The notes below the pieces were generated by a model. That model did not search any database, had not been told where the DNA came from, and saw only the letters and a program-made list of their open reading frames with translations. This document shows positions 1 to 64,000 of a DNA stretch of 64,000 nt, in pieces (within the stretch, counting starts at the first letter, position 1; each line of letters opens with the position of its first letter). This DNA comes from Candidatus Hecatella orcuttiae. Its GTDB lineage: Archaea; Thermoproteota; Bathyarchaeia; Hecatellales; Hecatellaceae. The stretch lies in assembly GCA_002011035.2 (NCBI GenBank), contig MTLY02000002.1:160001-224000 (forward strand), given 5' to 3'. Position numbers and translations under genes: made by a program.

Positions 1-242
1 TTGGCGAGGTCGCATTTACCGTAGCCGCAGAGGCAGCATCGGTCGCAGAGAGGCGAATAGAAGGGCTGATATTTTTTCAGCAGCTTCCAATCCCACTCCC
101 GGAGGGAGGTTAGGGTGGGGAAGGGCGTCGGCCCTGGGGGTTCCTCCCAGTCCTCAGTAATCTGCCCGACTAGGATTTCCAATCCCTTTATTTTGGCGAG
201 GGCTGAGTTCAGCTCTTTAACCACTATCTTGGAGTTTTTCAC
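1..242 (-). CDS. cdhA: CO dehydrogenase/acetyl-CoA synthase complex subunit alpha, 5' part (runs off window start)
   Basis: Not in the ORF track. Manual translation from GTG at 242 (GGTGA SD upstream): MKNSKIVVKELNSALAKIKGLEILVGQITEDWEEPPGPTPFPTLTSLREWDWKLLKKYQPFYSPLCDRCCLCGYGKCDL. This matches the GPTP..LR.WD.KLL..Y.P.Y.P.CD.CCLC.YGKCDL N-terminus of archaeal CdhA. Confidence 0.9.
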   Translation of the reverse strand, partial: MKNSKIVVKELNSALAKIKGLEILVGQITEDWEEPPGPTPFPTLTSLREWDWKLLKKYQPFYSPLCDRCCLCGYGKCDLA

Positions 243-311
243 CGACCATCACCTACAATTTTTAGGGGGGTATCGAATTCCGCGGGGATTTTCTCATGAG
301 CATTCTCTCCC

Positions 312-527
312 TTACTTTGCGGCTTCCTTCAATTCTTCCACGAATTTTTGCACGTCCAACCCAAACCTTACGCAGGCTTGTTCTATGGTAGTGGAGCCGG
401 CCATGGTTTTCCTCATCACCGGGTCCTTCAGGGGCGTGAAGCCCTTTTTCACGAAGACATCCAGAAGCTTCGGATATTTCTCCAAAACCTCTAACACCGT
501 CATGTCTTTGCTTATTTCTATTTCCAT
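312..527 (-). CDS. DUF1858 domain protein
   Basis: 71 aa with the I.KDMTV.EVLEKYP.L.DVF...GF...TIEQAC..GLD...VEEL pattern; GGAGGTGA SD upstream. Confidence 0.8.
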   Translation of the reverse strand: MEIEISKDMTVLEVLEKYPKLLDVFVKKGFTPLKDPVMRKTMAGSTTIEQACVRFGLDVQKFVEELKEAAK

Positions 528-545
528 GCTAAACTTTCACCTCCA

Positions 546-869
546 TCAACCCCTAGACGGCTTCCTAGGGGAACATTTTTTGGGGCAGTAGGTTTGAACA
601 TGGCAGTCGACAAGCTTGAAGAGAGGCTCTAAGGTCTCCCTGTTCAGGAAGTAGACCCGTTCCTTCCACCTTCGTTCCGGAAGGACGAAGCGACATCGAA
701 CAAGGGCTTGGAGGTTATGGGAGATCATGCTCTGACTCTGCCCCAAAGCCTTCGAGATCTGGGTGACGTTTCTGGGGCCCTCCCTCAAAAGCTCCACCAC
801 CGCCAGCCTAGTGGGGTTGGAGAGGGCTGCGAAGAAGAAAGGACATGCCTCGCTGAGGCCGTACTTCAT
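546..869 (-). CDS. ArsR/SmtB family transcriptional regulator
   Basis: FFAALSNPTRL..V.LL.GP.NV..I...LGQSQS.ISHNL..L wHTH; Cys/His-rich C-terminus. Confidence 0.9.
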   Translation of the reverse strand: MKYGLSEACPFFFAALSNPTRLAVVELLREGPRNVTQISKALGQSQSMISHNLQALVRCRFVLPERRWKERVYFLNRETLEPLFKLVDCHVQTYCPKKCSPRKPSRG

Positions 870-895
870 TCAGCTTCCCCGACGGAGAATATTGG

Positions 896-913
896 TATGA
901 AAAATGTTTCATA
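896..913. promoter_or_regulatory. Probable ArsR operator (TATGAAA-N4-TTTCATA) just downstream of a TTTAAATA TATA box on the minus strand (about 920..927)
   Basis: Perfect 7-bp inverted arms 27 bp upstream of the arsR start; resembles ArsR/SmtB operators. Confidence 0.6.
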
Positions 914-978
914 TCATATTATTTAAACATATCACAACTATCTAAAACTCAGCCTCGTCCAAGACAGCCCCTCACGGG

Positions 979-1674
979 TCAACTCTTTTCCTTCACATGC
1001 CTTTCCTCGGACTCCATAAACTTTTCCAGCAGAGAAGCCACGCTGGAATAATAGCCCAAAGAAGATTCTTTGCGAAGTTTACTGCAAAACTTCGGAATCC
1101 ACCAAGCCAAGTGGTCTTTGAAAAACTTCAACCCAGCCTCCCGGCATACAGCCGCCTGGTCCTTCCACCTCTTATCCAGTGCGTAGACTTCTTTGAGCAG
1201 AAGCAACCCCATGAATTCTAGCTCCGTGCAGATGAAGTCAGGCCGCTCTTTCACGGAAAGCTCAACTTTAAAGGCTCGGTAAAACCCTGAAACATCCGCC
1301 AGTTCTTTAGCTTTTATGAAGGAATGCTGACAGTAATCCGTCTCGTAGAAAGAACATTTGAGGGGAACCAAGCAGAGCCTGTTGTAGGCTGCTTCCATCT
1401 CTGCGACGGAAGACTCATCCATCTGCTCCATGAAAACCTCTAGGGCCCGGCTGAGCTCCTCCGACCCAAGCAACCCAGCGGCCTCCGAAGCCCTCCTGCG
1501 GACCTCTTCACCGCAGAGCTCTCGAATTTCACGGCGGGGGTAGGCTAAGGCCTGCGAAATCAACCTGTACAGATAGCTCCGAGCGTAGAGAACCTCTCTC
1601 TCCTCTTGCTCGGGCAGGGCGGAGGGTTGACGGCTCTCAGGGTTCGTTGAATCGGTGGATTTTGTATTTTTCAT
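979..1674 (-). CDS. TorD/DmsD/NarJ family molybdoenzyme maturation chaperone
   Basis: YETDY...LADVSGFYRAF...ERPDFICTELEFMGLL...FFKDHL.WWIPKFC motifs; last gene of the molybdoenzyme operon; exact start uncertain. Confidence 0.85.
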   Translation of the reverse strand: MKNTKSTDSTNPESRQPSALPEQEEREVLYARSYLYRLISQALAYPRREIRELCGEEVRRRASEAAGLLGSEELSRALEVFMEQMDESSVAEMEAAYNRLCLVPLKCSFYETDYCQHSFIKAKELADVSGFYRAFKVELSVKERPDFICTELEFMGLLLLKEVYALDKRWKDQAAVCREAGLKFFKDHLAWWIPKFCSKLRKESSLGYYSSVASLLEKFMESEERHVKEKS

Positions 1675-2752
1675 CGTAAAACGGCCTTATGTAGGTTGGT
1701 TCTTCCAAGGAAACCCTTATGACCTCGTTTCCCCCGGAATCATAGGCTACAACTTCCTTGGAGGTAGGTTTAAACTTGGAAATTATTCTCTGCGTCGTCC
1801 CGAAAAGACGAAGCACGGCGAAGAGGGTTGAGTCTAGGTTGGTCCGTTTCCTTATAGCCGCCTCAACCCCCGGGCCGAACATTTGGGTTAGGAAGTCCCT
1901 AGGAACCCAGCGGGGCGGTATATAGTAGACGTTAGGCTCCAGTCCGAACTGCGGATAGAGGGGAAGCGCCACCTTCTCCACATGCACCAGGTAGTCGATG
2001 GGGTTGCTGGGGTCAACCTTTTCCGGGGGGTTCAGAAAGCCTTGAAGCCTGATCTTCCCTACGCAAGTGGCAACGCAGCGGGGGATGGTTCCCTCCTCCA
2101 CCCTCGGATAGCAGGCTATGCATTTTTCACTCCGCCCCGTGTACTCCCTGTATAGAGATTTTTTGTAGGGACAGGCTTCAACGCATTTTTTGAAGCCCCC
2201 GCATCGGTTTTGATCTATGAGGACGATGCCGTCTTCCTCCCGCTTGTAGATGGCCTTCCGAGGACAGGAAGCCAAACAGGCGGGGTAGGTGCAGTGGTTG
2301 CAGATTCTTTGGAGGTAGAACATCCAGTTTTGATGGACGGGAAGCTCAACGGTGGAAGACCAGCCGGTGGGAGTGTCCTCGTAAATGTTAGGAAACCTCC
2401 ACTCAGGCTCCGAGGGCATGAAGCCTAAGGCAATAGCACCCTCCGGCCTCGCTTCAAAGATGGTCTTACCGGTGTACACGCCGTTCTCCCAGCTCTGGGT
2501 TCCCAGCATCTCCAAGATCCGGTGGTCCCAGAACTGGGGGTAGCCGCCGTAGGGTTTTGTTTCCACGTTGTTCCACCACATGTACTCCTGCCCTTTGTCG
2601 AAGGTCCATGTGGACTTGCAGGACATGGTGCACGTCTGGCAGCCGATGCAGCGGTTGATGTCGAAGACTGCGGCGAACTGCTTTTTAGGCCTTTTACCTT
2701 CGTAGAGGTATTCCATCTCCCTTCCAATCTGCCAGTTGTAGACTTTAGCCAC
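1637..2752 (-). CDS. nxrB: Nitrite oxidoreductase / periplasmic nitrate reductase-type Fe-S beta subunit (DMSO reductase family type II)
   Basis: VYNWQIGR.M.Y, CIGCQTCTMSCKSTW..GQEYMWWNNVETKPYGGYPQ, CNHCTYPACLASC, CGGFKKCVEAC, CIACYPR: hallmark Nitrospira/anammox NxrB-like motifs. Confidence 0.88.
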   Translation of the reverse strand: MAKVYNWQIGREMEYLYEGKRPKKQFAAVFDINRCIGCQTCTMSCKSTWTFDKGQEYMWWNNVETKPYGGYPQFWDHRILEMLGTQSWENGVYTGKTIFEARPEGAIALGFMPSEPEWRFPNIYEDTPTGWSSTVELPVHQNWMFYLQRICNHCTYPACLASCPRKAIYKREEDGIVLIDQNRCGGFKKCVEACPYKKSLYREYTGRSEKCIACYPRVEEGTIPRCVATCVGKIRLQGFLNPPEKVDPSNPIDYLVHVEKVALPLYPQFGLEPNVYYIPPRWVPRDFLTQMFGPGVEAAIRKRTNLDSTLFAVLRLFGTTQRIISKFKPTSKEVVAYDSGGNEVIRVSLEEPTYIRPFYDEKYKIHRFNEP

Positions 2753-5700
2753 GGATGAATCCTCCTCGCAGATACTTCTTCATCGCCTCGCTTTCATTAC
2801 CGGGAGTGAAGCCTGTTTGAGCAGGCTCCCATGTGTCCGCTCCGTCTAGGCTGCCGTTCTCGGCGAAGGAAATCTTCACCAAGGACTCTTTCGGAGCGCC
2901 GGTGACGGAGCAGACGTCGACCAGATAGCCTTTGCCTATTTTATGGGTGAAGTAGTCCTTCCGCACTAGGCTGTCGGTCATCTGGGTGGGGTTCAGCCAT
3001 GCGCGGACAACACTCTGCTGGGAGCCGTATCGGAGGCTGGGAGGATAACCTGTGTCCGTGACAGCCAACCCGTCGGCTTTCGTCTCATGAGCCTCCACAG
3101 ACCTGTGGGTGGCTCCGTAGATTCCGTGGTAGATGATGGTGAAACCCCGAGGGAGGGAGGGATTGTATCGGGCTCTGATTTTCAGCCGGGAAACCTTGTA
3201 GAAGGGGTCCCCTTTGTTCCAGCCTCGGTAGGGACGGTCTCGGGGGTTGCCGTCCACGTAGACGTAGTCGCCGTCTTTGATGCCCCGCTCCTTAGCGTCC
3301 TCAGGGTTGATGTCTAGTTCTTCCTCCCCCACCCAAGGGGTGCGCTTGTCCATGCGGTAGGGGTCGCCGAAGTTGCTGGCCCAGATGACGTTCCAGTCCA
3401 CGGTGCTCCAAGAAGAGTGAACCCTATGCCTAGGCTTGGGGGTTATGCAGATGAGGTCTAAGCCGTCTTTGTCCAGCAGCGGATTCCTCGTCTTAAGCAT
3501 CTCCTCCGTGGTCAGCTTAACATGCCTGACGGTCATTTCCTCCACATTCAGCGACTCCCAGTCGACTCCGTGGTCTTTCGGCTCGATGGCCCTGAAGCCC
3601 TTCGGGGCGACGATGGCGCTGGGCAGGTAGGGGGTTGACTCCATGGGCTCCCGGTGGACTATGAGGTTTTCCCCTTGGTCTAAGAACTCGTCTTCCTCCC
3701 GGTAGAACTCCAAGCGGCCTGTCCTGGTGTAGAAGGGTTTACTTTCTTGAACTTGCTCCCATCCGGGAATCCGAGGGTAGGTTCTAAAGAGGGCGAGGAA
3801 TCCCTTTTCCGCAGAGAGCATTTCGTAGATGTTGTAACCTCGGGTGGTGGTGCCGCAGTCCAGAATTCTTTGGAGGTATACCTCTACTTTCCCTTCTTTC
3901 ACAAATTTCCAGTGGAGAACAAACCGCTCATCGCCGGTTATTTTGGCGAGGGCGGAGGCCACGCCTGCGTAGACTTCTATATCATGCTTGGTGTCATGAA
4001 CAGAGTTCATCCCTTTGGGGAACAGTTGGATGAAGGGGTTGGTGCAGGAAGCTGTCATGTCCGGGTAGGATAATTCCGTCCAAGCCTCAACAGGGAACAC
4101 CACATCCGCATACTCGCAGTTCATGTTCCATTCGAAATCCTGCGCTATGTAGAGCTCCTGCTTTGGCAGAACGTTTTTGATGGTGTCGTAGTGCCATTTG
4201 CACACACCCAGCAGGTTAGCGTTGACAGCCCAAACCAGCTTGGTGGGGCTGGGCATGTGCGTCTTGCCTGTCAGGACAACCCTGCCAAACTTCGGGCTGT
4301 TTACTATCAGAGGACTGTCTCCGTAGTTCCAGTAGTGGATGGATTCGAATTTTATGTAGGCCTTCTTCTTAACGTCGCGGCCGTCGACGTCGGGGGATAA
4401 TGTCTGATTGAAGGGGTCCTCCACCACGTAGCAGGGGAGATTCAGGATGGGGGCCTTGTAGTTTCCCGCGTAGCTTCCCACGTTTCCCCCAGGTTTACCG
4501 ATGTTCCCCGTTAAGCTGGCGACGAGGAAGTAGGCGCGGTTGATGAGATCGTTGTGGAAATACATGTTCATACCCATGCCGCAGAGGAAACCCACCGACC
4601 CCGCTGAGGCTATGTCCCGAGCCAACCGGATGAGCATATCCTTGGGGACGTTGGTGATCTTTTCCACGTTCTCCGGTGTGTACTCCTCCGTCAGCTCCTT
4701 GTAAAGGCGGAAAATGGTCTTCACGCCGACGGTTTCTCCGCCCTTCACCGTCACCGTGCCTTTCCAGTCTAATTCTAGGTCGTCGACGCTCAGCCCTAAG
4801 GCCTGAAGCTGCTGGGCGAGATGCTCCCCCACAGCCGTGCGGCTGACCCCCACAAGCCGGCCGTCTTTGCTTCTCATCACCGCGTAGGTTTTCAGCTCCT
4901 CAGGCATTTCTTGGACAGGCTTGCCGTCGGCGTAGACGAAGGTTTCTCCGGGGTCCAAGGAGAGAGGCTTAGGGTGAGGCTCATCCTGCCGGAGTAGTTT
5001 CTTGGTGTCCTCCCTGACCAGAAGAGGCATATCGGTGAATTTTTTCACGAAGTCCTCCTTGTAGAGGGCTTCCCGGATTATCACGTGAGCTAGGCCGAGC
5101 ATGAGGGCTGTGTCGGTGCCGGGGCGGATGCCAATCCAGTAGTCGGCTTTTGTGGCGGTGGGGCTGTATTCGGGAGCTATGACCACTATCTTTTTCTTCT
5201 TATCGATGCGGGACTGCCACCAAGAGGCATCGGCCATCTTGTTTTGGATCAGGTTCAACCCTGAGATGACGAGCATGTCAGAGTTCCAGAAGTCGTTGAA
5301 CTCCTGGTCGAAGGTCTGAACCCCGTGAACCATGGGGTGCCCCGGAGGCAGGTCGGTGTGCCAGGCGTAGTTGTCCCAAGTCCTAGCTCCCACCGATCCC
5401 TCAGGGCCTTTACCCCTGAGGTAGTTGTCCAGCAGAGCCAGCATGTTGGCAAACCGGTACATGCCAGCCAGCCTAGTGGCTCCTAAGAAGGCCATTCCAC
5501 CTCGGAGCTTAAACGTCCTAACTCCCGCCATCTCGCCTGAAGGGTCTAGGGAAGCTTCAATCATCTCCTCCGGGTAACCCTGCCTCCTGAGGAGCTCTGC
5601 TCCCGAGGGGCCGCTGTAGGTTTGGGCGATGTTCACCATGGCTTTAGCCACCAATTCAAAGGCTTCATCCCAAGAGACCCTCACCCAGTCGTCGACGCCT

Positions 5701-6209
5701 CTTCGGAAATATTCCTTCGGAGGCCTGCCATTCTCATCCCGGGGGAAGCCTGCGTTAACCCAGTTCAGCCAGCCCTTTCTGACTAGGGGGTATTTCACTC
5801 TAAAAGGGCTGTAAACTCGCTTCATGAAGGTCAGCCCCTTTAGGCAGCCTCTCGGATGCCATGTAGGCGTAGCCTTGTTGCCGTAGATGTCCTGATACTC
5901 GGCGACATCGTAGGCTTGCTCGATCCTGACTATCACCCCGTTTCGGACGAAGGCTCTCAGCCGGCAGTTGTGAGTGTCGTTGGGCGCGCAGACGAAGGTG
6001 AAGGATGAGTCATACCGGTATTGGTCCCTGTAGAGTTTTTCCCAGTCTCTCTCCGGGTAGGCGGCTAGAGGGTTGTCTACCTTTACTGGTTTTAGGAAGC
6101 GGAACATCAAATCCGCGGTGGTGAGTTGGGAGGCGACGTAGAAGCTGCCTACAGCCGCAGCGGTCACAGCCGCCATTTTCATGAAATCTCTTCTACTGGA
6201 ATTTTTCAT
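2745..6209 (-). CDS. nxrA: Nitrite oxidoreductase / periplasmic nitrate reductase-type molybdopterin alpha subunit with Tat signal
   Basis: SRRDFMK twin-arginine signal; NPL..YP.R.WE..Y.DQYRYDSSFTFVCAPNDTHNCR...PRGCLKG (Cys/Asp FS0 ligands); YAWHTDLPPGHP (Mo-ligand Asp); PKPRHRVHS; 1154 aa. Catalytic direction cannot be determined from sequence. Confidence 0.88.
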   Translation of the reverse strand: MKNSSRRDFMKMAAVTAAAVGSFYVASQLTTADLMFRFLKPVKVDNPLAAYPERDWEKLYRDQYRYDSSFTFVCAPNDTHNCRLRAFVRNGVIVRIEQAYDVAEYQDIYGNKATPTWHPRGCLKGLTFMKRVYSPFRVKYPLVRKGWLNWVNAGFPRDENGRPPKEYFRRGVDDWVRVSWDEAFELVAKAMVNIAQTYSGPSGAELLRRQGYPEEMIEASLDPSGEMAGVRTFKLRGGMAFLGATRLAGMYRFANMLALLDNYLRGKGPEGSVGARTWDNYAWHTDLPPGHPMVHGVQTFDQEFNDFWNSDMLVISGLNLIQNKMADASWWQSRIDKKKKIVVIAPEYSPTATKADYWIGIRPGTDTALMLGLAHVIIREALYKEDFVKKFTDMPLLVREDTKKLLRQDEPHPKPLSLDPGETFVYADGKPVQEMPEELKTYAVMRSKDGRLVGVSRTAVGEHLAQQLQALGLSVDDLELDWKGTVTVKGGETVGVKTIFRLYKELTEEYTPENVEKITNVPKDMLIRLARDIASAGSVGFLCGMGMNMYFHNDLINRAYFLVASLTGNIGKPGGNVGSYAGNYKAPILNLPCYVVEDPFNQTLSPDVDGRDVKKKAYIKFESIHYWNYGDSPLIVNSPKFGRVVLTGKTHMPSPTKLVWAVNANLLGVCKWHYDTIKNVLPKQELYIAQDFEWNMNCEYADVVFPVEAWTELSYPDMTASCTNPFIQLFPKGMNSVHDTKHDIEVYAGVASALAKITGDERFVLHWKFVKEGKVEVYLQRILDCGTTTRGYNIYEMLSAEKGFLALFRTYPRIPGWEQVQESKPFYTRTGRLEFYREEDEFLDQGENLIVHREPMESTPYLPSAIVAPKGFRAIEPKDHGVDWESLNVEEMTVRHVKLTTEEMLKTRNPLLDKDGLDLICITPKPRHRVHSSWSTVDWNVIWASNFGDPYRMDKRTPWVGEEELDINPEDAKERGIKDGDYVYVDGNPRDRPYRGWNKGDPFYKVSRLKIRARYNPSLPRGFTIIYHGIYGATHRSVEAHETKADGLAVTDTGYPPSLRYGSQQSVVRAWLNPTQMTDSLVRKDYFTHKIGKGYLVDVCSVTGAPKESLVKISFAENGSLDGADTWEPAQTGFTPGNESEAMKKYLRGGFIRG

Positions 6210-6688
6210 GACATTTCACTCTCCATTCTGATGTATTCTGTTTCCTTCGCAGGGAAACCTTGGGTGGTTTTGTCGCTCATATGCTCCTTACTGCAAGCAA
6301 ACCAGCAGCCTTCTTCAGGAGGCTTGTCCACGTAAAACAGGGCATCTTTTCTGCACCCGGGGTGGAAGCATTTCACCCTAGATCGAGCCGCCCTTTTCCT
6401 CCGAGCGATTTCCACCATCTCGTCGGCTATTCGCCTTTTCTCCCCGAACAGGAACATGGTGAAAATCGAATGCTCATCTGGGAGACTGACAACTCGAAGG
6501 GAAAGAGGCTCCTTAAACTTCAGAGGCTCTTCCGCAGGTTTTAGGATGAAACTGTATCCTCCGGAACGGTAAAGAGGCTCCGTTTCCCCCCGGGGGATGA
6601 GGAAGTCGGGAAACGCGTAGAGGAGGTACTTTTTCTCCTTCAGCATTATTTCTCTCCTGTAGAGCTTGCCCTCCACCACTCCCTTCAC
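6206..6688 (-). CDS. Hypothetical protein with C-terminal Cys/His cluster, inside the nxr-like operon
   Basis: Abuts the upstream stop and overlaps the nxrA start (ATGA); CFHPGC...C..AC..H. Confidence 0.6.
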   Translation of the reverse strand: MKGVVEGKLYRREIMLKEKKYLLYAFPDFLIPRGETEPLYRSGGYSFILKPAEEPLKFKEPLSLRVVSLPDEHSIFTMFLFGEKRRIADEMVEIARRKRAARSRVKCFHPGCRKDALFYVDKPPEEGCWFACSKEHMSDKTTQGFPAKETEYIRMESEMS

Positions 6689-7090
6689 CTACTCCACGAC
6701 AGTTATTTTCCCCACCATGGACTGATGGCCTTCGCTGCAGAAGACACTGCAACGGAAGGTGAAAGTGCCTGTTTCCTCTGGGACAAATTCTATGACTGCC
6801 TTATGCCCGGGGGCAATGGGCCCGCTGTCTAACCCTAAATCTGGAACATGAAATCCGTGGGTTACGTCGGCGCTTGTGATGATCAGCTTCGCCGGCACAC
6901 CTTTCCGGAGGGTTATCTCACTCGGAGACCAGCCGCCGTTTTCCGCCGCCCAGCCTGTAATCCAGACGACTTGAACCTCTTCATCCAATTTTTGGGCATC
7001 AAGCCAGAGGTCATAGCCGTAGATCGACGCAGAGGGCACCAGCAAAACGGCTACGAGAAGTGCTAAGGCTGCCCATTCTGTCTGGTTCAC
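6689..7090 (-). CDS. Membrane-anchored CuA cupredoxin (cytochrome c oxidase subunit II-like domain)
   Basis: N-terminal TM; DVTHGF...FRCSVFCSEGHQSM CuA ligand set. Confidence 0.85.
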   Translation of the reverse strand: MNQTEWAALALLVAVLLVPSASIYGYDLWLDAQKLDEEVQVVWITGWAAENGGWSPSEITLRKGVPAKLIITSADVTHGFHVPDLGLDSGPIAPGHKAVIEFVPEETGTFTFRCSVFCSEGHQSMVGKITVVE

Positions 7091-7097
7091 CGTTTTT

Positions 7098-8558
7098 TCA
7101 CCCCATGAAAAGCCATAGGAAGATCATGCTGACGAAGGTCAGAAATACTACTTGAGGGAGAAAGGCCTTCAACGCTGCCTTGCCTTCTGGAAAGTTCTGC
7201 TTGGCGAGGCGGTAGGAGTATTTTATGGAGTAGGCAAGACCCACGGCTAAGACTATGCTTTGCAGGTAGGGAATAACCGCGGGAATCAAGGGGGTCCAAG
7301 GAACATAGAGACCGCTGAAAACATTCCAACCCAAACCAACCGGGTCTAGGAGGGCGTTGACTATATAGGACCAGTTGACCAGCAGAAGGGGGATGCTGAA
7401 GGCTATCCAAGCCATGAGGGCTAGGGGAATCAGCTCGTAGGAGAAGTCTATGAACAGCTTTTTAAGGGGCACAGACCTGACCCCGGAAGCCAGCTTAGAA
7501 GCGCCTGTAAACAGGAAGAAAACGGAGGGTGTGACCGCCAACGATAGGCCCCAAAAGATTCCCACGTAGGGAAGGAACCCTCCGACGCCTGTCAGCGCCC
7601 AACCGTAGGGGGGTGCCCAGAAAACATTGGACCAGTCTTTCAACACACCCCAAGGACCTTGCATTACCAGGATGTAGAGCCCAGCCAACGTCAGCATGAT
7701 GAAAGATTTCCAAGCCTCATCTAAGGCTCTGCCCGTTTTCGCCAGAATATCCCCTCCAAACGAGCGTAGGTTGAGGGCTAGGTTGTTGTAGGGGCAGGTC
7801 TTGATGCATTCGAAGCAGAGGCCGCAGTAGTTGTTCCTCTCCAAGCCTCCTGGGTAGATTATCCAAGGACATCCGTAGCCGTTGTCGTTTCCCCTCACGC
7901 ATTCCTTGGTCATGTGGTTGCGGCAGAGGGTTTTGTCCTTAGGCCTCAGCTCTAAGGCGGAGAACATGGAAAACAACCCCAAGAAGCCGCCCACAGGGCA
8001 GATGAACCTACAGAAAACCCTCCTCGAATATATCAACACCAGAAAAACGGGTACTACAAAAAGAATTAGCAACACTATGGCTGTCACAACTGGCCTGGTT
8101 ACCAAGAGGGCGCTGAAGGTGGCGATGGCTAGGAAGCCTAGGTTCTGAAGCCAGATGTTGTTCAACTTGGAAGGCCAAGGCTTCCTGAGGCTTAGGTACT
8201 TGAACGCGCTACGCTTTTTCACCAGCGCCCGTCTTTCCAGCCACTCTCCGAAGGCGGGGAGGGGGCACATGGTGCACCAGATCCGGGAGAGGAGGGGAAC
8301 CATGAGGACGATGAGGGCGAACCACCAGAGGATCCAGACGAAGACGATGGAGATGTTCCTGTTCCCCACGGGGGAACCGAAGAATCCTGAAAGGATGATA
8401 ACCCAGAAAACGAAAAGGTTAACCATCATGGCAGCGTACTGGAAGGCTCTGTGCTTCAGCAGCCTGTTGATGATGCCTATTTGGAGAAGGTCAAACTTGC
8501 CTCTGTGGAGGATGAGGCTGGAGAAGAAATCTCTAACATGCCACCGAGTTGCCGCCAA
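7098..8558 (-). CDS. Polytopic 4Fe-4S membrane protein (NapH/NosR-C/YccM-like polyferredoxin)
   Basis: Many TM helices; RIWCTMCP, RVFCRFICP, GCPW...CGLCFECIKTCP. Confidence 0.8.
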   Translation of the reverse strand: MAATRWHVRDFFSSLILHRGKFDLLQIGIINRLLKHRAFQYAAMMVNLFVFWVIILSGFFGSPVGNRNISIVFVWILWWFALIVLMVPLLSRIWCTMCPLPAFGEWLERRALVKKRSAFKYLSLRKPWPSKLNNIWLQNLGFLAIATFSALLVTRPVVTAIVLLILFVVPVFLVLIYSRRVFCRFICPVGGFLGLFSMFSALELRPKDKTLCRNHMTKECVRGNDNGYGCPWIIYPGGLERNNYCGLCFECIKTCPYNNLALNLRSFGGDILAKTGRALDEAWKSFIMLTLAGLYILVMQGPWGVLKDWSNVFWAPPYGWALTGVGGFLPYVGIFWGLSLAVTPSVFFLFTGASKLASGVRSVPLKKLFIDFSYELIPLALMAWIAFSIPLLLVNWSYIVNALLDPVGLGWNVFSGLYVPWTPLIPAVIPYLQSIVLAVGLAYSIKYSYRLAKQNFPEGKAALKAFLPQVVFLTFVSMIFLWLFMG

Positions 8559-8560
8559 TC

Positions 8561-9019
8561 TCAGTCGCCCCTACGCCAAACGTAGGCCGTCGCAGCTAGA
8601 ACAACCCCCACCAAGCCGAAGGCCGCTCCTAGGAAGGCGATGTTCACTCCGCTGCGCAACACTATGAACTCACCTACCATGAAAGGGTGGAGGGCCCCGC
8701 AAGTTTCGCTGCACCTGATCTTGAACTTTCCAGGGGTATCAGCCACAACAGTCACAGTCTGAGTCTCCCCCGGAATTATCCGCACATCCACATCGTAGCC
8801 GTCGATGTAGAAACCGTGAGTCACATCCACGGTTTCAAGCACAAAGACCACCGTGTCGCCCTGGTTTACCACCACCCTACCGGGCTCGTAGGCAAACTGG
8901 CGGGCGGTGATGTGAACGGTTACTACTTCCCCTCCTGAAGCCGAAGGCGCGTAGAATAAGGCGGCGAAAACGATGAGTAGAGTGAACCATGCTCCGGCGA
9001 GAAGCTGGCGTTTCAACAA
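8561..9019 (-). CDS. CuA cupredoxin with N- and C-terminal TM helices (COX II-like)
   Basis: ARQFAY, DVTHGF, IRCSETCGALHPFM. Start is probably TTG 9019 or 9016 after GGAGG, not 9208. Confidence 0.85.
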   Translation of the reverse strand: MLKRQLLAGAWFTLLIVFAALFYAPSASGGEVVTVHITARQFAYEPGRVVVNQGDTVVFVLETVDVTHGFYIDGYDVDVRIIPGETQTVTVVADTPGKFKIRCSETCGALHPFMVGEFIVLRSGVNIAFLGAAFGLVGVVLAATAYVWRRGD

Positions 9020-9069
9020 GGGAACCTCCCGACATAGACTGACTGCAGGTCTTTTTACGGTGGGAGATT

Positions 9070-9085
9070 TATAACAATTGTGATA
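9070..9085. promoter_or_regulatory. Near-perfect palindrome TATAACAATTGTGATA in the AT-rich divergent promoter region
   Basis: 14 of 16 positions are symmetric; lies between the operon start and the divergent HTH regulator. Confidence 0.45.
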
Positions 9086-9237
9086 TAAATAATTTACGAT
9101 GTATATAGACAGATTTACACCCAATTCATAACAGCAACATCCAACAATCCTTTCGAAAAAAAGCCAAGAATTATATAGCAAAACCATAACAATAGTGATG
9201 TTGATCAACCCCAGCCGGTTAAAACGGTGGGAAAAAC

Positions 9238-9639
9238 ATGATTCCCGTCTGCGAACTTTCCATGAGATACGTCATCCCTACCATAAGGGCAGCTCTCACG
9301 GGAAGACTGAGGGAGAAATACCGTCTGAAGCAGGAGGACATATCTAGGCTACTGCGAATAAGACAATCGGCGGTAAGCCAGTATCTCACTGGAAAAAGAG
9401 GCGTTCGGCTGAGGATCCAACGCGACCGGGAGGTCCAAGTCCTCCTAGACAGCATAGCCGGGAGGCTGAAGAGGAGAAATCTCAGTAGCTCTGAGCTGAT
9501 GAGAGAGCTCTGCCGAGCTTGCACGCTCATCCGTTCGAAAAAAATGGTATGCGGGCTACATAAAAGCCTAGATGAAGATGTCCCACCTGACTGCGCTCTT
9601 TGCCTAAGCGGCAAGAGCCTTTGCAACGTGAAAATCTAA
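9238..9639 (+). CDS. Archaeal Cro/C1-type HTH transcriptional regulator with Cys-rich C-terminus (COG2522-like)
   Basis: PVCE....VIPTIRA, LKQEDISRLL.IRQSAVSQYLTGKRG, C..C....C..H....C..C. Confidence 0.8.
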   Translation: MIPVCELSMRYVIPTIRAALTGRLREKYRLKQEDISRLLRIRQSAVSQYLTGKRGVRLRIQRDREVQVLLDSIAGRLKRRNLSSSELMRELCRACTLIRSKKMVCGLHKSLDEDVPPDCALCLSGKSLCNVKI

Positions 9640-9728
9640 AAGGGCGCCATTTTCTCGGGGAAAGGGAGAGAAGATTACTCTGGTTGTTGATAAGCCATCA
9701 GGGCTGAGGGTTTGGGATTCTTCGAAAG

Positions 9729-9813
9729 TGCGGGGGGAGGGATTTGAACCCTCGAACCCCTTCGGGACAGGATCCTGAATCCTGCGCCTTTGACCATGCT
9801 TGGCGACCCCCGC
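9729..9813 (-). tRNA. tRNA-Leu(CAG)
   Basis: GCGGGGG acceptor stem; anticodon arm CAGGA-TTCAGGA-TCCTG; long variable arm; GGTTCAAATCC T-loop; no intron. Confidence 0.95.
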
Positions 9814-9857
9814 GACTGTTTTAGGCGGATCAAAAATGTCTTTGAAGGTATTTAGTC

Positions 9858-10178
9858 CTATTCCCAGAGGTCTTCGGGGACTCCGGTTTTTTCGTTCCAG
9901 ACCTTCCTTTCCTTCTCCTCCTTTTCTGCCTCCACCATCAGAAATTTTTTCTCCCCTTTGAGGGGGATGATGAAGTATTCTCGGAGGGTTCCATGTTCGT
10001 CCATCAGGCTGAGCTTCTTTTTCCGGTCGGCTGGCTTCAAGGTTTTCGGATCTAAGTATTTGCAGAGGATGTATCTTCCCTTGGAGTCTAGGCTTCGGAC
10101 CTCCAGCTTCCCCGTTCGGCTTCGGGTTAGAACCGAGGGGGGAAACTCTGACCCAGGTTCCTCAGGCAAAAAAGCCAC
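9858..10178 (-). CDS. Hypothetical protein
   Basis: 106 aa charged ORF co-oriented with its neighbours. Confidence 0.6.
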   Translation of the reverse strand: MAFLPEEPGSEFPPSVLTRSRTGKLEVRSLDSKGRYILCKYLDPKTLKPADRKKKLSLMDEHGTLREYFIIPLKGEKKFLMVEAEKEEKERKVWNEKTGVPEDLWE

Positions 10179-10214
10179 CTTCTGTCTCTCTAGAAGAGAG
10201 GACAGGGGATAAGA

Positions 10215-11144
10215 CTAATAATCTTTCGGGCTGTGGGTGAGTGTTTTTCGGGGAGACCGGAAAAGCCTCTTCACCTTATTTAGGGTTGCTTTCCCCGTTT
10301 TCTCCGGGTTTTCAGGGTTCCACAGCTCCACGATCACCTGCCCGCTGTAGCCTATTGCCTTCAAGGCTTGGATGATGGGCTGGAAGTTTATGCTACCCTG
10401 CCCCGGAGGCTTGTGGCTGTCCCGAAGGCCGTCGTTGTCGTGGAGGTGAACATGGGCCACCAGTCCTTTCAGGTAGGCTTCAATCTGCTGGGAGATGGTT
10501 TCCTCAGGTCTGTCGTCCCCTAGGCTTCGCTGAAAGAGGTAGGCGTGGCCTATGTCCAAGGTTATCTTCATCTCTTCCACCTCCTCCACCAGATGGGCTG
10601 CGTTGGGTAGGCTGTGGAAAAAGAAGTAGCGTACGTGAAGGTTCTCCAAGCATAGGGTTACACCTCTATCTCCAGTGTAGCGGCAGCATTTCTTCAGGTC
10701 TTCCACAAACCGGGCCTCAGCCCTTTTCATGCTGGCCTCCATCTCCGGGACGGGGAAGTATCCGGGGTGCACCGTCAACACCGAGGAGCCGAGGCCTTCG
10801 CATATAGATGCGCATTTCTTCACCAGTTTCAGGGTCAGCCTTCTCAGCTCTTCGTGGCTGCTCCCCATGTTAAGCCCGTAAAAACTGGAATGAACAGAAA
10901 GGGCCGGGAAAGAGCTGAGTGTCCTCTTCAGCTGGGGAAGACTGATCTTCCGCAGGCTTTCGGGGTTGAAATGGGGAGTGTCCAGCACAAGCTCCATACA
11001 CTCAGGCTTGACCTCTGCCAAAAGGCGGAGGGATTCCTCCAGTCTTTCTCTGAGAAACATGTTGGAAGGCAGCCCTATTCGAACGGGCGAAGGCCACGGC
11101 TTCCCGCAGCGCCTCTGAGCAGGGATTGACACCGCTAATTCCAC
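10215..11144 (-). CDS. Sugar phosphate isomerase/epimerase (AP endonuclease 2 / xylose isomerase TIM barrel)
   Basis: TVHPG, CLENL, TLDIGHA, HVHLHDNDG.RDSH..PG.G.I, IVELW. Confidence 0.85.
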   Translation of the reverse strand: MELAVSIPAQRRCGKPWPSPVRIGLPSNMFLRERLEESLRLLAEVKPECMELVLDTPHFNPESLRKISLPQLKRTLSSFPALSVHSSFYGLNMGSSHEELRRLTLKLVKKCASICEGLGSSVLTVHPGYFPVPEMEASMKRAEARFVEDLKKCCRYTGDRGVTLCLENLHVRYFFFHSLPNAAHLVEEVEEMKITLDIGHAYLFQRSLGDDRPEETISQQIEAYLKGLVAHVHLHDNDGLRDSHKPPGQGSINFQPIIQALKAIGYSGQVIVELWNPENPEKTGKATLNKVKRLFRSPRKTLTHSPKDY

Positions 11145-12784
11145 ACCATGAAGGTTAGTTCTTTTTTCTCCCCCAGAGGATAGGGGTCATCCCAGCTTGA
11201 CCAGACGAAGGCTTGGACAGTGTAGGTTCCCGGCTTCTCAGGGGTCCATGAGGCTGTGAAGACGCCGGTTTCTCCCGGGGGCAGAAACCCTGCAACCGAG
11301 TTGAGGTGCACAACTCTTCCCCGAGCATCTTTAACCTGAACGATGTAGGTTAACGGCAGACCTCCTGGGGCTAGATTCTTCAATTCTAGGGAGAGGACCA
11401 CCTCGCCGCCCGTCTTTCCGTAGGCTGCCGGAATGCCTTGGGCGGTGGAGGACGTGAAACCTAACGTCTCCGCATGCGGGATTCCCGCTGCTCTGTAAAT
11501 TTCCTTAAGCTCCCCGAAGCTGGGAGCGTTGACTATGGTAACCGCTGAACCCTCCCGGAAAATTTTAACATAGTCTCCTCCCTCCACCCGCCATAAACCC
11601 TCGGACAGTTCTGAGGCTTCCATCAAGCTCAGCATCGTCCGGTAGCCTGCCTGGAACTCTACGGCGTCCTCCTCCGTGTCCCAGAGGAGTTTCCAAACAT
11701 AGCCGTAGCGGTCGCCTTTCTTGTAGACCGCCATCCAGTCTCCACCCCAACCTTCAGAGTATTTTGAAGAATAGGTTACGCTGCCTCCTTTCTCACCCAG
11801 CCTCACCAATCCAACGTTCCAGAACATGACGAAGATAACCGCTTCCCCCAGCTCGTCTTCCCCCAGCAGAACCCACTCCCCATAACCCTCACCCAAGCCG
11901 CCTACTGGAAGAGGCTCCTCCCCGGCTGAGAACTTTTCCGGATGGATCACCTGCTCAGTGGAGGAGGGAGGCCTCTCATAGGCCCGGTTAACCGCCTCCC
12001 AACCTCCCTCCTCTAGGAGGGCTGCGACGAAGTTTATTCCTTCCCAGTAGGGGAAGATTTGGATGAGGATGAAACCCCAAGGCACCCCCGCGCTTCCTCC
12101 TCCACTGGACCCGCCAACGTAGAGGCGGCACTCGCCGTAGAGGCCTTCCTCGCATCTTCTTCCATACTCTGCTTCCACGTATTCCGCATCACCCTCGATG
12201 AGGGCGCTGAGGGCTAGGTTGTCGTCGGTGAGGTTGAATTGAAGCTCAAAAATCTCAGGGAAATACTGGTCGACCAGGCCGTGGGTTAGTTCGTGGGCTA
12301 ACAGCGCCTCCCCAACCTCTGCCCCTGAGTCCACGATGACTATTTCGTCTTTTTCCACATCGTAGAAGCCTAGGACGGCTGAAGTGTAGAAGGAATGGTA
12401 GATTTCCCCCGCGTCCGCTGTCTCGTCCAAGATGTAGAGGGCCACCAACTCTTGGTGAGCCAGCTCTAGGTCTTCTCCGGCTGAAAAGTTGCCCAAATAC
12501 TCTTCAGCCAACTGCGCCCGGTCGATGGTCTTCAAGGGGAGCGCCTGTTTAAACTCAAGTTCTCTGATGTCCTCAACCCGGCTCATAACCTTCTCCACCA
12601 ACTCCTCCAGCTCAGGCTTTGAAGCCTCTGAGGCAGGGCTGCTTTTCCCAGCAGTAGTCTCAGGGGTGGATGCGGACAGATAGCCGTGAGGCGGGGAAAA
12701 AGGAAGCCCTGGGGAGACGAGGAGAAAGGAGATGAATAAAAGGGGGAGGAAAGAAAACCTTCTAACGGTGTCTCCACCGGCCAT
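11135..12784 (-). CDS. Secreted surface protein with zincin-like domain (Hvo_1808-like) and C-terminal Ig-like domain
   Basis: Signal peptide; AHELTHGLVDQ..ALIEGDA; FPY.EG..F; PPSSTEQVIHPEK; GWGGD. Confidence 0.7.
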   Translation of the reverse strand: MAGGDTVRRFSFLPLLFISFLLVSPGLPFSPPHGYLSASTPETTAGKSSPASEASKPELEELVEKVMSRVEDIRELEFKQALPLKTIDRAQLAEEYLGNFSAGEDLELAHQELVALYILDETADAGEIYHSFYTSAVLGFYDVEKDEIVIVDSGAEVGEALLAHELTHGLVDQYFPEIFELQFNLTDDNLALSALIEGDAEYVEAEYGRRCEEGLYGECRLYVGGSSGGGSAGVPWGFILIQIFPYWEGINFVAALLEEGGWEAVNRAYERPPSSTEQVIHPEKFSAGEEPLPVGGLGEGYGEWVLLGEDELGEAVIFVMFWNVGLVRLGEKGGSVTYSSKYSEGWGGDWMAVYKKGDRYGYVWKLLWDTEEDAVEFQAGYRTMLSLMEASELSEGLWRVEGGDYVKIFREGSAVTIVNAPSFGELKEIYRAAGIPHAETLGFTSSTAQGIPAAYGKTGGEVVLSLELKNLAPGGLPLTYIVQVKDARGRVVHLNSVAGFLPPGETGVFTASWTPEKPGTYTVQAFVWSSWDDPYPLGEKKELTFMVWN

Positions 12785-12791
12785 TTTAAAC

Positions 12792-13958
12792 TTACTCTTT
12801 CCTAGGGCCAGCTGGGCTTTCAGGGGCCACTTCGTCGAAGGTAAGCAGCCTCACATGGCTGGGCTTCTTAACCAACTCCGAAATTCGGTCCCCTATGAGG
12901 CAGGTTACTCCCTTCTCAGCAGCCACGTCGACCAGTCGCTGGGTTATGATGCCGTCGAAGACCACCGTGGTCACGCCGTCGGTTTGAGGAAGCCTCTCCG
13001 CCAGTTCGCTGACGGGCATCTGAGCTACGACCTCCAAGTTTCCGTTGAAAAGACTTGCCTCCAGCGTGCCTTTGAGGTTGTTGATGGCCTCGATGAGCTT
13101 CGGGGAAACGGAAACCCGAGCGTGCTTCAATCTAACCTCTGAAGCCGGAACCTTCTCCTTCAAGGCGGCCAAGATATCTCTGCAGGTAAGCTCTTCCACC
13201 TCCTTTCCCGGGGGGGCTCTGGCCACGTATTTGACGTGGATGGTTTCCAAAAGCTCGCGGAGGATGAGGTCTCCAGCCCTATCCCCGTCGAGGAAGAGGG
13301 TGATTTCCTTTTCGCGGCCGAGCTTGAGGATGGTTTCCGAAACTCTTGCACCCTGAATGGCTACAACGTTCTTTATTCCGCATCTCAGGAGATTGTGGAC
13401 GTCGGCTCTTCCCTCCACGAGGATGATGGACGGAGACTTGTCGATGTCAGGCCCCGCGGGCAGCTGCTCAGGCCCGTAGGTTGTGATCTCCGAAGGCTTC
13501 ATGGCTTCGCCTATTTCCTTCATCAGTTCCTCGGTTTCAGGCATGGCTTCAAAGGCCCATTTTTTCAGCAGGTCTTTGGCCCTTTTTATGATCCGCTTCC
13601 TTTTGAGCTCCCTGACGTCCTCGATTTTCTCAATCCAAACTTTAGCTTCCCGGGGGCCGATCCTGTCCACGCTTTCAATCACAGCTGCCAAGAGGGAGGT
13701 GGAGGCCATGCTGAGGCTGGAGCTCACGGTGATCACGCCGTGGGTTTTGTTGTGCTCGGTCTTCATCTCCACTTCAATCCTTCCAATTCGATTGTTTTTC
13801 TGAAGCTCCCGAAGGTCCAGCTCAGGGCCGAAAAGCCCCTCTGTTTGGCCGAATAGAGCTCCTATGACGTCAGGTTTCTCCACAAGGCCGTTGACTTCAA
13901 ACCTCGCGGTGATGACGTATTTTGCTGTGGGTGCGGCTGACTGACTGGTCATAAACAT
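12792..13958 (-). CDS. dnaG: Archaeal DnaG-like protein (exosome-associated Toprim protein)
   Basis: VEKPDVIGALFGQTEGL.G.ELDLRELQK..RIGRI, ILVEGRADV, FLDGDRAG. Confidence 0.95.
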   Translation of the reverse strand: MFMTSQSAAPTAKYVITARFEVNGLVEKPDVIGALFGQTEGLFGPELDLRELQKNNRIGRIEVEMKTEHNKTHGVITVSSSLSMASTSLLAAVIESVDRIGPREAKVWIEKIEDVRELKRKRIIKRAKDLLKKWAFEAMPETEELMKEIGEAMKPSEITTYGPEQLPAGPDIDKSPSIILVEGRADVHNLLRCGIKNVVAIQGARVSETILKLGREKEITLFLDGDRAGDLILRELLETIHVKYVARAPPGKEVEELTCRDILAALKEKVPASEVRLKHARVSVSPKLIEAINNLKGTLEASLFNGNLEVVAQMPVSELAERLPQTDGVTTVVFDGIITQRLVDVAAEKGVTCLIGDRISELVKKPSHVRLLTFDEVAPESPAGPRKE

Positions 13959-14018
13959 TCATCTCCTATCCCTATTAGGCTGGTTTTCCACCCGCATCGC
14001 GTAGACCAAGGAAAAAGT

Positions 14019-15035
14019 CTATTTCAGCATTTTTAAGGTCGAGTCGGTTGTCTTCATCGATTTTTCCACATCCGCCGACTTCAAAGCCGCTCTGATGGCG
14101 TCGATGTTCTCCGGTATTACGTCGGCCTCTTGGTGGACGGCTTGAAGATAGTGAACTTCGCCGTCGACCACCATTACAGACTCTCTCCAAACGCAGATTT
14201 CATAGATGTCCTGCCTAGGCCGGCCTAGGTCTCTGGCGAAATCGAAGAGGTGGGCGGTGGATATGAGACCCTCGTCCTTGCCTACGAGGAGAACGCGGGG
14301 AGCCCTTTGAAAGGCTTCGATCACGTCTTCACTTTTGACCGGCTGACGGAGGTCTGCGGAAACAGAGTGAACATGCATGTAGGTGTTGGGCACTTTCAAG
14401 GCGACTGTGGTGATGGGCAAGGTGGGCAGAACCGTGTTCACGTCAGGGCCGTGGTGGGAAGGCAGGGTTGTGGGGTCGGGGACGATGGCGTCTATGGGCC
14501 CCCTTTTTATGTCCTCAGGGTCAGCGGCTCTCCGTATGAGGGTTGCCCTGGCTTTCTTAACTCCGAAAACACTGTCCAGAGTATGGAGGGTTCTGCAGAG
14601 TCCTGTGGTGTTGCAGGATACAACCCTGATGGTGTCAGCTCCGTAGGCTTTGTCGTAGTTGCATTGAGCTACAAAGGAGACAGCGGCCACCCGGGCTTTC
14701 TCCCCTCCTTCAAAGACAGCCTTCACCCTCGCCTTCTCGTAGGCAGGCTTGTTTTTCTCGCCAACTCCTCCAGGTGTCGCGTCTACGATGATGTCCACTG
14801 TCTTCAGAAGGTCCTCCACCGTGCCTTCCACCTTGAGGCCGGCTTTTTCAAACTCGCCCACCCCCGCCTCACCCGAGGCATAGAGCGGGTAGCCTTTCTT
14901 CAAGGCCAGCTGGGCTTTGTAGTCGGGTTTGGTTTTGGCAACGCCGACGAGTTTCATATCCGGCTGGAGGGCTACGGCGTCGGCTACCCTCCGCCCTATG
15001 GTTCCGAATCCGTTAACTCCAACTTTTATAACCAT
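14019..15035 (-). CDS. gap: Glyceraldehyde-3-phosphate dehydrogenase, archaeal type II
   Basis: VGVNGFGTIGRRVADAV, RVVSCNTTGLCR, PSHHGPDV, HQEADVIPENIDAIRA. Confidence 0.95.
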   Translation of the reverse strand: MVIKVGVNGFGTIGRRVADAVALQPDMKLVGVAKTKPDYKAQLALKKGYPLYASGEAGVGEFEKAGLKVEGTVEDLLKTVDIIVDATPGGVGEKNKPAYEKARVKAVFEGGEKARVAAVSFVAQCNYDKAYGADTIRVVSCNTTGLCRTLHTLDSVFGVKKARATLIRRAADPEDIKRGPIDAIVPDPTTLPSHHGPDVNTVLPTLPITTVALKVPNTYMHVHSVSADLRQPVKSEDVIEAFQRAPRVLLVGKDEGLISTAHLFDFARDLGRPRQDIYEICVWRESVMVVDGEVHYLQAVHQEADVIPENIDAIRAALKSADVEKSMKTTDSTLKMLK

Positions 15036-15061
15036 GAAACATTCAACCTCCTAAATTCTTA

Positions 15062-15514
15062 CTATATATTTACAGTCGCCCTTTTAATGTTTTCAACGTA
15101 GGCAGCCAGACCTTCTACGTCCTTGACATCCCCTGAAAGGAGGCCTTTCAGCTTCAGCCAAAAGGTGAGGTTGGGGGCTTTACCGTGATGTTCAAGGTAG
15201 TGGGTCATTTTCCCAGCCAGCTGAGTGCCTCTCCTGTCGAAGTCGGTGAGGATGATGAGCTCCCTTTCCATCTTCAAAAGTTCATGGAACACGTCGTAGA
15301 GGGGGATCCTCCGGGTTTTCACGGAGAAGATCTCCCCCTTCACCCCCAAACTTCGGAGGGCATGGACGTCCTTGGAGCCCTCAACCACGATGACGGCTCC
15401 CTCCCGGCTTTTATCCACTATTTTCTCCACTAAGACGGCTAATTTTTCGGCTTTTTCCTGAAGGGAGCTGCTTAAAGGCCTTTTTCCACTGTTTTTCCTG
15501 TCCAAGAGAACCAA
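15062..15514 (-). CDS. Small Toprim domain protein (RNase M5-like)
   Basis: IVVEGSKDVHALRSLG, IILTDFDRRG, KDVEGL. Confidence 0.85.
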   Translation of the reverse strand: MVLLDRKNSGKRPLSSSLQEKAEKLAVLVEKIVDKSREGAVIVVEGSKDVHALRSLGVKGEIFSVKTRRIPLYDVFHELLKMERELIILTDFDRRGTQLAGKMTHYLEHHGKAPNLTFWLKLKGLLSGDVKDVEGLAAYVENIKRATVNI

Positions 15515-15554
15515 CCTAGGCGGACGGGTGGGAGGATAGTCCCTCCCCTTGCTG

Positions 15555-16675
15555 TTATCTGAAGGCTTTCTCCAACTCCACCATTCTTTGAAGGAGGTCC
15601 TCCTTTCCTTTAAAATGTCTTCTGACAGGCTCTAGGATTTTGATGAGGGCTTCTGCAACCCCGTTCTTGAGGTCAAGGGGGTGAATCTTTCCCGCGGCGT
15701 AGAGGGCCTCCAGCTGAGGGTAGCCTTCCACGTCCACGGGGCCTCCGAATTTTTCCTTCCTTTCTAGGCGAAGAACCTTCTGCTTGGCAAAGACCACATA
15801 CCGGGCTATTTCCATGACAGGGTTACCGGCAGCCTGCTTGGGGGGGCAGTAGGCTTCCATGAGCTTGGCCCTTATGTCCTCCGGGGAGTCGTGGATGTAG
15901 ATGCAGCTTCTGGGGATGCTTTTCGACATCTTGGAGCTGATCTGGAGGTTTAACGCCTCATCCTCATCGTACACGCCGCCCATTCTGCTGGAGGGCCCGG
16001 CTAAGCTGGGAAGCAGATGGGTGTGAAGGCACACAGGCTTTTTCAAGTGCAGCTTCTCAGCCACATCCCTCGCCAGCATGTGGGCTTTCCGCTGGTCCAG
16101 TCCAGCGCAGGCGCAGTCCACACCTAGCTCGAAGATGTCAGCCACCTGCATGGAAGGATAGATCAAAGAAGCCGCGTCCACGTCCGCAGGGTTCAACGCT
16201 CTGCCCATGATGGGAAGACAGCGGATCACCCTAGAAAGAGTGGCTTTCTTGGCTACGCGGAGAACGTTCTCCCAGTAGCGTTCCCTAGCCACCAGCTCTG
16301 AAGCCCAGAGGAACCTAACCCGGCTGGGAGTTAGCCCCAAGGCTGCGAATCCTTCTTTCAAGTAGGCGCCGCAGAGGCGGATGTTCTCCATGACCCCTCC
16401 GAGTTTGTTGTTGATCCAAGCATGCCAGTCGGCTAGGAAGATGGTGAAGTCGAAGCCGGCCTCCACCATGTCCGCTATCTTCGCCCCGCAGAGGAAGCCT
16501 GTGCCCAAATGCATTAATCCGGGCGGGGCTGTCGCAGCCGCCGCTGTCCGGAAGGCTCGAACCCCCAGTAGGCTTTGGGATGCTTTTCAGCCTCCAGCAA
16601 CTGGCGGAGTTCGCTGCGGGTGACGATTTCCTCGAGGTCCTTTTCCACAAGCATCAGCTTTTCTTCAATATCCAC
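15555..16675 (-). CDS. tyrS: Tyrosine--tRNA ligase, two exons (16675..16546 and 16516..15555), 363 aa after splicing
   Basis: AYWGFEPSG + L + MHLG (HIGH region), FLADWHAWINNK, YPSMQVADIF, GLDQRKAHML, KMSKS, HPLDLK. Probable start GTG 16675 (ATG 16714 is also in frame). Confidence 0.92.
16517..16545 (-). other. 29-nt bulge-helix-bulge (BHB) intron in tyrS mRNA
   Basis: mRNA reads UU-CCGG-AC^A-GCGGCGGCUG-CGA-CAGCCCCGC-CCGG-AU^U-AA. The 4-bp CCGG:CCGG helix is flanked by two 3-nt bulges, and canonical cuts give UCC GGA CUA AUG CAU. Confidence 0.88.
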
Positions 16676-16884
16676 GGATCTCTCTCCCGGGTTCCTCTCA
16701 TCTCCATACTTCATGAAGAAGCCTAAAAATTAAGTTTATGGAGCCGCCGATAGGGATAGGCTTTAGATGAGGAAAACATTTCCGGTGGAAGTGCCGCGAA
16801 CGAGAATGATTGGAGAGCGATTGTGGGTAAGGTTAATAGGATCATGAGAAGATTTATGATGAAACACACTGGAGTTGAGAGCTA

Positions 16885-18048
16885 TTGAAAGCTCAAGTCG
16901 CAATAGTAGGAGCCGGCATGACCCAGTTCGGTAAATTGAAGGGAGAGATGAGGGAAATCCACGCGGAAGCGGTTAGGCTTACCTTAGAGGATACAAGCAT
17001 ATCAGCCAAGGACATAGACGCCATGTACGTGGGAACATGGACCCCTGACTTGTTTCTAAACCAGCTTTTCCCCGCACCGATGCTGGCGGACTCCTTAGGG
17101 CTGAACAACATACCGGTGAGCCGAGTGGAGGATGCATGCGCAACCGGCAGCGTAGCTTTCCGGCAGGCTGCGATGGCAGTGATGTCCGGTCTCCACCGCC
17201 TAGTGCTGGTAACCGGGGTTGAAGTCATGACCCAGCGTCCCACCCGGGAATGCGTCAAAACAATAGCCTACGCCTCCGACCGCCTCTGGGAGCAGCCTTT
17301 CGGGATAACTTTCCCCAGCAGCTACGCCCTCCTAGCTTCTAGGCATATGCACAAGTACGGCACAACCCCCGAGCAGCTGGCCGCTGTGTCGGTTAAAAAC
17401 CATCGATACTCTGCGAAGAATCCCAAAGCCCAGTATGGAGAGGTTACCTTAGAGCAGGTTCTCAGCTCCAAGATGGTAAGCTGGCCCCTCCGCCTTCTGG
17501 ACTGCTGCCCCATCTCCGACGGCGCCGCCGCCTTGGTGATAGCTAGGGCTGAGGAAGCGAAAAAGTATACAGACACGCCGGTGTATGTGCTGGGGAGCGG
17601 CCAGGCGAGGGCTTCGCTTTCCCTCCATGACAGGCCCAGCCTTACGTCGATACCCAGCACCAAGCAGGCTGCCGAAACAGCCTACCGCATGGCCGGAGTG
17701 GAAGCCGGGGATGTGGATGTGGCGGAAGTTCACGACTGCTTCACCATAGCGGAAATTCTGGCTGTGGAAGATTTGGGGTTCTTCAAGAAGGGCGAAGGGG
17801 GAAAGGCTGTGGAAGAAGGCTCAACGGAGATAGGGGGGAAGATACCTGTCAACGTGAGCGGAGGCCTCCTGGGCAAGGGCCACCCCATCGGCGCCACGGG
17901 GGTCGCTCAGATGGTGGAAATATTCGAACAGTTGAGGGGGGAAAGCGGAAGCAGACAGGTCCCCGGCGCGGAGATAGGGCTGACCCACAACGTGGGAGGA
18001 ACAGGGGGGGTGGTGACGGTTCACATCTTCAGCGTCAAGGGAGGCTAG
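16885..18048 (+). CDS. Thiolase domain protein (acetyl-CoA C-acyltransferase family)
   Basis: VEDACATGS, CCPISDGAAA, AEVHDCFTIAE, GHPIGATG, HNVGG. Confidence 0.92.
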   Translation: MKAQVAIVGAGMTQFGKLKGEMREIHAEAVRLTLEDTSISAKDIDAMYVGTWTPDLFLNQLFPAPMLADSLGLNNIPVSRVEDACATGSVAFRQAAMAVMSGLHRLVLVTGVEVMTQRPTRECVKTIAYASDRLWEQPFGITFPSSYALLASRHMHKYGTTPEQLAAVSVKNHRYSAKNPKAQYGEVTLEQVLSSKMVSWPLRLLDCCPISDGAAALVIARAEEAKKYTDTPVYVLGSGQARASLSLHDRPSLTSIPSTKQAAETAYRMAGVEAGDVDVAEVHDCFTIAEILAVEDLGFFKKGEGGKAVEEGSTEIGGKIPVNVSGGLLGKGHPIGATGVAQMVEIFEQLRGESGSRQVPGAEIGLTHNVGGTGGVVTVHIFSVKGG

Positions 18049-18052
18049 AACC

Positions 18053-18460
18053 ATGGGGGCGGTATCAGAGTTTTGGGATAAGTTGAAAGGGGAGAAAAAA
18101 CTTTTCGCTTTGAAATGCAGATGCGGGGCCGTGGTGTTCCCTCCTCAGCCCTCCTGCCCCACCTGTAACGGGTGGGAGATGGAATGGGTTGAGCTCAGCG
18201 GTAGGGGCGAAATATATGCCTACACGGTTTCAAACATCGCCCCTCCCTCGTTCACAGGCAAGCTTCCCTTCTGCGTGTCCATCATCAAGCTGGAGGAAGG
18301 CCCTATGGTGATGTCCATCGTTGAAACGGACCGGCCTGAGATTGGGATGAAAGTCCAGATGGTTCTAGAAGAAAAGAGAAACCTTGACATACCCGACGAA
18401 AACTGGAGGGAAAGACCTCTCTACAAATTTAAGCCCATACCCGCAGGCGATTCAGCCTAA
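18053..18460 (+). CDS. DUF35 Zn-ribbon/OB-fold thiolase partner
   Basis: KCRCG...FPP...CPTC, GRGEIYAYTV, IIKLEEGP; directly follows the thiolase. Confidence 0.9.
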   Translation: MGAVSEFWDKLKGEKKLFALKCRCGAVVFPPQPSCPTCNGWEMEWVELSGRGEIYAYTVSNIAPPSFTGKLPFCVSIIKLEEGPMVMSIVETDRPEIGMKVQMVLEEKRNLDIPDENWRERPLYKFKPIPAGDSA

Positions 18461-18559
18461 CCCTCGAATACCCTCTCTCCCCAAGGTTGGATTTCGCTGA
18501 AAAATTTAAGCTCCATGCCATTGAAGAATTTAAATAGCCTTTTTTCTTTAATAACTTGT

Positions 18560-19369
18560 ATGGGAGGAAATTTAAAGGAAGAACTGAGAAAAGAGGCTTT
18601 TAACCAAGAGTTCAGCTTCTTCGGTGTGCCGAAATTAGAGGAACTGGAGAAAGTGCCCTTCCCCCCTCACAGGGGGCTTTCGAAACCCTCCGAGGTTATG
18701 CCTGAAGTAAAGTCCGTCGCGGTACTCGGCTTCCATGCTTGGGATATAGCCATGAACACGGTGGTAGCTTCAGCCATACCACCGGATAAAATTCCCTTCG
18801 ACATCGTGGAGGGAGCCGTATATTACAACATGTACTACGAGATAGTGGAGGCCAGAGCGTGGAGGGTGTGCAAGTTTCTCTGGGACAGGGGATACAAGGC
18901 GATTCCCAGCCAGGGAATCCACCTCAAGGCCGCAGCCGCCCTGGCGGGTTTGGGCTTCATCGGTAAAATGACGCTGGTGCTAACCCCCCAATACGGGCCG
19001 CGGCAGCGCTGGGTGGGCATCCTCACGGACGCTGAGCTGGAGCCGGACGAGCCTTGGAGGTTCGTCCCCGGGGGAGAAGGCGACCTGTGCAAGGACTGCG
19101 AAATCTGCATAAAAACATGCCCGGTGCAGGCTATAATACCGGGGTATTCTCAGGGAGTCGAGCCGGGAAAGAAGGTGGACATGAACAGGTGCATCATCCC
19201 CCAAGAGCTGTTCGACAAACCTTCTCCCGAGGCCAAGGCTTACTTCAAGATACTGAGCCCTCGAGGCCTCTTCGAGTGCACCATATGCCACGACTCCTGC
19301 CCTGTGGGGAGGGAGAACAGCATGAAAAAGGCCGCTGAATGGAGGCCGACGCCCTTCACCGAAACCTAA
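18560..19369 (+). CDS. Epoxyqueuosine reductase (QueG)/reductive dehalogenase-like 4Fe-4S protein
   Basis: K.AA..AGLGFIGK.TLVLTP.YGPR.R..ILTD, CKDCEICIKTCP, C...ECTICHDSCP; start ATG 18560 (18515 is in frame). Confidence 0.8.
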   Translation: MGGNLKEELRKEAFNQEFSFFGVPKLEELEKVPFPPHRGLSKPSEVMPEVKSVAVLGFHAWDIAMNTVVASAIPPDKIPFDIVEGAVYYNMYYEIVEARAWRVCKFLWDRGYKAIPSQGIHLKAAAALAGLGFIGKMTLVLTPQYGPRQRWVGILTDAELEPDEPWRFVPGGEGDLCKDCEICIKTCPVQAIIPGYSQGVEPGKKVDMNRCIIPQELFDKPSPEAKAYFKILSPRGLFECTICHDSCPVGRENSMKKAAEWRPTPFTET

Positions 19370-19439
19370 GGAAGTCCCAGCGTTTTCAGAAATGAAACCT
19401 ACCTGAACTTCCGCGGAAAAGCGAGCATCTTCAGAAGGA

Positions 19440-19517
<78 letters not shown>

Positions 19518-19814
19518 CTTTACGAGTCTTGTAGAAGAGAACTCTAAATTAAGCTTTCATGAAACCCCGAAAAACAGTATGCAAAAGTAGGAGGATAGCA
19601 CACTAGGCATATTGAAGCGGTGCATCCTCTTCCTCAAAAAACCGCACTATATGCCACATTTGCTACAGCTTTTCAAGCTGCCCCAGCTGAGATTTTAAGC
19701 CGCCCCTTCCCCGGTGCAGCGTCAACGCTCTTTTAAGGCATGTTTCGCTGTGAAAACCGGGGGCTTTTGCCCCTTTTTGCCTTTTGCAGAGGTTTCCTGA
19801 AAATAGAGGGGAAG

Positions 19815-20354
19815 TTAGGGTTTTTGGATGTAGCCTATGATGTAGCCTATTCCACCCAGCAGGACGCCTAGCCCGCCTAGGATGATGAAGTATCCTATGG
19901 GTTCAACGTATCCGCCGATGAGTTGATGAACCTCCCCGGGGCTTAATCCCCCGCCGCCTACCGCCGTGGGCAGCAAAGCCGTTCCACCTATGTAGCCTGC
20001 CACCATGAGCAGCCATGTAGCTCCCGCGGCTCCCACGTTCATGAGGATGAAGTGCAACCAAGCTAGAACGTTCCTGAAACCTGAATAGGTCCTCCGCAGG
20101 TGAACTTCGAGATGCTGGTAGAAAAGGGCGGTTACAGCCACAGCGATGACTCCGACTATGATATAGGAAATGTAGCCGACGAAAAACCATGTTCCCGCGC
20201 TGCCTGAAGCTATCACCCTCGAGGGGCTGGGAGTCAGAAAAGGCAACACGATCAACATGGTAATGACAAAGGCGATGCCGCCTTGAATTATCGCCGCCCA
20301 AATAAACCTGTTCGCCCATTTGCTGGTTAATATCGTTTCCACCATAGTTTTCAC
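19815..20354 (-). CDS. Four-TM membrane protein, weakly like a heme-copper oxidase subunit I segment
   Basis: Hydrophobic helices; LAWLHFILMNVG motif. Confidence 0.55.
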   Translation of the reverse strand: MKTMVETILTSKWANRFIWAAIIQGGIAFVITMLIVLPFLTPSPSRVIASGSAGTWFFVGYISYIIVGVIAVAVTALFYQHLEVHLRRTYSGFRNVLAWLHFILMNVGAAGATWLLMVAGYIGGTALLPTAVGGGGLSPGEVHQLIGGYVEPIGYFIILGGLGVLLGGIGYIIGYIQKP

Positions 20355-20433
20355 CGTTTATCTATAAGGGAAAAGTTATATATAAATTTATCATTAATAT
20401 TATATTAATTATATTGAAATCTAAAAATAAATA

Positions 20434-21477
20434 TTATTTATACCAATCCAAGCTTCCAACCACAAACTTGATCAAACCCTGAAGAGAAGCCTTCGCCTCC
20501 TCACTCATCGCCGTTGCGCGAATCAACCTGACAGCCTCTCGAGCATAACTTCTCGCCGTCTGCTTAGCCTTGTCAAGGGCGCCGCTTCTTCGGATTATTT
20601 CTTTTATGCGCATCACATCCCCTTGGTCTAAACTCCCCCCTCGAAGTAAGCTCTTTAAAAGACTTAGCCGCCGGCCTCGGAGCATCTGGTAGGCGTAAAC
20701 CATGTGCAGCGGCTTCTTTCGAAGCATGATATCTCCTCCGGTAGGACGTCCATACTGGTCTTCCGTGGCGAAGGTGCCTATAATGTCGTCTTGGATGTCG
20801 AAGGAGTAGCCCATGCAGGTGCCCGCCTGCTCTAGGATTCGAAGGTCGGAGGACGGGGCGCCGCCTAGGATAGCACCTATGCCCAGAGTCGCTCTGAAAA
20901 GGGAAGCCGCCCTCTTTGAAGCCATGACCTTCCATTCCTCTACATCAGGCTCCTTGTGCTCAAAGAGGAGATCCAGTATCTGGCTTTCGTTCACCGCGCA
21001 GTAATCTTTGATGAGGAGTTTAACTGCTTCTTGGAGAGTCCTCCTATCGAAGCCTGCGTTGAGCAGGGTTGTCAAAGCTAAGGCTAGGAGGATGTTTCCG
21101 GTGAAAACAGCTAAACCCTCTCCAAACCTGTCATTGAACTCTGCAAAAAGCTTGTGGAAAGATTTTCCACCCCTCCTCATCTCATCGCGGTCGATAAGGT
21201 CGTCGTGGACGAGGATGGAATGTCTGTAAAACTCCACAGCCACGCAGACTGTGAGGATTTCCTCGTTCACCATACCCTTGTAGCCTTTGTAGGTCAAGAG
21301 GGTGCTGTAGGAGGCTATTCTTTTCCCCTTCCGGAGGAGAAACTCCGCTGCGTGGGCGTAGACCCTTCCTATGAAGGAATGGTATTTCTCAGCATCCCAA
21401 ACCAATTCCCTGAAACAGGCTTCCAGCCGGCTGTCTACGAGGTTCCCGTAGTTGGAAAGCGCCTCCTCAAACCTCAT
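20434..21477 (-). CDS. Polyprenyl synthetase (probable geranylgeranyl diphosphate synthase)
   Basis: LVHDDLIDRDEMRRG (FARM), SQILDL, FDIQDDIIG (SARM). Confidence 0.9.
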   Translation of the reverse strand: MRFEEALSNYGNLVDSRLEACFRELVWDAEKYHSFIGRVYAHAAEFLLRKGKRIASYSTLLTYKGYKGMVNEEILTVCVAVEFYRHSILVHDDLIDRDEMRRGGKSFHKLFAEFNDRFGEGLAVFTGNILLALALTTLLNAGFDRRTLQEAVKLLIKDYCAVNESQILDLLFEHKEPDVEEWKVMASKRAASLFRATLGIGAILGGAPSSDLRILEQAGTCMGYSFDIQDDIIGTFATEDQYGRPTGGDIMLRKKPLHMVYAYQMLRGRRLSLLKSLLRGGSLDQGDVMRIKEIIRRSGALDKAKQTARSYAREAVRLIRATAMSEEAKASLQGLIKFVVGSLDWYK

Positions 21478-21683
21478 ACTCTTCCACCATCCAAGCCCTT
21501 TTAGGGGTTGCTTTTCCCTTTACCTTTAAAGTTGATATATCTTCAACTCTTAGGGTTTCAAAAATTGATAGGGGGCTGAAAACTGAAGGCAATGGTTCAG
21601 GTCAACCGGGTTATTAGGTTCATTCTTCCCCTATAATTTTTATCTATCAGGTCGGTAACAGTATTTAACAGGAGACCCCTCCT

Positions 21684-22904
21684 TTGAGCGGAAAATCTTT
21701 TGTGGAGAAAGAGCTCTCCGCCCCCTCCGTCTTCAAGGATGAAAGTAAACTCTCCCCCGACTACGTTCCCCCAAGCCTTCTCCATAGGGAGGAGGAGCTC
21801 AGAATTTTGGCGAGGACTTTCCGCTCACTGGCAGAAGCTCCGGGAGAAGCCTCCTACCGCCTAATCCTCCGCGGCCCAATTGGCAGCGGTAAAACCGCCT
21901 TAGCTAAACGTTTTGGAAGCGACTTCGAAGCCTATGTTAGGAAGAAGAAAATTAACTTCAAATACGTCCATGTGAACTGCAGGGAAGAGGGCAGCTTCTA
22001 CGGCGTCCTGAAAAACATCATCCGGAGAAATTTTGAAAGAGGCTTTCCAAGCCGAGGCTATTCTTCCCAAGAACTCCTCAGTATCTTCATTGAAATTTTG
22101 GACAAAAACAACCTCCACGTTCTCTTAGCCTTAGACGAGCTGGAAGCCCTCATCAGGAAGGAGGGGGGAGACCCCCTTTTCAGCCTAACCCGCCTCTATG
22201 AAGGCAGGCCTCCCGGCTCCCCCCAGAGGCTTTCCCTCATCTGCATTTTCCGGGAGCCAGAATGCGAAGAAGCCTTCAAACTGTTGGACGCCAGCACCCT
22301 CAGCACGCTGGGCCACAACACCGTGAAACTGGAGGGGTATACCTCCGGCCAGTTGAAGGAGATCCTAGAATACCGAGTCCACGAAGCCTTTCAAGAAAAC
22401 GCTGTAGAGCCGGAAGCCTTGGAGTTGGCTGCGGACCTAGCGGGAGAAACAGGGGACGCCCGGTTTGCCATTGAACTTCTCTGGCTGGGCGGTAAATTTG
22501 CCGATACAGCCAGATCTCCCAGACTGCTTCCCGAACACATCAGGGCGGCCCAAATGAACATTCATCCCTCCCTTCGAAGGGAGGACCTCAAACTGCTGAG
22601 CCTCCATGAAAAACTGCTTTTGCTGGCTGTGGCAAGAGCCCTCAGACTCAGCCAAACAGCCTACTTGCCCATAGGCGATGTGGAAAAAGAATACAGTGCA
22701 GTGTGCGAGGAATACAGAGAAAAGCCTCGGGCTCACACTCAGACTTGGAAATACGTGAAGACCCTGGGCATGTCAGGGATGATGTCCACCAAAATTTCCG
22801 GAAAAGGCCAGCGGGGGAAAACAACTCTCCTCGGCCTCTACGTTTCCTCAGAAAGACTGGAAGAGGAACTTCGCAGAATGCTGGAGTCCAAGAAACATGG
22901 GTGA
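21684..22904 (+). CDS. cdc6: Orc1/Cdc6 replication initiator
   Basis: LSPDYVP..L.HRE, GPIGSGKT, YVHVNC, LALDE, GDARFAI, C-terminal wH GQRGKT. Confidence 0.93.
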   Translation: MSGKSFVEKELSAPSVFKDESKLSPDYVPPSLLHREEELRILARTFRSLAEAPGEASYRLILRGPIGSGKTALAKRFGSDFEAYVRKKKINFKYVHVNCREEGSFYGVLKNIIRRNFERGFPSRGYSSQELLSIFIEILDKNNLHVLLALDELEALIRKEGGDPLFSLTRLYEGRPPGSPQRLSLICIFREPECEEAFKLLDASTLSTLGHNTVKLEGYTSGQLKEILEYRVHEAFQENAVEPEALELAADLAGETGDARFAIELLWLGGKFADTARSPRLLPEHIRAAQMNIHPSLRREDLKLLSLHEKLLLLAVARALRLSQTAYLPIGDVEKEYSAVCEEYREKPRAHTQTWKYVKTLGMSGMMSTKISGKGQRGKTTLLGLYVSSERLEEELRRMLESKKHG

Positions 22905-22910
22905 ATTTTT

Positions 22911-23186
22911 CTGCTGGAAAACATCTTAGCTTCCAAGGGAAGACTGAAGATACTGAGGCTACTCCTCCAGTTTAAGGAGATGAACATATCGGAGATCGCC
23001 AGAAGAACAGGGCTCTCCTACACCTCAACCAGACGCCACCTACAAATGTTAGAGCAGTCAAGGCTTGTTGAGGAAAAAAACTATGGGCGGATAAGAATTT
23101 TCAGCGTGAGAGAAGGAGACGAGAAATGCCAAGCGGTGGCAAGACTTTTCGAAGCCTGGCCTCCTGACAAGCCTAGGAGAAAATGA
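22911..23186 (+). CDS. Winged HTH (ArsR-like) protein downstream of cdc6
   Basis: Frame is open from 22905: LLENILASKGRLKILRLL..EMNISEIARRTGLSY..T.RHL..LE. First ATG is at 22980; start placed at CTG 22911 after GGTGA. Confidence 0.75.
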   Translation: MLENILASKGRLKILRLLLQFKEMNISEIARRTGLSYTSTRRHLQMLEQSRLVEEKNYGRIRIFSVREGDEKCQAVARLFEAWPPDKPRRK

Positions 23187-23189
23187 AGC

Positions 23190-24014
23190 CTAACTTCCAA
23201 ATCTTCTCTGACGGTTCTGATAGACGCTTATAGCCCTGTAAAGGTCGAGTTTTCTGAAATTAGGCCAGTAGACGTCGAGGAAGCAAAGCTCACTGTAGGC
23301 GCCTTGCCAAAGGAGAAAATTGCTCAACCTTTCCTCTCCCGAGGTGCGGATGATGAGGTCCGGATGGGGGTTGGGGAGAAAATGGGTGTAGAGGTTTTTT
23401 TCAAAAATCTCCTCAGTAAGGTCGCTGGGAGAGAGAACACCCTCCTTCACATCGAGGGCTATCCTTTTCACAGCGTCAAGGATTTCCATTCTTCCACCGT
23501 AGGCTATGGCTAGGTTGAGATAGTATCTATCATAGTCTTCAGTCGCCTTTTCAAGCCTTCCAATGCTCTCTTGAATTTTCGGCGGAAGCATCTCTCTTCT
23601 CCCAAGAACCTTCACCCTAACCTCGTTTTCATGTATACGATCATCTCGGGCGAGACGATTCAGATAGTCGTTTATCAAGCCCATAAGCTCCTCCACCTCC
23701 TGCCTAGGCCGACGGAAGTTTTCTGTGGAAAAAATGAAGAGGGTTGTAGTTTTGATCTTGCCGGTTTCCCAGCACCACTCCACGAAGTTTTCAGCCTTCT
23801 TCGCTCCTTCTAGGTGGCCGTTGAGAGGCCACATCCTCCTGCTTTGAGCCCATCTCCTGTTACCGTCTAGGATCACAGCCACATGCTCAGGGAACTTTCC
23901 GTTTTTTAGTTTATTCCACAAAAACCATTCGTAGATCTCCACGGTGAAACGGTTTGTTACTACTCCCCAAAACAATTTTTGAAAGACGTAGATTATTTTT
24001 TCTTTCAGAGACAT
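23190..24014 (-). CDS. uppS: cis-polyprenyl (undecaprenyl-type) diphosphate synthase
   Basis: PEHVAVILDGNRRWA, FSTENFRRP, AIAYGGR, DLIIRTSGEERLSNFLLWQ. Confidence 0.95.
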   Translation of the reverse strand: MSLKEKIIYVFQKLFWGVVTNRFTVEIYEWFLWNKLKNGKFPEHVAVILDGNRRWAQSRRMWPLNGHLEGAKKAENFVEWCWETGKIKTTTLFIFSTENFRRPRQEVEELMGLINDYLNRLARDDRIHENEVRVKVLGRREMLPPKIQESIGRLEKATEDYDRYYLNLAIAYGGRMEILDAVKRIALDVKEGVLSPSDLTEEIFEKNLYTHFLPNPHPDLIIRTSGEERLSNFLLWQGAYSELCFLDVYWPNFRKLDLYRAISVYQNRQRRFGS

Positions 24015-24135
24015 AGCCAGCGCCCTTGAAAAGAAAGACCTAGAATTAAAAGATAGGTCGATCCTTTAATTCTTTTACTCTCTTTTTGGAAGTTCTCATC
24101 CCCGAAACTAACCATTTGGGAAGAGCTGAGTTAGC

Positions 24136-25014
24136 CTAGGGAGAAGCGTCCTTCTGGTTCAGATTTCCTTTCGACAAGAGAATTTGGAACTCTTCGAAGG
24201 TGATTTTTTCTCCTCGCTTCAGCTTTTCCTCTGCCAGCCGCCCTTTATCCTCCCTTGCTTCTAAAGCCTTTTTCAGCCTCTGAGCTGAATAGTTCTCGTT
24301 AAGCCGCCTCAGATTGTTTTCCAACTCTTTCCTCTTAGCCAAGACTTCAAGAAGCCTACCGTGGAGTTCGTCTGCTTTCCCTTTGGCTTCTAAGAATTTC
24401 TGCTGCGCCTCCGACGCCTTCTCCACGAGTTCATCGACAGCCTTGAGGGCTTTCATCATTTTCTCATGGTGAACTTGGCTTTCTCTTGCTTTTTCGACGA
24501 GTTCAGTTCTAATCCGTTTACCTTCACATTTCAGGTCTTCGGCTTTCCTCAATATTTCTTTAAGCCTTTTGACCTTTTCTCCCCTTCGATTATGGACGGC
24601 GATCTGAGCTTCTAGCTCCCTGATTTTCTCCACCAGCATCTTTTCTTCTTCATGGCTGAAGGGAGTTGTTTGAATTTTCCATTCCAAATCCTCGAAAACT
24701 TTTCTGGCCTTCCTCTCCGAAGTGGGAACCGTTAACCTAAGCTTCTCAGCTTCTTGTTTGATTTCTGCATAAAGCTTCCACTCTTTCGCAGCTTCAGCCC
24801 TCAAGCCTTCAAGTTTCTGCTTCAGCTCTTTTACCAACCTGTTAACTTCATCCCTGCAGCCTCTATGACTTTGGGCTTCCCGCCTTAACTCTCCTATCTG
24901 CCGCAGAAGCTCTCTCTTCTTCTCCAGCCAACGTTTAGCCTTTTGGTTGAGAGAATCTCTTTCCTCCCGCAGAGAGTTTATCTCTGAAGTGAGTGTGCTG
25001 ATTTCTTCAACCAA
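24136..25014 (-). CDS. Archaeal coiled-coil protein (COG1340-like)
   Basis: Heptad-rich; LEWKIQTTP.S.EEE, EKLKRGEKITFEE. Confidence 0.8.
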   Translation of the reverse strand: MVEEISTLTSEINSLREERDSLNQKAKRWLEKKRELLRQIGELRREAQSHRGCRDEVNRLVKELKQKLEGLRAEAAKEWKLYAEIKQEAEKLRLTVPTSERKARKVFEDLEWKIQTTPFSHEEEKMLVEKIRELEAQIAVHNRRGEKVKRLKEILRKAEDLKCEGKRIRTELVEKARESQVHHEKMMKALKAVDELVEKASEAQQKFLEAKGKADELHGRLLEVLAKRKELENNLRRLNENYSAQRLKKALEAREDKGRLAEEKLKRGEKITFEEFQILLSKGNLNQKDASP

Positions 25015-25114
25015 ACTTTCAGTATCCGAAGCTGAGGCCTCCGTTAGGCTGTTTAACCACCGACGCCTTCCAGCCTTAAAACCCTATGTCCAAATTTTTC
25101 TGATAAAGGTTTCT

Positions 25115-25870
25115 TTATTCTTTTTCACCGCGGGTTAGGGTTCTTTCTATCGCCGCGACTAGGTTGACGAAATTGGTGAAGTATCGAGCTGAGGAGGCTA
25201 TCATGGAAAAGTCAAATCGAAGACGGGAGATGGCGGCTAGAAGGTCTCGGGCCAGAAGAGGAACGCTGCCGCCGGCCTGCGATAAAAGAGTGGCCTCCAG
25301 CATACCTGGAACTGTTGACCACTGGAGAATGGTCTTGATTGTCTGCTCGGAGAGGAGGTCCATCTTGGTGAGGACGTTTACTTGGGGAAGTGTGAACCTC
25401 AGATGCACGGCGACGGAGAGGAAGAGGTTTGAAACATAGTTGAAGGGGTCTGAGCAGAAGGGAGCGTCGAACAGGTACAGTACCATTTTCTGGTCGAGGC
25501 TTAGTTCCCTCGCCAAGTAGGGGCCGCTGACCCTGAAGGCGAACAGCTCCATCTGGCCGGGGGTGTCGATGATGGCGTATTCAGGGTTTAAGGCTGCTAT
25601 TTCCTCACTTAGCCTAGGAGCCTGATCCGCCAAGAGGTCTGCGGCCATTATCAGAGCTCCGTTGGGTCCGAGGCCGTATTTCTCCATAAGCTCCTGGAGG
25701 GATATGTACTTTCTAACATCCACTTGAGGGAAATAAGGCAGTCGGAGGGCTCCGGGATCTAGGTTGACGATGACCACTGATTTACTTTCTCTGCCAAGCC
25801 ACTCTGCCAGGGAGGAGGCGAGAAGGGACTTACCGCACCCCGCAGTGCCTAAGATGAAAATCCCATACAC
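25115..25870 (-). CDS. GPN-loop GTPase
   Basis: GTAGCGKS, NLDPG, LGPNGAL, DTPGQMELF; start GTG 25870 after GGAGGG. Confidence 0.92.
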   Translation of the reverse strand: MYGIFILGTAGCGKSLLASSLAEWLGRESKSVVIVNLDPGALRLPYFPQVDVRKYISLQELMEKYGLGPNGALIMAADLLADQAPRLSEEIAALNPEYAIIDTPGQMELFAFRVSGPYLARELSLDQKMVLYLFDAPFCSDPFNYVSNLFLSVAVHLRFTLPQVNVLTKMDLLSEQTIKTILQWSTVPGMLEATLLSQAGGSVPLLARDLLAAISRLRFDFSMIASSARYFTNFVNLVAAIERTLTRGEKE

Positions 25871-25982
25871 ATCCACTACCCTCCACTTGTGAAGGCTGAG
25901 GAAACACGGCACAGGAAAGCTGCTGAGACTTCGAAAGGGCAGCCATGAAAACTACATTTCAGAGGAGACCATTCGTATCTCC

Positions 25983-26798
25983 TCAGCCTTCACTACGCTG
26001 GATCTCGCCGCCTGATTTTTTAACCAACTCCGTAACCATCTCTTCAGCCTTGCGAATACGCTCCAAGGCTTCGCCGCCGGTTTTGGCGGAAGTTGAGAAG
26101 TGAAGTTCAATGTGGTAATGCCCCTCCTCCCCATAGGGATGAGATTTAATGTAAACTTGCGGGTAAACTCGCATGACTTCGTCTATGATGGGGGAAAGCT
26201 CAGGCTCCAGCACTTTCTTAACTATGAGGCTTTCCTCCCTAAACTGGACTTGAGCTTTTTCTGTGATCAATCCAGCTACAGCCTCGTCGAAGATGGCCTT
26301 CATTTCGCTGGGCACACCCGGCAGGCAGAGAATGAGAGTGTTTTCCTCCCTGAGCATCACGCCGGGAGCCGTGCCTACGGGGTTGGACAGAGGCTCTGCT
26401 CCTTGAGGCAGCCGTGCCATCTTCTCTCTTTCTGATGTCAACTCCCTTTGGAGGGTTAGGCCTTTTTCCAGCAGTTCACGATGCTTTTCTCTGACCATTT
26501 CCAAGGCTTGGGAATTCACCTTCAAAGGCCGGGACAGAGCCTCAGCTACGCCTTGGAGGGTTTTGTCGTCGTGGGTAGGCCCTAAGCCGCCTACCATCAT
26601 CAGCAGCCACGGCTTTCTTCGCAAAGCCTCTCTGATGGAGGAGGCTATTTCTTCCACGTCGTCGGGGACGGTGGTTATCCTACGGAGGCTTCCGCCTAGG
26701 GCGGTTACCCGCTTGGCAATCCAGTGAGCGTTGGTGTTTAGAGTCTTTCCGATGAGTAATTCATTACCTACGGTGATCAGCTCAACAGCAGCCTGCAC
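25983..26798 (-). CDS. CinA-like molybdopterin-binding domain protein
   Basis: ITVGNELLIGKTLNTNA, GGLGPTHDD.T, NPVGTAPG, LPGVPSEM, YIKSHP. Confidence 0.88.
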   Translation of the reverse strand: MQAAVELITVGNELLIGKTLNTNAHWIAKRVTALGGSLRRITTVPDDVEEIASSIREALRRKPWLLMMVGGLGPTHDDKTLQGVAEALSRPLKVNSQALEMVREKHRELLEKGLTLQRELTSEREKMARLPQGAEPLSNPVGTAPGVMLREENTLILCLPGVPSEMKAIFDEAVAGLITEKAQVQFREESLIVKKVLEPELSPIIDEVMRVYPQVYIKSHPYGEEGHYHIELHFSTSAKTGGEALERIRKAEEMVTELVKKSGGEIQRSEG

Positions 26799-26849
26799 TT
26801 AAACCGCCTCATTCCGTTTTTCCAGTGGAGGATGGCCCTCTATCCGAGG

Positions 26850-27053
26850 TCATTTTTCCTTCTTAGAAAGCCACCATTTTAAGTATTCTCGGCGTTCCTG
26901 CCTTTTTTCCTCTTCTTCTCGAGGAGGTATGTTCCTCCTTTTAGCTTCTAGGATTTCGTGGTACTTCAATGTTAGCCCGCAGCTTCGACAGGAGTAGAGT
27001 TTCATGTTGAGGTCGTAGGCCATTTCTCCTCCACATTCAGGGCAATACTCCAT
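26850..27053 (-). CDS. Small Zn-ribbon protein
   Basis: CPECGG...CRSCG; C-terminal YLKWWLS. Confidence 0.75.
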   Translation of the reverse strand: MEYCPECGGEMAYDLNMKLYSCRSCGLTLKYHEILEAKRRNIPPREEEEKRQERREYLKWWLSKKEK

Positions 27054-27193
27054 ATTCGCTCACTCAACCAATATTCAAACTCCGTTATTAGGGTTTAAGA
27101 CCCCCGGCGGCATGCCGTGCTGTTTAAGGGTCGGAACCCCTATTTATTATATGAAAAGAAAACCTAGCCGCCGAAGAGGGAGAAAGGCTGCCG

Positions 27194-28231
27194 GTGGAAG
27201 CAAGGCTTTACCAGAAAATTCGGGAAGACGGCCTTGTAAAGTGCATCGTCTGCGGTCGAAGATGCTACATTGCAGATGGGAAAAGGGGCTTCTGCAGGGT
27301 CAGGGAAAATCGGGGGGGAACCCTCTACGTCCTCAACTACGCCAAACTCACTGCCATGAACGTGGACCCCATTGAGAAAAAGCCCCTCTTCAACTTTTGG
27401 CCGGGAAGTCTCTCCTTTTCCATCTCCTCCATCTCCTGCTCCCTCACCTGCGAATGGTGTCAGAATTATTCTCTCTCGCAGGTGGAGCCCGGGGAGATAC
27501 CTGTTCGGGAGGTCTCTCCGGAAGAGGTGGTGGAGATGGCTAAGAGATATGGCTGCAAAACCATAGCTTACACCTACAATGAACCTATCATCTGGTTGGA
27601 GTACGTCGTGGACACGGCTAAGGCGGCTAGGAAACAGAATATACTGAATGTTCTAGTGACAAACGGCTACGCCACCGAAGAGTCCATTCGAGAGTTCTCC
27701 CCCTATATCGACGCAGCCAACGTGGACATCAAAGCCTTCCATCCTGAATTCTACAGCAAACACTGCCAAGGGAGGCTGGAAGACGTCCTCAACAGCGTCA
27801 AGCTGATGGTGAAGGAGGGCTGGCATGTAGAAACCACCTACCTCCTTATCCCCGGGTTAAACGACCGCGTGGATGAAATTAGAAAAATGAGCCGGTGGGT
27901 GGTGGAGGAATTGGGCGCTGATACCCCTCTTCATTTCAGCCAATTTTATCCCATGTACAAGATGACTCACCTGCCGCCTACCCCCGTGGGCACCCTCGTC
28001 AAGGCTAGAGAAATCGCCTTGAAGGAAGGCCTCCACTACGTTTACGTAGGCAATGTCCCCGGTCATGAGGGGGAAAACACCTACTGCCCCGGCTGCGGCT
28101 CAGTCCTAGTTCAACGGTGGGGATTCGACGTGCAGAAATGGAGACTCACGGAAAAGATGACATGTTCCTACTGCGGTACCAGAATAGCCATAAAAGGAAA
28201 ATTTGAACCCAGAAAGAAAAGGTTCCTCTAG
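27194..28231 (+). CDS. amrS: AmmeMemoRadiSam system radical SAM enzyme
   Basis: C..C.R.C.I..G.RGFC.VR.N, DPIEKKPL, CSLTCEWCQN, AYTYNEP, YVY.GNV....NT.CP.C. Confidence 0.88.
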   Translation: MEARLYQKIREDGLVKCIVCGRRCYIADGKRGFCRVRENRGGTLYVLNYAKLTAMNVDPIEKKPLFNFWPGSLSFSISSISCSLTCEWCQNYSLSQVEPGEIPVREVSPEEVVEMAKRYGCKTIAYTYNEPIIWLEYVVDTAKAARKQNILNVLVTNGYATEESIREFSPYIDAANVDIKAFHPEFYSKHCQGRLEDVLNSVKLMVKEGWHVETTYLLIPGLNDRVDEIRKMSRWVVEELGADTPLHFSQFYPMYKMTHLPPTPVGTLVKAREIALKEGLHYVYVGNVPGHEGENTYCPGCGSVLVQRWGFDVQKWRLTEKMTCSYCGTRIAIKGKFEPRKKRFL

Positions 28232-28425
28232 ACCACGCACGCGGCGACAATATTCGCAGCGTCTGTGGAGGTCTAGGGGGCTATAAAACCGCTTTACATG
28301 CTTCGCTCAATTGCCAAGAAACCGCCGGGGGAGAGACATTTTGCCGCTGGACTTAAACCGAAGTATATAATTCTTTGATGATTAAACAGAGATGTATCCG
28401 CCGCGAAGCTGGAGTGGAATGCCTA

Positions 28426-29574
28426 TTGTCCGTGCCTCATGGGGGAAGACTCGTAGACCGAGTGTTGAAGGGGAAGCCGAGGGAAAAAGCCCAAAAGGAT
28501 GCCGCGCTTATGCCGGCTGTAAGTTTAGATGAAGAAGTGGCAAAGGACGCTCAAAACATTGCTCAAGGAATCTACAGTCCCCTGGAAGGTTTTCTTCTCC
28601 AAGAGGACTACGAGCGTGTGCTTCATGAGAGACGACTCTCATTCAAGGACGTTTACTGGACGATTCCCATCGTTCTCGACGTTACGAAAGACAGGGCGGC
28701 TCAGCTGAAAGAGGGGGAGGATATAGCTTTAACCTGCAACAATAGAACGGTTGCTGTGCTTCACCTAGAAGAGAAGTACCCTTATGACAAGAAAGAGTTT
28801 GCTCGGAGGGTCTTTAAAACCGTTGACCCATCCCACCCGGGAGTAGCTTCCCTCTACAGTAAAAAGGAAATCCTCCTCGGGGGGAAAATTGACCTACTGG
28901 AGGAGGTTGAAAGCGCCTATAAAAGATACGCATTGACTCCCAGACAGACTAGGGCCATCTTCAAGGAAAGAGGATGGAAAACAGTAGTCGGTTTTCAGAC
29001 GCGGAACGTACCTCATCTCAACCACGAATTCCTTCAAAAAACCGCCCTCTCTTTTCTAGATGGACTCTTCATCAATCCCGTCATCGGTAAAAAGAAGAAA
29101 GGCGACTTCAGAGACGAGATTATCTTGGAGTCATACAGGGTGCTGATAGACAGATACTATCCCAAAGAGAGCGTGGTCTTGGCCATCCTGCCTTGGGAAA
29201 TGAGGTACGCCGGCCCTATGGAGGCAATACACCACGCAATAATACGGAAGAATTTCGGCTGCACACATCACATCTTCGGAAGAGACCACGCAGGAGTCGG
29301 CAGCTTTTACCGCCCCTATGAGGCTCAAGAAGTTTTCGACCAGTTCCCGGACTTGGGCATCACCCCTATCTTCTTCCGAGAATTCTTCTACTGCAAAAAA
29401 TGTCAAGGCGTAATGAATGAAAAAATATGCCCCCATGGAGCGCAGGACAGAATTGTCTTCAGCGGAACAAAGGTGAGAAGCATCTTTACCCGCGGAGAAA
29501 CTCCTCCAAAAGAATTAATGAGGCCTGAGGTTGTTGAGGTCATAAAAAAATACCCGAATCCCTTCGTGGAATAG
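28426..29574 (+). CDS. sat: Sulfate adenylyltransferase
   Basis: PHGGRLVDR, YSPLEGF, FQTRNVPH..HE, MRYAGP.EA..HAIIRKNFGCTH.IFGRDHAGVG, FSGTKVR. Confidence 0.93.
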   Translation: MSVPHGGRLVDRVLKGKPREKAQKDAALMPAVSLDEEVAKDAQNIAQGIYSPLEGFLLQEDYERVLHERRLSFKDVYWTIPIVLDVTKDRAAQLKEGEDIALTCNNRTVAVLHLEEKYPYDKKEFARRVFKTVDPSHPGVASLYSKKEILLGGKIDLLEEVESAYKRYALTPRQTRAIFKERGWKTVVGFQTRNVPHLNHEFLQKTALSFLDGLFINPVIGKKKKGDFRDEIILESYRVLIDRYYPKESVVLAILPWEMRYAGPMEAIHHAIIRKNFGCTHHIFGRDHAGVGSFYRPYEAQEVFDQFPDLGITPIFFREFFYCKKCQGVMNEKICPHGAQDRIVFSGTKVRSIFTRGETPPKELMRPEVVEVIKKYPNPFVE

Positions 29575-29603
29575 CTTAAGAATGTTTTATCGTGAGGTAT
29601 TTG

Positions 29604-30227
29604 TTATGTTTTGGAAAGGGATCTCAATCTGTGTTGGTACTTTTCCTTATAGGAGGCTCGACAGGTTTTGCAGCAGAAGGAGTGTTCTCGGTCTCCTATT
29701 TTATGGGTTTCAGGTTTACCTTTTATCTCTCTGCCGCAGAAATTGCATGTCAACCGTAATCCCAGTCCAGGTCTGAGAATAATCCCCGGTTGCTCTTTGA
29801 CTATCTTGGCGATTATGTTGCTGGAGACCACTGTAACTCCTTCAAGTTTCGCTATGGTTTTCGCCAAGAAATCTTGGAGAGCTTTCAGGTCTTGGGCGAA
29901 CACTTTGATGAGAAGGTTGCCTTAGCCCGCTGTCAAGTAGATAGACCTGACCTCCTCGATTTTGTCCAAGACATTGAGGGTTTCTTCAAGCTTGGAGAAG
30001 TCAACTTTCAACATGACGTTTGAAACTACTCCCTGCTCTATTTTATCCGTGTCCAGCAGAGGGATTATCTTTTTTATGAGCCCTGAATCAAACATCCTCC
30101 GCATGCAACTTTCCACAGTTGGCGTGCTGACCAAGGCTTGCTTGGCTATTTGGCGCAGGGGCTTTCTTCCATCCTCCAGCAGAGCTCGGAGTATGGCTAT
30201 ATCTGTTTCATCCAACTTGATGGACAA
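29604..30227 (-). pseudogene. Lrp/AsnC-type regulator with C-terminal TRASH domain, interrupted by an in-frame TAA at 29924..29922
   Basis: Both ORF halves are in the same frame: YLTAG*GNLLIKVFAQD. N-terminal HTH LDETD..IL.AL.EDGR; C-terminal CNFCG...FCCKTC. Confidence 0.8.
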
Positions 30228-30363
30228 GGGGTCTCAACGGGAAACCTCCTCCGCGATTAATTAACGTTTACAATTGAAAAATGAGCGACTCATTCTCTTC
30301 GCCTTTTTAAAGGTATACGCTTTAATACCCTCCGGGACCAAGTCTAGATAGGGGAGTAGAAGC

Positions 30364-30777
30364 GTGAACGGGGAGAAGCCAACCGCAGCCTTCGTTTTAT
30401 CCCTCGTCGCAGGGGTTTTAATAGCGCTGGGCGGAGCTGTGAGCTCCGTTTTCATGGGAATGATGGGTCTGTACAGCGGCGGCTGGCGTGGGATGATGGG
30501 CGGATACGGCATGATGGGTTGGCCTGTTTGGGGCTTCGGTGTAGCCTTCGGCATAACAGGCCTAGTCGTAGGTGTCATCGTGATCATCGGCGCGATAATG
30601 CTGGATTCAAGACCTCAGGAACATAGGACATGGGGCGTTATAATACTGGTCTTCTCAATCCTGAGCATCCTAGGCGGAATGGGCGGCTTCGGCCTAGGGT
30701 TGATTCTAGGAATAATCGGAGGAGCATTAGCCATAGGCTGGACACCGCCGGCGCAGGCGACAGAACGTGTAAAATAG
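30364..30777 (+). CDS. Gly/Met-rich membrane protein; an in-frame zinc ribbon continues after the TAG to 30864
   Basis: KPTAAFVLSL..G.LI, GMMGGYGMMG, GG.G.GLILGIIGG.LA. Confidence 0.75.
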   Translation: MNGEKPTAAFVLSLVAGVLIALGGAVSSVFMGMMGLYSGGWRGMMGGYGMMGWPVWGFGVAFGITGLVVGVIVIIGAIMLDSRPQEHRTWGVIILVFSILSILGGMGGFGLGLILGIIGGALAIGWTPPAQATERVK

Positions 30778-30879
30778 CCCACTAAAACCTGTGTCCACTG
30801 CGGTCGGGCGATTGTTTCAAACGCCAAGTATTGCCCTCAATGCGGAAAAGAGCAGCCTGAATAGAGACGGTGCGGCGAC

Positions 30880-31608
30880 ATGTCTTATAACTGGAAGGTA
30901 AGCGCGCTGGTAATAGCTACAGCTTTGGCTGTGGCAGTAGTTGCGTTGTTTTTCTATTCTTACACCTACGTTCCCGGCATGAGGCCTCAACCTCTGGCGC
31001 CAACTCCGTCCACTGCCATGCCTCCCAGCATGATGGGCGAAGGACCAAGTGTAGGAGAGCCTTCTGCGGCTCAGGAGTTGCTGACGATGGAAGGGGCGCT
31101 GGCGGCCTCCCAAGATTACCTCCGAAAAGTAGGCGATCTGGATCTGGCTGTGGCTGAGATAATGGAGTTCAGCAACCATTATTATGTGGATGTTTATGAG
31201 CAGAGCACAGGTATTCACGCCTTCGAGCTTATCATAGAAAGGGATGGAGACATCTACCCGGAGCATGGACCGAACATGATGTGGAACACCAAGTACGGTC
31301 ACCATGGAGGCGGAATGATGGGTGTGGGAGGAATGATGGGGGCTTACTCCATGTCGGCAGAAATGCCCATCGACGAGCGGGAGGCATTGGTCTATGCTCA
31401 AAATTATCTGAATACATACATGCCGGGAGCCGTTGCTGTGGAGCCCCATAGATTCTACGGATACTATACGCTTCACGTGGAAATAGACGGCGGCATCGTC
31501 GGCATGCTCAGCGTAAACGGCTACAGTGGAGATGTCTGGTATCACAACTGGCATGGGGAATTCATCCGAATCATGGAGCTGCAAGAGCACCATGAACATG
31601 AGGATTGA
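30880..31608 (+). CDS. Membrane-anchored Met/His-rich exported protein (copper-cluster associated)
   Basis: N-terminal TM; EHGPNMMWNTKYGHH, FYGYYT, GMLSVNGYSG.VWYHNWHG, His-rich tail. Confidence 0.7.
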   Translation: MSYNWKVSALVIATALAVAVVALFFYSYTYVPGMRPQPLAPTPSTAMPPSMMGEGPSVGEPSAAQELLTMEGALAASQDYLRKVGDLDLAVAEIMEFSNHYYVDVYEQSTGIHAFELIIERDGDIYPEHGPNMMWNTKYGHHGGGMMGVGGMMGAYSMSAEMPIDEREALVYAQNYLNTYMPGAVAVEPHRFYGYYTLHVEIDGGIVGMLSVNGYSGDVWYHNWHGEFIRIMELQEHHEHED

Positions 31609-31632
31609 AAACGCCTCCTAGGGGGAGCCTCC

Positions 31633-32271
31633 ATGACGTGGGAGTTCTGGAATAGGTGGGACCTAGTCTTGGCGAATGTGGCATTGTTCTCCCTATTCCT
31701 CCTCCTCATGCCCTTCAAAAGGCGAAGCGCATGGGGTTCCCGCGGGGCCTTCATAGGTTTCTTGGTAGCCTTATTCACCGAAATGTACGGCCTACCTTTG
31801 ACGGTTTACGTCATCGCTCCTTTTCTTCTACCGTTTTCCGGCTCCAGCCAGTGGCTGTGGAGTGGACACCTATTCGGATGGGTGGGCATAGCCGTTGGAA
31901 CACCCATCCTCATCCTAGGCGGAGCCTTAATCGTGGCCGGATGGAGGGCGGTTCATAGAGCGGTGTCAAGCGATGGGGGACTTGTGACTGATGGAGTCTA
32001 TCGTTTTGTACGGCATCCTCAATACCTAGGACTGATGCTTCTCACCTTAGGCTGGTTGGTACATTGGCCGACCATCATAGGCGCGGCGATGTGGCCTTTT
32101 CTGGTTCTTCTATACTATCGGCTGGCGAGAAGAGAGGAAAAAGATCTGGAAATGAAGTTTGGAGAAAGATTTCACAAATACAGGAATACTGTTCCTATGC
32201 TTCTGCCAAAATCGAAGTTTAAATTACTCGTTATAGGGAATAATAAAAAAATGAGGGAATCACATGGCTAA
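31633..32271 (+). CDS. Isoprenylcysteine carboxyl methyltransferase family membrane protein
   Basis: [37 protein letters not shown]...VP. Confidence 0.85.
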
Positions 32272-34345
32272 AGACCCGATTTGCGGCATGTATGTGGACG
32301 AAAACAAGAAAGAAGTCATCAAACGAGAGGTTAGAGGGCGAACATACTATTTCTGCAGTGAAAACTGTGCCGAGACGTTCATGAGGCCTGAGGTTGAATT
32401 GCGAAATCTTAAACGACTCGTAATATTCAGTTGGATCTTAGGAATTTTGACGTTTACCTTCACCTACATAAAGGTCTTGCCGGCTTTACCTAACAATGTT
32501 TGGCTCTTTATTTTCGCCACACCGGTTCAATTTGTAGCCGGGTATAGATTCTATCGAGGTACCTGGGACGCTTTGAAGAGTAGAAACGCCAACATGCACA
32601 CGTTGATAGCCATAGGTACTTCTGCAGCATGGCTCTACAGCACTATCGTTACCTTTTTTCCTAACTTCTTTCCTAGAGCGGAAGTATACTTCGACACGGC
32701 CACCTTAATTATTGCGCTGATACTTACGGGAAGACTATTCGAGGATATTGCCAAGGGTAAAGCCTCGGATGCGGTCAGAAAACTGATGGATCTTCAACCA
32801 AAATTAGCCCGATTGATAAAAGATGGAAAAGAAATTGAAGTTCCCGTCGAAAAAATTCAGTTGGGCGACATCTTAATCGTCAGGTCTGGAGAGAAAATTC
32901 CTACCGATGGTATAGTGATTGAGGGCCACTCCTCTGTTGACGAGAAGATGATCACTGGCGAAAGCATGCCGGTTGGAAAAAAAGTGGGTGACGAAGTTAT
33001 CGGCGCCACTATCAATAAAGTTGGGATGCTGAAGATAAAGGCAACAAAAGTCGGTGCGGACACAACTCTATCCCAGATAATAAAGTTGGTTGAGGAGGCT
33101 CAAATATCACGGGCCCCTATACAACGGCTGGCTGATGTGGTATCGTCCTACTTCGTCCCCATAGTCATCTTGGTAGCAGGTATTGCGTTCTTTGTATGGT
33201 ATCTGATAGGTTTGCAGAGCTTCCAGTTCTCCCTCACCGTAGCCATAGCTGTCCTCATCATCGCTTGTCCTTGCGCCTTAGGAATAGCGACACCTATGGC
33301 CATCATGGTTGGAACGGGAAAAGGGGCTGAAAACGGCATTCTCATCAAAGGAGGAGAATACCTTGAGAAAGCCCACAAGCTTCAAGCCATGGTCTTTGAC
33401 AAGACGGGAACCTTGACCAAGGGAGAACCCTCCTTAACTGACATCATTCCACTCAGTGGGCTGAATGAAGAGGAAGTATTAAAGCTGGCCGCCATCGCCG
33501 AGAAAGGCTCAGAGCATCCTCTAGGAGAAGCCATCATTCGGGGCGCTAAGGATAAAGGAATAGATATCCCTGACCCTGCAAAGTTCGACGTTGTTCCAGG
33601 GCATGGAGTGAAAGCGGAATACAATGGTAAAAAAATATTGCTCGGAAATAGGAAGCTCATGAAAGATAACAAGATAGACATAGAAAAACTTGAAGACAAA
33701 ATTAGCGCACTCGAAGAAGAAGGTAAGACGGCGATGGTGCTTGCTTTGGACGGGAAGGTGATTGGGATAGTTGCTGTGGCAGACACATTGAAGGATTATT
33801 CAAAAGAGGCAATAGAAGCCTTGCAGAGCATGGGAATTGATGTCATTATTCTCACCGGAGACAATAAGAGAACCGCAGACGCCATCGCCAGAAAACTTGG
33901 GATCAAACGGGTTTTGGCAGAGGTGTTACCGAAGGATAAAGTCAACGAAATTAAACGTCTTCAACAAGAAGGCAGAATTGTAGGGATGGTGGGGGATGGA
34001 ATAAACGATGCACCTGCATTGGCTCAAGCAGACATAGGCATTGCCATTGGAAGCGGAACCGATGTGGCCAAAGAAACTGGCGGCATTCTGCTGATCAAGG
34101 AAGACTTGAGAGACGTTGTAACTGCGATAAAACTGAGCAGAAAAACTGTTAGAAAGATCAAACAGAATCTCTTCTGGGCGTTCGCCTACAACACTGCCTT
34201 AATCCCTGTGGCAGCGGGAATACTATACCCTTCCTTCAACATACTACTTCATCCTATTTTTGCGGCTGCAGCTATGGGGCTCAGCTCCTTGACTGTGGTC
34301 GGAAACTCGATGCTCCTCAGGAGATTTAAACCTGAAAGGAGGTGA
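32264..34345 (+). CDS. copA: Copper-translocating P1B-type ATPase with N-terminal YHS/TRASH domain
   Basis: KDPICGM...[38 protein letters not shown]. Confidence 0.93.
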
Positions 34346-34349
34346 TATC

Positions 34350-34493
34350 TTGGCGAAAGATCCTATATGTGGAATGGATGTGGACGAAGAGAAAATCCAA
34401 TACAAGTCTGAACATGCGGGAAAAACTTATTATTTTTGCAGCCCAACTTGTAAGTCTGAATTTGACAGAAACCCTGAAAAACACGCAAGATAG
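34350..34493 (+). CDS. YHS/TRASH domain metallochaperone (47 aa)
   Basis: Below the ORF-track cutoff. TTG after GGAGGTGA; [47 protein letters not shown]. Confidence 0.85.
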   Translation: MAKDPICGMDVDEEKIQYKSEHAGKTYYFCSPTCKSEFDRNPEKHAR

Positions 34494-34508
34494 GAGAAAA
34501 CCGAACCG

Positions 34509-34769
34509 ATGGAAGAGAAACACATCCGCAAGATTTTACCTGTAAGGGGTATGCCATGCGCTTCCTGCACCCTGACGATAGAGAAGGAACTGAAGAAACT
34601 GGAAGGTGTAAAGGATGCACAGGTGAGCTACTTGATGGAGAAGGTTGCTGTAACCTACGACCCTGAAAAAGTCGGAATCCCTGACATAGAGGGCAGAATC
34701 GAAAAGCTTGGCTACAAGCTTGCCTACAAGAAATATAAAAGCTTCTTCAGCAGAATACTCAGAACTTGA
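34509..34769 (+). CDS. Heavy-metal-associated (HMA, CopZ-like) protein
   Basis: GMPCASC..TIEK.L..LEGV..A.V, IEKLGY. Confidence 0.88.
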   Translation: MEEKHIRKILPVRGMPCASCTLTIEKELKKLEGVKDAQVSYLMEKVAVTYDPEKVGIPDIEGRIEKLGYKLAYKKYKSFFSRILRT

Positions 34770-34809
34770 GTTTAAAAAACCCTCTGTCGGAGGAGCCTCA
34801 TTTTCTTTT

Positions 34810-35493
34810 TTAGAAGAAACGGGAAAGTTTCGACTGGGTTATTTTTTCCAGAATTTCTCGCCTTGTTTCCCATTCCAACCTGACGATTTCCGGAAACTTC
34901 TTGTGCTTTCTAAAATATTTTTCCAGAAAACTGATCGTAACCTCATCTGAAGGATACCCCGAACCCATAGGCCCGTACTTTTTACAGTATTCTTCCATGA
35001 TCATGTCTCTTCTCACCTTTGCAAGTATTGAGGCTGCGCTCACAATGGGGTATTTCTTGTCAGCGAAATTTTCAGCTATAATTTTACCTCGATGTGTTTT
35101 CAGAAAATTTTTGAGGACGTTGAGAAAATTTTCAGGAGCAGAAGCAGGCGCATCTATGTACGTGACATCAGGGTTGAACCTTTCCATTATCTCCGCCATT
35201 TTCCGAGCTTCAAGCACGTTCAATTTCCCCCGCCTGACCGCCTCGTCTATCTCCCTTGGGTAGACCTCCACCATGTGAAAGCCTTGAATTGTCTTCATTA
35301 TCTTACTTTTCAACTCGACTCTTTTTTGACGGGTCAATTCCTTGGAGTCCTTCACACCCAATTCTTCGAGACGCCGGATGGATTCCTCCGTGGCTACGAC
35401 CCCGCAGACTATCATGGGGCCGATGACAGGTCCTCTTCCCGCCTCGTCGACGCCTAGGATCTTTTCCGTAGGTGTATCCCCGCCTGAAACCAT
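34810..35493 (-). CDS. rnhB: Ribonuclease HII
   Basis: GVDEAGRGPVIGP, VKDSK.L, VSAASILAKV.RD, GSGYPSD. Confidence 0.95.
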   Translation of the reverse strand: MVSGGDTPTEKILGVDEAGRGPVIGPMIVCGVVATEESIRRLEELGVKDSKELTRQKRVELKSKIMKTIQGFHMVEVYPREIDEAVRRGKLNVLEARKMAEIMERFNPDVTYIDAPASAPENFLNVLKNFLKTHRGKIIAENFADKKYPIVSAASILAKVRRDMIMEEYCKKYGPMGSGYPSDEVTISFLEKYFRKHKKFPEIVRLEWETRREILEKITQSKLSRFF

Positions 35494-35550
35494 GTGAATT
35501 GGCTGCTGTGCATTCCACCTTTTCCCAAGTTTGGGGCAAGTGAAAGTAGG

Positions 35551-35847
35551 TTAAGCTCTAGTTTTCAATGCTTCCAGTCTGGTCTTGTGTTTTTCCAGCG
35601 CCTTCATAAACGCATCGGAGGCATCCTTCCCAAGCCAGTTTAGGTAGGCTAGGCTGCAGACAATCAAGTCCGCTATGTCAACTTCGATTTCAGGCGCCTC
35701 CCGGCCTTTGTGCATGTACTTCTCAGAAACTTGACCTAACTGCTCGGTGAGAAGTGTTATAAAGAAGGCGGAGGTGTAAGCTTTTTTCTCGTCATATTCC
35801 TTCGATATTTCCTGCACAGCTTTCTGCGCTTCCCTTAAATGATGCAT
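35551..35847 (-). CDS. MazG-like nucleotide pyrophosphohydrolase fold protein
   Basis: LLTEQLGQV...IEVDIADLIV...N..G.D all-helical MazG-like pattern, degenerate. Confidence 0.55.
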   Translation of the reverse strand: MHHLREAQKAVQEISKEYDEKKAYTSAFFITLLTEQLGQVSEKYMHKGREAPEIEVDIADLIVCSLAYLNWLGKDASDAFMKALEKHKTRLEALKTRA

Positions 35848-36041
35848 AGGAATCCCTCCCTTGAATAGTAAACAATGCCTTTAAAGAAAAAAGTTAGGTT
35901 AAGCGCCTAAACCCGAAGCCTGTCTTCGAAGTACAAAGCACGACTCAGACACGGTTTTTCGGCTTAAATTACTCCATGGTTGTAGCGAAGCTTAAATGTG
36001 TTAGAGGTTTACATTAAACCAAAATCGTCGGAGTTTGAAAC

Positions 36042-37301
36042 TTGAAACACCATAGAGTTAAGGACCTATCCTTAGCCGAAGACGGCCGGAAGACTGTGGA
36101 GTGGGCTGAAAGCAAGATGCCTGTCTTGCTGAAGGTGAGGGAGGACTTTAAAAAACGCAGGCCCCTAGAGGGCTTGAGAATAGGAGCCTGCCTCCACGTC
36201 ACCAAGGAAACAGCAGTCTTGGTTAGGACTTTGAAGGCAGGAGGGGCCGAGGTGGCCCTCTGCGCCTCAAACCCCCTTTCCACCCAGGACACTGTGGCGG
36301 CCGCCTTGGCTGAGGAGGGGGTGAAGGTCTACGCTTGGAGAGGACAATCCAGCGAGGAATATTATCAGTGCATTCAAGATGTCCTGCAACATAGGCCGGA
36401 GGTCACTGTGGACGACGGAGCCGACCTCATCACCACCATCCACAGCAAACGCCAAGACCTCTTAGGCGAGATACGGGGAGGCACCGAAGAAACAACCACG
36501 GGAGTTGTGAGGCTGAGGGCCATGGCCCGAGACGGCAACCTCCGCTATCCTGTGATAGCCGTCAACGACGCCTACACCAAATATCTTTTCGACAACCGAT
36601 ATGGAACAGGCCAAAGCACCATCGACGGCATCCTCAGAGCTACAAGCATGCTGCTGGCTGGGAAAAACTTCGTGGTGGTCGGCTACGGCTGGTGCGGCCG
36701 AGGCATAGCCCTCAGAGCTCGAGGAATGGGAGCTCAGGTCATAATATCCGAAGTAGAACCCTTGAAGGCCTTGGAAGCCTTGATGGATGGTTTCCAAGTT
36801 ATGCCCCTCTCCAAGGCTGCGGAGATTGGCGACATTTTCGTCACCGCCACGGGGAACATCAACGTCATCCGCGGGGAGCACTTCGCCAAAATGAAAGATG
36901 GCACTGTTTTGGCGAATTCAGGGCATTTCAACGTAGAATTGGCCCTCCCTCAACTGGAGGAGATGACTGTCTCCAAGAGGACTATCAGGCCCAACGTGGA
37001 GGAGTTCCACCTCAAAAATGGAAGAAAGCTTTACCTCTTAGCCGAGGGCAGACTGGTGAATTTGGCAGCGGCAGAGGGTCATCCTCCCGAAGTGATGATG
37101 ATGTCCTTCGCCAACCAGGCTTTATGCATAGAATACCTGAAAAACAAAGGCAGAGAATTGAAGCCCCAAGTTTACAAGGTCCCGGAAAACATTGACAGAA
37201 GAGTCGCAACCTTGGCTTTGAAAGCCCACGGCATAAAGCTGGATGAACTCACGGAGGAGCAGAGAGATTATCTTCAAAGCTGGGAGTTGGGAACGGTTTA
37301 A
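36042..37301 (+). CDS. ahcY: Adenosylhomocysteinase
   Basis: [50 protein letters not shown]. Confidence 0.97.
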
Positions 37302-37324
37302 AAGGAAAACCGTCTGATAATCTA

Positions 37325-37753
37325 TTGTGGGAAAGACACTTGGTTGACGTCACTGAATACGAAAAACAGTTAGACCGCCTCTACGCAAAGCTACCTAAGA
37401 CCTTGAGTGTAAAGGAAAGGTTCGAGGTTCCTGAACCTCAAACACTCATCTTCGGAAATCGAACTTTCATAAAGAATTTTAAAGCGATAAGCGACAGCCT
37501 TAACAGAAGCGAGCAGCATCTTTTAAGGTTTTTAGCCAAAGAACTGGCAACCGCAGGTAGCTTAGAGGGAGGTCAAGGAGTATTCCAAGGGAAGTTTAAC
37601 TTCACGGTAATAAAGCAGTTGATTGAAAACTACATCAAAGAATACGTTACATGCCCTGTTTGCCGAAGCCCAGATACAAGGCTTGTTAAAGAGGAAAGAT
37701 TCCGCTTTCTAATCTGCGAAGCATGTGGAGCCAAATCCTCCGTAAGAGGCTAA
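37325..37753 (+). CDS. Translation initiation factor aIF-2 beta
   Basis: YE..LDRLY..LP, ERFEVP, KELAT.G, YV.CPVC.SPDT, CEACGA. Confidence 0.93.
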   Translation: MWERHLVDVTEYEKQLDRLYAKLPKTLSVKERFEVPEPQTLIFGNRTFIKNFKAISDSLNRSEQHLLRFLAKELATAGSLEGGQGVFQGKFNFTVIKQLIENYIKEYVTCPVCRSPDTRLVKEERFRFLICEACGAKSSVRG

Positions 37754-37759
37754 AGATGG

Positions 37760-38083
37760 TTGAAAAAACAATCCTCACAACATCAAGTCTACGTGAAGAT
37801 GGTGAAGGTCAGAAATGATACCGTGGTCGCTGTATGTGACGAGGAATTGTTGGGGAAAAAATTTGAGGATAAAAAGCGAGGTCTAAAACTGGAAGTAAAG
37901 GAGACTTTCTACAAAGGCTCAAAGATGGGGCTGGAAAACTGCATAGAGTATGTTAAGGCGGGCTCTATCGTCAATCTTGTCGGCTCGAGAATCGTTAGAA
38001 AAGCAGCCGAATGCGGGCTGATAAATCCCATCGCAGTGATAGTGATAGCCGGGGTTCCCCATGCCCAGCTGATAAAGATGTAA
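37760..38083 (+). CDS. DUF424 family protein
   Basis: VAVCDEELLGKKF, FYKG, NLVG...V..A...G.I, GVPHAQ. Confidence 0.88.
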   Translation: MKKQSSQHQVYVKMVKVRNDTVVAVCDEELLGKKFEDKKRGLKLEVKETFYKGSKMGLENCIEYVKAGSIVNLVGSRIVRKAAECGLINPIAVIVIAGVPHAQLIKM

Positions 38084-38171
38084 AAAAATAAAAGTAAACT
38101 AGTGCACGCTGCTTATGAGAAAGGTTATATTTTGCCTGTTTATCAATAGAAAATAGTTTGTTGGTGAAAAT

Positions 38172-38474
38172 TTGAAGAGGAAGGTTCTGAGCGAAGAAGA
38201 GCTGAAAGAATTAATCCTTCCGGGAGAAGGCCAAGTTCTAGGCATAGTTGTGAAGATGCTGGGATTTGACAGAGTTGTGGTCAGGTGCACCGATGGGAAA
38301 GAAAGGTTCTGCAGAATAAGGGGGAAGATGAAAAGGCGAGTGTGGATCAGGGAAGGTGATGTGGTGCTTGTCTCTCCGTGGGAATTTCAAAGCGACAGTA
38401 AAGGCGACATAGAGTGGAGATACACAAAAAATCAAGCTGACTGGTTAAGGAAAAACCATTATTTGAATATGTGA
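38172..38474 (+). CDS. eif1A: Translation initiation factor aIF-1A
   Basis: V.C.DGKER.CRIRGKMKRRVWIREGDVVLV.PW.FQ. Confidence 0.95.
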   Translation: MKRKVLSEEELKELILPGEGQVLGIVVKMLGFDRVVVRCTDGKERFCRIRGKMKRRVWIREGDVVLVSPWEFQSDSKGDIEWRYTKNQADWLRKNHYLNM

Positions 38475-38525
38475 TTTGCCAGCCTTTCATTCCCTGCAAT
38501 TATTAGACGGGGAAAACCGAAAACC

Positions 38526-39320
38526 TTGCCTAAAAATAAAATCGAAAAAAAACTCTTCATCCGGGAACGATACTACGACAAAGCGCAACGTATGAAGATA
38601 AAACGTTCAGAAGAATACGAAGTTCTCGAAGAAGTCTTCGACAAACCTACCCTTATGACAATTTACCACTTGATGAATCAGAAGGTCATAGACAAACTTC
38701 ATGGGGCTGTGAAAAGCGGGAAAGAGTCTAAAATTTTCTGGGCCATCGCTCCCTCAGGAGCGGAACTTGCGGTGAAAATATATCTCACTGTTTCCGCAGA
38801 GTTTAGGAAAGGAATGCTCCCTTACCTTGCAGGCGACCCGCGTTTCAAACGCGTGAAGAGCGGTAAACCTCTTATCTATACTTGGGCTGAAAAAGAATTT
38901 AAGAACCTTAAAATCGCCCTCAAAGCAGGCGTTCGAGTTCCCACACCCTACGCTGTGAGAAACAATGTTTTAGTCATGGAATTTATAGGGGAAAAAGGGG
39001 TTCCTTCTCCTCTTTTAAAGGATCTACCTCCTCCCAGCCCTCAAGAAAGTTATTTAAAGCTGCTGGAGTACGTAAAACTGTTGTACAGCAAAGGCAACCT
39101 AGTTCACGGGGACTTGAGCGAATATAATGTGATGATACACCGCGGAGAACCAGTTCTGTTCGATGTGTCCCAAGCCGTCCTCTTGAGTCATCCTCTCGCC
39201 GACCAACTTCTCCGCCGCGACATACGTAATTTAAACCAGTTTTTCAGAAAACTCGGCGTAAAAATTCAGGATGAAGAAAAAATATATGAGTGGGTGGTGG
39301 GAAATGGCTCAAGTGCTTAA
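38526..39320 (+). CDS. RIO1 family serine/threonine kinase
   Basis: GKES, AVKIY, WAEKEFKNL, NVLVMEFIG, LVHGDLSEYN, FDVSQAV. Confidence 0.93.
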   Translation: MPKNKIEKKLFIRERYYDKAQRMKIKRSEEYEVLEEVFDKPTLMTIYHLMNQKVIDKLHGAVKSGKESKIFWAIAPSGAELAVKIYLTVSAEFRKGMLPYLAGDPRFKRVKSGKPLIYTWAEKEFKNLKIALKAGVRVPTPYAVRNNVLVMEFIGEKGVPSPLLKDLPPPSPQESYLKLLEYVKLLYSKGNLVHGDLSEYNVMIHRGEPVLFDVSQAVLLSHPLADQLLRRDIRNLNQFFRKLGVKIQDEEKIYEWVVGNGSSA

Positions 39321-39864
39321 GGTGCGCATTCCCATCGAACGAGTCGGAGTACTCATAGGCCCTAAGGGGACTGTAAAAGAGCGAATAGAAAAAGCTTGCA
39401 ACGTAGACTTGATCGTAAACGGCGAGACAGGGGAAGTGGAAATTTCATGCAAGGATACCTCTGGCGATCCGTCCTCCATCCTGAAGGCTCAGAGCATAGT
39501 TTCAGCCATAGGCCGCGGTTTTTCTCCGAAAAAGTCTTTCCGCCTCATGGACGAGGAGGTGATGCTGGACATCTTAAACTTAAGGGATATAATTGGCAGG
39601 TCTAAGGCGGATATGGCCAGGATAAAAGGAAGACTTATCGGGAAGAAAGGCAAAACTAGAAAGATAATAGAGGAAACTTCAGGCGCTGACGTTTCCATCT
39701 ACGGTCATACCGTGGCTCTCCTAGGGAGATTGGAGGAATTGGAGGCAGCTAGAGAAGCGGTGCGAATGCTGATTGCGGGAAGCCAGCATGCCACCGTCTA
39801 TCGTTTCCTAGGCAGAAAGAGGCAGGAGATAAAGAGAGAAAAGTTGAAGCTTTGGGAGGAGTGA
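39304..39864 (+). CDS. KH-domain ribosome biogenesis protein (Dim2/Pno1)
   Basis: RVGVLIG.KG, AIGRGFSP, RIKGRLIG.KGK.R, G.QH.TVY. Confidence 0.92.
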   Translation: MAQVLKVRIPIERVGVLIGPKGTVKERIEKACNVDLIVNGETGEVEISCKDTSGDPSSILKAQSIVSAIGRGFSPKKSFRLMDEEVMLDILNLRDIIGRSKADMARIKGRLIGKKGKTRKIIEETSGADVSIYGHTVALLGRLEELEAAREAVRMLIAGSQHATVYRFLGRKRQEIKREKLKLWEE

Positions 39865-39870
39865 AAAGAG

Positions 39871-41409
39871 ACGAGTTCTAGGGAAAATTTCTACGAGATC
39901 AGTCCTGCTGATTTCTTCTATCGAAACAAGGACATAGCCGGCTTCAGCAATCCTGCCAGAGCTATATATTCCGCTGTGAGGGAGCTTGTGGAAAACTCCT
40001 TAGATGCAGGGGAATTTTACAGGTATCCCCCAGACATCTACCTGAGGATAAGCTCCGAAGACGGAAAAGAAACTGAAGGGGCGACTGTTCATACCATAAG
40101 GGTTGAAGATAATGGCTCAGGTGTCCCAGCCCGCCACATCCCCTCGGCCTTCGGTCAGGTTTTCTACGGCTCTAAATATAAGCTCCGCCAGTCTAGGGGA
40201 ACCTTTGGGCTTGGAGGCACCATGGCCATCCTCTACGGTCAGATAACCACCAGCAAGCCTGTTAAGGTGATTTCCTCCACCGCGGGGAAGTGCATCCATG
40301 AATATGATGTACTCATCGACATCCGCCGCAACCGCCCTATGGTTTTGAGGCATAAAACCTACAATAACCCCGACCGATGGCACGGCACTGTCATCGAAAT
40401 CAAGATGGAAGGGGACTACAGCAGAGCCAGCGCAAAAGTCCTAGAGTACCTCAAGCAGACCGCCATCGTGGTTCCCTATGCCAACCTTTCCTTTGTAGAC
40501 CCTAAAGGCCGGCTTTACCGGTTTGAGAGAGCTACAAAAGAAATGCCCAAGCCGCCCACGGAGACAAAGCTTCATCCTTACGGCTCGGATGTGGAGACTC
40601 TTAAACGAATGGTTTCGACGACTTCCTGCAAGAACATGGTCAGTTTCATGATGGAGCACTTCCACAAGGTGGGGAGGAAAATGGCTTTAAACTTTCTGGA
40701 ATACGCCAAGATACCTCCCAAAAAGCGGCCTCACAGACTTAAGACTGAAGACCTTGTGAAACTGGCTAAAGCCATGAAAGAGTTCCCGCACTTCCGCGCC
40801 CCTTCCGCCGACTGTCTTTCCCCTCTGGGAGAAGACTTGCTCAGAACCGGGATTCAAAAGGAGTTGAAGCCTGAATTTGTGGCGGTTAGGCAGCGTAGTC
40901 CCTCCGTCTATTCCGGTTACCCTTTCATCGTGGAGGTGGCAGTAGCCTACGGGGGCGAGATTCCTAAAACGGGGTCTATCCTCCTTTACAGATTCGCCAA
41001 CAGGATACCTCTCCTCTACGACGAAGCCAGCGATGTGGCTTGGAAGGTGGTGAACGAGGAGGTGAACTGGAAATATTACAACGTAAACCCGGCAGAAGCC
41101 CCCTTAGCCGTCTTCGTCCACATATGCTCCACCAAGATACCCTACAGAAGCGTGGGCAAAGAGTTCGTTGCCGAGGTTCCGGAAATCGAGAGGGAGATTC
41201 TCAACGGAGTGAGGGAGGCCGCTCGGGAACTCTCCCTCTTTCTATCCCGCAGAAAAAGCGTGGAGCGGGAGAAACGCCGGTTAGACATTTTTGAAAGATT
41301 CCTTCCCAAGATCGCACGTTTCTCTTCCGAGTTAGCTGGGAAGGATAAAGTTCCTGAAGTTAAACCTTTGTTGAAGAGTGTGGCTAAGTATGGTGCGGAA
41401 GAAGACTGA
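39871..41409 (+). CDS. top6B: DNA topoisomerase VI subunit B
   Basis: EISPADFFYRNKDIAGF.NP.RA.Y..VRELVENSLDA, EDNGSG, QSRG.FGLG, RFANRIPL. The conserved N-terminus lies upstream of the first canonical start (39976). Confidence 0.93.
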   Translation, partial: TSSRENFYEISPADFFYRNKDIAGFSNPARAIYSAVRELVENSLDAGEFYRYPPDIYLRISSEDGKETEGATVHTIRVEDNGSGVPARHIPSAFGQVFYGSKYKLRQSRGTFGLGGTMAILYGQITTSKPVKVISSTAGKCIHEYDVLIDIRRNRPMVLRHKTYNNPDRWHGTVIEIKMEGDYSRASAKVLEYLKQTAIVVPYANLSFVDPKGRLYRFERATKEMPKPPTETKLHPYGSDVETLKRMVSTTSCKNMVSFMMEHFHKVGRKMALNFLEYAKIPPKKRPHRLKTEDLVKLAKAMKEFPHFRAPSADCLSPLGEDLLRTGIQKELKPEFVAVRQRSPSVYSGYPFIVEVAVAYGGEIPKTGSILLYRFANRIPLLYDEASDVAWKVVNEEVNWKYYNVNPAEAPLAVFVHICSTKIPYRSVGKEFVAEVPEIEREILNGVREAARELSLFLSRRKSVEREKRRLDIFERFLPKIARFSSELAGKDKVPEVKPLLKSVAKYGAEED

Positions 41410-42484
41410 GTCCATGAAGGATAGGAAAAAACAGGTACTGGAGAGGTTGAAAGAGTTAGGGGAGAACATCTGCGGCCAGATTGAGAAAGGCATTTTCCCC
41501 TGGCTGGAGATGCCCAGCCGTTCAACTTCAAACATCCAGTACGATAAAAAAATCCGCCAATATGTGCTGGGAGATAAAACAATAAAGCGGGTCACCCGCA
41601 ATGTCCGCCACATCCGCCCTTTCACCCAGCTGGTTTGGCTGGGGGACATGGTGAACATGCTCATCCGCCAAGGCAAAACCAGCACCCTGAGGGATATGTT
41701 CTACATGTCCCAAGCCTATGAGGTGGATTTCACCGACCAAGCAGAGTCAGACGACATCGTCACAGACTTGGAGAGTCTGATTAAATTCGCCCGAGAGGAC
41801 TTCAACGTCTTCCCCGAAGAGAGGTCGGCCATCTACGCCAATCTGACCATCGAATACACGGTGCCGAGATATGAGGGAAAACGGCTGAACCTCACCGTTC
41901 ACCCCGACGGCGTTATCATCGGCCCGGCTTTGGCCAGCGCTGAGTTTATAGACACTGACGCTGAGATGGTTCTCTGCATCGAGAAAGGCGCTATGTTTAC
42001 GAGATTTCTGGAGGAAGAAGTTCATAAAAAGTTTAAGGCGGTGCTCATCCACACAGCCGGGCAGGCTCCTAGAGCTACAAGGCACATCATCCACAGGCTT
42101 AACCGGGAGCTGAATCTCCCCGTCTACATCTTCTGCGACGCCGACCCTTGGGGAATGCACATCGCCCAAGTCATCATCAGCGGCTCAGCCAACGCAGCCC
42201 ACCTGAGGGAGCTGACCACTCCCGACGCCAAATGGGCTGGAGTCTGGGCTTCCGACATCGTCAAATATCAGCTGCCCTCGGAGAGACTGAAGGAACTGGA
42301 TTTGAAGAGGCTGAAGGAACTGGAGCGGGACCCCCGCTACAGGGAGGAGTTGTGGCAGAGGGAAATTCAAGTTTTCTACGACATCAAGAAGAAAGCTGAG
42401 CAAGAGGCCTTCAGTCGTTATGGTTTGACTAAAATTGTGGAGGACTATCTGCCTAAACGAATGGAAGAGATTAAAAGCTATTAA
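41390..42484 (+). CDS. top6A: DNA topoisomerase VI subunit A
   Basis: TLRDMFY, QAESD, IEKGAMF, GQAPRATR, DADPWG, KAEQEA; start 41390 or 41414. Confidence 0.95.
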   Translation: MVRKKTESMKDRKKQVLERLKELGENICGQIEKGIFPWLEMPSRSTSNIQYDKKIRQYVLGDKTIKRVTRNVRHIRPFTQLVWLGDMVNMLIRQGKTSTLRDMFYMSQAYEVDFTDQAESDDIVTDLESLIKFAREDFNVFPEERSAIYANLTIEYTVPRYEGKRLNLTVHPDGVIIGPALASAEFIDTDAEMVLCIEKGAMFTRFLEEEVHKKFKAVLIHTAGQAPRATRHIIHRLNRELNLPVYIFCDADPWGMHIAQVIISGSANAAHLRELTTPDAKWAGVWASDIVKYQLPSERLKELDLKRLKELERDPRYREELWQREIQVFYDIKKKAEQEAFSRYGLTKIVEDYLPKRMEEIKSY

Positions 42485-42687
42485 CAAGTTGAAAACCTAG
42501 AGTCGCATGGTAGCTTAACAGTTTTTTAGCGGTTGGACGCTGGAGGCGGAATAAGGTTAATATCTTTATGCCGTTATGTTTATAAGAATATTTCGATAAA
42601 ACTTTTGTCAAACACCGCCAAGCCAGCGTATTATCTCGCTTAAAGGCGATGGAGGAATTCATTAACCCAACTTTAAGTTGATAGACT

Positions 42688-43392
42688 ATGGTCTGGGAGG
42701 CTGTGGAGGGCGCTCAAAAGGCTTTAGAGCTCATAATGTCCGGAGACCCCATGGTGATAGAAATCACCCTGAGGTCGGTCTACGTTTCAGGCTTAGCCAC
42801 TCTTTTAGCTTCTTCATGGAGCTTGCCTCTGGGAGCAGCGATAGCTCTGAAAAATTTTAGAGGAAAACGGCCGGTTAAGGGCTTATTCAACACGCTTTTG
42901 GGCATGCCTACGGTGGCTTTAGGGCTTCTTCTCTATCTTGCCCTTTCAAGAAGCGGGCCGTTGGGATTTCTCCAACTCTTGTATACCCCTATGGCGATAG
43001 CCTTGGGGCAAGCCATCTTGGTGACTCCCATCATCGTCAGCTTCACCGTCAGCGCCATCGAATCCGTGGACCCTGAAATTCGGGATTTGGCCAGGACTTT
43101 GGGGGCTTCGGAACTCCAAGCAGGCTTGGCTGTTCTAGGGGAAGCAGCGGGAGGTGTTGTCTTAGCGGTTACAGCAAGCTTCAACAGGGCCATAGCCGAA
43201 CTGGGTGTGGCTTTGATGGTGGGAGGCAACATTCGAGGGGCCACCAGAGTTTTGACAACGACCATCGCCCTTGAAACGACCCGTGGGGAGATAGTGTTAG
43301 GAATAGCTTTAACCATCATCCTGTTGCTTGTGGTTTTCTCCTTGAGCCTTGCTGTAAACCTAGCTGGGAGGAGGACGACTTGGAGGTTTTGA
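42688..43392 (+). CDS. Tungstate ABC transporter permease (TupB-like)
   Basis: F.GK....LFNTLLGMPTV.LGL..YL.LSRSGPLG, AIAELG.ALMVGGNI.G.TR.LTT.IALET. Confidence 0.88.
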   Translation: MVWEAVEGAQKALELIMSGDPMVIEITLRSVYVSGLATLLASSWSLPLGAAIALKNFRGKRPVKGLFNTLLGMPTVALGLLLYLALSRSGPLGFLQLLYTPMAIALGQAILVTPIIVSFTVSAIESVDPEIRDLARTLGASELQAGLAVLGEAAGGVVLAVTASFNRAIAELGVALMVGGNIRGATRVLTTTIALETTRGEIVLGIALTIILLLVVFSLSLAVNLAGRRTTWRF

Positions 43393-44099
43393 TGGAGCTC
43401 AAGGACATCGTTAAAACCTACGGGAGGATAACCGCCCTAGACCACGTGAGCTTGAAAGTTAGAAGAGGAGAGACCCTCGCCCTCCTCGGCTCCAACGGAG
43501 CCGGAAAGACGACGATGCTGAAGATCATGGGAGGAATCCTCAAACAGGACAGCGGAAATATCTACTACGGCAGGGAGAAGATCGATGACCGTAACCTGAA
43601 GCTTCTCCGAAGAAACAGCACCATGGTTTTCCAGAAAACGGTGCTCTTTAACTCCGATGTATATGGGAACGTAGCCTACGGGCTTGAGCTGAGACGCATC
43701 CCTGAAGCAGATTTAGAACATCGAGTCCGGGAAGCCTTGAGCCAAGTGGGACTGGAGGGCTATGAAAAGAGACCTGTGAAAACTCTCTCGGGAGGAGAAC
43801 AGCAGAGAGTGTCTCTCGCCAGAGCTCTTGCCTTAAAGCCTGAGCTTTTGCTCCTCGACGAGCCTACAGCAAACCTAGACCCTGAGAACGCGGCTGCGGT
43901 TGAGAAAATCATAAAGGAGTTCAAAGGCGCCACCACCGTCATCCTAGCTACCCATAATCTTTTTCAGGCGAAAAGACTGTCGGACAGAATTGCATACATG
44001 GCAAGGGGAGTTTTGGTTGAAGAAGGTTCTCCGGAAGAAATCTTTCAAAGACCTAGGGATGAAAGGACAGCGAGATTCGTCCGAGGCTTCGCCTTTTGA
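43380..44099 (+). CDS. ABC transporter ATP-binding protein (TupC-like)
   Basis: GSNGAGKTT, LSGGEQQR, LLLDEPTANLD, ATHN. Confidence 0.88.
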   Translation: MEVLMELKDIVKTYGRITALDHVSLKVRRGETLALLGSNGAGKTTMLKIMGGILKQDSGNIYYGREKIDDRNLKLLRRNSTMVFQKTVLFNSDVYGNVAYGLELRRIPEADLEHRVREALSQVGLEGYEKRPVKTLSGGEQQRVSLARALALKPELLLLDEPTANLDPENAAAVEKIIKEFKGATTVILATHNLFQAKRLSDRIAYMARGVLVEEGSPEEIFQRPRDERTARFVRGFAF

Positions 44100-44134
44100 A
44101 AAGTTTTCTGGAAATGCGCTGCTGAGTCTAACGA

Positions 44135-45151
44135 TTACGCTCCTAATCTGTTTATTAGGCTTGATTTTTCGCGGTTCACAGTTTCTCTGACCAGAGCGGC
44201 TATCGCCCTGTGGTCTCTAGGATTGAATCCCGCTGTCTCCAGCTTCTTTAAGCTTTCCATCATGCCTTTGAGGTGGGGTTCTGGCAGTTTTTCGAGGAGG
44301 AAAAGATTCTCCTTCAGATAGCTTCCAACGTCTCGAAGGCTTATCTGCCTGATTTTTTTCTCCTCACAGAGAACAGCTATGACCACAGGGTTGGTTTCTT
44401 TGTTCGCAACGTCTTCCTCCAGCTTTCTGAAGTCATTGGCTGCCATCTGCATCAAAACCGCGGAGCAAAGCCAGAATTCAGAAAGATAGTCTTGGATTTC
44501 TTCGCTCTCTCCTCCGCTCTCCATGTAGACAATTCTAGCTATATACGCACCCATCAAGCCGAGTTTTTTCTCTAAAAGTTTAACTGCGCTTTCCCAGCTT
44601 GGAAATTTCTCCCTTAACCAGTCGACATCATCTTGCAAAAGGTGGAGGCGGACTGCCTTGTCTTCTTCTTGACCTGCCTCCAGCCGGGTTCTGCCTTCCT
44701 GGTATAGGTTTAACGATGAAGAGTGATACTGCCTGAACCTTTCATAGACAAGGCTTTTTAAACGCTGAGAGACCTTTGCTAAAAAATTGTAAGTTCTCCG
44801 CCTAGCTTCAAATTCCTCAGCATAAAGCTTATGTTTCAAGCTGAGAACTTCTGGGCGAAACTCGTCGTCCATGGTGTCCAGCACATCCGACTCGAAGGCT
44901 GTGAGTCGGAGGGATGCTGCCAACCGAAGGGACGGCTTCCGGAACGCTGCGTCAACGTATCCTCTGTTTCCTTTCCACACCACAAATGATTGGATAGTTG
45001 CCGCCTTCGACAGTCTGGTATGATAGTTTAGTAGAAAGCTGAGTTCTTCCGGGAAATTTTTAAAATGTTCCTTCAAAGTCTTTTTCATCATGAAGCTGGC
45101 AAGCTGGTCTGAAAAGGAGTAAAGCAAACCCAGATACGCCTTAGGCATCAT
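44135..45151 (-). CDS. Hypothetical helical protein with degenerate class I isoprenoid synthase motifs
   Basis: SDVLDTMDDE (DDxxD-like) and QMAANDFRKLEED....NPV (NSE/SARM-like). Confidence 0.5.
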   Translation of the reverse strand: MMPKAYLGLLYSFSDQLASFMMKKTLKEHFKNFPEELSFLLNYHTRLSKAATIQSFVVWKGNRGYVDAAFRKPSLRLAASLRLTAFESDVLDTMDDEFRPEVLSLKHKLYAEEFEARRRTYNFLAKVSQRLKSLVYERFRQYHSSSLNLYQEGRTRLEAGQEEDKAVRLHLLQDDVDWLREKFPSWESAVKLLEKKLGLMGAYIARIVYMESGGESEEIQDYLSEFWLCSAVLMQMAANDFRKLEEDVANKETNPVVIAVLCEEKKIRQISLRDVGSYLKENLFLLEKLPEPHLKGMMESLKKLETAGFNPRDHRAIAALVRETVNREKSSLINRLGA

Positions 45152-45180
45152 CGGTGAACAACTTAGCCTCCGCTACCGGC

Positions 45181-46110
45181 TTAGAATTCATAGATTTCCG
45201 GCCCAAAGATCCCTGCGATTATAACTCTCTTTCTGAGGATATGAGGCGTTGGAGGGGGGGCGGTAATTTTACCCTCTGGTGTGAAAACTCTAAATGAAAG
45301 AGACCCAAGTTTTTCGTGAACGAAATACATTTCAGCCTCCCTCTTCGACCGAACAAGAGCCCTTTCGCCGGAGCTGTATTTTTTAAGGTACTGGGTTGCC
45401 TCGTTGAGCATCATGCTTCTCAGCGCCAAGGCTACTAGGTAGATGAGTTGAGGGTCAGTCCAAGTTCGGCTGGAGGAGCCCTGTTGCACGTAGACAAAGC
45501 TGCTGTAGTCGGATTTCGAGGGGGGAAGCATCATGCCTGTGGGACATTGAAGTTTGGTATGCCTCACTGTCACGTTTACATCTGGAAGAAGTTGGAAGAG
45601 GGCTTCGTTTTTGACAGCCCAGTCTAGGGAGTAATTGATGAGGAAATGGGCAGTGAAAGTTGAATTGTTTTTCGTTTTCTCCTCCAACTTCTTGAGGTCT
45701 TGGGCGAAATGACCTGAAACTCCCTCAGGCTCTATACTGGAGTCTAGGTCTCCTAAAAACCTAAGCCTCACATTGAATTTGGCTGCGTAGTCGTCGTAGA
45801 TTACGTAAAGCCGTTTGAGGGCGTCGTAGATCTGGGGATAATTCTCCCTCAACCTATGTCTTTCCTCGATCACATTGATGTAACAGGCGGGACTGCCGAG
45901 GATTCTGAGAATGTGAAACAATCTTAAGGAGAAAATCCCCCCATCCACATAGGCTTCCGAACCCTCTAGGTCCGTGGAAGTCCTCATGCCGTCGGTCATC
46001 TCGTAAATGACCATCTTCCTGACCTTCTCCAAGGGATGCTCTATTCTGAGAGCCTCGCAGGCAGCGAGAAAAGTGTCGAGTACCTCTTCGCCTTCGGGAA
46101 GTTTAAACAA
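45181..46110 (-). CDS. Divergent cis-prenyltransferase (UppS)-fold protein
   Basis: TDGMR, VRLRFLGDLD, LEEKTKNN..F.AHFLINY, LPDVNV.VR, DYS.F.Y...W align in order with UppS motifs. Confidence 0.6.
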   Translation of the reverse strand: MFKLPEGEEVLDTFLAACEALRIEHPLEKVRKMVIYEMTDGMRTSTDLEGSEAYVDGGIFSLRLFHILRILGSPACYINVIEERHRLRENYPQIYDALKRLYVIYDDYAAKFNVRLRFLGDLDSSIEPEGVSGHFAQDLKKLEEKTKNNSTFTAHFLINYSLDWAVKNEALFQLLPDVNVTVRHTKLQCPTGMMLPPSKSDYSSFVYVQQGSSSRTWTDPQLIYLVALALRSMMLNEATQYLKKYSSGERALVRSKREAEMYFVHEKLGSLSFRVFTPEGKITAPPPTPHILRKRVIIAGIFGPEIYEF

Positions 46111-46219
46111 CCTTATCTACAGCTCCAAGATAGGGTTGCTAAAAGTTTAAGCTAACCTTTTTGTCTTAAGCTTTTCTCCGACTCGAAAACGTGAACGAGG
46201 GTCTCAGGGAAATTCGCAG

Positions 46220-47278
46220 CTATGGGTGTATGGCCACCTTGATGGCCTTGCCTTGAGCCATGGATTTTAAGCCTTCTTCCACCCGGCTGAGCGGCATCTC
46301 CTGGGTGATAAATTCCTTTGCTTTGATGGCGCCGGAAGATATCAGACTTAAAGCTTTTTCGACACAGTGAGGTGTATGGTGGAAGACGCCCTTTATTGTA
46401 AGCTCCCCGTAGTGAACAGTCCCCGCGTCGAATGGTACAGTGCTTCCAGAAGGGCAGCCTCCGAAGAGGATGATTCGGCCTCCTTTCCCAGTCATCTGCA
46501 CGGCTTTTCTCCATGTTTCCGGAGAGCCCACGGCTTCGATGACAACTTCCGCTCCTCTTCCGCCCGTAAGTTTTCTCACTTCTTCCACCTGATCCACTTT
46601 CGACGCGTCGACTAAGCAGTCGGCTCCCAGTTTACGGGCGTTCTCAAGCCTTAAATTCGACAGGTCTGAAACTATAACCTCCCTCGCACCTTTTATCTTC
46701 GCCAGTTGCAGGTGCAGGAGGCCTATGGGCCCCGCCCCTATGATGGCCACCCGCTCGCCTAGGCCGATGTCGGCAAGTTCCACACCGTGGACTACGCAGG
46801 CTAAGGGCTCCAGCAAGGCGGCTTCCTCAAAGGAAACATGGCGGGGCACTTCGTACATGTTTTGCTGAACTATTCTGGCTGGGATTTTGATGTACTCCGC
46901 GTAGGCTCCTGGAATGGAGAAGCCGATTACATTTTCACTTAGGTTTTCGCAGAGGTTAGGTTTTCCCCTTTTACAGTAGTAGCAAGTGTTGCAGGGGGCT
47001 GTGTTGGCAGCGACGACCCTCATCCCCTTCCTGAAGCCTACAACTTCCCCGCCTATCTTGACTATGCGGCCGGAAAATTCATGTCCAATTATCATGGGAG
47101 GCTTAGTCAGGGGATGGCCAACCTTGTACATTTTCAGGTCGGTGCCGCAGGTTAAGACGACTTCAACCTTAACTAGAACATCCCGTGGGCCGATTTTAGG
47201 TATGTCCACTGTTTCCAGCTTTATGTCGCCTGGCTTATGGTATACCGCTGCTTTCATCCTACCATCCATTTTCATCAC
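46220..47278 (-). CDS. Zn-dependent medium-chain alcohol dehydrogenase (sorbitol/threonine DH-like)
   Basis: CGTD, GHEF.G, C..C..C.......C, GAGPIG. Confidence 0.9.
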   Translation of the reverse strand: MMKMDGRMKAAVYHKPGDIKLETVDIPKIGPRDVLVKVEVVLTCGTDLKMYKVGHPLTKPPMIIGHEFSGRIVKIGGEVVGFRKGMRVVAANTAPCNTCYYCKRGKPNLCENLSENVIGFSIPGAYAEYIKIPARIVQQNMYEVPRHVSFEEAALLEPLACVVHGVELADIGLGERVAIIGAGPIGLLHLQLAKIKGAREVIVSDLSNLRLENARKLGADCLVDASKVDQVEEVRKLTGGRGAEVVIEAVGSPETWRKAVQMTGKGGRIILFGGCPSGSTVPFDAGTVHYGELTIKGVFHHTPHCVEKALSLISSGAIKAKEFITQEMPLSRVEEGLKSMAQGKAIKVAIHP

Positions 47279-47304
47279 TCCACTCGCTGGTGCCGGGTCC
47301 TCCT

Positions 47305-48336
47305 TTAAGGGGTGATGATTATTTTCAGCGATTCTTTTCCTTCAGCAGCCAACTTTAAAGCATCAGCAACCTGGTCCAGCTTAAAAGAGTGGGTTATCAG
47401 TCCGCTCAACTCAAGCCGTTTGGTTTCCATCAGCCTTAAAGCCATATTTGTTTCCAGCTCCGTCGTCGAGTAGCTGGGAATGAGGGATATTTCCTGGATG
47501 AAAATTTTGCTAACATCATAGGAGAACACGGCTCCCTTCAGGGGAGCTCCGAAAAGAACCACGGTTCCACCTTTCCTCACCGAATCCAAACCCTGCCTGA
47601 TCGCTTCAATGCTTCCAGTAGCAACTATGACAGCGTCCACGCCTAAGCCGTGGGTGAGATTCTTCACAGCGAGAACAGGGTCTTCGCGCAGAGAGTTGAA
47701 GACAGCTTCAGCCCCAAATTTCTCAGCCGCCGCTAACCTAAAATCGACGAGGTCGCTGACGAAAATTCTACCTACTCCTAACAACTTCAGAAGCTTGGCG
47801 AAGATCAGCCCTGCAGGTCCGGCGCCGATGATCATCACGTCATCACCGGGTTGAAGACTTAGTTTCTTCGCACCTCTTATGCAACAGCCTACAGGCTCTA
47901 TGAGGGTGGCTTCTTGGAAAGAGATACCCCGCGGAATTTTAAGGACGGCGCCTCTCTTCACATTGGCGGCGGGGACTTTGAAATACTCTGCAAATCCTCC
48001 GGGGTCTAAGTTTGTGCGCGGAAATTCTTCGCACATCGTGTAGTCTCCATGCCTACAATAGTGGCATTTGTAGCAAGGGACATGATGATGAGTGAAAACT
48101 CTGTCGCCCACTCTCAGTCCCTCTACCCCTTCACCAACTTCCACAACTTCGCCCACTACTTCATGGCCTAAAACAGGGGGGGTGAGAAAGTAACCAGCAG
48201 TTTTCTCCACATCCGTTCCACAGACCCCACAAGCTTTCATCTTCACCAGCACTTCTCCACGCCCTATCTTGGGGATGGGGACATCCTCAACTCTTACGTC
48301 GCTGGGACCCCTCAGAAAAGCGGCTTTCATCTTCAC
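47305..48336 (-). CDS. Zn-dependent medium-chain alcohol dehydrogenase
   Basis: CGVCGTD, GHEVVG, CYKCHYC...C, GAGPAG. Confidence 0.9.
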   Translation of the reverse strand: MKMKAAFLRGPSDVRVEDVPIPKIGRGEVLVKMKACGVCGTDVEKTAGYFLTPPVLGHEVVGEVVEVGEGVEGLRVGDRVFTHHHVPCYKCHYCRHGDYTMCEEFPRTNLDPGGFAEYFKVPAANVKRGAVLKIPRGISFQEATLIEPVGCCIRGAKKLSLQPGDDVMIIGAGPAGLIFAKLLKLLGVGRIFVSDLVDFRLAAAEKFGAEAVFNSLREDPVLAVKNLTHGLGVDAVIVATGSIEAIRQGLDSVRKGGTVVLFGAPLKGAVFSYDVSKIFIQEISLIPSYSTTELETNMALRLMETKRLELSGLITHSFKLDQVADALKLAAEGKESLKIIITP

Positions 48337-48341
48337 CTACC

Positions 48342-48406
48342 TAATTGATTTAAGATTTCAATCAATTAATGAGGCTTTAAAGCCCGCTGAAAGTTTAAAA
48401 ACTTTC
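48342..48406. promoter_or_regulatory. Three adjacent inverted repeats in the divergent promoter
   Basis: TAATTGATT-N9-AATCAATTA (48342..48368), GGCTTTAAAGCC (48373..48384), GAAAGTTT-AA-AAACTTTC (48389..48406). Confidence 0.5.
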
Positions 48407-48572
48407 CATTCCTCTAACGCTGCAAGTTGCACTTTTTCCTCCGTTGCGATCGTAATGTTATTTAGGCATCAGTGTCAAGATCTTTTTTGAAAAATGGCTG
48501 ATTTTAACCTAAGGGAAGGACCTTCAAGCTTGACTGGGAAAATAGGTTTGCTTATTCTTTTGTCAACGTATT

Positions 48573-49946
48573 TTGAATATTGAGGTGTTGAAAATCACGG
48601 ACGTTGTCCTTATCTATCCATACTTCGCCCCTAAGATGGATAGGTCCATTTTTAGAGTTCCTCCCCTCGGTCTGGGCTACATTGCCTCCTACATAAGGCG
48701 CAACGGTTTTTCTGTAAAAATCGTAGATTGCACATTTCTGAGCTGGAAAAAAGCTGTTGACTCGGTGAGGCGGCTGAAACCATCCATCATCGGGATTTAC
48801 TCCATGTTTTCCATGGCGGAGCCTGCGACTCGGTTTGCTCAAGTCCTGAGGGGTGATTGCGCGCTTCTGGTCGCAGGGGGGCCTCTACCAAGCGTGAGGC
48901 CGGAGATTTTTTTGGAGAATTTTGACTTAGCAGTCAAAGGGGAAGGGGAGCAAACGTTTCTGGATATCGTGAAATGTTTTACGGAAGGAGGAGACCTTTC
49001 ACGTATCCCTGGCATTTTCCACAGCAAGAGTGAAGAAATAGCATTCACGGGGAACAGAAAGCCCTTTAAAAACTTGGACACCCTTCCCTTTCCGGCGCGA
49101 GACCTCTTTCCCAACAGGGATTACATCCTTTATTGGCGGAAGCGAGGTCACCCTCCTAAAACATCGATAATTACAACCCGGGGTTGCCCTTTCAGCTGCG
49201 ATTTTTGCAGCAACGCTGTCTTCGGTGTATCCTACCGGGAGAGAACAGCGAAGAATGTAGTCGAAGAAGTGGAAGATGCTTTGAAATTTGGATATGATGG
49301 CATATTTTTTGTCGACGATTGTTTTACTCTCAACAGGAAGAGGGTGGTGGAGATTTGCGATGAGATCCTAGCTAGAGACCTCGACTTTGAATGGGAATGC
49401 CTCTCTAGGGTTGATAACATAGACCGCGAGCTGGCGGGAAAGATGAAGCGGGCAGGATGCCGCAGGATTTTCTTCGGTATAGAGTCGGGAAATGAGAGAA
49501 CCCTGAGAATCATGGCGAAACACTTCTCCTTGGAGGAGGCTAGGAGAACCGTGGAGAACGTGGCTTCAGCCGGAATAAAGGCAGGAGCATTCTTCATCAT
49601 CGGCTACCCTGGGGAGACGGATGAAAGCATCCTAGATACCATCAATTTTTCAACCTCACTCCCTCTGGAATATCTTTCTTTCACACTGCCCTATCCTATT
49701 CCCGGCACAGGGTTGTATGAAAAAGTCAAGGATAGAATGACCCTCACAGACTGGGTCAGGCCGAAACTGGGATTGATCGACCATTCGCTGATCTACAAGT
49801 CGCATTTCTCCAGCGCTAAACTGAAATTTGCCATCCTAAAAGGCACTGTTCAATTTCAAATCAAGAAGCGGCTGGGTAGGTTCTCATGGCCCGTTGAGAA
49901 GCCCTTTAAAAAAATAACCAACTATGTTTTCAAAAAGTTGGTGTAA
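48573..49946 (+). CDS. B12-binding domain radical SAM protein
   Basis: PPLGLGYIAS, GEGE.T, TRGCPFSCDFC, FVDDCF, GIESG. Confidence 0.9.
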   Translation: MNIEVLKITDVVLIYPYFAPKMDRSIFRVPPLGLGYIASYIRRNGFSVKIVDCTFLSWKKAVDSVRRLKPSIIGIYSMFSMAEPATRFAQVLRGDCALLVAGGPLPSVRPEIFLENFDLAVKGEGEQTFLDIVKCFTEGGDLSRIPGIFHSKSEEIAFTGNRKPFKNLDTLPFPARDLFPNRDYILYWRKRGHPPKTSIITTRGCPFSCDFCSNAVFGVSYRERTAKNVVEEVEDALKFGYDGIFFVDDCFTLNRKRVVEICDEILARDLDFEWECLSRVDNIDRELAGKMKRAGCRRIFFGIESGNERTLRIMAKHFSLEEARRTVENVASAGIKAGAFFIIGYPGETDESILDTINFSTSLPLEYLSFTLPYPIPGTGLYEKVKDRMTLTDWVRPKLGLIDHSLIYKSHFSSAKLKFAILKGTVQFQIKKRLGRFSWPVEKPFKKITNYVFKKLV

Positions 49947-50015
49947 AATCTTTAAAATAAATGGAAAACCGCAAAATTGTTTTGCATTCTTCATCGCCCT
50001 TCCGCAATCCGGCCT

Positions 50016-50477
50016 TCAACGGCATATCCAGTTTATCTTGGGGTCGCTTTTAACGGCCGGATGGTGCGGATCCACCAAGATGACTTCAAACCATTTGTAT
50101 TTTCCATCTTTCCAAAGCCAGTAGCTGTTGAGGACTTTGAGGTTGGGGTACTTCTTAGCTACCCTCTCCTCGGCTATCTGCTTCAAGCTTTTGGCTCCCT
50201 TGATTTTCAGGACGCCCATTTTCTTGGGTCTTCTCCCTCCCTTAGGCCTCAGCCGCTGGAATCCCCCGCGGCCAACCCGCACTCTGACCACCACGTAGCC
50301 TGGTTTAGCGCGGTAGCCTAGGCTTCTAGCTCTATTTAGCCTAGTGGGTGTTTCCACTCTGACTATGGTGGGTCCCCGACGCCAACGGATAGCTCGGTCT
50401 CGTATGACTTGTTTGAGACTTGACTTCTCAGGGGATTTCCACATCTCCGCTAGCTGTCTATACACGTTCAGTCCCAT
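50016..50477 (-). CDS. rpl15e: 50S ribosomal protein L15e
   Basis: [30 protein letters not shown]...[15 protein letters not shown]. Confidence 0.95.
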
Positions 50478-50652
50478 TCCTTCCCTTTTCACGGATCTCC
50501 GAGATCGGCTAGACAGTTAGTTCTATTGGGAGTTCCCTAAAAACGTTGCTCCCAGCTAGAGGGAAACTGTTAATAGGTTAAAAATTATCTTTTTTAAAAA
50601 GAACAAACTCGGCTTGTTAGGAGTTGAAAAAGCAGAAAGGTGACAGCCAACC

Positions 50653-51756
50653 ATGGTTGCCTATGATACAGTCCTTCAAGCTTTGCCTACTGAAGTTAAG
50701 GCCAAACACCGGCCTAAATCCTTCGGAAATCTTCTTACAGAGGTTGTGAAAAAGAACTTATGCGATAGCTGCGCAGCCTGCGCTGCTTCCTGCCCTGTGG
50801 ACGTCATCGCCTTCAAGGGCGACTCGGAGTTTCCTACTTTGGCAGGGAAATGTATCCTCTGCGAATACTGCTACTACAACTGTCCTAGGACAGGGACCTC
50901 AAGGCGGGAGCTGGAAGAAGCCGCCTTCGGACGAACTAGGACTTCGGAGGAAGAAGTTGGTGTGCTCTTGGAAGCTCACACTGCCAGAGCTCTAAAAGAT
51001 GAAATTTTGAAAAGAGCTTCGGATGGAGGCGTGGTCACAGCCATTCTGGCCTACGCTCTCGAGAAAGGGATCATTGACTCCGCCGTGGTTTCAGGTTTGA
51101 AGCCGGGAGAGCAGTGGAGGCCTATCCCCCGAGTGGTTGACACCTACGAGGACTTGCTGAAAGCCATGGGAACCCGCTATTCCACTAGTCCTACTCTTTT
51201 GGGTCTCCGTTCCGCCGTGGAAGAATGGGACAAGGAGAGAGTAGCCGTGGTGGGTGTTCCCTGTCAAATTAAGGCGATAAGGCGGATGGAAACTTCCCCT
51301 TATGGAATTCGAAAGTTGACGGAGAGAACAGTTCTCAAGATAGCCCTCTTCTGCTATGAAAGCCTCTACCATCAAGCCTTGATGACCTACCTTGAAAGTA
51401 AAGGTGTAGACCTGAACAGGATCACTAAGTTCTCCATTCGAGAGGGTAAGTTTAGAGTTCGGGCGAACGGGGAGGAAGTCCTCAACGTTCCCATCAAAGA
51501 GCTGAAAGACCAATTCCGGCCTAACTGTCTCCAGTGCATTGACTTTACAGGGGAATATTCCGACATCTCCGTGGGCTCGGTAGGCTCTCCAGAAGGTTGG
51601 TCCACAGTTCTCATTCGAACGGAGCAGGGGAAGAAAATCTTCCAGGGAGCTGCGGAAGCAGGGTTTATAGAATTCAAACCTGTGGAAAACATGAAGGCGG
51701 TGGAAAAGCTAAGCGCTGTTAAAAAGAAGAGAACAGACCCTGCCCACCGAGATTAA
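50653..51756 (+). CDS. Coenzyme F420 hydrogenase/dehydrogenase beta subunit family (FrhB/FpoF-like)
   Basis: Two N-terminal 4Fe-4S motifs, DGGVVTA.L, VGVPCQI, LFC, C..C.DF....DISVG..G...GW. Confidence 0.88.
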
Positions 51757-53417
51757 CCTCGCAGAGGCACAGCCCCTTCAGCTGCGGAACCTACCATTTT
51801 AGAGTACCTCAGAAGATAACCCCCTGCCACTTTAGGTTTAGGAGGCTTCCAAGCCTTCAGTCGCCTCTTCAGCTCTCCCGCCTTCAACCTCACCTCGAGT
51901 CTTCGGCGGGGTATGTCGATGATGATGAGGTCTCCGTCATGAATTACAGCAATAGGCCCGCCTTGAGCGGCTTCCGGGCTGATGTGGCCTATACAGGGGC
52001 CGGTGGTGGCTCCTGAAAATCTGCCGTCGGTGAGAAGAGCCACAGAGCTTTGGAGGCCCATTCCTTTGATGGCGGTGGTGGCTGCCAGCATTTCCCTCAT
52101 ACCCGGCCCGCCTTTTGGGCCCTCGTACCTGATGACCACAGCGGAGCTGGGAGGTATCCGACCGGTTAGAATGGCTGTAAGAGCGTCTTCTTCGCTGTCA
52201 TAGACTTTAGCTCTTCCTTTCCATCTGAGCATTTCCGCTACCACCGCCGACTGTTTAACCACAGCGCCTTCGGGAGCTAGGTTTCCTTTTAGAATGGCAA
52301 TGCCGCCCTCCCTGTGCACAGGGCGGTTGAGCGGCCGGATGACGTCTCTCCTCCTTGTTCGGGCTTTCTTCAGGTTTTCTTTCACCGTTCGCCCTGTCAC
52401 CGTCAGACAGTCTAGGTGAAGGAGAGGCGCCAGTTCCTTCATCACCGCGGGGATACCGCCCGCTTCATGAAGGTCCTTTACGTAGTAGGGCCCCGCGGGG
52501 TTAAGGTCGCAGAGGTGAGGAGTCTTCCGGCTCAGCCGGTCGAACGTGTCCAAGGCTAAAGGTAAGCCAGCTTCTCTGGCGACGGCCATGAGATGGAGGA
52601 CGGTGTTGGTGGAGCCTCCTAGAGCCATGTCCACCATGATGGCGTTTTCCAGCGATTTCCTCGTCACGATCTTTCTGGGAACTATGTCTTTCTGCAAAAG
52701 CATCATCACCTGACGGCCTGCTTCTTCAGCTATTCTATACCTTTCAGCCGAAACAGCCAGAGCAGTACCCCCATAGGGCAGAGTTAAACCCAAAGCCTCA
52801 GTCAGACATTGCATGGTATTAGCAGTGTACATTCCCGCGCAGGAACCTGGGCCTGGGCAGGCGCAAGCTTCCATCTCCCTGAGAATCTTTTCTGAGATAG
52901 CTCCCGCCTTGGCAGCGGAGACACTCTCAAACATTTCAGAGTAACTGAGAGAACGCCCCTCATACCAGCCGGGTAACATGGCCCCCCCGGAGACGAAGAT
53001 AGCCGGCAGGTTCAGCCTGCACATGGCCATCAGCATACCGGGAACTATCTTGTCGCAGGAAGATATGCAAACCAAGGCGTCGAAGCCGTGAGCGTTGACG
53101 GCCAGCTCCAAGGAGTCGGCGATAATTTCTCGGCTGGGAAGAGAGTTTCTCATACCCTCATGCCCCATGGCGATGCCGTCGCAGATGGCTATGGTGTTAA
53201 ACTCCAGTGGGGTTCCCCCTGCGGCCACCACTCCCTTTTTAACAGCCTCCGCCAAGCCTTTCAAATGCTGATGCCCTGGAACAACTTCCGTCCAAGAATT
53301 GGCTATGGCGACCAGAGGCTTTTCGAGGTCTTCATCCATCAGACCTACGGCTTTAAACAAAGCCCGGTGGGCTGCCCGCTCTATTCCTTCTACAACTTTT
53401 CGACTTCTAAGCTTCAT
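51753..53417 (-). CDS. ilvD: Dihydroxy-acid dehydratase
   Basis: [48 protein letters not shown]. Confidence 0.96.
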
Positions 53418-53507
53418 AGCTGAAAAACCTCCTTATTCTAAGTTAAACTTTTCCGCCGATCTCCACCTAGACAGCCACGAACGCCTTATCGCCACTCAGT
53501 TCAGCTT

Positions 53508-54899
53508 TCATGGTTTTTGGAGGCCTAGGTTTTCGAGTTCTTTCCACACTTTCTGGTAGATGGCCTGCCACTCCGGGGTGGGTTGGAGGGTTTTGAGGTC
53601 GGTGCACTGGGGGAAGCTGAGCCCTTTTGGGGGGCGGCGGAGGCGGTCCTCGTAGCGGGGCAGCAGCGCCTTCACCAGCTCGCAGGCCTCCCCCCGCCTG
53701 AGGCCCGCCGAGGCCTTGACCACCTCCGCGCAGAACCTGTTCTCCAACCCGCTGGCATAATCAGGAAACCTACAACCCGTAGGACGAGTGCCGAAGCCTG
53801 AAGCGCAGCCTGAAGCAGCATCACAAATTTCGAAGGCAGCTGTCTCGTAGAGAAGCATGTCCGTGCAGGGGCCGGCTGTTTGAGTGACAACCCCGGTGAT
53901 GATCGCGTGCGTGTTCAGAGTTTGAGCTTGCCGGCTGATGCTTTGCGCCCAGAGGGCTTCCCTTCCACAGTTGCCCAAGTATCTTAAGTCCAAAGTTGCA
54001 ACATCACCGTAGGTTCCCATGTGTGTCGCCATGTGCAAAATGAAGGCAGCTATCGCCTCCAAGGCGGCGCCTTCCGGTGAACCTGCATAGCCTCCGATCA
54101 TAGAGTGGTATCCAGGCTTGATCATGGCTCCGCAGGTGAGAGCATGAGCTGTCTTATGTAGCAGTTGGTAGCTTGTCACCAGAGGGTTCACAAGAAGGGG
54201 AATAGCGACGGTTAACGTCGGGTTAAACCCCTCAGGCATTCCCAGCCCGCCGAGCTGCCCGTACTCGGTGGGACTGGCTTCGGGTCCTTGAACAGGCATT
54301 CCCACCCTGTTCGCCCTCCTTAAGGCTTCCTTTATCAAGGCAGCTTCATAGGCTCCTAGCAGAGTTTCATAGGGGGTTCGGGCTCTGGGGCGGCGGCCCA
54401 GTATCGTGGCGGGGACTCCTCCGGCTATGATGTCGATCACCCGATATTGGGCGATGCTCTGCATGAGGGGGATGTACAGCTCCTCTGAAATCTCCAGCCC
54501 AAGGGGCGCCATTATTGCCCTCGGCCTAGTCTTGTCCTCTGGCTTTCGGGCTTTCATCGTCACCCTGTTTGCACCCGCCCCCAACTGTAGTTCGCTGGGC
54601 GCCTCGGCTAACACCGTCTTCAGCTCATCTTCTGTGAAATTGATGACCCGTTTGGTGTCGGAGCAGTACATTCCGGTTTCCACGGCCAGCTCAAAGCCGG
54701 CTTTCCAAAAATCGTTGGCCAAACCGTCATCGGTGTTTACCGGGTTTTCCGGGTCGCAAACACCCTTAAGCCCGTATTTCTCCAGTTTCTCCCTAATCTT
54801 TCCCGGAAAGATCTTCAACTCCCAGTTTTTCTTATCAACCACAGGGCCTGTGTGGGCTCTATCCAGAACATCTAGGAACGTGACTTTCACGCAAACCAC
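53508..54899 (-). CDS. mtmB: Monomethylamine:corrinoid methyltransferase MtmB homolog (no in-frame amber)
   Basis: GMYC.DT.RVI.F.E.E, TPYE, GM.VQGPE, GGYAG.PEG, AGPCT.M, L.P.YE......P.G..F..C.D...L.PT.E. Confidence 0.82.
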   Translation of the reverse strand: MVCVKVTFLDVLDRAHTGPVVDKKNWELKIFPGKIREKLEKYGLKGVCDPENPVNTDDGLANDFWKAGFELAVETGMYCSDTKRVINFTEDELKTVLAEAPSELQLGAGANRVTMKARKPEDKTRPRAIMAPLGLEISEELYIPLMQSIAQYRVIDIIAGGVPATILGRRPRARTPYETLLGAYEAALIKEALRRANRVGMPVQGPEASPTEYGQLGGLGMPEGFNPTLTVAIPLLVNPLVTSYQLLHKTAHALTCGAMIKPGYHSMIGGYAGSPEGAALEAIAAFILHMATHMGTYGDVATLDLRYLGNCGREALWAQSISRQAQTLNTHAIITGVVTQTAGPCTDMLLYETAAFEICDAASGCASGFGTRPTGCRFPDYASGLENRFCAEVVKASAGLRRGEACELVKALLPRYEDRLRRPPKGLSFPQCTDLKTLQPTPEWQAIYQKVWKELENLGLQKP

Positions 54900-54930
54900 C
54901 TTTTAAGGAAGATAAGGGCGAGCGGAGATA

Positions 54931-55440
54931 TTATAGATTTTTATGTTTCTGCGCAAGCTCAGCGTACATTTCAACGCCTTTCCTTATTCTGCCCATATGC
55001 TGATCGGTGATCTTTTTTACAACTTTAGCCGGAATACCTAAAGCCAACGATCCAACCGGAATCCTTGTCTTCTCGGTCACCACGGAGCCAGCTGCTACAA
55101 CACATGATTCACCTATCTCAACGCCGTTAAGGACCACAGCGCCTATGCCGATGAGGACGTTGTTCCCTATCTTGCATCCGTGGAGAACTACGCGATGCCC
55201 GATTATGGCATTATCGCCCACATAGGTTGGGTAACCTTCATCCACGTGTAAAACAGAGTTGTCTTGGATGCAGGTTTTCTTGCCGATGACGATTTCGTCC
55301 AAATCTGCCCGTATTACTGTGTTATACCATATGCTGGAGTGTTCACTCACAGTCACGCTGCCGATTAGGGTGGCATTGGGAGCTATGAAGCATGTTTTGT
55401 GAACCTTAGGCTTCCTTCCGTAAAAATCTAAGAGTGTCAA
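54931..55440 (-). CDS. Gamma carbonic anhydrase family protein
   Basis: FIAP.A.LIG.V, IQDN.VLH, GH...LHGC hexapeptide repeats. Confidence 0.9.
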   Translation of the reverse strand: MTLLDFYGRKPKVHKTCFIAPNATLIGSVTVSEHSSIWYNTVIRADLDEIVIGKKTCIQDNSVLHVDEGYPTYVGDNAIIGHRVVLHGCKIGNNVLIGIGAVVLNGVEIGESCVVAAGSVVTEKTRIPVGSLALGIPAKVVKKITDQHMGRIRKGVEMYAELAQKHKNL

Positions 55441-55608
55441 TCTTCACACCCAGTCTTCTCTCATGGTTAAGCTTATTAGATAAGGGGTATACGTTTCAGT
55501 TTTTCGTCTCTAGCCAATTTTTACAATCAGCCTACCCGGATTGTTCGCCGAAAATATGAAGTGGAAAATCACCTGATGGAAATCTGGAAAAAAGGCGTTG
55601 CTCAGCCT

Positions 55609-55968
55609 TTAAGGCTGGGAGATGCTCGACTTATCTTTCAGTTTGTCCTTTGTATCCAGCAAGTAGTTTGGTATGCGGAGCTGAGCCACTAGGCTGCCTT
55701 TTTTGGTTATGCGGAAAACGGCGTGGTTTTTTGTTTTTCCGCGGCATTGGATGGTTAAGGTTTTACATGCTGACTTTGACTTTTCGTTTTCTCTCGCTTC
55801 AACAATTTTTTGGAGGAACTTGTCGAGGCTGATGCCATGTTTTTGGGAGATCCGGGTGACATAGGTGAAAAGTCTCTTATCATAGTAGGAATGCCATGGG
55901 CTGGGAGGTCGGCCTCTTTCTCCATCCGTTATTTTACTCCACACAATCCGCATGACGTTTACCGGCAT
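55609..55968 (-). CDS. Hypothetical basic protein downstream of alba
   Basis: 119 aa ORF starting 8 nt after the alba stop. Confidence 0.5.
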   Translation of the reverse strand: MPVNVMRIVWSKITDGERGRPPSPWHSYYDKRLFTYVTRISQKHGISLDKFLQKIVEARENEKSKSACKTLTIQCRGKTKNHAVFRITKKGSLVAQLRIPNYLLDTKDKLKDKSSISQP

Positions 55969-55976
55969 GTTTTAAG

Positions 55977-56255
55977 TTACACGCTTAACGTGATCTCGAT
56001 GGTTGAAATGTTCCTCGTTCCACCTTCACGAAGCTGCACAGTGTCGGTTCCTAGGTTTATTCTGCTTACTTTCAAGTCTTTCATGAACCTGCTTCTGGTT
56101 ATTTCCGCCACATCCACGGCCGTGGTTATGGCTTGTCCTCTCGCCTTCAACGTAACTTCCTTAGTGTCAGGTGTGTTGAAGCAGGTTATGACGGTGAGGA
56201 CGTAGTTCATAGGCGGCTTTCTTCCAATGAAGATGGTGTTTTGCTCCTTAGACAC
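55977..56255 (-). CDS. albA: DNA/RNA-binding protein Alba
   Basis: IGRKP.MNYVL, KARGQAI..AVDVAE, NISTIEI. Confidence 0.95.
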   Translation of the reverse strand: MSKEQNTIFIGRKPPMNYVLTVITCFNTPDTKEVTLKARGQAITTAVDVAEITRSRFMKDLKVSRINLGTDTVQLREGGTRNISTIEITLSV

Positions 56256-56397
56256 TTTTCCGGTTCCTCCTCCACCATGGCCCTCGATGAACGTAGTTTA
56301 GGGCCTTAAAGTATATAAGGAAATGCTAAAAGAACCAGTTAAACGTTGAGAAACCATAACGAGAGCCGCCTAGGTGAGCCTATGGGAGCTGAATTTT

Positions 56398-57612
56398 TCA
56401 AGCTCTACCTTTGGAAGACACTATCTTGATTACGTCTCTATGCTTGATCCGGTAGTCTTCGCCAACCCGCCTCTTGCTCTTAGCTTCCACAGCGTAGATG
56501 AAAGTTTCAGCCAGTTCGCTGTGAATCATGCCAGCCAAATCCCTCGCTCCCGTGTCTGGAGGCACCAAATAACAGTCAGGGAGGACTCTTCCTTCGTGGT
56601 CTGTGAGTTTCTCCACATCTTCCACGGGAAAAATGGCGACCATTCCTAGGAGGCGGAAGAGAGCAAAGTCTAGGGCTTCCTGAACTCCCGTGGAGCCGAA
56701 CTTCTTCAACACTTTCTCTTCCACAGCGCGGAGAGCGGAAGTTTGTTCAACTGTAAGCTTCTGAGGTTGGAGGATTTTAAACTCCTTGTCCCCCGGCTTG
56801 TATTCTATCATTCCCTTCTCATCCGCTCTCCGAAGGACCAGTTCCGCCTCAGCGCTACAAGGCACCACAGCGTAGCCAGCCTCCCTCAGCCTAGCCACAT
56901 TTTCTTCAGCCGGCTCAAGGTCTATCTTGTTAGCAACGATCAGGAGAGGTTTGGCGAGTTTCCGAAGCCTCTTAGCTAGGTTTTGAAGCTCCCCCTCGGT
57001 CCACCGGGTGGGCTTCTTAGCTTGAAGACCCAACTCGTCGACAGCCCTGAACACGTCCTGTCTTCGAATCTGAAGGCCGGCTAGCTTTTCTGAGAGAACT
57101 CCTACGATGTTCTCCCCCAACGTCTCGGCTTTCCTAGCGATTCTATCCCAGTCTTTTTTGAGAATCTGGAAAATCCACATGTCAAACTCCTTCTCGAGGA
57201 AGGCTACATCTTGAAGGGGGTCGTTAAGCCCGGGTTTGCAGGGTTTTCCATCCATGTCCGTGGACCCAGCAGCATCCACCACCAGCAGAAGCACGTCCGC
57301 CTTCCTAACCTCGTCGAGAAACTGGTTTCCCAAACCTCTCCCTTCCCAAGCTCCGGGAACCAGCCCCGGGCAGTCAACCATTTTGACTGGGATGAAGCGG
57401 CGTCCTCCAATGCAGGCGGAGTTCACCGGGTTGTCTTGGACGCCGAACTCACGGCACACGCAGTCCACGGCCACGTAGGTAATGCCCACATTGGCCTTGA
57501 CGGTGGTGAAGGGGTAGTTGGCTATAGGCACGGAGGCTAGAGTGGCGGCGGAAAAGAAAGTACTCTTGCCCACATTGGGCTTTCCAGCCAAACCGATGAG
57601 AGGATTTCGCAA
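56398..57612 (-). CDS. Archaeal Obg-family translation-associated GTPase/ATPase (YchF-like) with TGS domain
   Basis: GKPNVGKSTFF, NYPFTT, GLVPGA.EGRGLGNQFLD, ANK.D, IHS.L. Confidence 0.9.
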   Translation of the reverse strand: MRNPLIGLAGKPNVGKSTFFSAATLASVPIANYPFTTVKANVGITYVAVDCVCREFGVQDNPVNSACIGGRRFIPVKMVDCPGLVPGAWEGRGLGNQFLDEVRKADVLLLVVDAAGSTDMDGKPCKPGLNDPLQDVAFLEKEFDMWIFQILKKDWDRIARKAETLGENIVGVLSEKLAGLQIRRQDVFRAVDELGLQAKKPTRWTEGELQNLAKRLRKLAKPLLIVANKIDLEPAEENVARLREAGYAVVPCSAEAELVLRRADEKGMIEYKPGDKEFKILQPQKLTVEQTSALRAVEEKVLKKFGSTGVQEALDFALFRLLGMVAIFPVEDVEKLTDHEGRVLPDCYLVPPDTGARDLAGMIHSELAETFIYAVEAKSKRRVGEDYRIKHRDVIKIVSSKGRA

Positions 57613-57709
57613 AACCGTCTTCCCCGTCTTCCTGAAGAGGCTGCTTCACCTTAACCTAATTACTTTTCTACACTTAAAACAAGCGACGGGAGGGGTCTGT
57701 TCTCGCCTT

Positions 57710-59029
57710 TCAAGCCGACTTGGCGGGGAAAATGTCGGCTATGGTTTGGTCGCAGAGAGAGCTGAGGTCGTTGAACACTTGTTCAATCTGGTCGATGGAG
57801 AGGTGGCGGGTTGTGAACAAAGGTGTGACAAAGTCGTATCTGTCAGTGTCCTCCGACAGGATGGATATTCCCAGCTCATTGGCGTAGGTGCGAAGGTAGG
57901 TTCCCGGGAAAGGTGTGGTCATGGAAAGAACTAAGTGGGCGCCCATTCCCTTCAACTCCTTCATCAATTTTTCAGTTTCCTTCAACGTCTCCAAAGTGTC
58001 CTCTGGGAAAGGCATCATAAAGTTACAGAACGTGGATATCCCCGCCTCCACCGACCGTCTCACCGCCCTCTTAACCTGCTCCACCGTTATGCCTTTCCGA
58101 ATGTGGTTCAGGATCCTCTGAGACCCAGACTCAACTCCGTATTGAATGCAAACACATCCGGAGCGAGCCATTTCCTGAACCACATCCCTGCTCACCGTGT
58201 TCACTCTAGCCTCACATGACCATCCGACTTTCACACCCAGCTCCCATATGCCGCGGCATATTTTTTCAGTCCTATCTCTGAACACGGTGAAGGTATCGTC
58301 GGCAATGAAGAAATAGTCGACACCAAACCTGTTGATAAGCTGCCTCATCTCAGCCACCACATCCTCGTGGCTTCGAACACGATACCTGCCTCCGGACAAT
58401 GTCCCCGCTGAGCAAAAGATGCAGTTGTAAGGACAACCCCTACTCGTCACCAGGGTGCCAGGTATCTTGTAGAGCCTCATGGAAAACAGATGCCGCGCTG
58501 GGTAGGGAAGACCGTCGAGATTCTGGATCAATGGTCGGTCTGGGTTGTTTACCACCTTTCCGTCCTTTTTGTAGCTGATGCCTTGAACTTCATGCAGCCG
58601 CCTATCTCCCTTCAGCAGTCGGCTTGCAAGCTCCAGCATCGTGGCTTCTCCCTCCCGGCGGACGACAATATCAACCTGCGGATTTGCAAGGGTTTCCTCG
58701 GCTGTAAAAGTGACATGCGGACCTCCTAGGATGGTACAGATCTCCGTGTTCAGTTCCTTAGCGGCTTTCGCGATCTTCAAAGCGTTTTTGTAGGTGAGAG
58801 TGTTCGCTGTTATCCCGACGAGTTTAGGCTGGTGACGACTGACTTCGGATTTGAACGCGTCCTCTTCCATTTTCACTATCGCCATGTCGACGACATGGGT
58901 GTCGAAACCGTGAAAGAGAAGGTTTGAGGCGATGTAGCCGAGACCTAAAGGCGGGCAGAAAACAGCTTCCTCCACGTAGTCCGCCATGGTTTTAGGCAAA
59001 GGCGGCTGCACCAAGAGGACATCAGCCAT
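57710..59029 (-). CDS. B12-binding domain radical SAM protein
   Basis: PPLGLGYIAS, GGPHVT, SRGCPYNCIFC, DDTF, GVESGSQ. Confidence 0.9.
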   Translation of the reverse strand: MADVLLVQPPLPKTMADYVEEAVFCPPLGLGYIASNLLFHGFDTHVVDMAIVKMEEDAFKSEVSRHQPKLVGITANTLTYKNALKIAKAAKELNTEICTILGGPHVTFTAEETLANPQVDIVVRREGEATMLELASRLLKGDRRLHEVQGISYKKDGKVVNNPDRPLIQNLDGLPYPARHLFSMRLYKIPGTLVTSRGCPYNCIFCSAGTLSGGRYRVRSHEDVVAEMRQLINRFGVDYFFIADDTFTVFRDRTEKICRGIWELGVKVGWSCEARVNTVSRDVVQEMARSGCVCIQYGVESGSQRILNHIRKGITVEQVKRAVRRSVEAGISTFCNFMMPFPEDTLETLKETEKLMKELKGMGAHLVLSMTTPFPGTYLRTYANELGISILSEDTDRYDFVTPLFTTRHLSIDQIEQVFNDLSSLCDQTIADIFPAKSA

Positions 59030-59167
59030 CTATCACATCCCTCAAAGGAAGAGAAGACTTTTCATGGAAAACGCGGAACGGATAATTAAACACGTCTTTT
59101 TTCAAACCAGTCCTAGGATAGGTGATCAAAGAAGCCACGGCTTTCTACTCCGCTTAAACCTTCCTTT

Positions 59168-60442
59168 CTAAGAGCTTTGCTTAGCCGTGAAGAAACTGTT
59201 AGGAGGAAGGTCGGAGTAAACAGTGAGGCCTGGAGCTATTCGAGTGTAAGGGCCCACTTGAACGCCGGGCATGAGGCTGACATTGACTCCTGTCTGAACG
59301 TGGTCTCCCAAGATTGCTCCCAGCTTTCTCAAGCCGCTGTCCACTTTCACCCCTTTCACCGTGATTTTCACAGTTTCGCCGTCAAGCCTCACGTTCCCCA
59401 CCACCGTCCCAGCCCCGAGGTTGCAGTTTTCCCCGAGGATGCTGTCGCCCACGTAGGAGAGATGGGGAACGCGGGCGCCATCCATGAGGATACTATTCTT
59501 AACCTCACACCCCTGCCCCACAAAGGCATTTCTGCCGATGACAGTGAAAGAGCGTATGTAGGCGTTAGGACCGACGGTGCTGCCCTCCCCAAAGAAAGCA
59601 GGGCCTTCTACGTAGGTTCCAGCCCTCAAACAGGCTCCAGCTTCAACCCTCACAGGCCCCTTAATCCTAACTCCTCTATCAACTCGACCTTTCCTCAAAG
59701 GTTTAAGCTTCTTCAGAGCCCTTTTATTGGCTTCCAAAAGGTCCCAAGGTCTGCCTATGTCCAGCCATTCTTCGCTGCTGAATTTTACTGCATAGAAAGG
59801 CTCAGACTCCTCTTGGATCATCCTGTTAACGGCGTCCGTTAGTTCGATTTCCCCCCGAGACGACCTCCGAACATCTCTCAACGCCTTGAAAATTTTTTGG
59901 GTGAAAACATAGACCCCCGCGTTGGCGAGGTTGGAAAGCGGCCTCTTCGGCTTCTCCACGATGTTAAGGACGTTTCCCTGAGAGCCGAGTTTGACGACGC
60001 CATATTGTTGGGGGTTCTCAACTTCAACCACCCCCATGAGGCCTGAAAGTTTTTCCCCGTCCTTCTTCCATACGTTCCTCAGTCTCTCCAAGGCTTGAGG
60101 TTTGAGGTAAAGGTCTCCGTATACGGTGAGAAATTCCTCGGCTTCGAGGAAACGTTCAACGGAGTTTAGGGCGTTTCCCGTTCCTTTCTCCTTTTTTTGA
60201 GAAACATGGTGAACCGTTAAACTCGGATGTGATGTTTCACTCAAGGTTTCTCTAATTTTTTCTCCGAGGTAGCCTACCACCAGAAAGACCTCATCCACAC
60301 CTACATGCTTCACGGCTTTTAGGAGGTGAAGGAGAAGGGGGACACCGGCTACAGGGAGCAGGGATTTCGGTTTAGTCCAAGTGAGAGGCCTAAGCCGAAC
60401 GCCTTCTCCCGCTGCCAAGATGACTGCTTTCAACTTTTCCAT
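59168..60442 (-). CDS. glmU: Bifunctional sugar-1-phosphate nucleotidyltransferase/acetyltransferase (GlmU-like)
   Basis: ILAAGEG.RLRPLT..KPK, RGE.ELTD, W.D.GRPWDLL, PHLSYVGDS hexapeptide domain. Confidence 0.88.
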   Translation of the reverse strand: MEKLKAVILAAGEGVRLRPLTWTKPKSLLPVAGVPLLLHLLKAVKHVGVDEVFLVVGYLGEKIRETLSETSHPSLTVHHVSQKKEKGTGNALNSVERFLEAEEFLTVYGDLYLKPQALERLRNVWKKDGEKLSGLMGVVEVENPQQYGVVKLGSQGNVLNIVEKPKRPLSNLANAGVYVFTQKIFKALRDVRRSSRGEIELTDAVNRMIQEESEPFYAVKFSSEEWLDIGRPWDLLEANKRALKKLKPLRKGRVDRGVRIKGPVRVEAGACLRAGTYVEGPAFFGEGSTVGPNAYIRSFTVIGRNAFVGQGCEVKNSILMDGARVPHLSYVGDSILGENCNLGAGTVVGNVRLDGETVKITVKGVKVDSGLRKLGAILGDHVQTGVNVSLMPGVQVGPYTRIAPGLTVYSDLPPNSFFTAKQSS

Positions 60443-60487
60443 CCATCAAACTTAGGTTTGTTGAAAAATTAAAATATGCTGACAACG

Positions 60488-61108
60488 TTAAGCAGCCACA
60501 AGCTTCGGTTCTTCATACGTAGAAGGCATGGCTAAAAGCTTACTCTTTCTGACACCAACATGTCTTAGCGGGAGAATTTTAGTGGATTTGTTGTATATTT
60601 CTGAAGCAACCTTACCTAAGACCAGCTCTTGGACCAGTTGATCGAAATTCAAAGTTTTACTTTTCTCTTGGATGACTTCTTGAGCTATTGTCCTTATGGC
60701 TGTCTCTTGGGATGGATTAGCCCTTCTCTTTGTGAAGGCTGTTGCCAGAATCCTAAGCTTAAACCCGTCCTTGGTGGTGGTGTCCACTACCGCGTCCACC
60801 TTGGAGCTCCAACGGCGGACGAGACTTCGCAGGTACTCCCGAGCATACTCATGGCCTTTGAACACGGTTTCCGCCTTAGCGCCTTCCACCTTCACGACTT
60901 GGAAGAAAATCTTGATGCTCATGTGGGAAACATTCTGCTTGGTTAAATCATAGAGAGTTGTTTCCACAACTCTCCCCATCAAATGCTGACTGTCAGAGGC
61001 AGGGAGGAGGGCGATTTCATGGCCTCCGAAATAGGGGGGTGCATAGGCTGTGAACCATGTTTTTAAACGCCACTTATCTCGGATTTTCCCCCTTTTCTGA
61101 GACGACAA
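60488..61108 (-). CDS. rps3ae: 30S ribosomal protein S3Ae
   Basis: DKW..K.W...AP..F, GR.VE.TL.DL, Y.RSLVRR..SK.D, PLR.V.VRK.K. Confidence 0.95.
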   Translation of the reverse strand: MSSQKRGKIRDKWRLKTWFTAYAPPYFGGHEIALLPASDSQHLMGRVVETTLYDLTKQNVSHMSIKIFFQVVKVEGAKAETVFKGHEYAREYLRSLVRRWSSKVDAVVDTTTKDGFKLRILATAFTKRRANPSQETAIRTIAQEVIQEKSKTLNFDQLVQELVLGKVASEIYNKSTKILPLRHVGVRKSKLLAMPSTYEEPKLVAA

Positions 61109-61183
61109 GCTTCACCACCAAAGCTCAATGAATATCGAAGTAGAAGTTTATAAGACTATAGGGAAGACTTTCTCAGAAAACTG

Positions 61184-62758
61184 TTAGGTGGAGGTTTTCT
61201 TAGGCCAGAGGAGGGTCTTAGGCAGCTTGTAGGCTCCAAACCTTTTCCTGACTGTTTCAGGCCAATTCTCAGGGTTGAAGCCGTAAGATGCCAGAAAAGC
61301 AGCAGTCCAGCGGGAGATCCCCAACCCAGTGCAACCGGTCCAGAGAGGGCGGTTTTTAGCCTCGTGGAGGCTGAAGCTTTTGACAAACTTATCCTTGTGA
61401 ACAAAGCAGCCTGCGATCTCCAGCCATTCAGCTTTTTTCCTTTCCCCTCGGTAGGGGAGGTAGACCTCCACATCGAAGGCGGCGACATTACGGCTGTCCT
61501 GGATGTCTCCGATTTCTCCCTCCTTCATGTAGAAGGGGGCGGCTGCCACAATCCGCCAATCCAGCTCCAGCAGTTTGTCAACCACGTCTACCACGCTGTC
61601 TCTTACTGCATCCCTGATCTCCACCACTTGTTCCGGGGAGCCGAGGTAAACCAGCTCTATTCTCCTGAACTCTTGGATTCGAACCAGCCCCTCTACGCCT
61701 CCCCCTTCCCACCGGTAGGTCCACCCTGACCTGTCGTAAAGCTTGATAGGAAGATCCTCAAGCCTCAGGGTTTCATGGCTGAAAAACTGCCAAAAGGGCT
61801 CACACTGAGCAGGTGCAAGGACATATTCAGGTTCTTTCAGGATGCGTTTTAACAGCTCCTTGGGGATCCTCTTGGTCACTTTCACCGTCTCTTTAAACTC
61901 GGTGAAGGCCTCGGGGTCTCGGGGCGGAGGGCATACGTAGTACATGCCCTCAGGGATGCCCTCCAAGTAGCCGGGCATCCGCTTCATAACCGCCAAAGGA
62001 ATAAGCTTCGGGAGCATGAAAGGTTGAAACCCCAGTTTCTTCACGACATTTTCCATGAGAAGCTGCTCTATGACCTCGGAAAGCATGGCATAGGGTGTAG
62101 TGTAAATCCACTGGCCTCTCCCCGGAAACTCCTTAAACCAGCCCAGCTCAACTCCAAGCTCGACAGGGTCTCCTCGGAAGGCCAGTCGACGGGGAACCCC
62201 CTGCCTAACCACTGGATGAACTTCTTCCAGCCTAGCTTCAACCTTTTCTTCCGCCAGCCTCCTCGCAAGGCTGACAACCCTATCAGGGAGGTTATCCTTC
62301 AACTCCGTTTCAGTGAGAGTCTTAAACCGCAGAATCAGTTTTCCATCTTTCCCATAAGCATCCTTGATGTGAGGAAGCCCACGAATTTTTTCCAGGCTTT
62401 GTTGAGAAACTTCTGCGGAAACTTCTACAACCAGATCCGAGACCTCTAAGCCCCGGATGCCAACTTTAAGCTTGGAGCCCAACTCTTGAGCTAGAGCTTT
62501 TCTAAACCTTATCACCGCTGAGGGAGCTCTGACATGGGAGCCAGACCTCACCTGAATAGACAGGGTTCTGCCTTTAACTGTCCAGCTGACTATTTGAGCC
62601 GCCTCCTCTGATCGGCCTGGAGGCGCCCCTTTCAGTAGAAGTTCACGGTTGGCTTTGTCCACCAGTCTTTTGATCACCGCCTCAGCCTCAGCGCCTTCGG
62701 CTTCCCGGCTTAGGGTTAAATGGCAAGTGAGCTGCATCATTAAGGATGGGAGAGTCAT
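61184..62758 (-). CDS. serS: Serine--tRNA ligase, type 2 (methanogen-type)
   Basis: LL.KGAP, S.SHVRA..A..R.RK.L...LG, FPGRGQW, PAQCEPF, YRWEGGG..GL.R..EF.RIE, WTGC.G.G..RW. Confidence 0.88.
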   Translation of the reverse strand: MTLPSLMMQLTCHLTLSREAEGAEAEAVIKRLVDKANRELLLKGAPPGRSEEAAQIVSWTVKGRTLSIQVRSGSHVRAPSAVIRFRKALAQELGSKLKVGIRGLEVSDLVVEVSAEVSQQSLEKIRGLPHIKDAYGKDGKLILRFKTLTETELKDNLPDRVVSLARRLAEEKVEARLEEVHPVVRQGVPRRLAFRGDPVELGVELGWFKEFPGRGQWIYTTPYAMLSEVIEQLLMENVVKKLGFQPFMLPKLIPLAVMKRMPGYLEGIPEGMYYVCPPPRDPEAFTEFKETVKVTKRIPKELLKRILKEPEYVLAPAQCEPFWQFFSHETLRLEDLPIKLYDRSGWTYRWEGGGVEGLVRIQEFRRIELVYLGSPEQVVEIRDAVRDSVVDVVDKLLELDWRIVAAAPFYMKEGEIGDIQDSRNVAAFDVEVYLPYRGERKKAEWLEIAGCFVHKDKFVKSFSLHEAKNRPLWTGCTGLGISRWTAAFLASYGFNPENWPETVRKRFGAYKLPKTLLWPKKTST

Positions 62759-62759
62759 G

Positions 62760-63005
62760 TCAGAGCACCTTCAAAGTCTTTTCAGCCGCCTGCAAGCATG
62801 AAAGCAAATCGTCTAAGGTGGCTAAAAAGGTTTCAAAGTTTTTGTCGCATTCTACGGTTGAGAAGAAGGTTTTATTCTTGAACCAAGATTTTACAGAAAG
62901 CTGAGGTGGCGTCTGAAGATTATCCGCTTTCACGCTTTTCGCCAGAGCTTCGGCTTTTCTTCTCCTCTCCATCTTAATCCTCAGCTCAGCCTTAAACTTC
63001 GCCAA
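62760..63005 (-). CDS. KEOPS complex subunit Pcc1-like
   Basis: A.A...S...DN...P, FLAT.DD.L..L..A; located in the usual pcc1-rps3ae neighbourhood. Confidence 0.75.
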   Translation of the reverse strand: MAKFKAELRIKMERRRKAEALAKSVKADNLQTPPQLSVKSWFKNKTFFSTVECDKNFETFLATLDDLLSCLQAAEKTLKVL

Positions 63006-63082
63006 CTAAACCGTAACCTCCTCTGAGAATCATCTGGTCAACTGGCCCTAATACGTTTTCCATCATCAGAGAGATAGAGGCT

Positions 63083-63877
63083 TCACTTCAACTGATCGGT
63101 ATAAATTTTGGAAAATAACTTGATAGGCCCCGGATACTTGCCAGCCCTTATTTCGTCAAGTCCCATAGCCGCAAACTTTAAAGCCTCTCTGGCTTTTTGA
63201 GCAAGCCCTACCCCCACCTTGAACTTGACTCCGGTTTCCTCATACACGGCGGTTATAATTTCGTGCAGCTCAGAAGTAGACAAACCATTACATGGTGAGA
63301 TAAAGTTGTCTCCTCCGCAGAAAAAGAGGAGAGCCTCTTTTTCTTTAAGGAGGAAAGCTAAAGTTTGAAATGAACGGTCTATCGCCAATGCCGCATCATA
63401 CGCCGATCTAGTGTCGAGGAAAAGTTTGGTTGAATCATCTACGTCAAAGTGGGCTATTTGAACCAAGCCTCCACCTTCATCCACGATTTTTTCGGAATTT
63501 ATGAGAATCATTCTTTGACTATGTACGGGGGATGTATTGCGTTTGATAAGTTCCTCCGACGCCCATCTTTGAGCCTTGTAGGCGGTAGAACTTACACCGA
63601 CGCTCATGCTTACCGATATGGGGTAGCGGCTACAAATTTCAGATTGAATACGCCTATGGGATCCTTCATCTATTCCGTTAGTTACCGCCATCATGGTATC
63701 AAAGCTGTGGAAGAATGCTATTCCGCCAAGCGAAGAAAAAAATCTTTGAACATCAGTGTAGAGACTGGCCTGCAATATTTGCAGTTTATCTTCACGGTCA
63801 TATCCCAAAGAAGAAGTCCAGCGGCCATAATTATCGATCTGGATGAGGGTTATCTGTATTAGGCCGTTGGAAAACAT
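63083..63877 (-). CDS. gch3: GTP cyclohydrolase III/IIa
   Basis: IQIDNYG.WT..LG..RE..LQ.LQ, FD...AVTNG, AHFDV.D.T, FF.GGDN, KVGVG. Confidence 0.88.
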   Translation of the reverse strand: MFSNGLIQITLIQIDNYGRWTSSLGYDREDKLQILQASLYTDVQRFFSSLGGIAFFHSFDTMMAVTNGIDEGSHRRIQSEICSRYPISVSMSVGVSSTAYKAQRWASEELIKRNTSPVHSQRMILINSEKIVDEGGGLVQIAHFDVDDSTKLFLDTRSAYDAALAIDRSFQTLAFLLKEKEALLFFCGGDNFISPCNGLSTSELHEIITAVYEETGVKFKVGVGLAQKAREALKFAAMGLDEIRAGKYPGPIKLFSKIYTDQLK

Positions 63878-63889
63878 CTGCCACGTCCT

Positions 63890-64000
63890 CTAAGAGATTG
63901 TTATCGGATAGCTCTCGGCGGAAGCTACTTTTACCAACCTGACACGTTTAACCATCTTGACGGCTGCTTCTACTGCCCTCTTCGCATACTCATCTATTCT
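63890..64000 (-). CDS. ribH: 6,7-dimethyl-8-ribityllumazine synthase, 3' end only
   Basis: Manual translation RIDEYAKRAVEAAVKMVKRV...* resembles the archaeal RibH C-terminus; upstream of gch3. Confidence 0.7.
   Translation of the reverse strand, partial: RIDEYAKRAVEAAVKMVKRVRLVKVASAESYPITIS

What the first reader, a model, noticed from the sequence alone, without database searches (positions are those of the whole stretch)
16500..16560. Canonical bulge-helix-bulge intron in the tyrosyl-tRNA synthetase mRNA, at the HIGH motif
Seen: tyrS is split between GFEPSG and MHLG. The minus-strand transcript reads CCUU-CCGG-ACA-[GCGG C GGCUG CGA CAGCC CCGC]-CCGG-AUU-AAUGC. That gives a 4-bp CCGG:CCGG helix, a 3-nt bulge on each strand (ACA, AUU), a GC-rich intron stem-loop and exon-exon pairing outside. 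Cutting after the second nucleotide of each bulge removes exactly 29 nt (16545..16517) and joins UCC GGA C + UA AUG CAU = S-G-L-M-H, restoring frame and motif spacing. Unspliced RNA hits TAA at 16516..16514. Established: the archaeal tRNA splicing endonuclease EndA cuts BHBs at these positions and RtcB ligates. mRNA BHB introns are rare; the classic case is crenarchaeal cbf5. I know of no report in an aminoacyl-tRNA synthetase. Inference: synthesis of this TyrRS depends on the tRNA-splicing machinery, possibly coupling it to maturation of intron-containing tRNAs, and this lineage may hide more mRNA introns annotated as frameshifts.
Basis: partly seen in the sequence, partly recalled or inferred. 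Interest (0 to 1): 0.95.

Follow-up and report, generated by a model that had tools for sequence, protein, structure and literature searches.

The report
tRNA-type intron splitting the tyrS gene
The only tyrosyl-tRNA synthetase gene of this archaeon is interrupted by a 29-base intron of the kind normally cut out of tRNAs, so an essential translation enzyme probably cannot be made until its mRNA is spliced.

Summary
On the minus strand, tyrS is split between the GFEPSG motif and MHLG by 29 nt (16545..16517). The insert lies in a bulge-helix-bulge (BHB): a 4-bp CCGG:CCGG helix, 3-nt bulges ACA and AUU, and a GC-rich intron hairpin.

- **Comparison:** 27 distinct tyrS genes carry an insert of 20-53 nt at the same site. 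Cutting after the second base of each bulge restores the frame in 27 of 27.
- **Structure:** the central helix pairs in every sequence, and the helices show compensatory changes. RNAalifold predicts the same fold on its own.
- **Spread:** an interrupted-tyrS pattern hits 50 of 401 sampled Bathyarchaeia genomes (one spurious) and 5 of 301 Aenigmatarchaeota, with no control hits.
- **Host genome:** it has one tyrS, two EndA paralogues and RtcB. Its cbf5 carries the classic BHB intron in the catalytic Asp codon.
- **Missing:** no RNA data exist, so splicing is inferred.
- **Literature:** my searches found mRNA BHB introns reported only for cbf5 and one Haloferax 5'UTR.

Verdict: a real, conserved and apparently unreported protein-coding BHB intron, a new member of a known kind.

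The parts
16546..16714 (-). tyrS exon 1: ATG at 16714, 56 codons plus the first base (C16546) of the Leu codon. It ends with the GFEPSG motif.
   Evidence: It is colinear with uninterrupted relatives such as L003-L007, L010 and L015. The true start codon was not tested.
16552..16556 (-). 5' strand of the outer (exon-exon) helix.
   Evidence: pair list: U-A, U-A, C-G and G-C around a C.U mismatch. Across 27 sequences it is 71% paired with no compensatory change, so it is a weak helix.
16548..16551 (-). Central 4-bp helix, 5' strand (CCGG). It lies in exon 1, in the Ser-Gly codons.
   Evidence: It pairs with 16519..16522. The helix is paired in 27 of 27 sequences, and 2 of 4 pairs show changes on both sides.
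16545..16547 (-). Bulge 1 (ACA). The predicted 5' cut lies between 16546 and 16545.
   Evidence: The rule that cleavage falls between the 2nd and 3rd bulge residues comes from passages of PMC2738675.
16517..16545 (-). The 29-nt intron.
   Evidence: It is present without any difference in two Logan contigs (runs X2 and X4).
16523..16544 (-). Intron hairpin: 4 bp, a one-base bulge, 5 bp, and a 3-nt loop.
   Evidence: MFE -14.1 kcal/mol, or -0.64 per nt, the most stable among frame-breaking candidates in the genome. The five basal pairs all show changes on both sides among relatives.
16519..16522 (-). Central helix, 3' strand (CCGG), inside the intron.
16516..16518 (-). Bulge 2 (AUU). The predicted 3' cut lies between 16517 and 16516.
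16511..16515 (-). 3' strand of the outer helix.
15555..16516 (-). tyrS exon 2: the last two bases of the Leu codon, 319 codons beginning M-H-L-G, and the stop.
   Evidence: ORF 15555..16514. PF00579, E 2.7e-34. It is 44-70% identical to tyrS of 40 related genomes.

Best explanation
The 29 nt at 16545..16517 are a bulge-helix-bulge intron in the pre-mRNA of the only tyrS gene of a Bathyarchaeia archaeon (closest named records: Candidatus Hecatellales). The transcript folds so that the Ser-Gly codons of exon 1 pair with the 3' end of the intron, forming a 4-bp helix. That helix is flanked on opposite strands by two 3-nt bulges and closed by a stable intron hairpin. The splicing endonuclease EndA cuts between the second and third base of each bulge. 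This genome has two paralogous EndA subunits, so the enzyme is probably hetero-oligomeric. RtcB then joins the exons. The join rebuilds a Leu codon across the junction, placing GFEPSG, Leu and MHLG in one frame and yielding a 376-aa TyrRS. Unspliced mRNA ends in a 66-aa peptide. Shown here: the anatomy, its conservation and covariation, the frame restoration, and the presence of the enzymes. Inferred: cleavage and ligation in the cell, and that TyrRS synthesis depends on them.
For: (1) The anatomy sits exactly at the stated coordinates, and the 52-nt local fold has the BHB-like structure as its MFE, -23.2 kcal/mol.
(2) Twenty-seven distinct tyrS genes have an insert at the same site: 26 from Bathyarchaeia and 1 from Aenigmatarchaeota. 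Lengths are 20-53 nt (10 are multiples of three, 4 leave remainder 1, 13 leave remainder 2). Excision by the BHB rule gives G, then L, then M or V, then H in 26. The Aenigmatarchaeota one gives G-M-A-H, matching its intronless kin, which have G-L-A-H. The 10 in-frame inserts all open with a stop within three codons (read by eye).
(3) Structure counts on alignment A1: the central helix is 100% paired, with 2 of 4 pairs changed on both sides. The inner stem is 97.8% paired, with 5 of 5 pairs changed on both sides. Of 500 shuffles, 0 reach the observed pairing or covariation. Partners slid by 1-3 columns pair only 28-49%.
(4) RNAalifold predicts the central helix, the 3-nt bulge and the inner stem without being told.
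(5) The interrupted-tyrS pattern hits 50 of 401 sampled genomes of the class (one, G256, is spurious), with 0 hits for the reversed control. It hits 5 of 301 Aenigmatarchaeota with 0 control hits. Those five also differ by matched changes in the helix: GUGG with CCAU against GCGG with CCGC.
(6) The own genome has one tyrS; the only other match is E 3e-4. Every intron-bearing genome has a single match at E <= 1e-40.
(7) The genome has two EndA-family genes and one RtcB.
[quoted passage not shown] That is the site where crenarchaeal cbf5 is reported to be spliced (passages of PMC2738675).
(9) The 29 nt are in the DNA of two Logan contigs at depths 36 and 13.4, with 0 differences. Both runs may be the source of this assembly.
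Against: There is no RNA evidence of any kind, because no listed run holding the locus is RNA.

In an 81-nt context the single-sequence MFE (-37.8 kcal/mol) is a different fold. Enforcing the BHB costs 8.3 kcal/mol, giving -29.5.

The outer exon-exon helix expected of a strict hBHBh' motif is weak and does not covary.

In part of family f26 and in 3 of the 5 Aenigmatarchaeota cases, one pair of the 4-bp helix is G.A. The motif is therefore relaxed in some lineages.

The covariation statistics come from related sequences, and the structure tested was derived from them, so both inflate the contrast with the controls.

The subunit roles and specificity of the two EndA paralogues were not tested.
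Confidence: 0.88

Rival explanations
1. Translational bypassing (hopping), as recalled for phage T4 gene 60. The ribosome would take off at the Gly codon GGA (16549..16547), skip the hairpin, land on the second GGA (16520..16518) and resume, giving the same G-L-M-H protein without any RNA cut.
For: The central helix of the window is palindromic, so the same GGA stands just before both predicted cut sites, and a stable hairpin follows the first one. Reading by eye, 21 of the 49 true hits have such a second GGA: 20 from family f26 plus the window.
Against: The other 28 of 49 interrupted genes have no Gly codon at the landing place; their 3' strands are CCAG, CUAG or CCGC. Yet they keep the same geometry and frame restoration. 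In the window the codon after the take-off GGA is CAG, not a stop. Where a stop does follow (GGA UAG in many relatives), the landing codon is missing. Compensatory changes between the take-off region and the 3' end of the insert are what an RNA helix predicts, not codon matching. The second GGA is a by-product of a palindromic helix. The gene-60 features are recalled from memory and come from no call.
Confidence: 0.03
2. A split TyrRS. Exon 1 would give a 66-aa peptide and exon 2 a separate 319-aa protein starting at the in-frame ATG, and the two would associate. The hairpin would be an intercistronic element.
For: A stop follows exon 1, and an ATG (GTG in G007) opens the exon-2 frame right after the insert in all 27 cases.
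Against: That Met or Val is also present in uninterrupted relatives, so it is an ancestral residue and not a new start. A split gene gives no reason why a base-exact cut at BHB positions should rebuild a Leu codon and the frame in 27 of 27 inserts of three length classes. It also gives no reason why exon 1 bases should covary with the insert's 3' end. The break falls one residue before the catalytic His motif, inside one fold (Pfam model positions about 17/18). No Shine-Dalgarno-like or promoter analysis was done.
Confidence: 0.03
3. A decaying pseudogene or an assembly artefact, meaning a spurious 29-nt insertion.
For: A metagenome-assembled genome with a frame-breaking insert in an essential gene looks like an error at first sight.
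Against: Two Logan contigs hold the identical stretch at depths 36 and 13.4, though both may be the source. The same site is occupied in 49 other sampled species-level genomes from two phyla. Both exons are otherwise intact and 44-70% identical to relatives. It is the only tyrS in a 97% complete genome.
Confidence: 0.01

Closest known systems
BHB intron in cbf5 pre-mRNA of Crenarchaeota (Watanabe 2002, Yoshinari 2006 and Yokobori 2009; I read passages of PMC2738675 only and saw the two older papers only as references)
   Same: It is a protein-coding gene with a short intron of tens of bases, defined by a BHB and cut between the 2nd and 3rd bulge residues. It sits between the first and second letter of a codon at a catalytic motif (the Asp of cbf5; here the codon before the His motif). 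Its distribution is patchy, implying gain and loss. The organisms have two EndA subunit genes. The same genome here also carries the cbf5 intron itself.
   Different: The host gene is an aminoacyl-tRNA synthetase, not a pseudouridine synthase. The lineages are Bathyarchaeia and Aenigmatarchaeota, not Desulfurococcales or Sulfolobales. Most cbf5 motifs are described as unconventional or relaxed, whereas the window's tyrS core is a strict 3-4-3 with a strong hairpin. Splicing of cbf5 has experimental support; that of tyrS has none.
Archaeal pre-tRNA and pre-rRNA BHB introns (hBHBh' motif)
   Same: The core geometry is the same, and presumably the enzymes are too (EndA, RtcB). The intron length falls within the 11-175 nt range quoted for tRNA introns in PMC2738675.
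   Different: There is no tRNA body. The outer helix is made of coding sequence and is weak. The product is an open reading frame, so the cut must be exact to the base for a different reason.
BHB intron in the 5'UTR of HVO_1309 mRNA, Haloferax volcanii (PMC7714728, passages)
   Same: It is an mRNA substrate of the splicing endonuclease, and intron removal appears to be needed for efficient expression.
   Different: That intron lies in the untranslated leader and does not interrupt the reading frame. It is a single-species case.
HAC1/XBP1 unconventional mRNA splicing in eukaryotes (mentioned in passages of PMC4090602 and PMC13149111; details recalled)
   Same: This is a 'works like' comparison only. 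A short intron is removed from an mRNA by an endonuclease plus a tRNA ligase, which changes the reading frame and so what protein is made.
   Different: The endonuclease there is IRE1, not EndA, and the splicing is stress-regulated. No regulation is shown here, and there is no family membership.

Membership tests
Archaeal BHB intron (EndA/RtcB substrate) | Two 3-nt bulges on opposite strands, separated by a 4-bp helix. | tested here: met
   Window. Across 27 sequences the helix is 100% paired, and both bulges are 3 nt in every sequence. Exception: part of family f26 and 3 of the 5 Aenigmatarchaeota cases have G.A at one of the four pairs.
Archaeal BHB intron (EndA/RtcB substrate) | Flanking helices on both sides (h and h' of the strict hBHBh' form). 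| tested here: inconclusive
   The inner (intron) helix is strong and covaries: 97.8% paired, 5 of 5 pairs changed on both sides. The outer exon-exon helix is 71% paired with no compensatory change. This fits a relaxed motif.
Archaeal BHB intron (EndA/RtcB substrate) | Cutting between the 2nd and 3rd bulge residue yields the functional product. | tested here: met
   In silico, the frame and motif spacing are restored in 27 of 27 cases. The rule is taken from PMC2738675 passages.
Archaeal BHB intron (EndA/RtcB substrate) | The organism encodes the splicing endonuclease and the RtcB ligase. | tested here: met
   PF01974 is found twice, at 99.1 and 81.6 bits. PF01139 is found once, at 589.8 bits. 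The two EndA ORFs (184 and 189 aa) match different solved EndA chains best.
Archaeal BHB intron (EndA/RtcB substrate) | Spliced RNA and an excised (often circular) intron exist in the cell; EndA cleaves in vitro. | not testable with these tools
   No RNA holder is listed for the locus.
cbf5-type pre-mRNA intron (same homologous intron) | Located in cbf5, in the catalytic Asp codon. | tested here: not met
   The host gene is tyrS. The cbf5 intron is a separate element elsewhere in the genome, at G000:C3:211079-211098. The mechanism is the same, but it is not the same intron family.
Gene-60-type translational bypass | Matched take-off and landing codons, with a stop codon right after the take-off codon (features recalled). 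| tested here: not met
   The window has matched GGA codons, but the codon after the take-off GGA is CAG, not a stop. Of the 49 interrupted genes, 28 lack the landing codon (by eye).
Self-splicing group I/II intron or intein | A catalytic RNA core of hundreds of bases, or an in-frame protein-splicing domain. | tested here: not met
   The insert is 29 nt. No Rfam family reaches threshold in 16300..16800; the only hit is E 0.48 to an unrelated ribozyme on the other strand.

The most novel reading that the evidence does not exclude
The tyrS and cbf5 introns are not accidents. They may be members of a conserved class of protein-coding BHB introns that sit in the first codon position next to catalytic motifs of core RNA and translation enzymes. 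They would make synthesis of those enzymes conditional on the activity of the tRNA-splicing machinery, a checkpoint working like HAC1/XBP1 splicing. Their recurrence at the identical tyrS site in two phyla would reflect either great age or a site-specific insertion mechanism, such as reverse action of EndA and the ligase on exon sequences that can form half of a BHB.
Probability: 0.2. Interest if true: 0.9.

Novelty: new member of a known kind. Interest (0 to 1): 0.78.

Why it matters
**A second conserved case.** By the papers I could search, archaeal introns inside protein-coding sequence have rested on a single gene, cbf5, for more than twenty years. A 2020 paper (PMC7714728) still states that cbf5 is the only other reported mRNA BHB intron besides its own 5'UTR case. 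A second conserved case in an essential aminoacyl-tRNA synthetase would show that EndA/RtcB splicing of coding mRNA is a recurring feature of archaeal gene expression, not a curiosity. It is present in roughly one in eight sampled Bathyarchaeia species genomes and in some DPANN archaea.

**Evolution.** The case gives a clean natural experiment in intron gain and loss. At least 6 changes are forced on the TyrRS tree, and 11 is the minimum count.

**A testable link.** It makes the proposed connection between tRNA processing and synthetase supply open to experiment.

**Annotation.** Gene callers will report these tyrS and cbf5 genes as frameshifted, truncated or pseudogenes. That distorts completeness estimates and metabolic reconstructions for a large uncultured group.

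Tried and rejected
**Single-sequence folding.** Folding 81 nt does not give the BHB; the MFE of -37.8 kcal/mol is another fold. I therefore relied on local folding, constrained energy and comparative structure.

**Pfam on exon 1.** The exon-1 ORF alone gave no family at E <= 0.01.

**RNA evidence.** No RNA holder is listed among the 10 runs found. Of the four DNA runs laid, X6 and X7 put nothing on the stretch.

**First genome-wide scans.** The first BHB scans were too loose. They gave 34,723 raw motifs, 2,540 after an open-frame filter, and 172 after a codon-score filter. The codon-score filter also wrongly dropped the real cbf5 intron, whose left-flank score of 6.6 fell under my cut-off of 8.

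**Rejected scan candidates.** Three candidates that looked promising are plainly neighbouring separate genes, judged by their translations by eye. They are C3:193986-194005, C1:297221-297242 and C2:430304-430360. The pairs look like phosphotransacetylase-like with acetate kinase-like, purF-like with purD-like, and two phage-like proteins.

**Refined scan.** After refinement, tyrS and cbf5 rank first and second among frame-breaking candidates. Nothing else is convincing. Relaxed motifs, introns over 100 nt and weakly coding flanks would be missed, so this does not show that only two exist.

**Open-frame length as a shortcut.** Using the open-frame length to spot introns undercounts. G037 and G356 have long open frames yet carry the intron.

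**Other classes of the phylum.** The pattern found 0 of 341 genomes. It demands G-F-E and M/V-H-x-G codons that other classes often lack, so this is a weak negative.

**tRNA-Tyr.** ARAGORN found 43 predictions and no GTA anticodon. RF00005 gave 30 hits, all among ARAGORN's. The coupling idea could therefore not be examined.

**Rfam.** No family covers the element.

**Supplements.** Supplementary files of the papers were not opened. Those of PMC7714728 and PMC2738675 may list further predicted mRNA substrates.
Full report
**What is there.** On the minus strand of the window a tyrS gene starts at 16714 and reaches the conserved GFEPSG motif. It is then interrupted, and the exon-1 frame ends at TAA 16516..16514. 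A second ORF, 15555..16514, begins M-H-L-G. It is a class-I Trp/Tyr synthetase: PF00579, E 2.7e-34, aligned from profile position 18 of 292.

Between the two ORFs the RNA reads as follows:
- CCGG at 16551..16548
- ACA at 16547..16545
- a hairpin of 4 bp, one bulged C, 5 bp and a 3-nt loop at 16544..16523
- CCGG at 16522..16519
- AUU at 16518..16516

Passages of PMC2738675 state that cleavage falls between the second and third residue of each bulge. Cutting there removes 29 nt (16545..16517). The cut rebuilds a Leu codon from C16546 plus U16516-A16515, followed by M-H-L-G, giving a 376-aa protein.

**Is it more than chance?** One sequence cannot say. A loose BHB definition matches 34,723 places in this 1.75-Mb genome. 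In an 81-nt context the lowest-energy fold is a different structure: -37.8 kcal/mol, against -29.5 with the BHB enforced. A 52-nt local fold does give the BHB-like structure as its MFE, at -23.2 kcal/mol. The decisive evidence is comparative.

**Comparison with relatives.** A search of 40 related genomes with exon 2 found tyrS in all of them. Looking upstream showed two states. Some genes are uninterrupted, with GFEPSG followed directly by L or M, then M-H. Others have an insert at exactly the same place. Further pieces were fetched after a search of 400 genomes of the class. I picked 16 because their open frames were short: 14 had the insert and 2 did not. Four picked as long-frame controls had none.

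Together with 80 loci from named public records (6 of 80 interrupted), this gave 27 distinct interrupted genes. Twenty-six are from Bathyarchaeia and one is from an Aenigmatarchaeota record. The closest named records are Candidatus Hecatellales and Bathyarchaeia genomes.

Insert lengths run from 20 to 53 nt. Ten are multiples of three, four leave remainder 1 and thirteen leave remainder 2. In all 27, cutting after the second base of each 3-nt bulge restores the frame. The result is G, L, M or V, H; in the Aenigmatarchaeota gene it is G-M-A-H, where its intronless kin have G-L-A-H. The ten in-frame inserts all begin with a stop codon within three codons (by eye), so none can be read through.

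**Structure conservation.** On a MAFFT alignment of the 27 regions (A1), I counted pairs for the proposed structure.
- The central helix is paired in 100% of cells, and two of its four pairs change on both sides (C-G to G-C, U-A to C-G).
- The inner stem is 97.8% paired, and all five counted pairs change on both sides.
- None of 500 column shuffles reach the observed pairing (88.9% against 79.4 ± 0.9) or the covariation score (0.405 against 0.215).
- Sliding the 3' partners by one to three columns drops pairing to 28-49%.

Two cautions apply. The sequences are related, and the structure was derived from them, so both inflate such contrasts. RNAalifold, given only the alignment, predicted the same central helix, 3-nt bulge and inner stem.

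The outer exon-exon helix is weak: 71% paired with no compensatory change. The motif is therefore better described as a strict 3-4-3 core with a relaxed outer helix.

**Distribution.** A degenerate pattern demands the flanking codons with 21-51 extra bases between them.
- It hit 50 of 401 sampled genomes of the class, with no hit for the reversed control.
- One hit (G256) lies away from that genome's intact tyrS and is spurious.
- One known case (G009, 53 nt) is outside the gap range.
- By the tool's family codes the hits are: f1 5 of 13 besides the window's own genome (6 counting G009), f3 3/3, f7 2/2, f13 4/4, f18 6/6, f21 5/5, f26 21/59 and f35 2/2.
- In a sample of the whole phylum the pattern hit 10 of 60 genomes of the class and 0 of 341 from other classes. 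This is a weak negative, because other classes often lack the demanded codons.
- A version fitted to the Aenigmatarchaeota gene hit 5 of 301 genomes of that phylum with no control hits. The helix again differs by matched changes. Three of the five have a G.A opposition at one helix position, as does part of family f26.

**TyrRS tree.** The tree has 124 exon-2 proteins, 30 of them intron-bearing, built with the quick method. Intron-bearing rows were enriched by my own choice of what to fetch. Short pieces, duplicates and L152 were left out. The intron needs at least 11 changes of state, and 6 are forced by well-supported branches. The window's gene groups with the intronless genus g5 (SH-aLRT 94), not with the intron-bearing part of its family. 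The pattern is one of repeated loss or gain, as reported for cbf5.

**The host.** The genome is 97% complete.
- It has one tyrS; the only other match is E 3e-4, presumably the Trp enzyme (not tested).
- It has two EndA-family genes. Their ORFs of 184 and 189 aa match different solved endonuclease chains best. The first matches 3p1z_B, 3ajv_B, 2cv8_A and 2zyz_B at E 1e-46 to 5e-34. The second matches 5x89_A and 1a79_A. From memory, the first group is crenarchaeal two-subunit enzymes, but the tool gives only the molecule name.
- It has one RtcB.
- The 29 nt are present without any difference in contigs of two public DNA runs, at depths 36 and 13.4. Both runs may be the source of the assembly.
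- No RNA run holds the locus, so splicing is inferred, not observed.

**A second intron in the same genome.** While checking the classic case I found that cbf5 of this genome is also split. The structure is the outer helix GGGA with UCCC, bulges UGA and AAA, the central helix CCCU with GGGG, and a 5-bp hairpin. [quoted passage not shown] That is the same site as in Crenarchaeota (PMC2738675 passages).

An interrupted-cbf5 pattern hits 223 of 401 genomes of the class, with no control hits. My refined genome-wide scan ranks tyrS and cbf5 first and second among frame-breaking candidates. Three earlier candidates turned out to be neighbouring separate genes. The scan would miss relaxed motifs and long introns.

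**Rivals.**
- *Ribosomal bypassing.* The window's palindromic helix places the same GGA before both cut sites, which makes bypassing thinkable. Twenty-one of the 49 interrupted genes share this, but 28 lack any landing Gly codon (by eye). The window also lacks a stop after the take-off codon, and codon matching does not explain the helix covariation.
- *A split two-peptide enzyme.* This is suggested by the in-frame ATG after the insert, but that Met is ancestral in uninterrupted genes. A split gene explains neither the base-exact frame restoration nor the covariation.
- *Pseudogene or artefact.* This is excluded by recurrence, intact exons and single copy.

**What is known.** Eight completed searches of the held library found no report of a BHB intron in tyrS or any aminoacyl-tRNA synthetase, nor of cbf5 introns in Bathyarchaeia. 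PMC7714728 (2020, passages) states that besides its own Haloferax 5'UTR case only cbf5 had been reported. PMC2738675 (2009) says introns in other protein genes had been predicted but none confirmed. The references behind that remark concern Sulfolobus genomes and a rudivirus. Subscription-only papers and supplements were not searchable. No Rfam family covers the element.

**Verdict.** This is a real, conserved BHB intron in an essential synthetase gene, and a new member of a known kind. I give 0.88 confidence to the splicing mechanism, pending RNA evidence. The idea that it couples TyrRS supply to tRNA splicing remains open.

Noticed in passing
Outside the window: G000:C3:211079-211098 (locus L138:1479-1498, + strand): [quoted passage not shown] This is the site known from Crenarchaeota.
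   Followed up: yes
Class-wide: An interrupted-cbf5 pattern matches 223 of 401 sampled Bathyarchaeia genomes, with no control hits. The cbf5 mRNA intron therefore seems common in this class. My searches found no paper saying so.
   Followed up: partly
L081 / L149-L153 (Aenigmatarchaeota genomes G742, G1023, G1035, G957, G794): The same tyrS site carries a 20-31-nt BHB-type insert in 5 of 301 sampled genomes of a second phylum. There are two sequence types, one of which has a G.A opposition in the 4-bp helix.
   Followed up: partly
Window 16547..16549 and 16518..16520 (minus strand): The central helix is the palindrome CCGG, and both bulges start with A. The same Gly codon GGA therefore precedes both cut sites, so hopping and splicing would give the same protein here.
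   Followed up: yes
Whole genome G000: Only 30 RF00005 hits and 43 ARAGORN predictions were found (many of the ARAGORN ones with introns, some implausibly long). No tRNA-Tyr, Asp, Lys or Trp appears among the ARAGORN predictions. Many tRNA genes are probably disrupted in ways these tools miss.
   Followed up: partly
G037 (L022) and G356 (L171): In these two genomes the frame upstream of exon 2 stays open by chance across the intron. Judged by open-frame length the gene looks intact, which is a trap for automatic annotation and for my own first shortcut.
   Followed up: yes
Window 14019..15035 (-), 15062..15514 (-), 16885..18048 (+): By eye, the neighbouring ORFs look like an archaeal-type glyceraldehyde-3-phosphate dehydrogenase, a small Toprim-like protein and a thiolase-like protein. 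No search was run on them.
   Followed up: no
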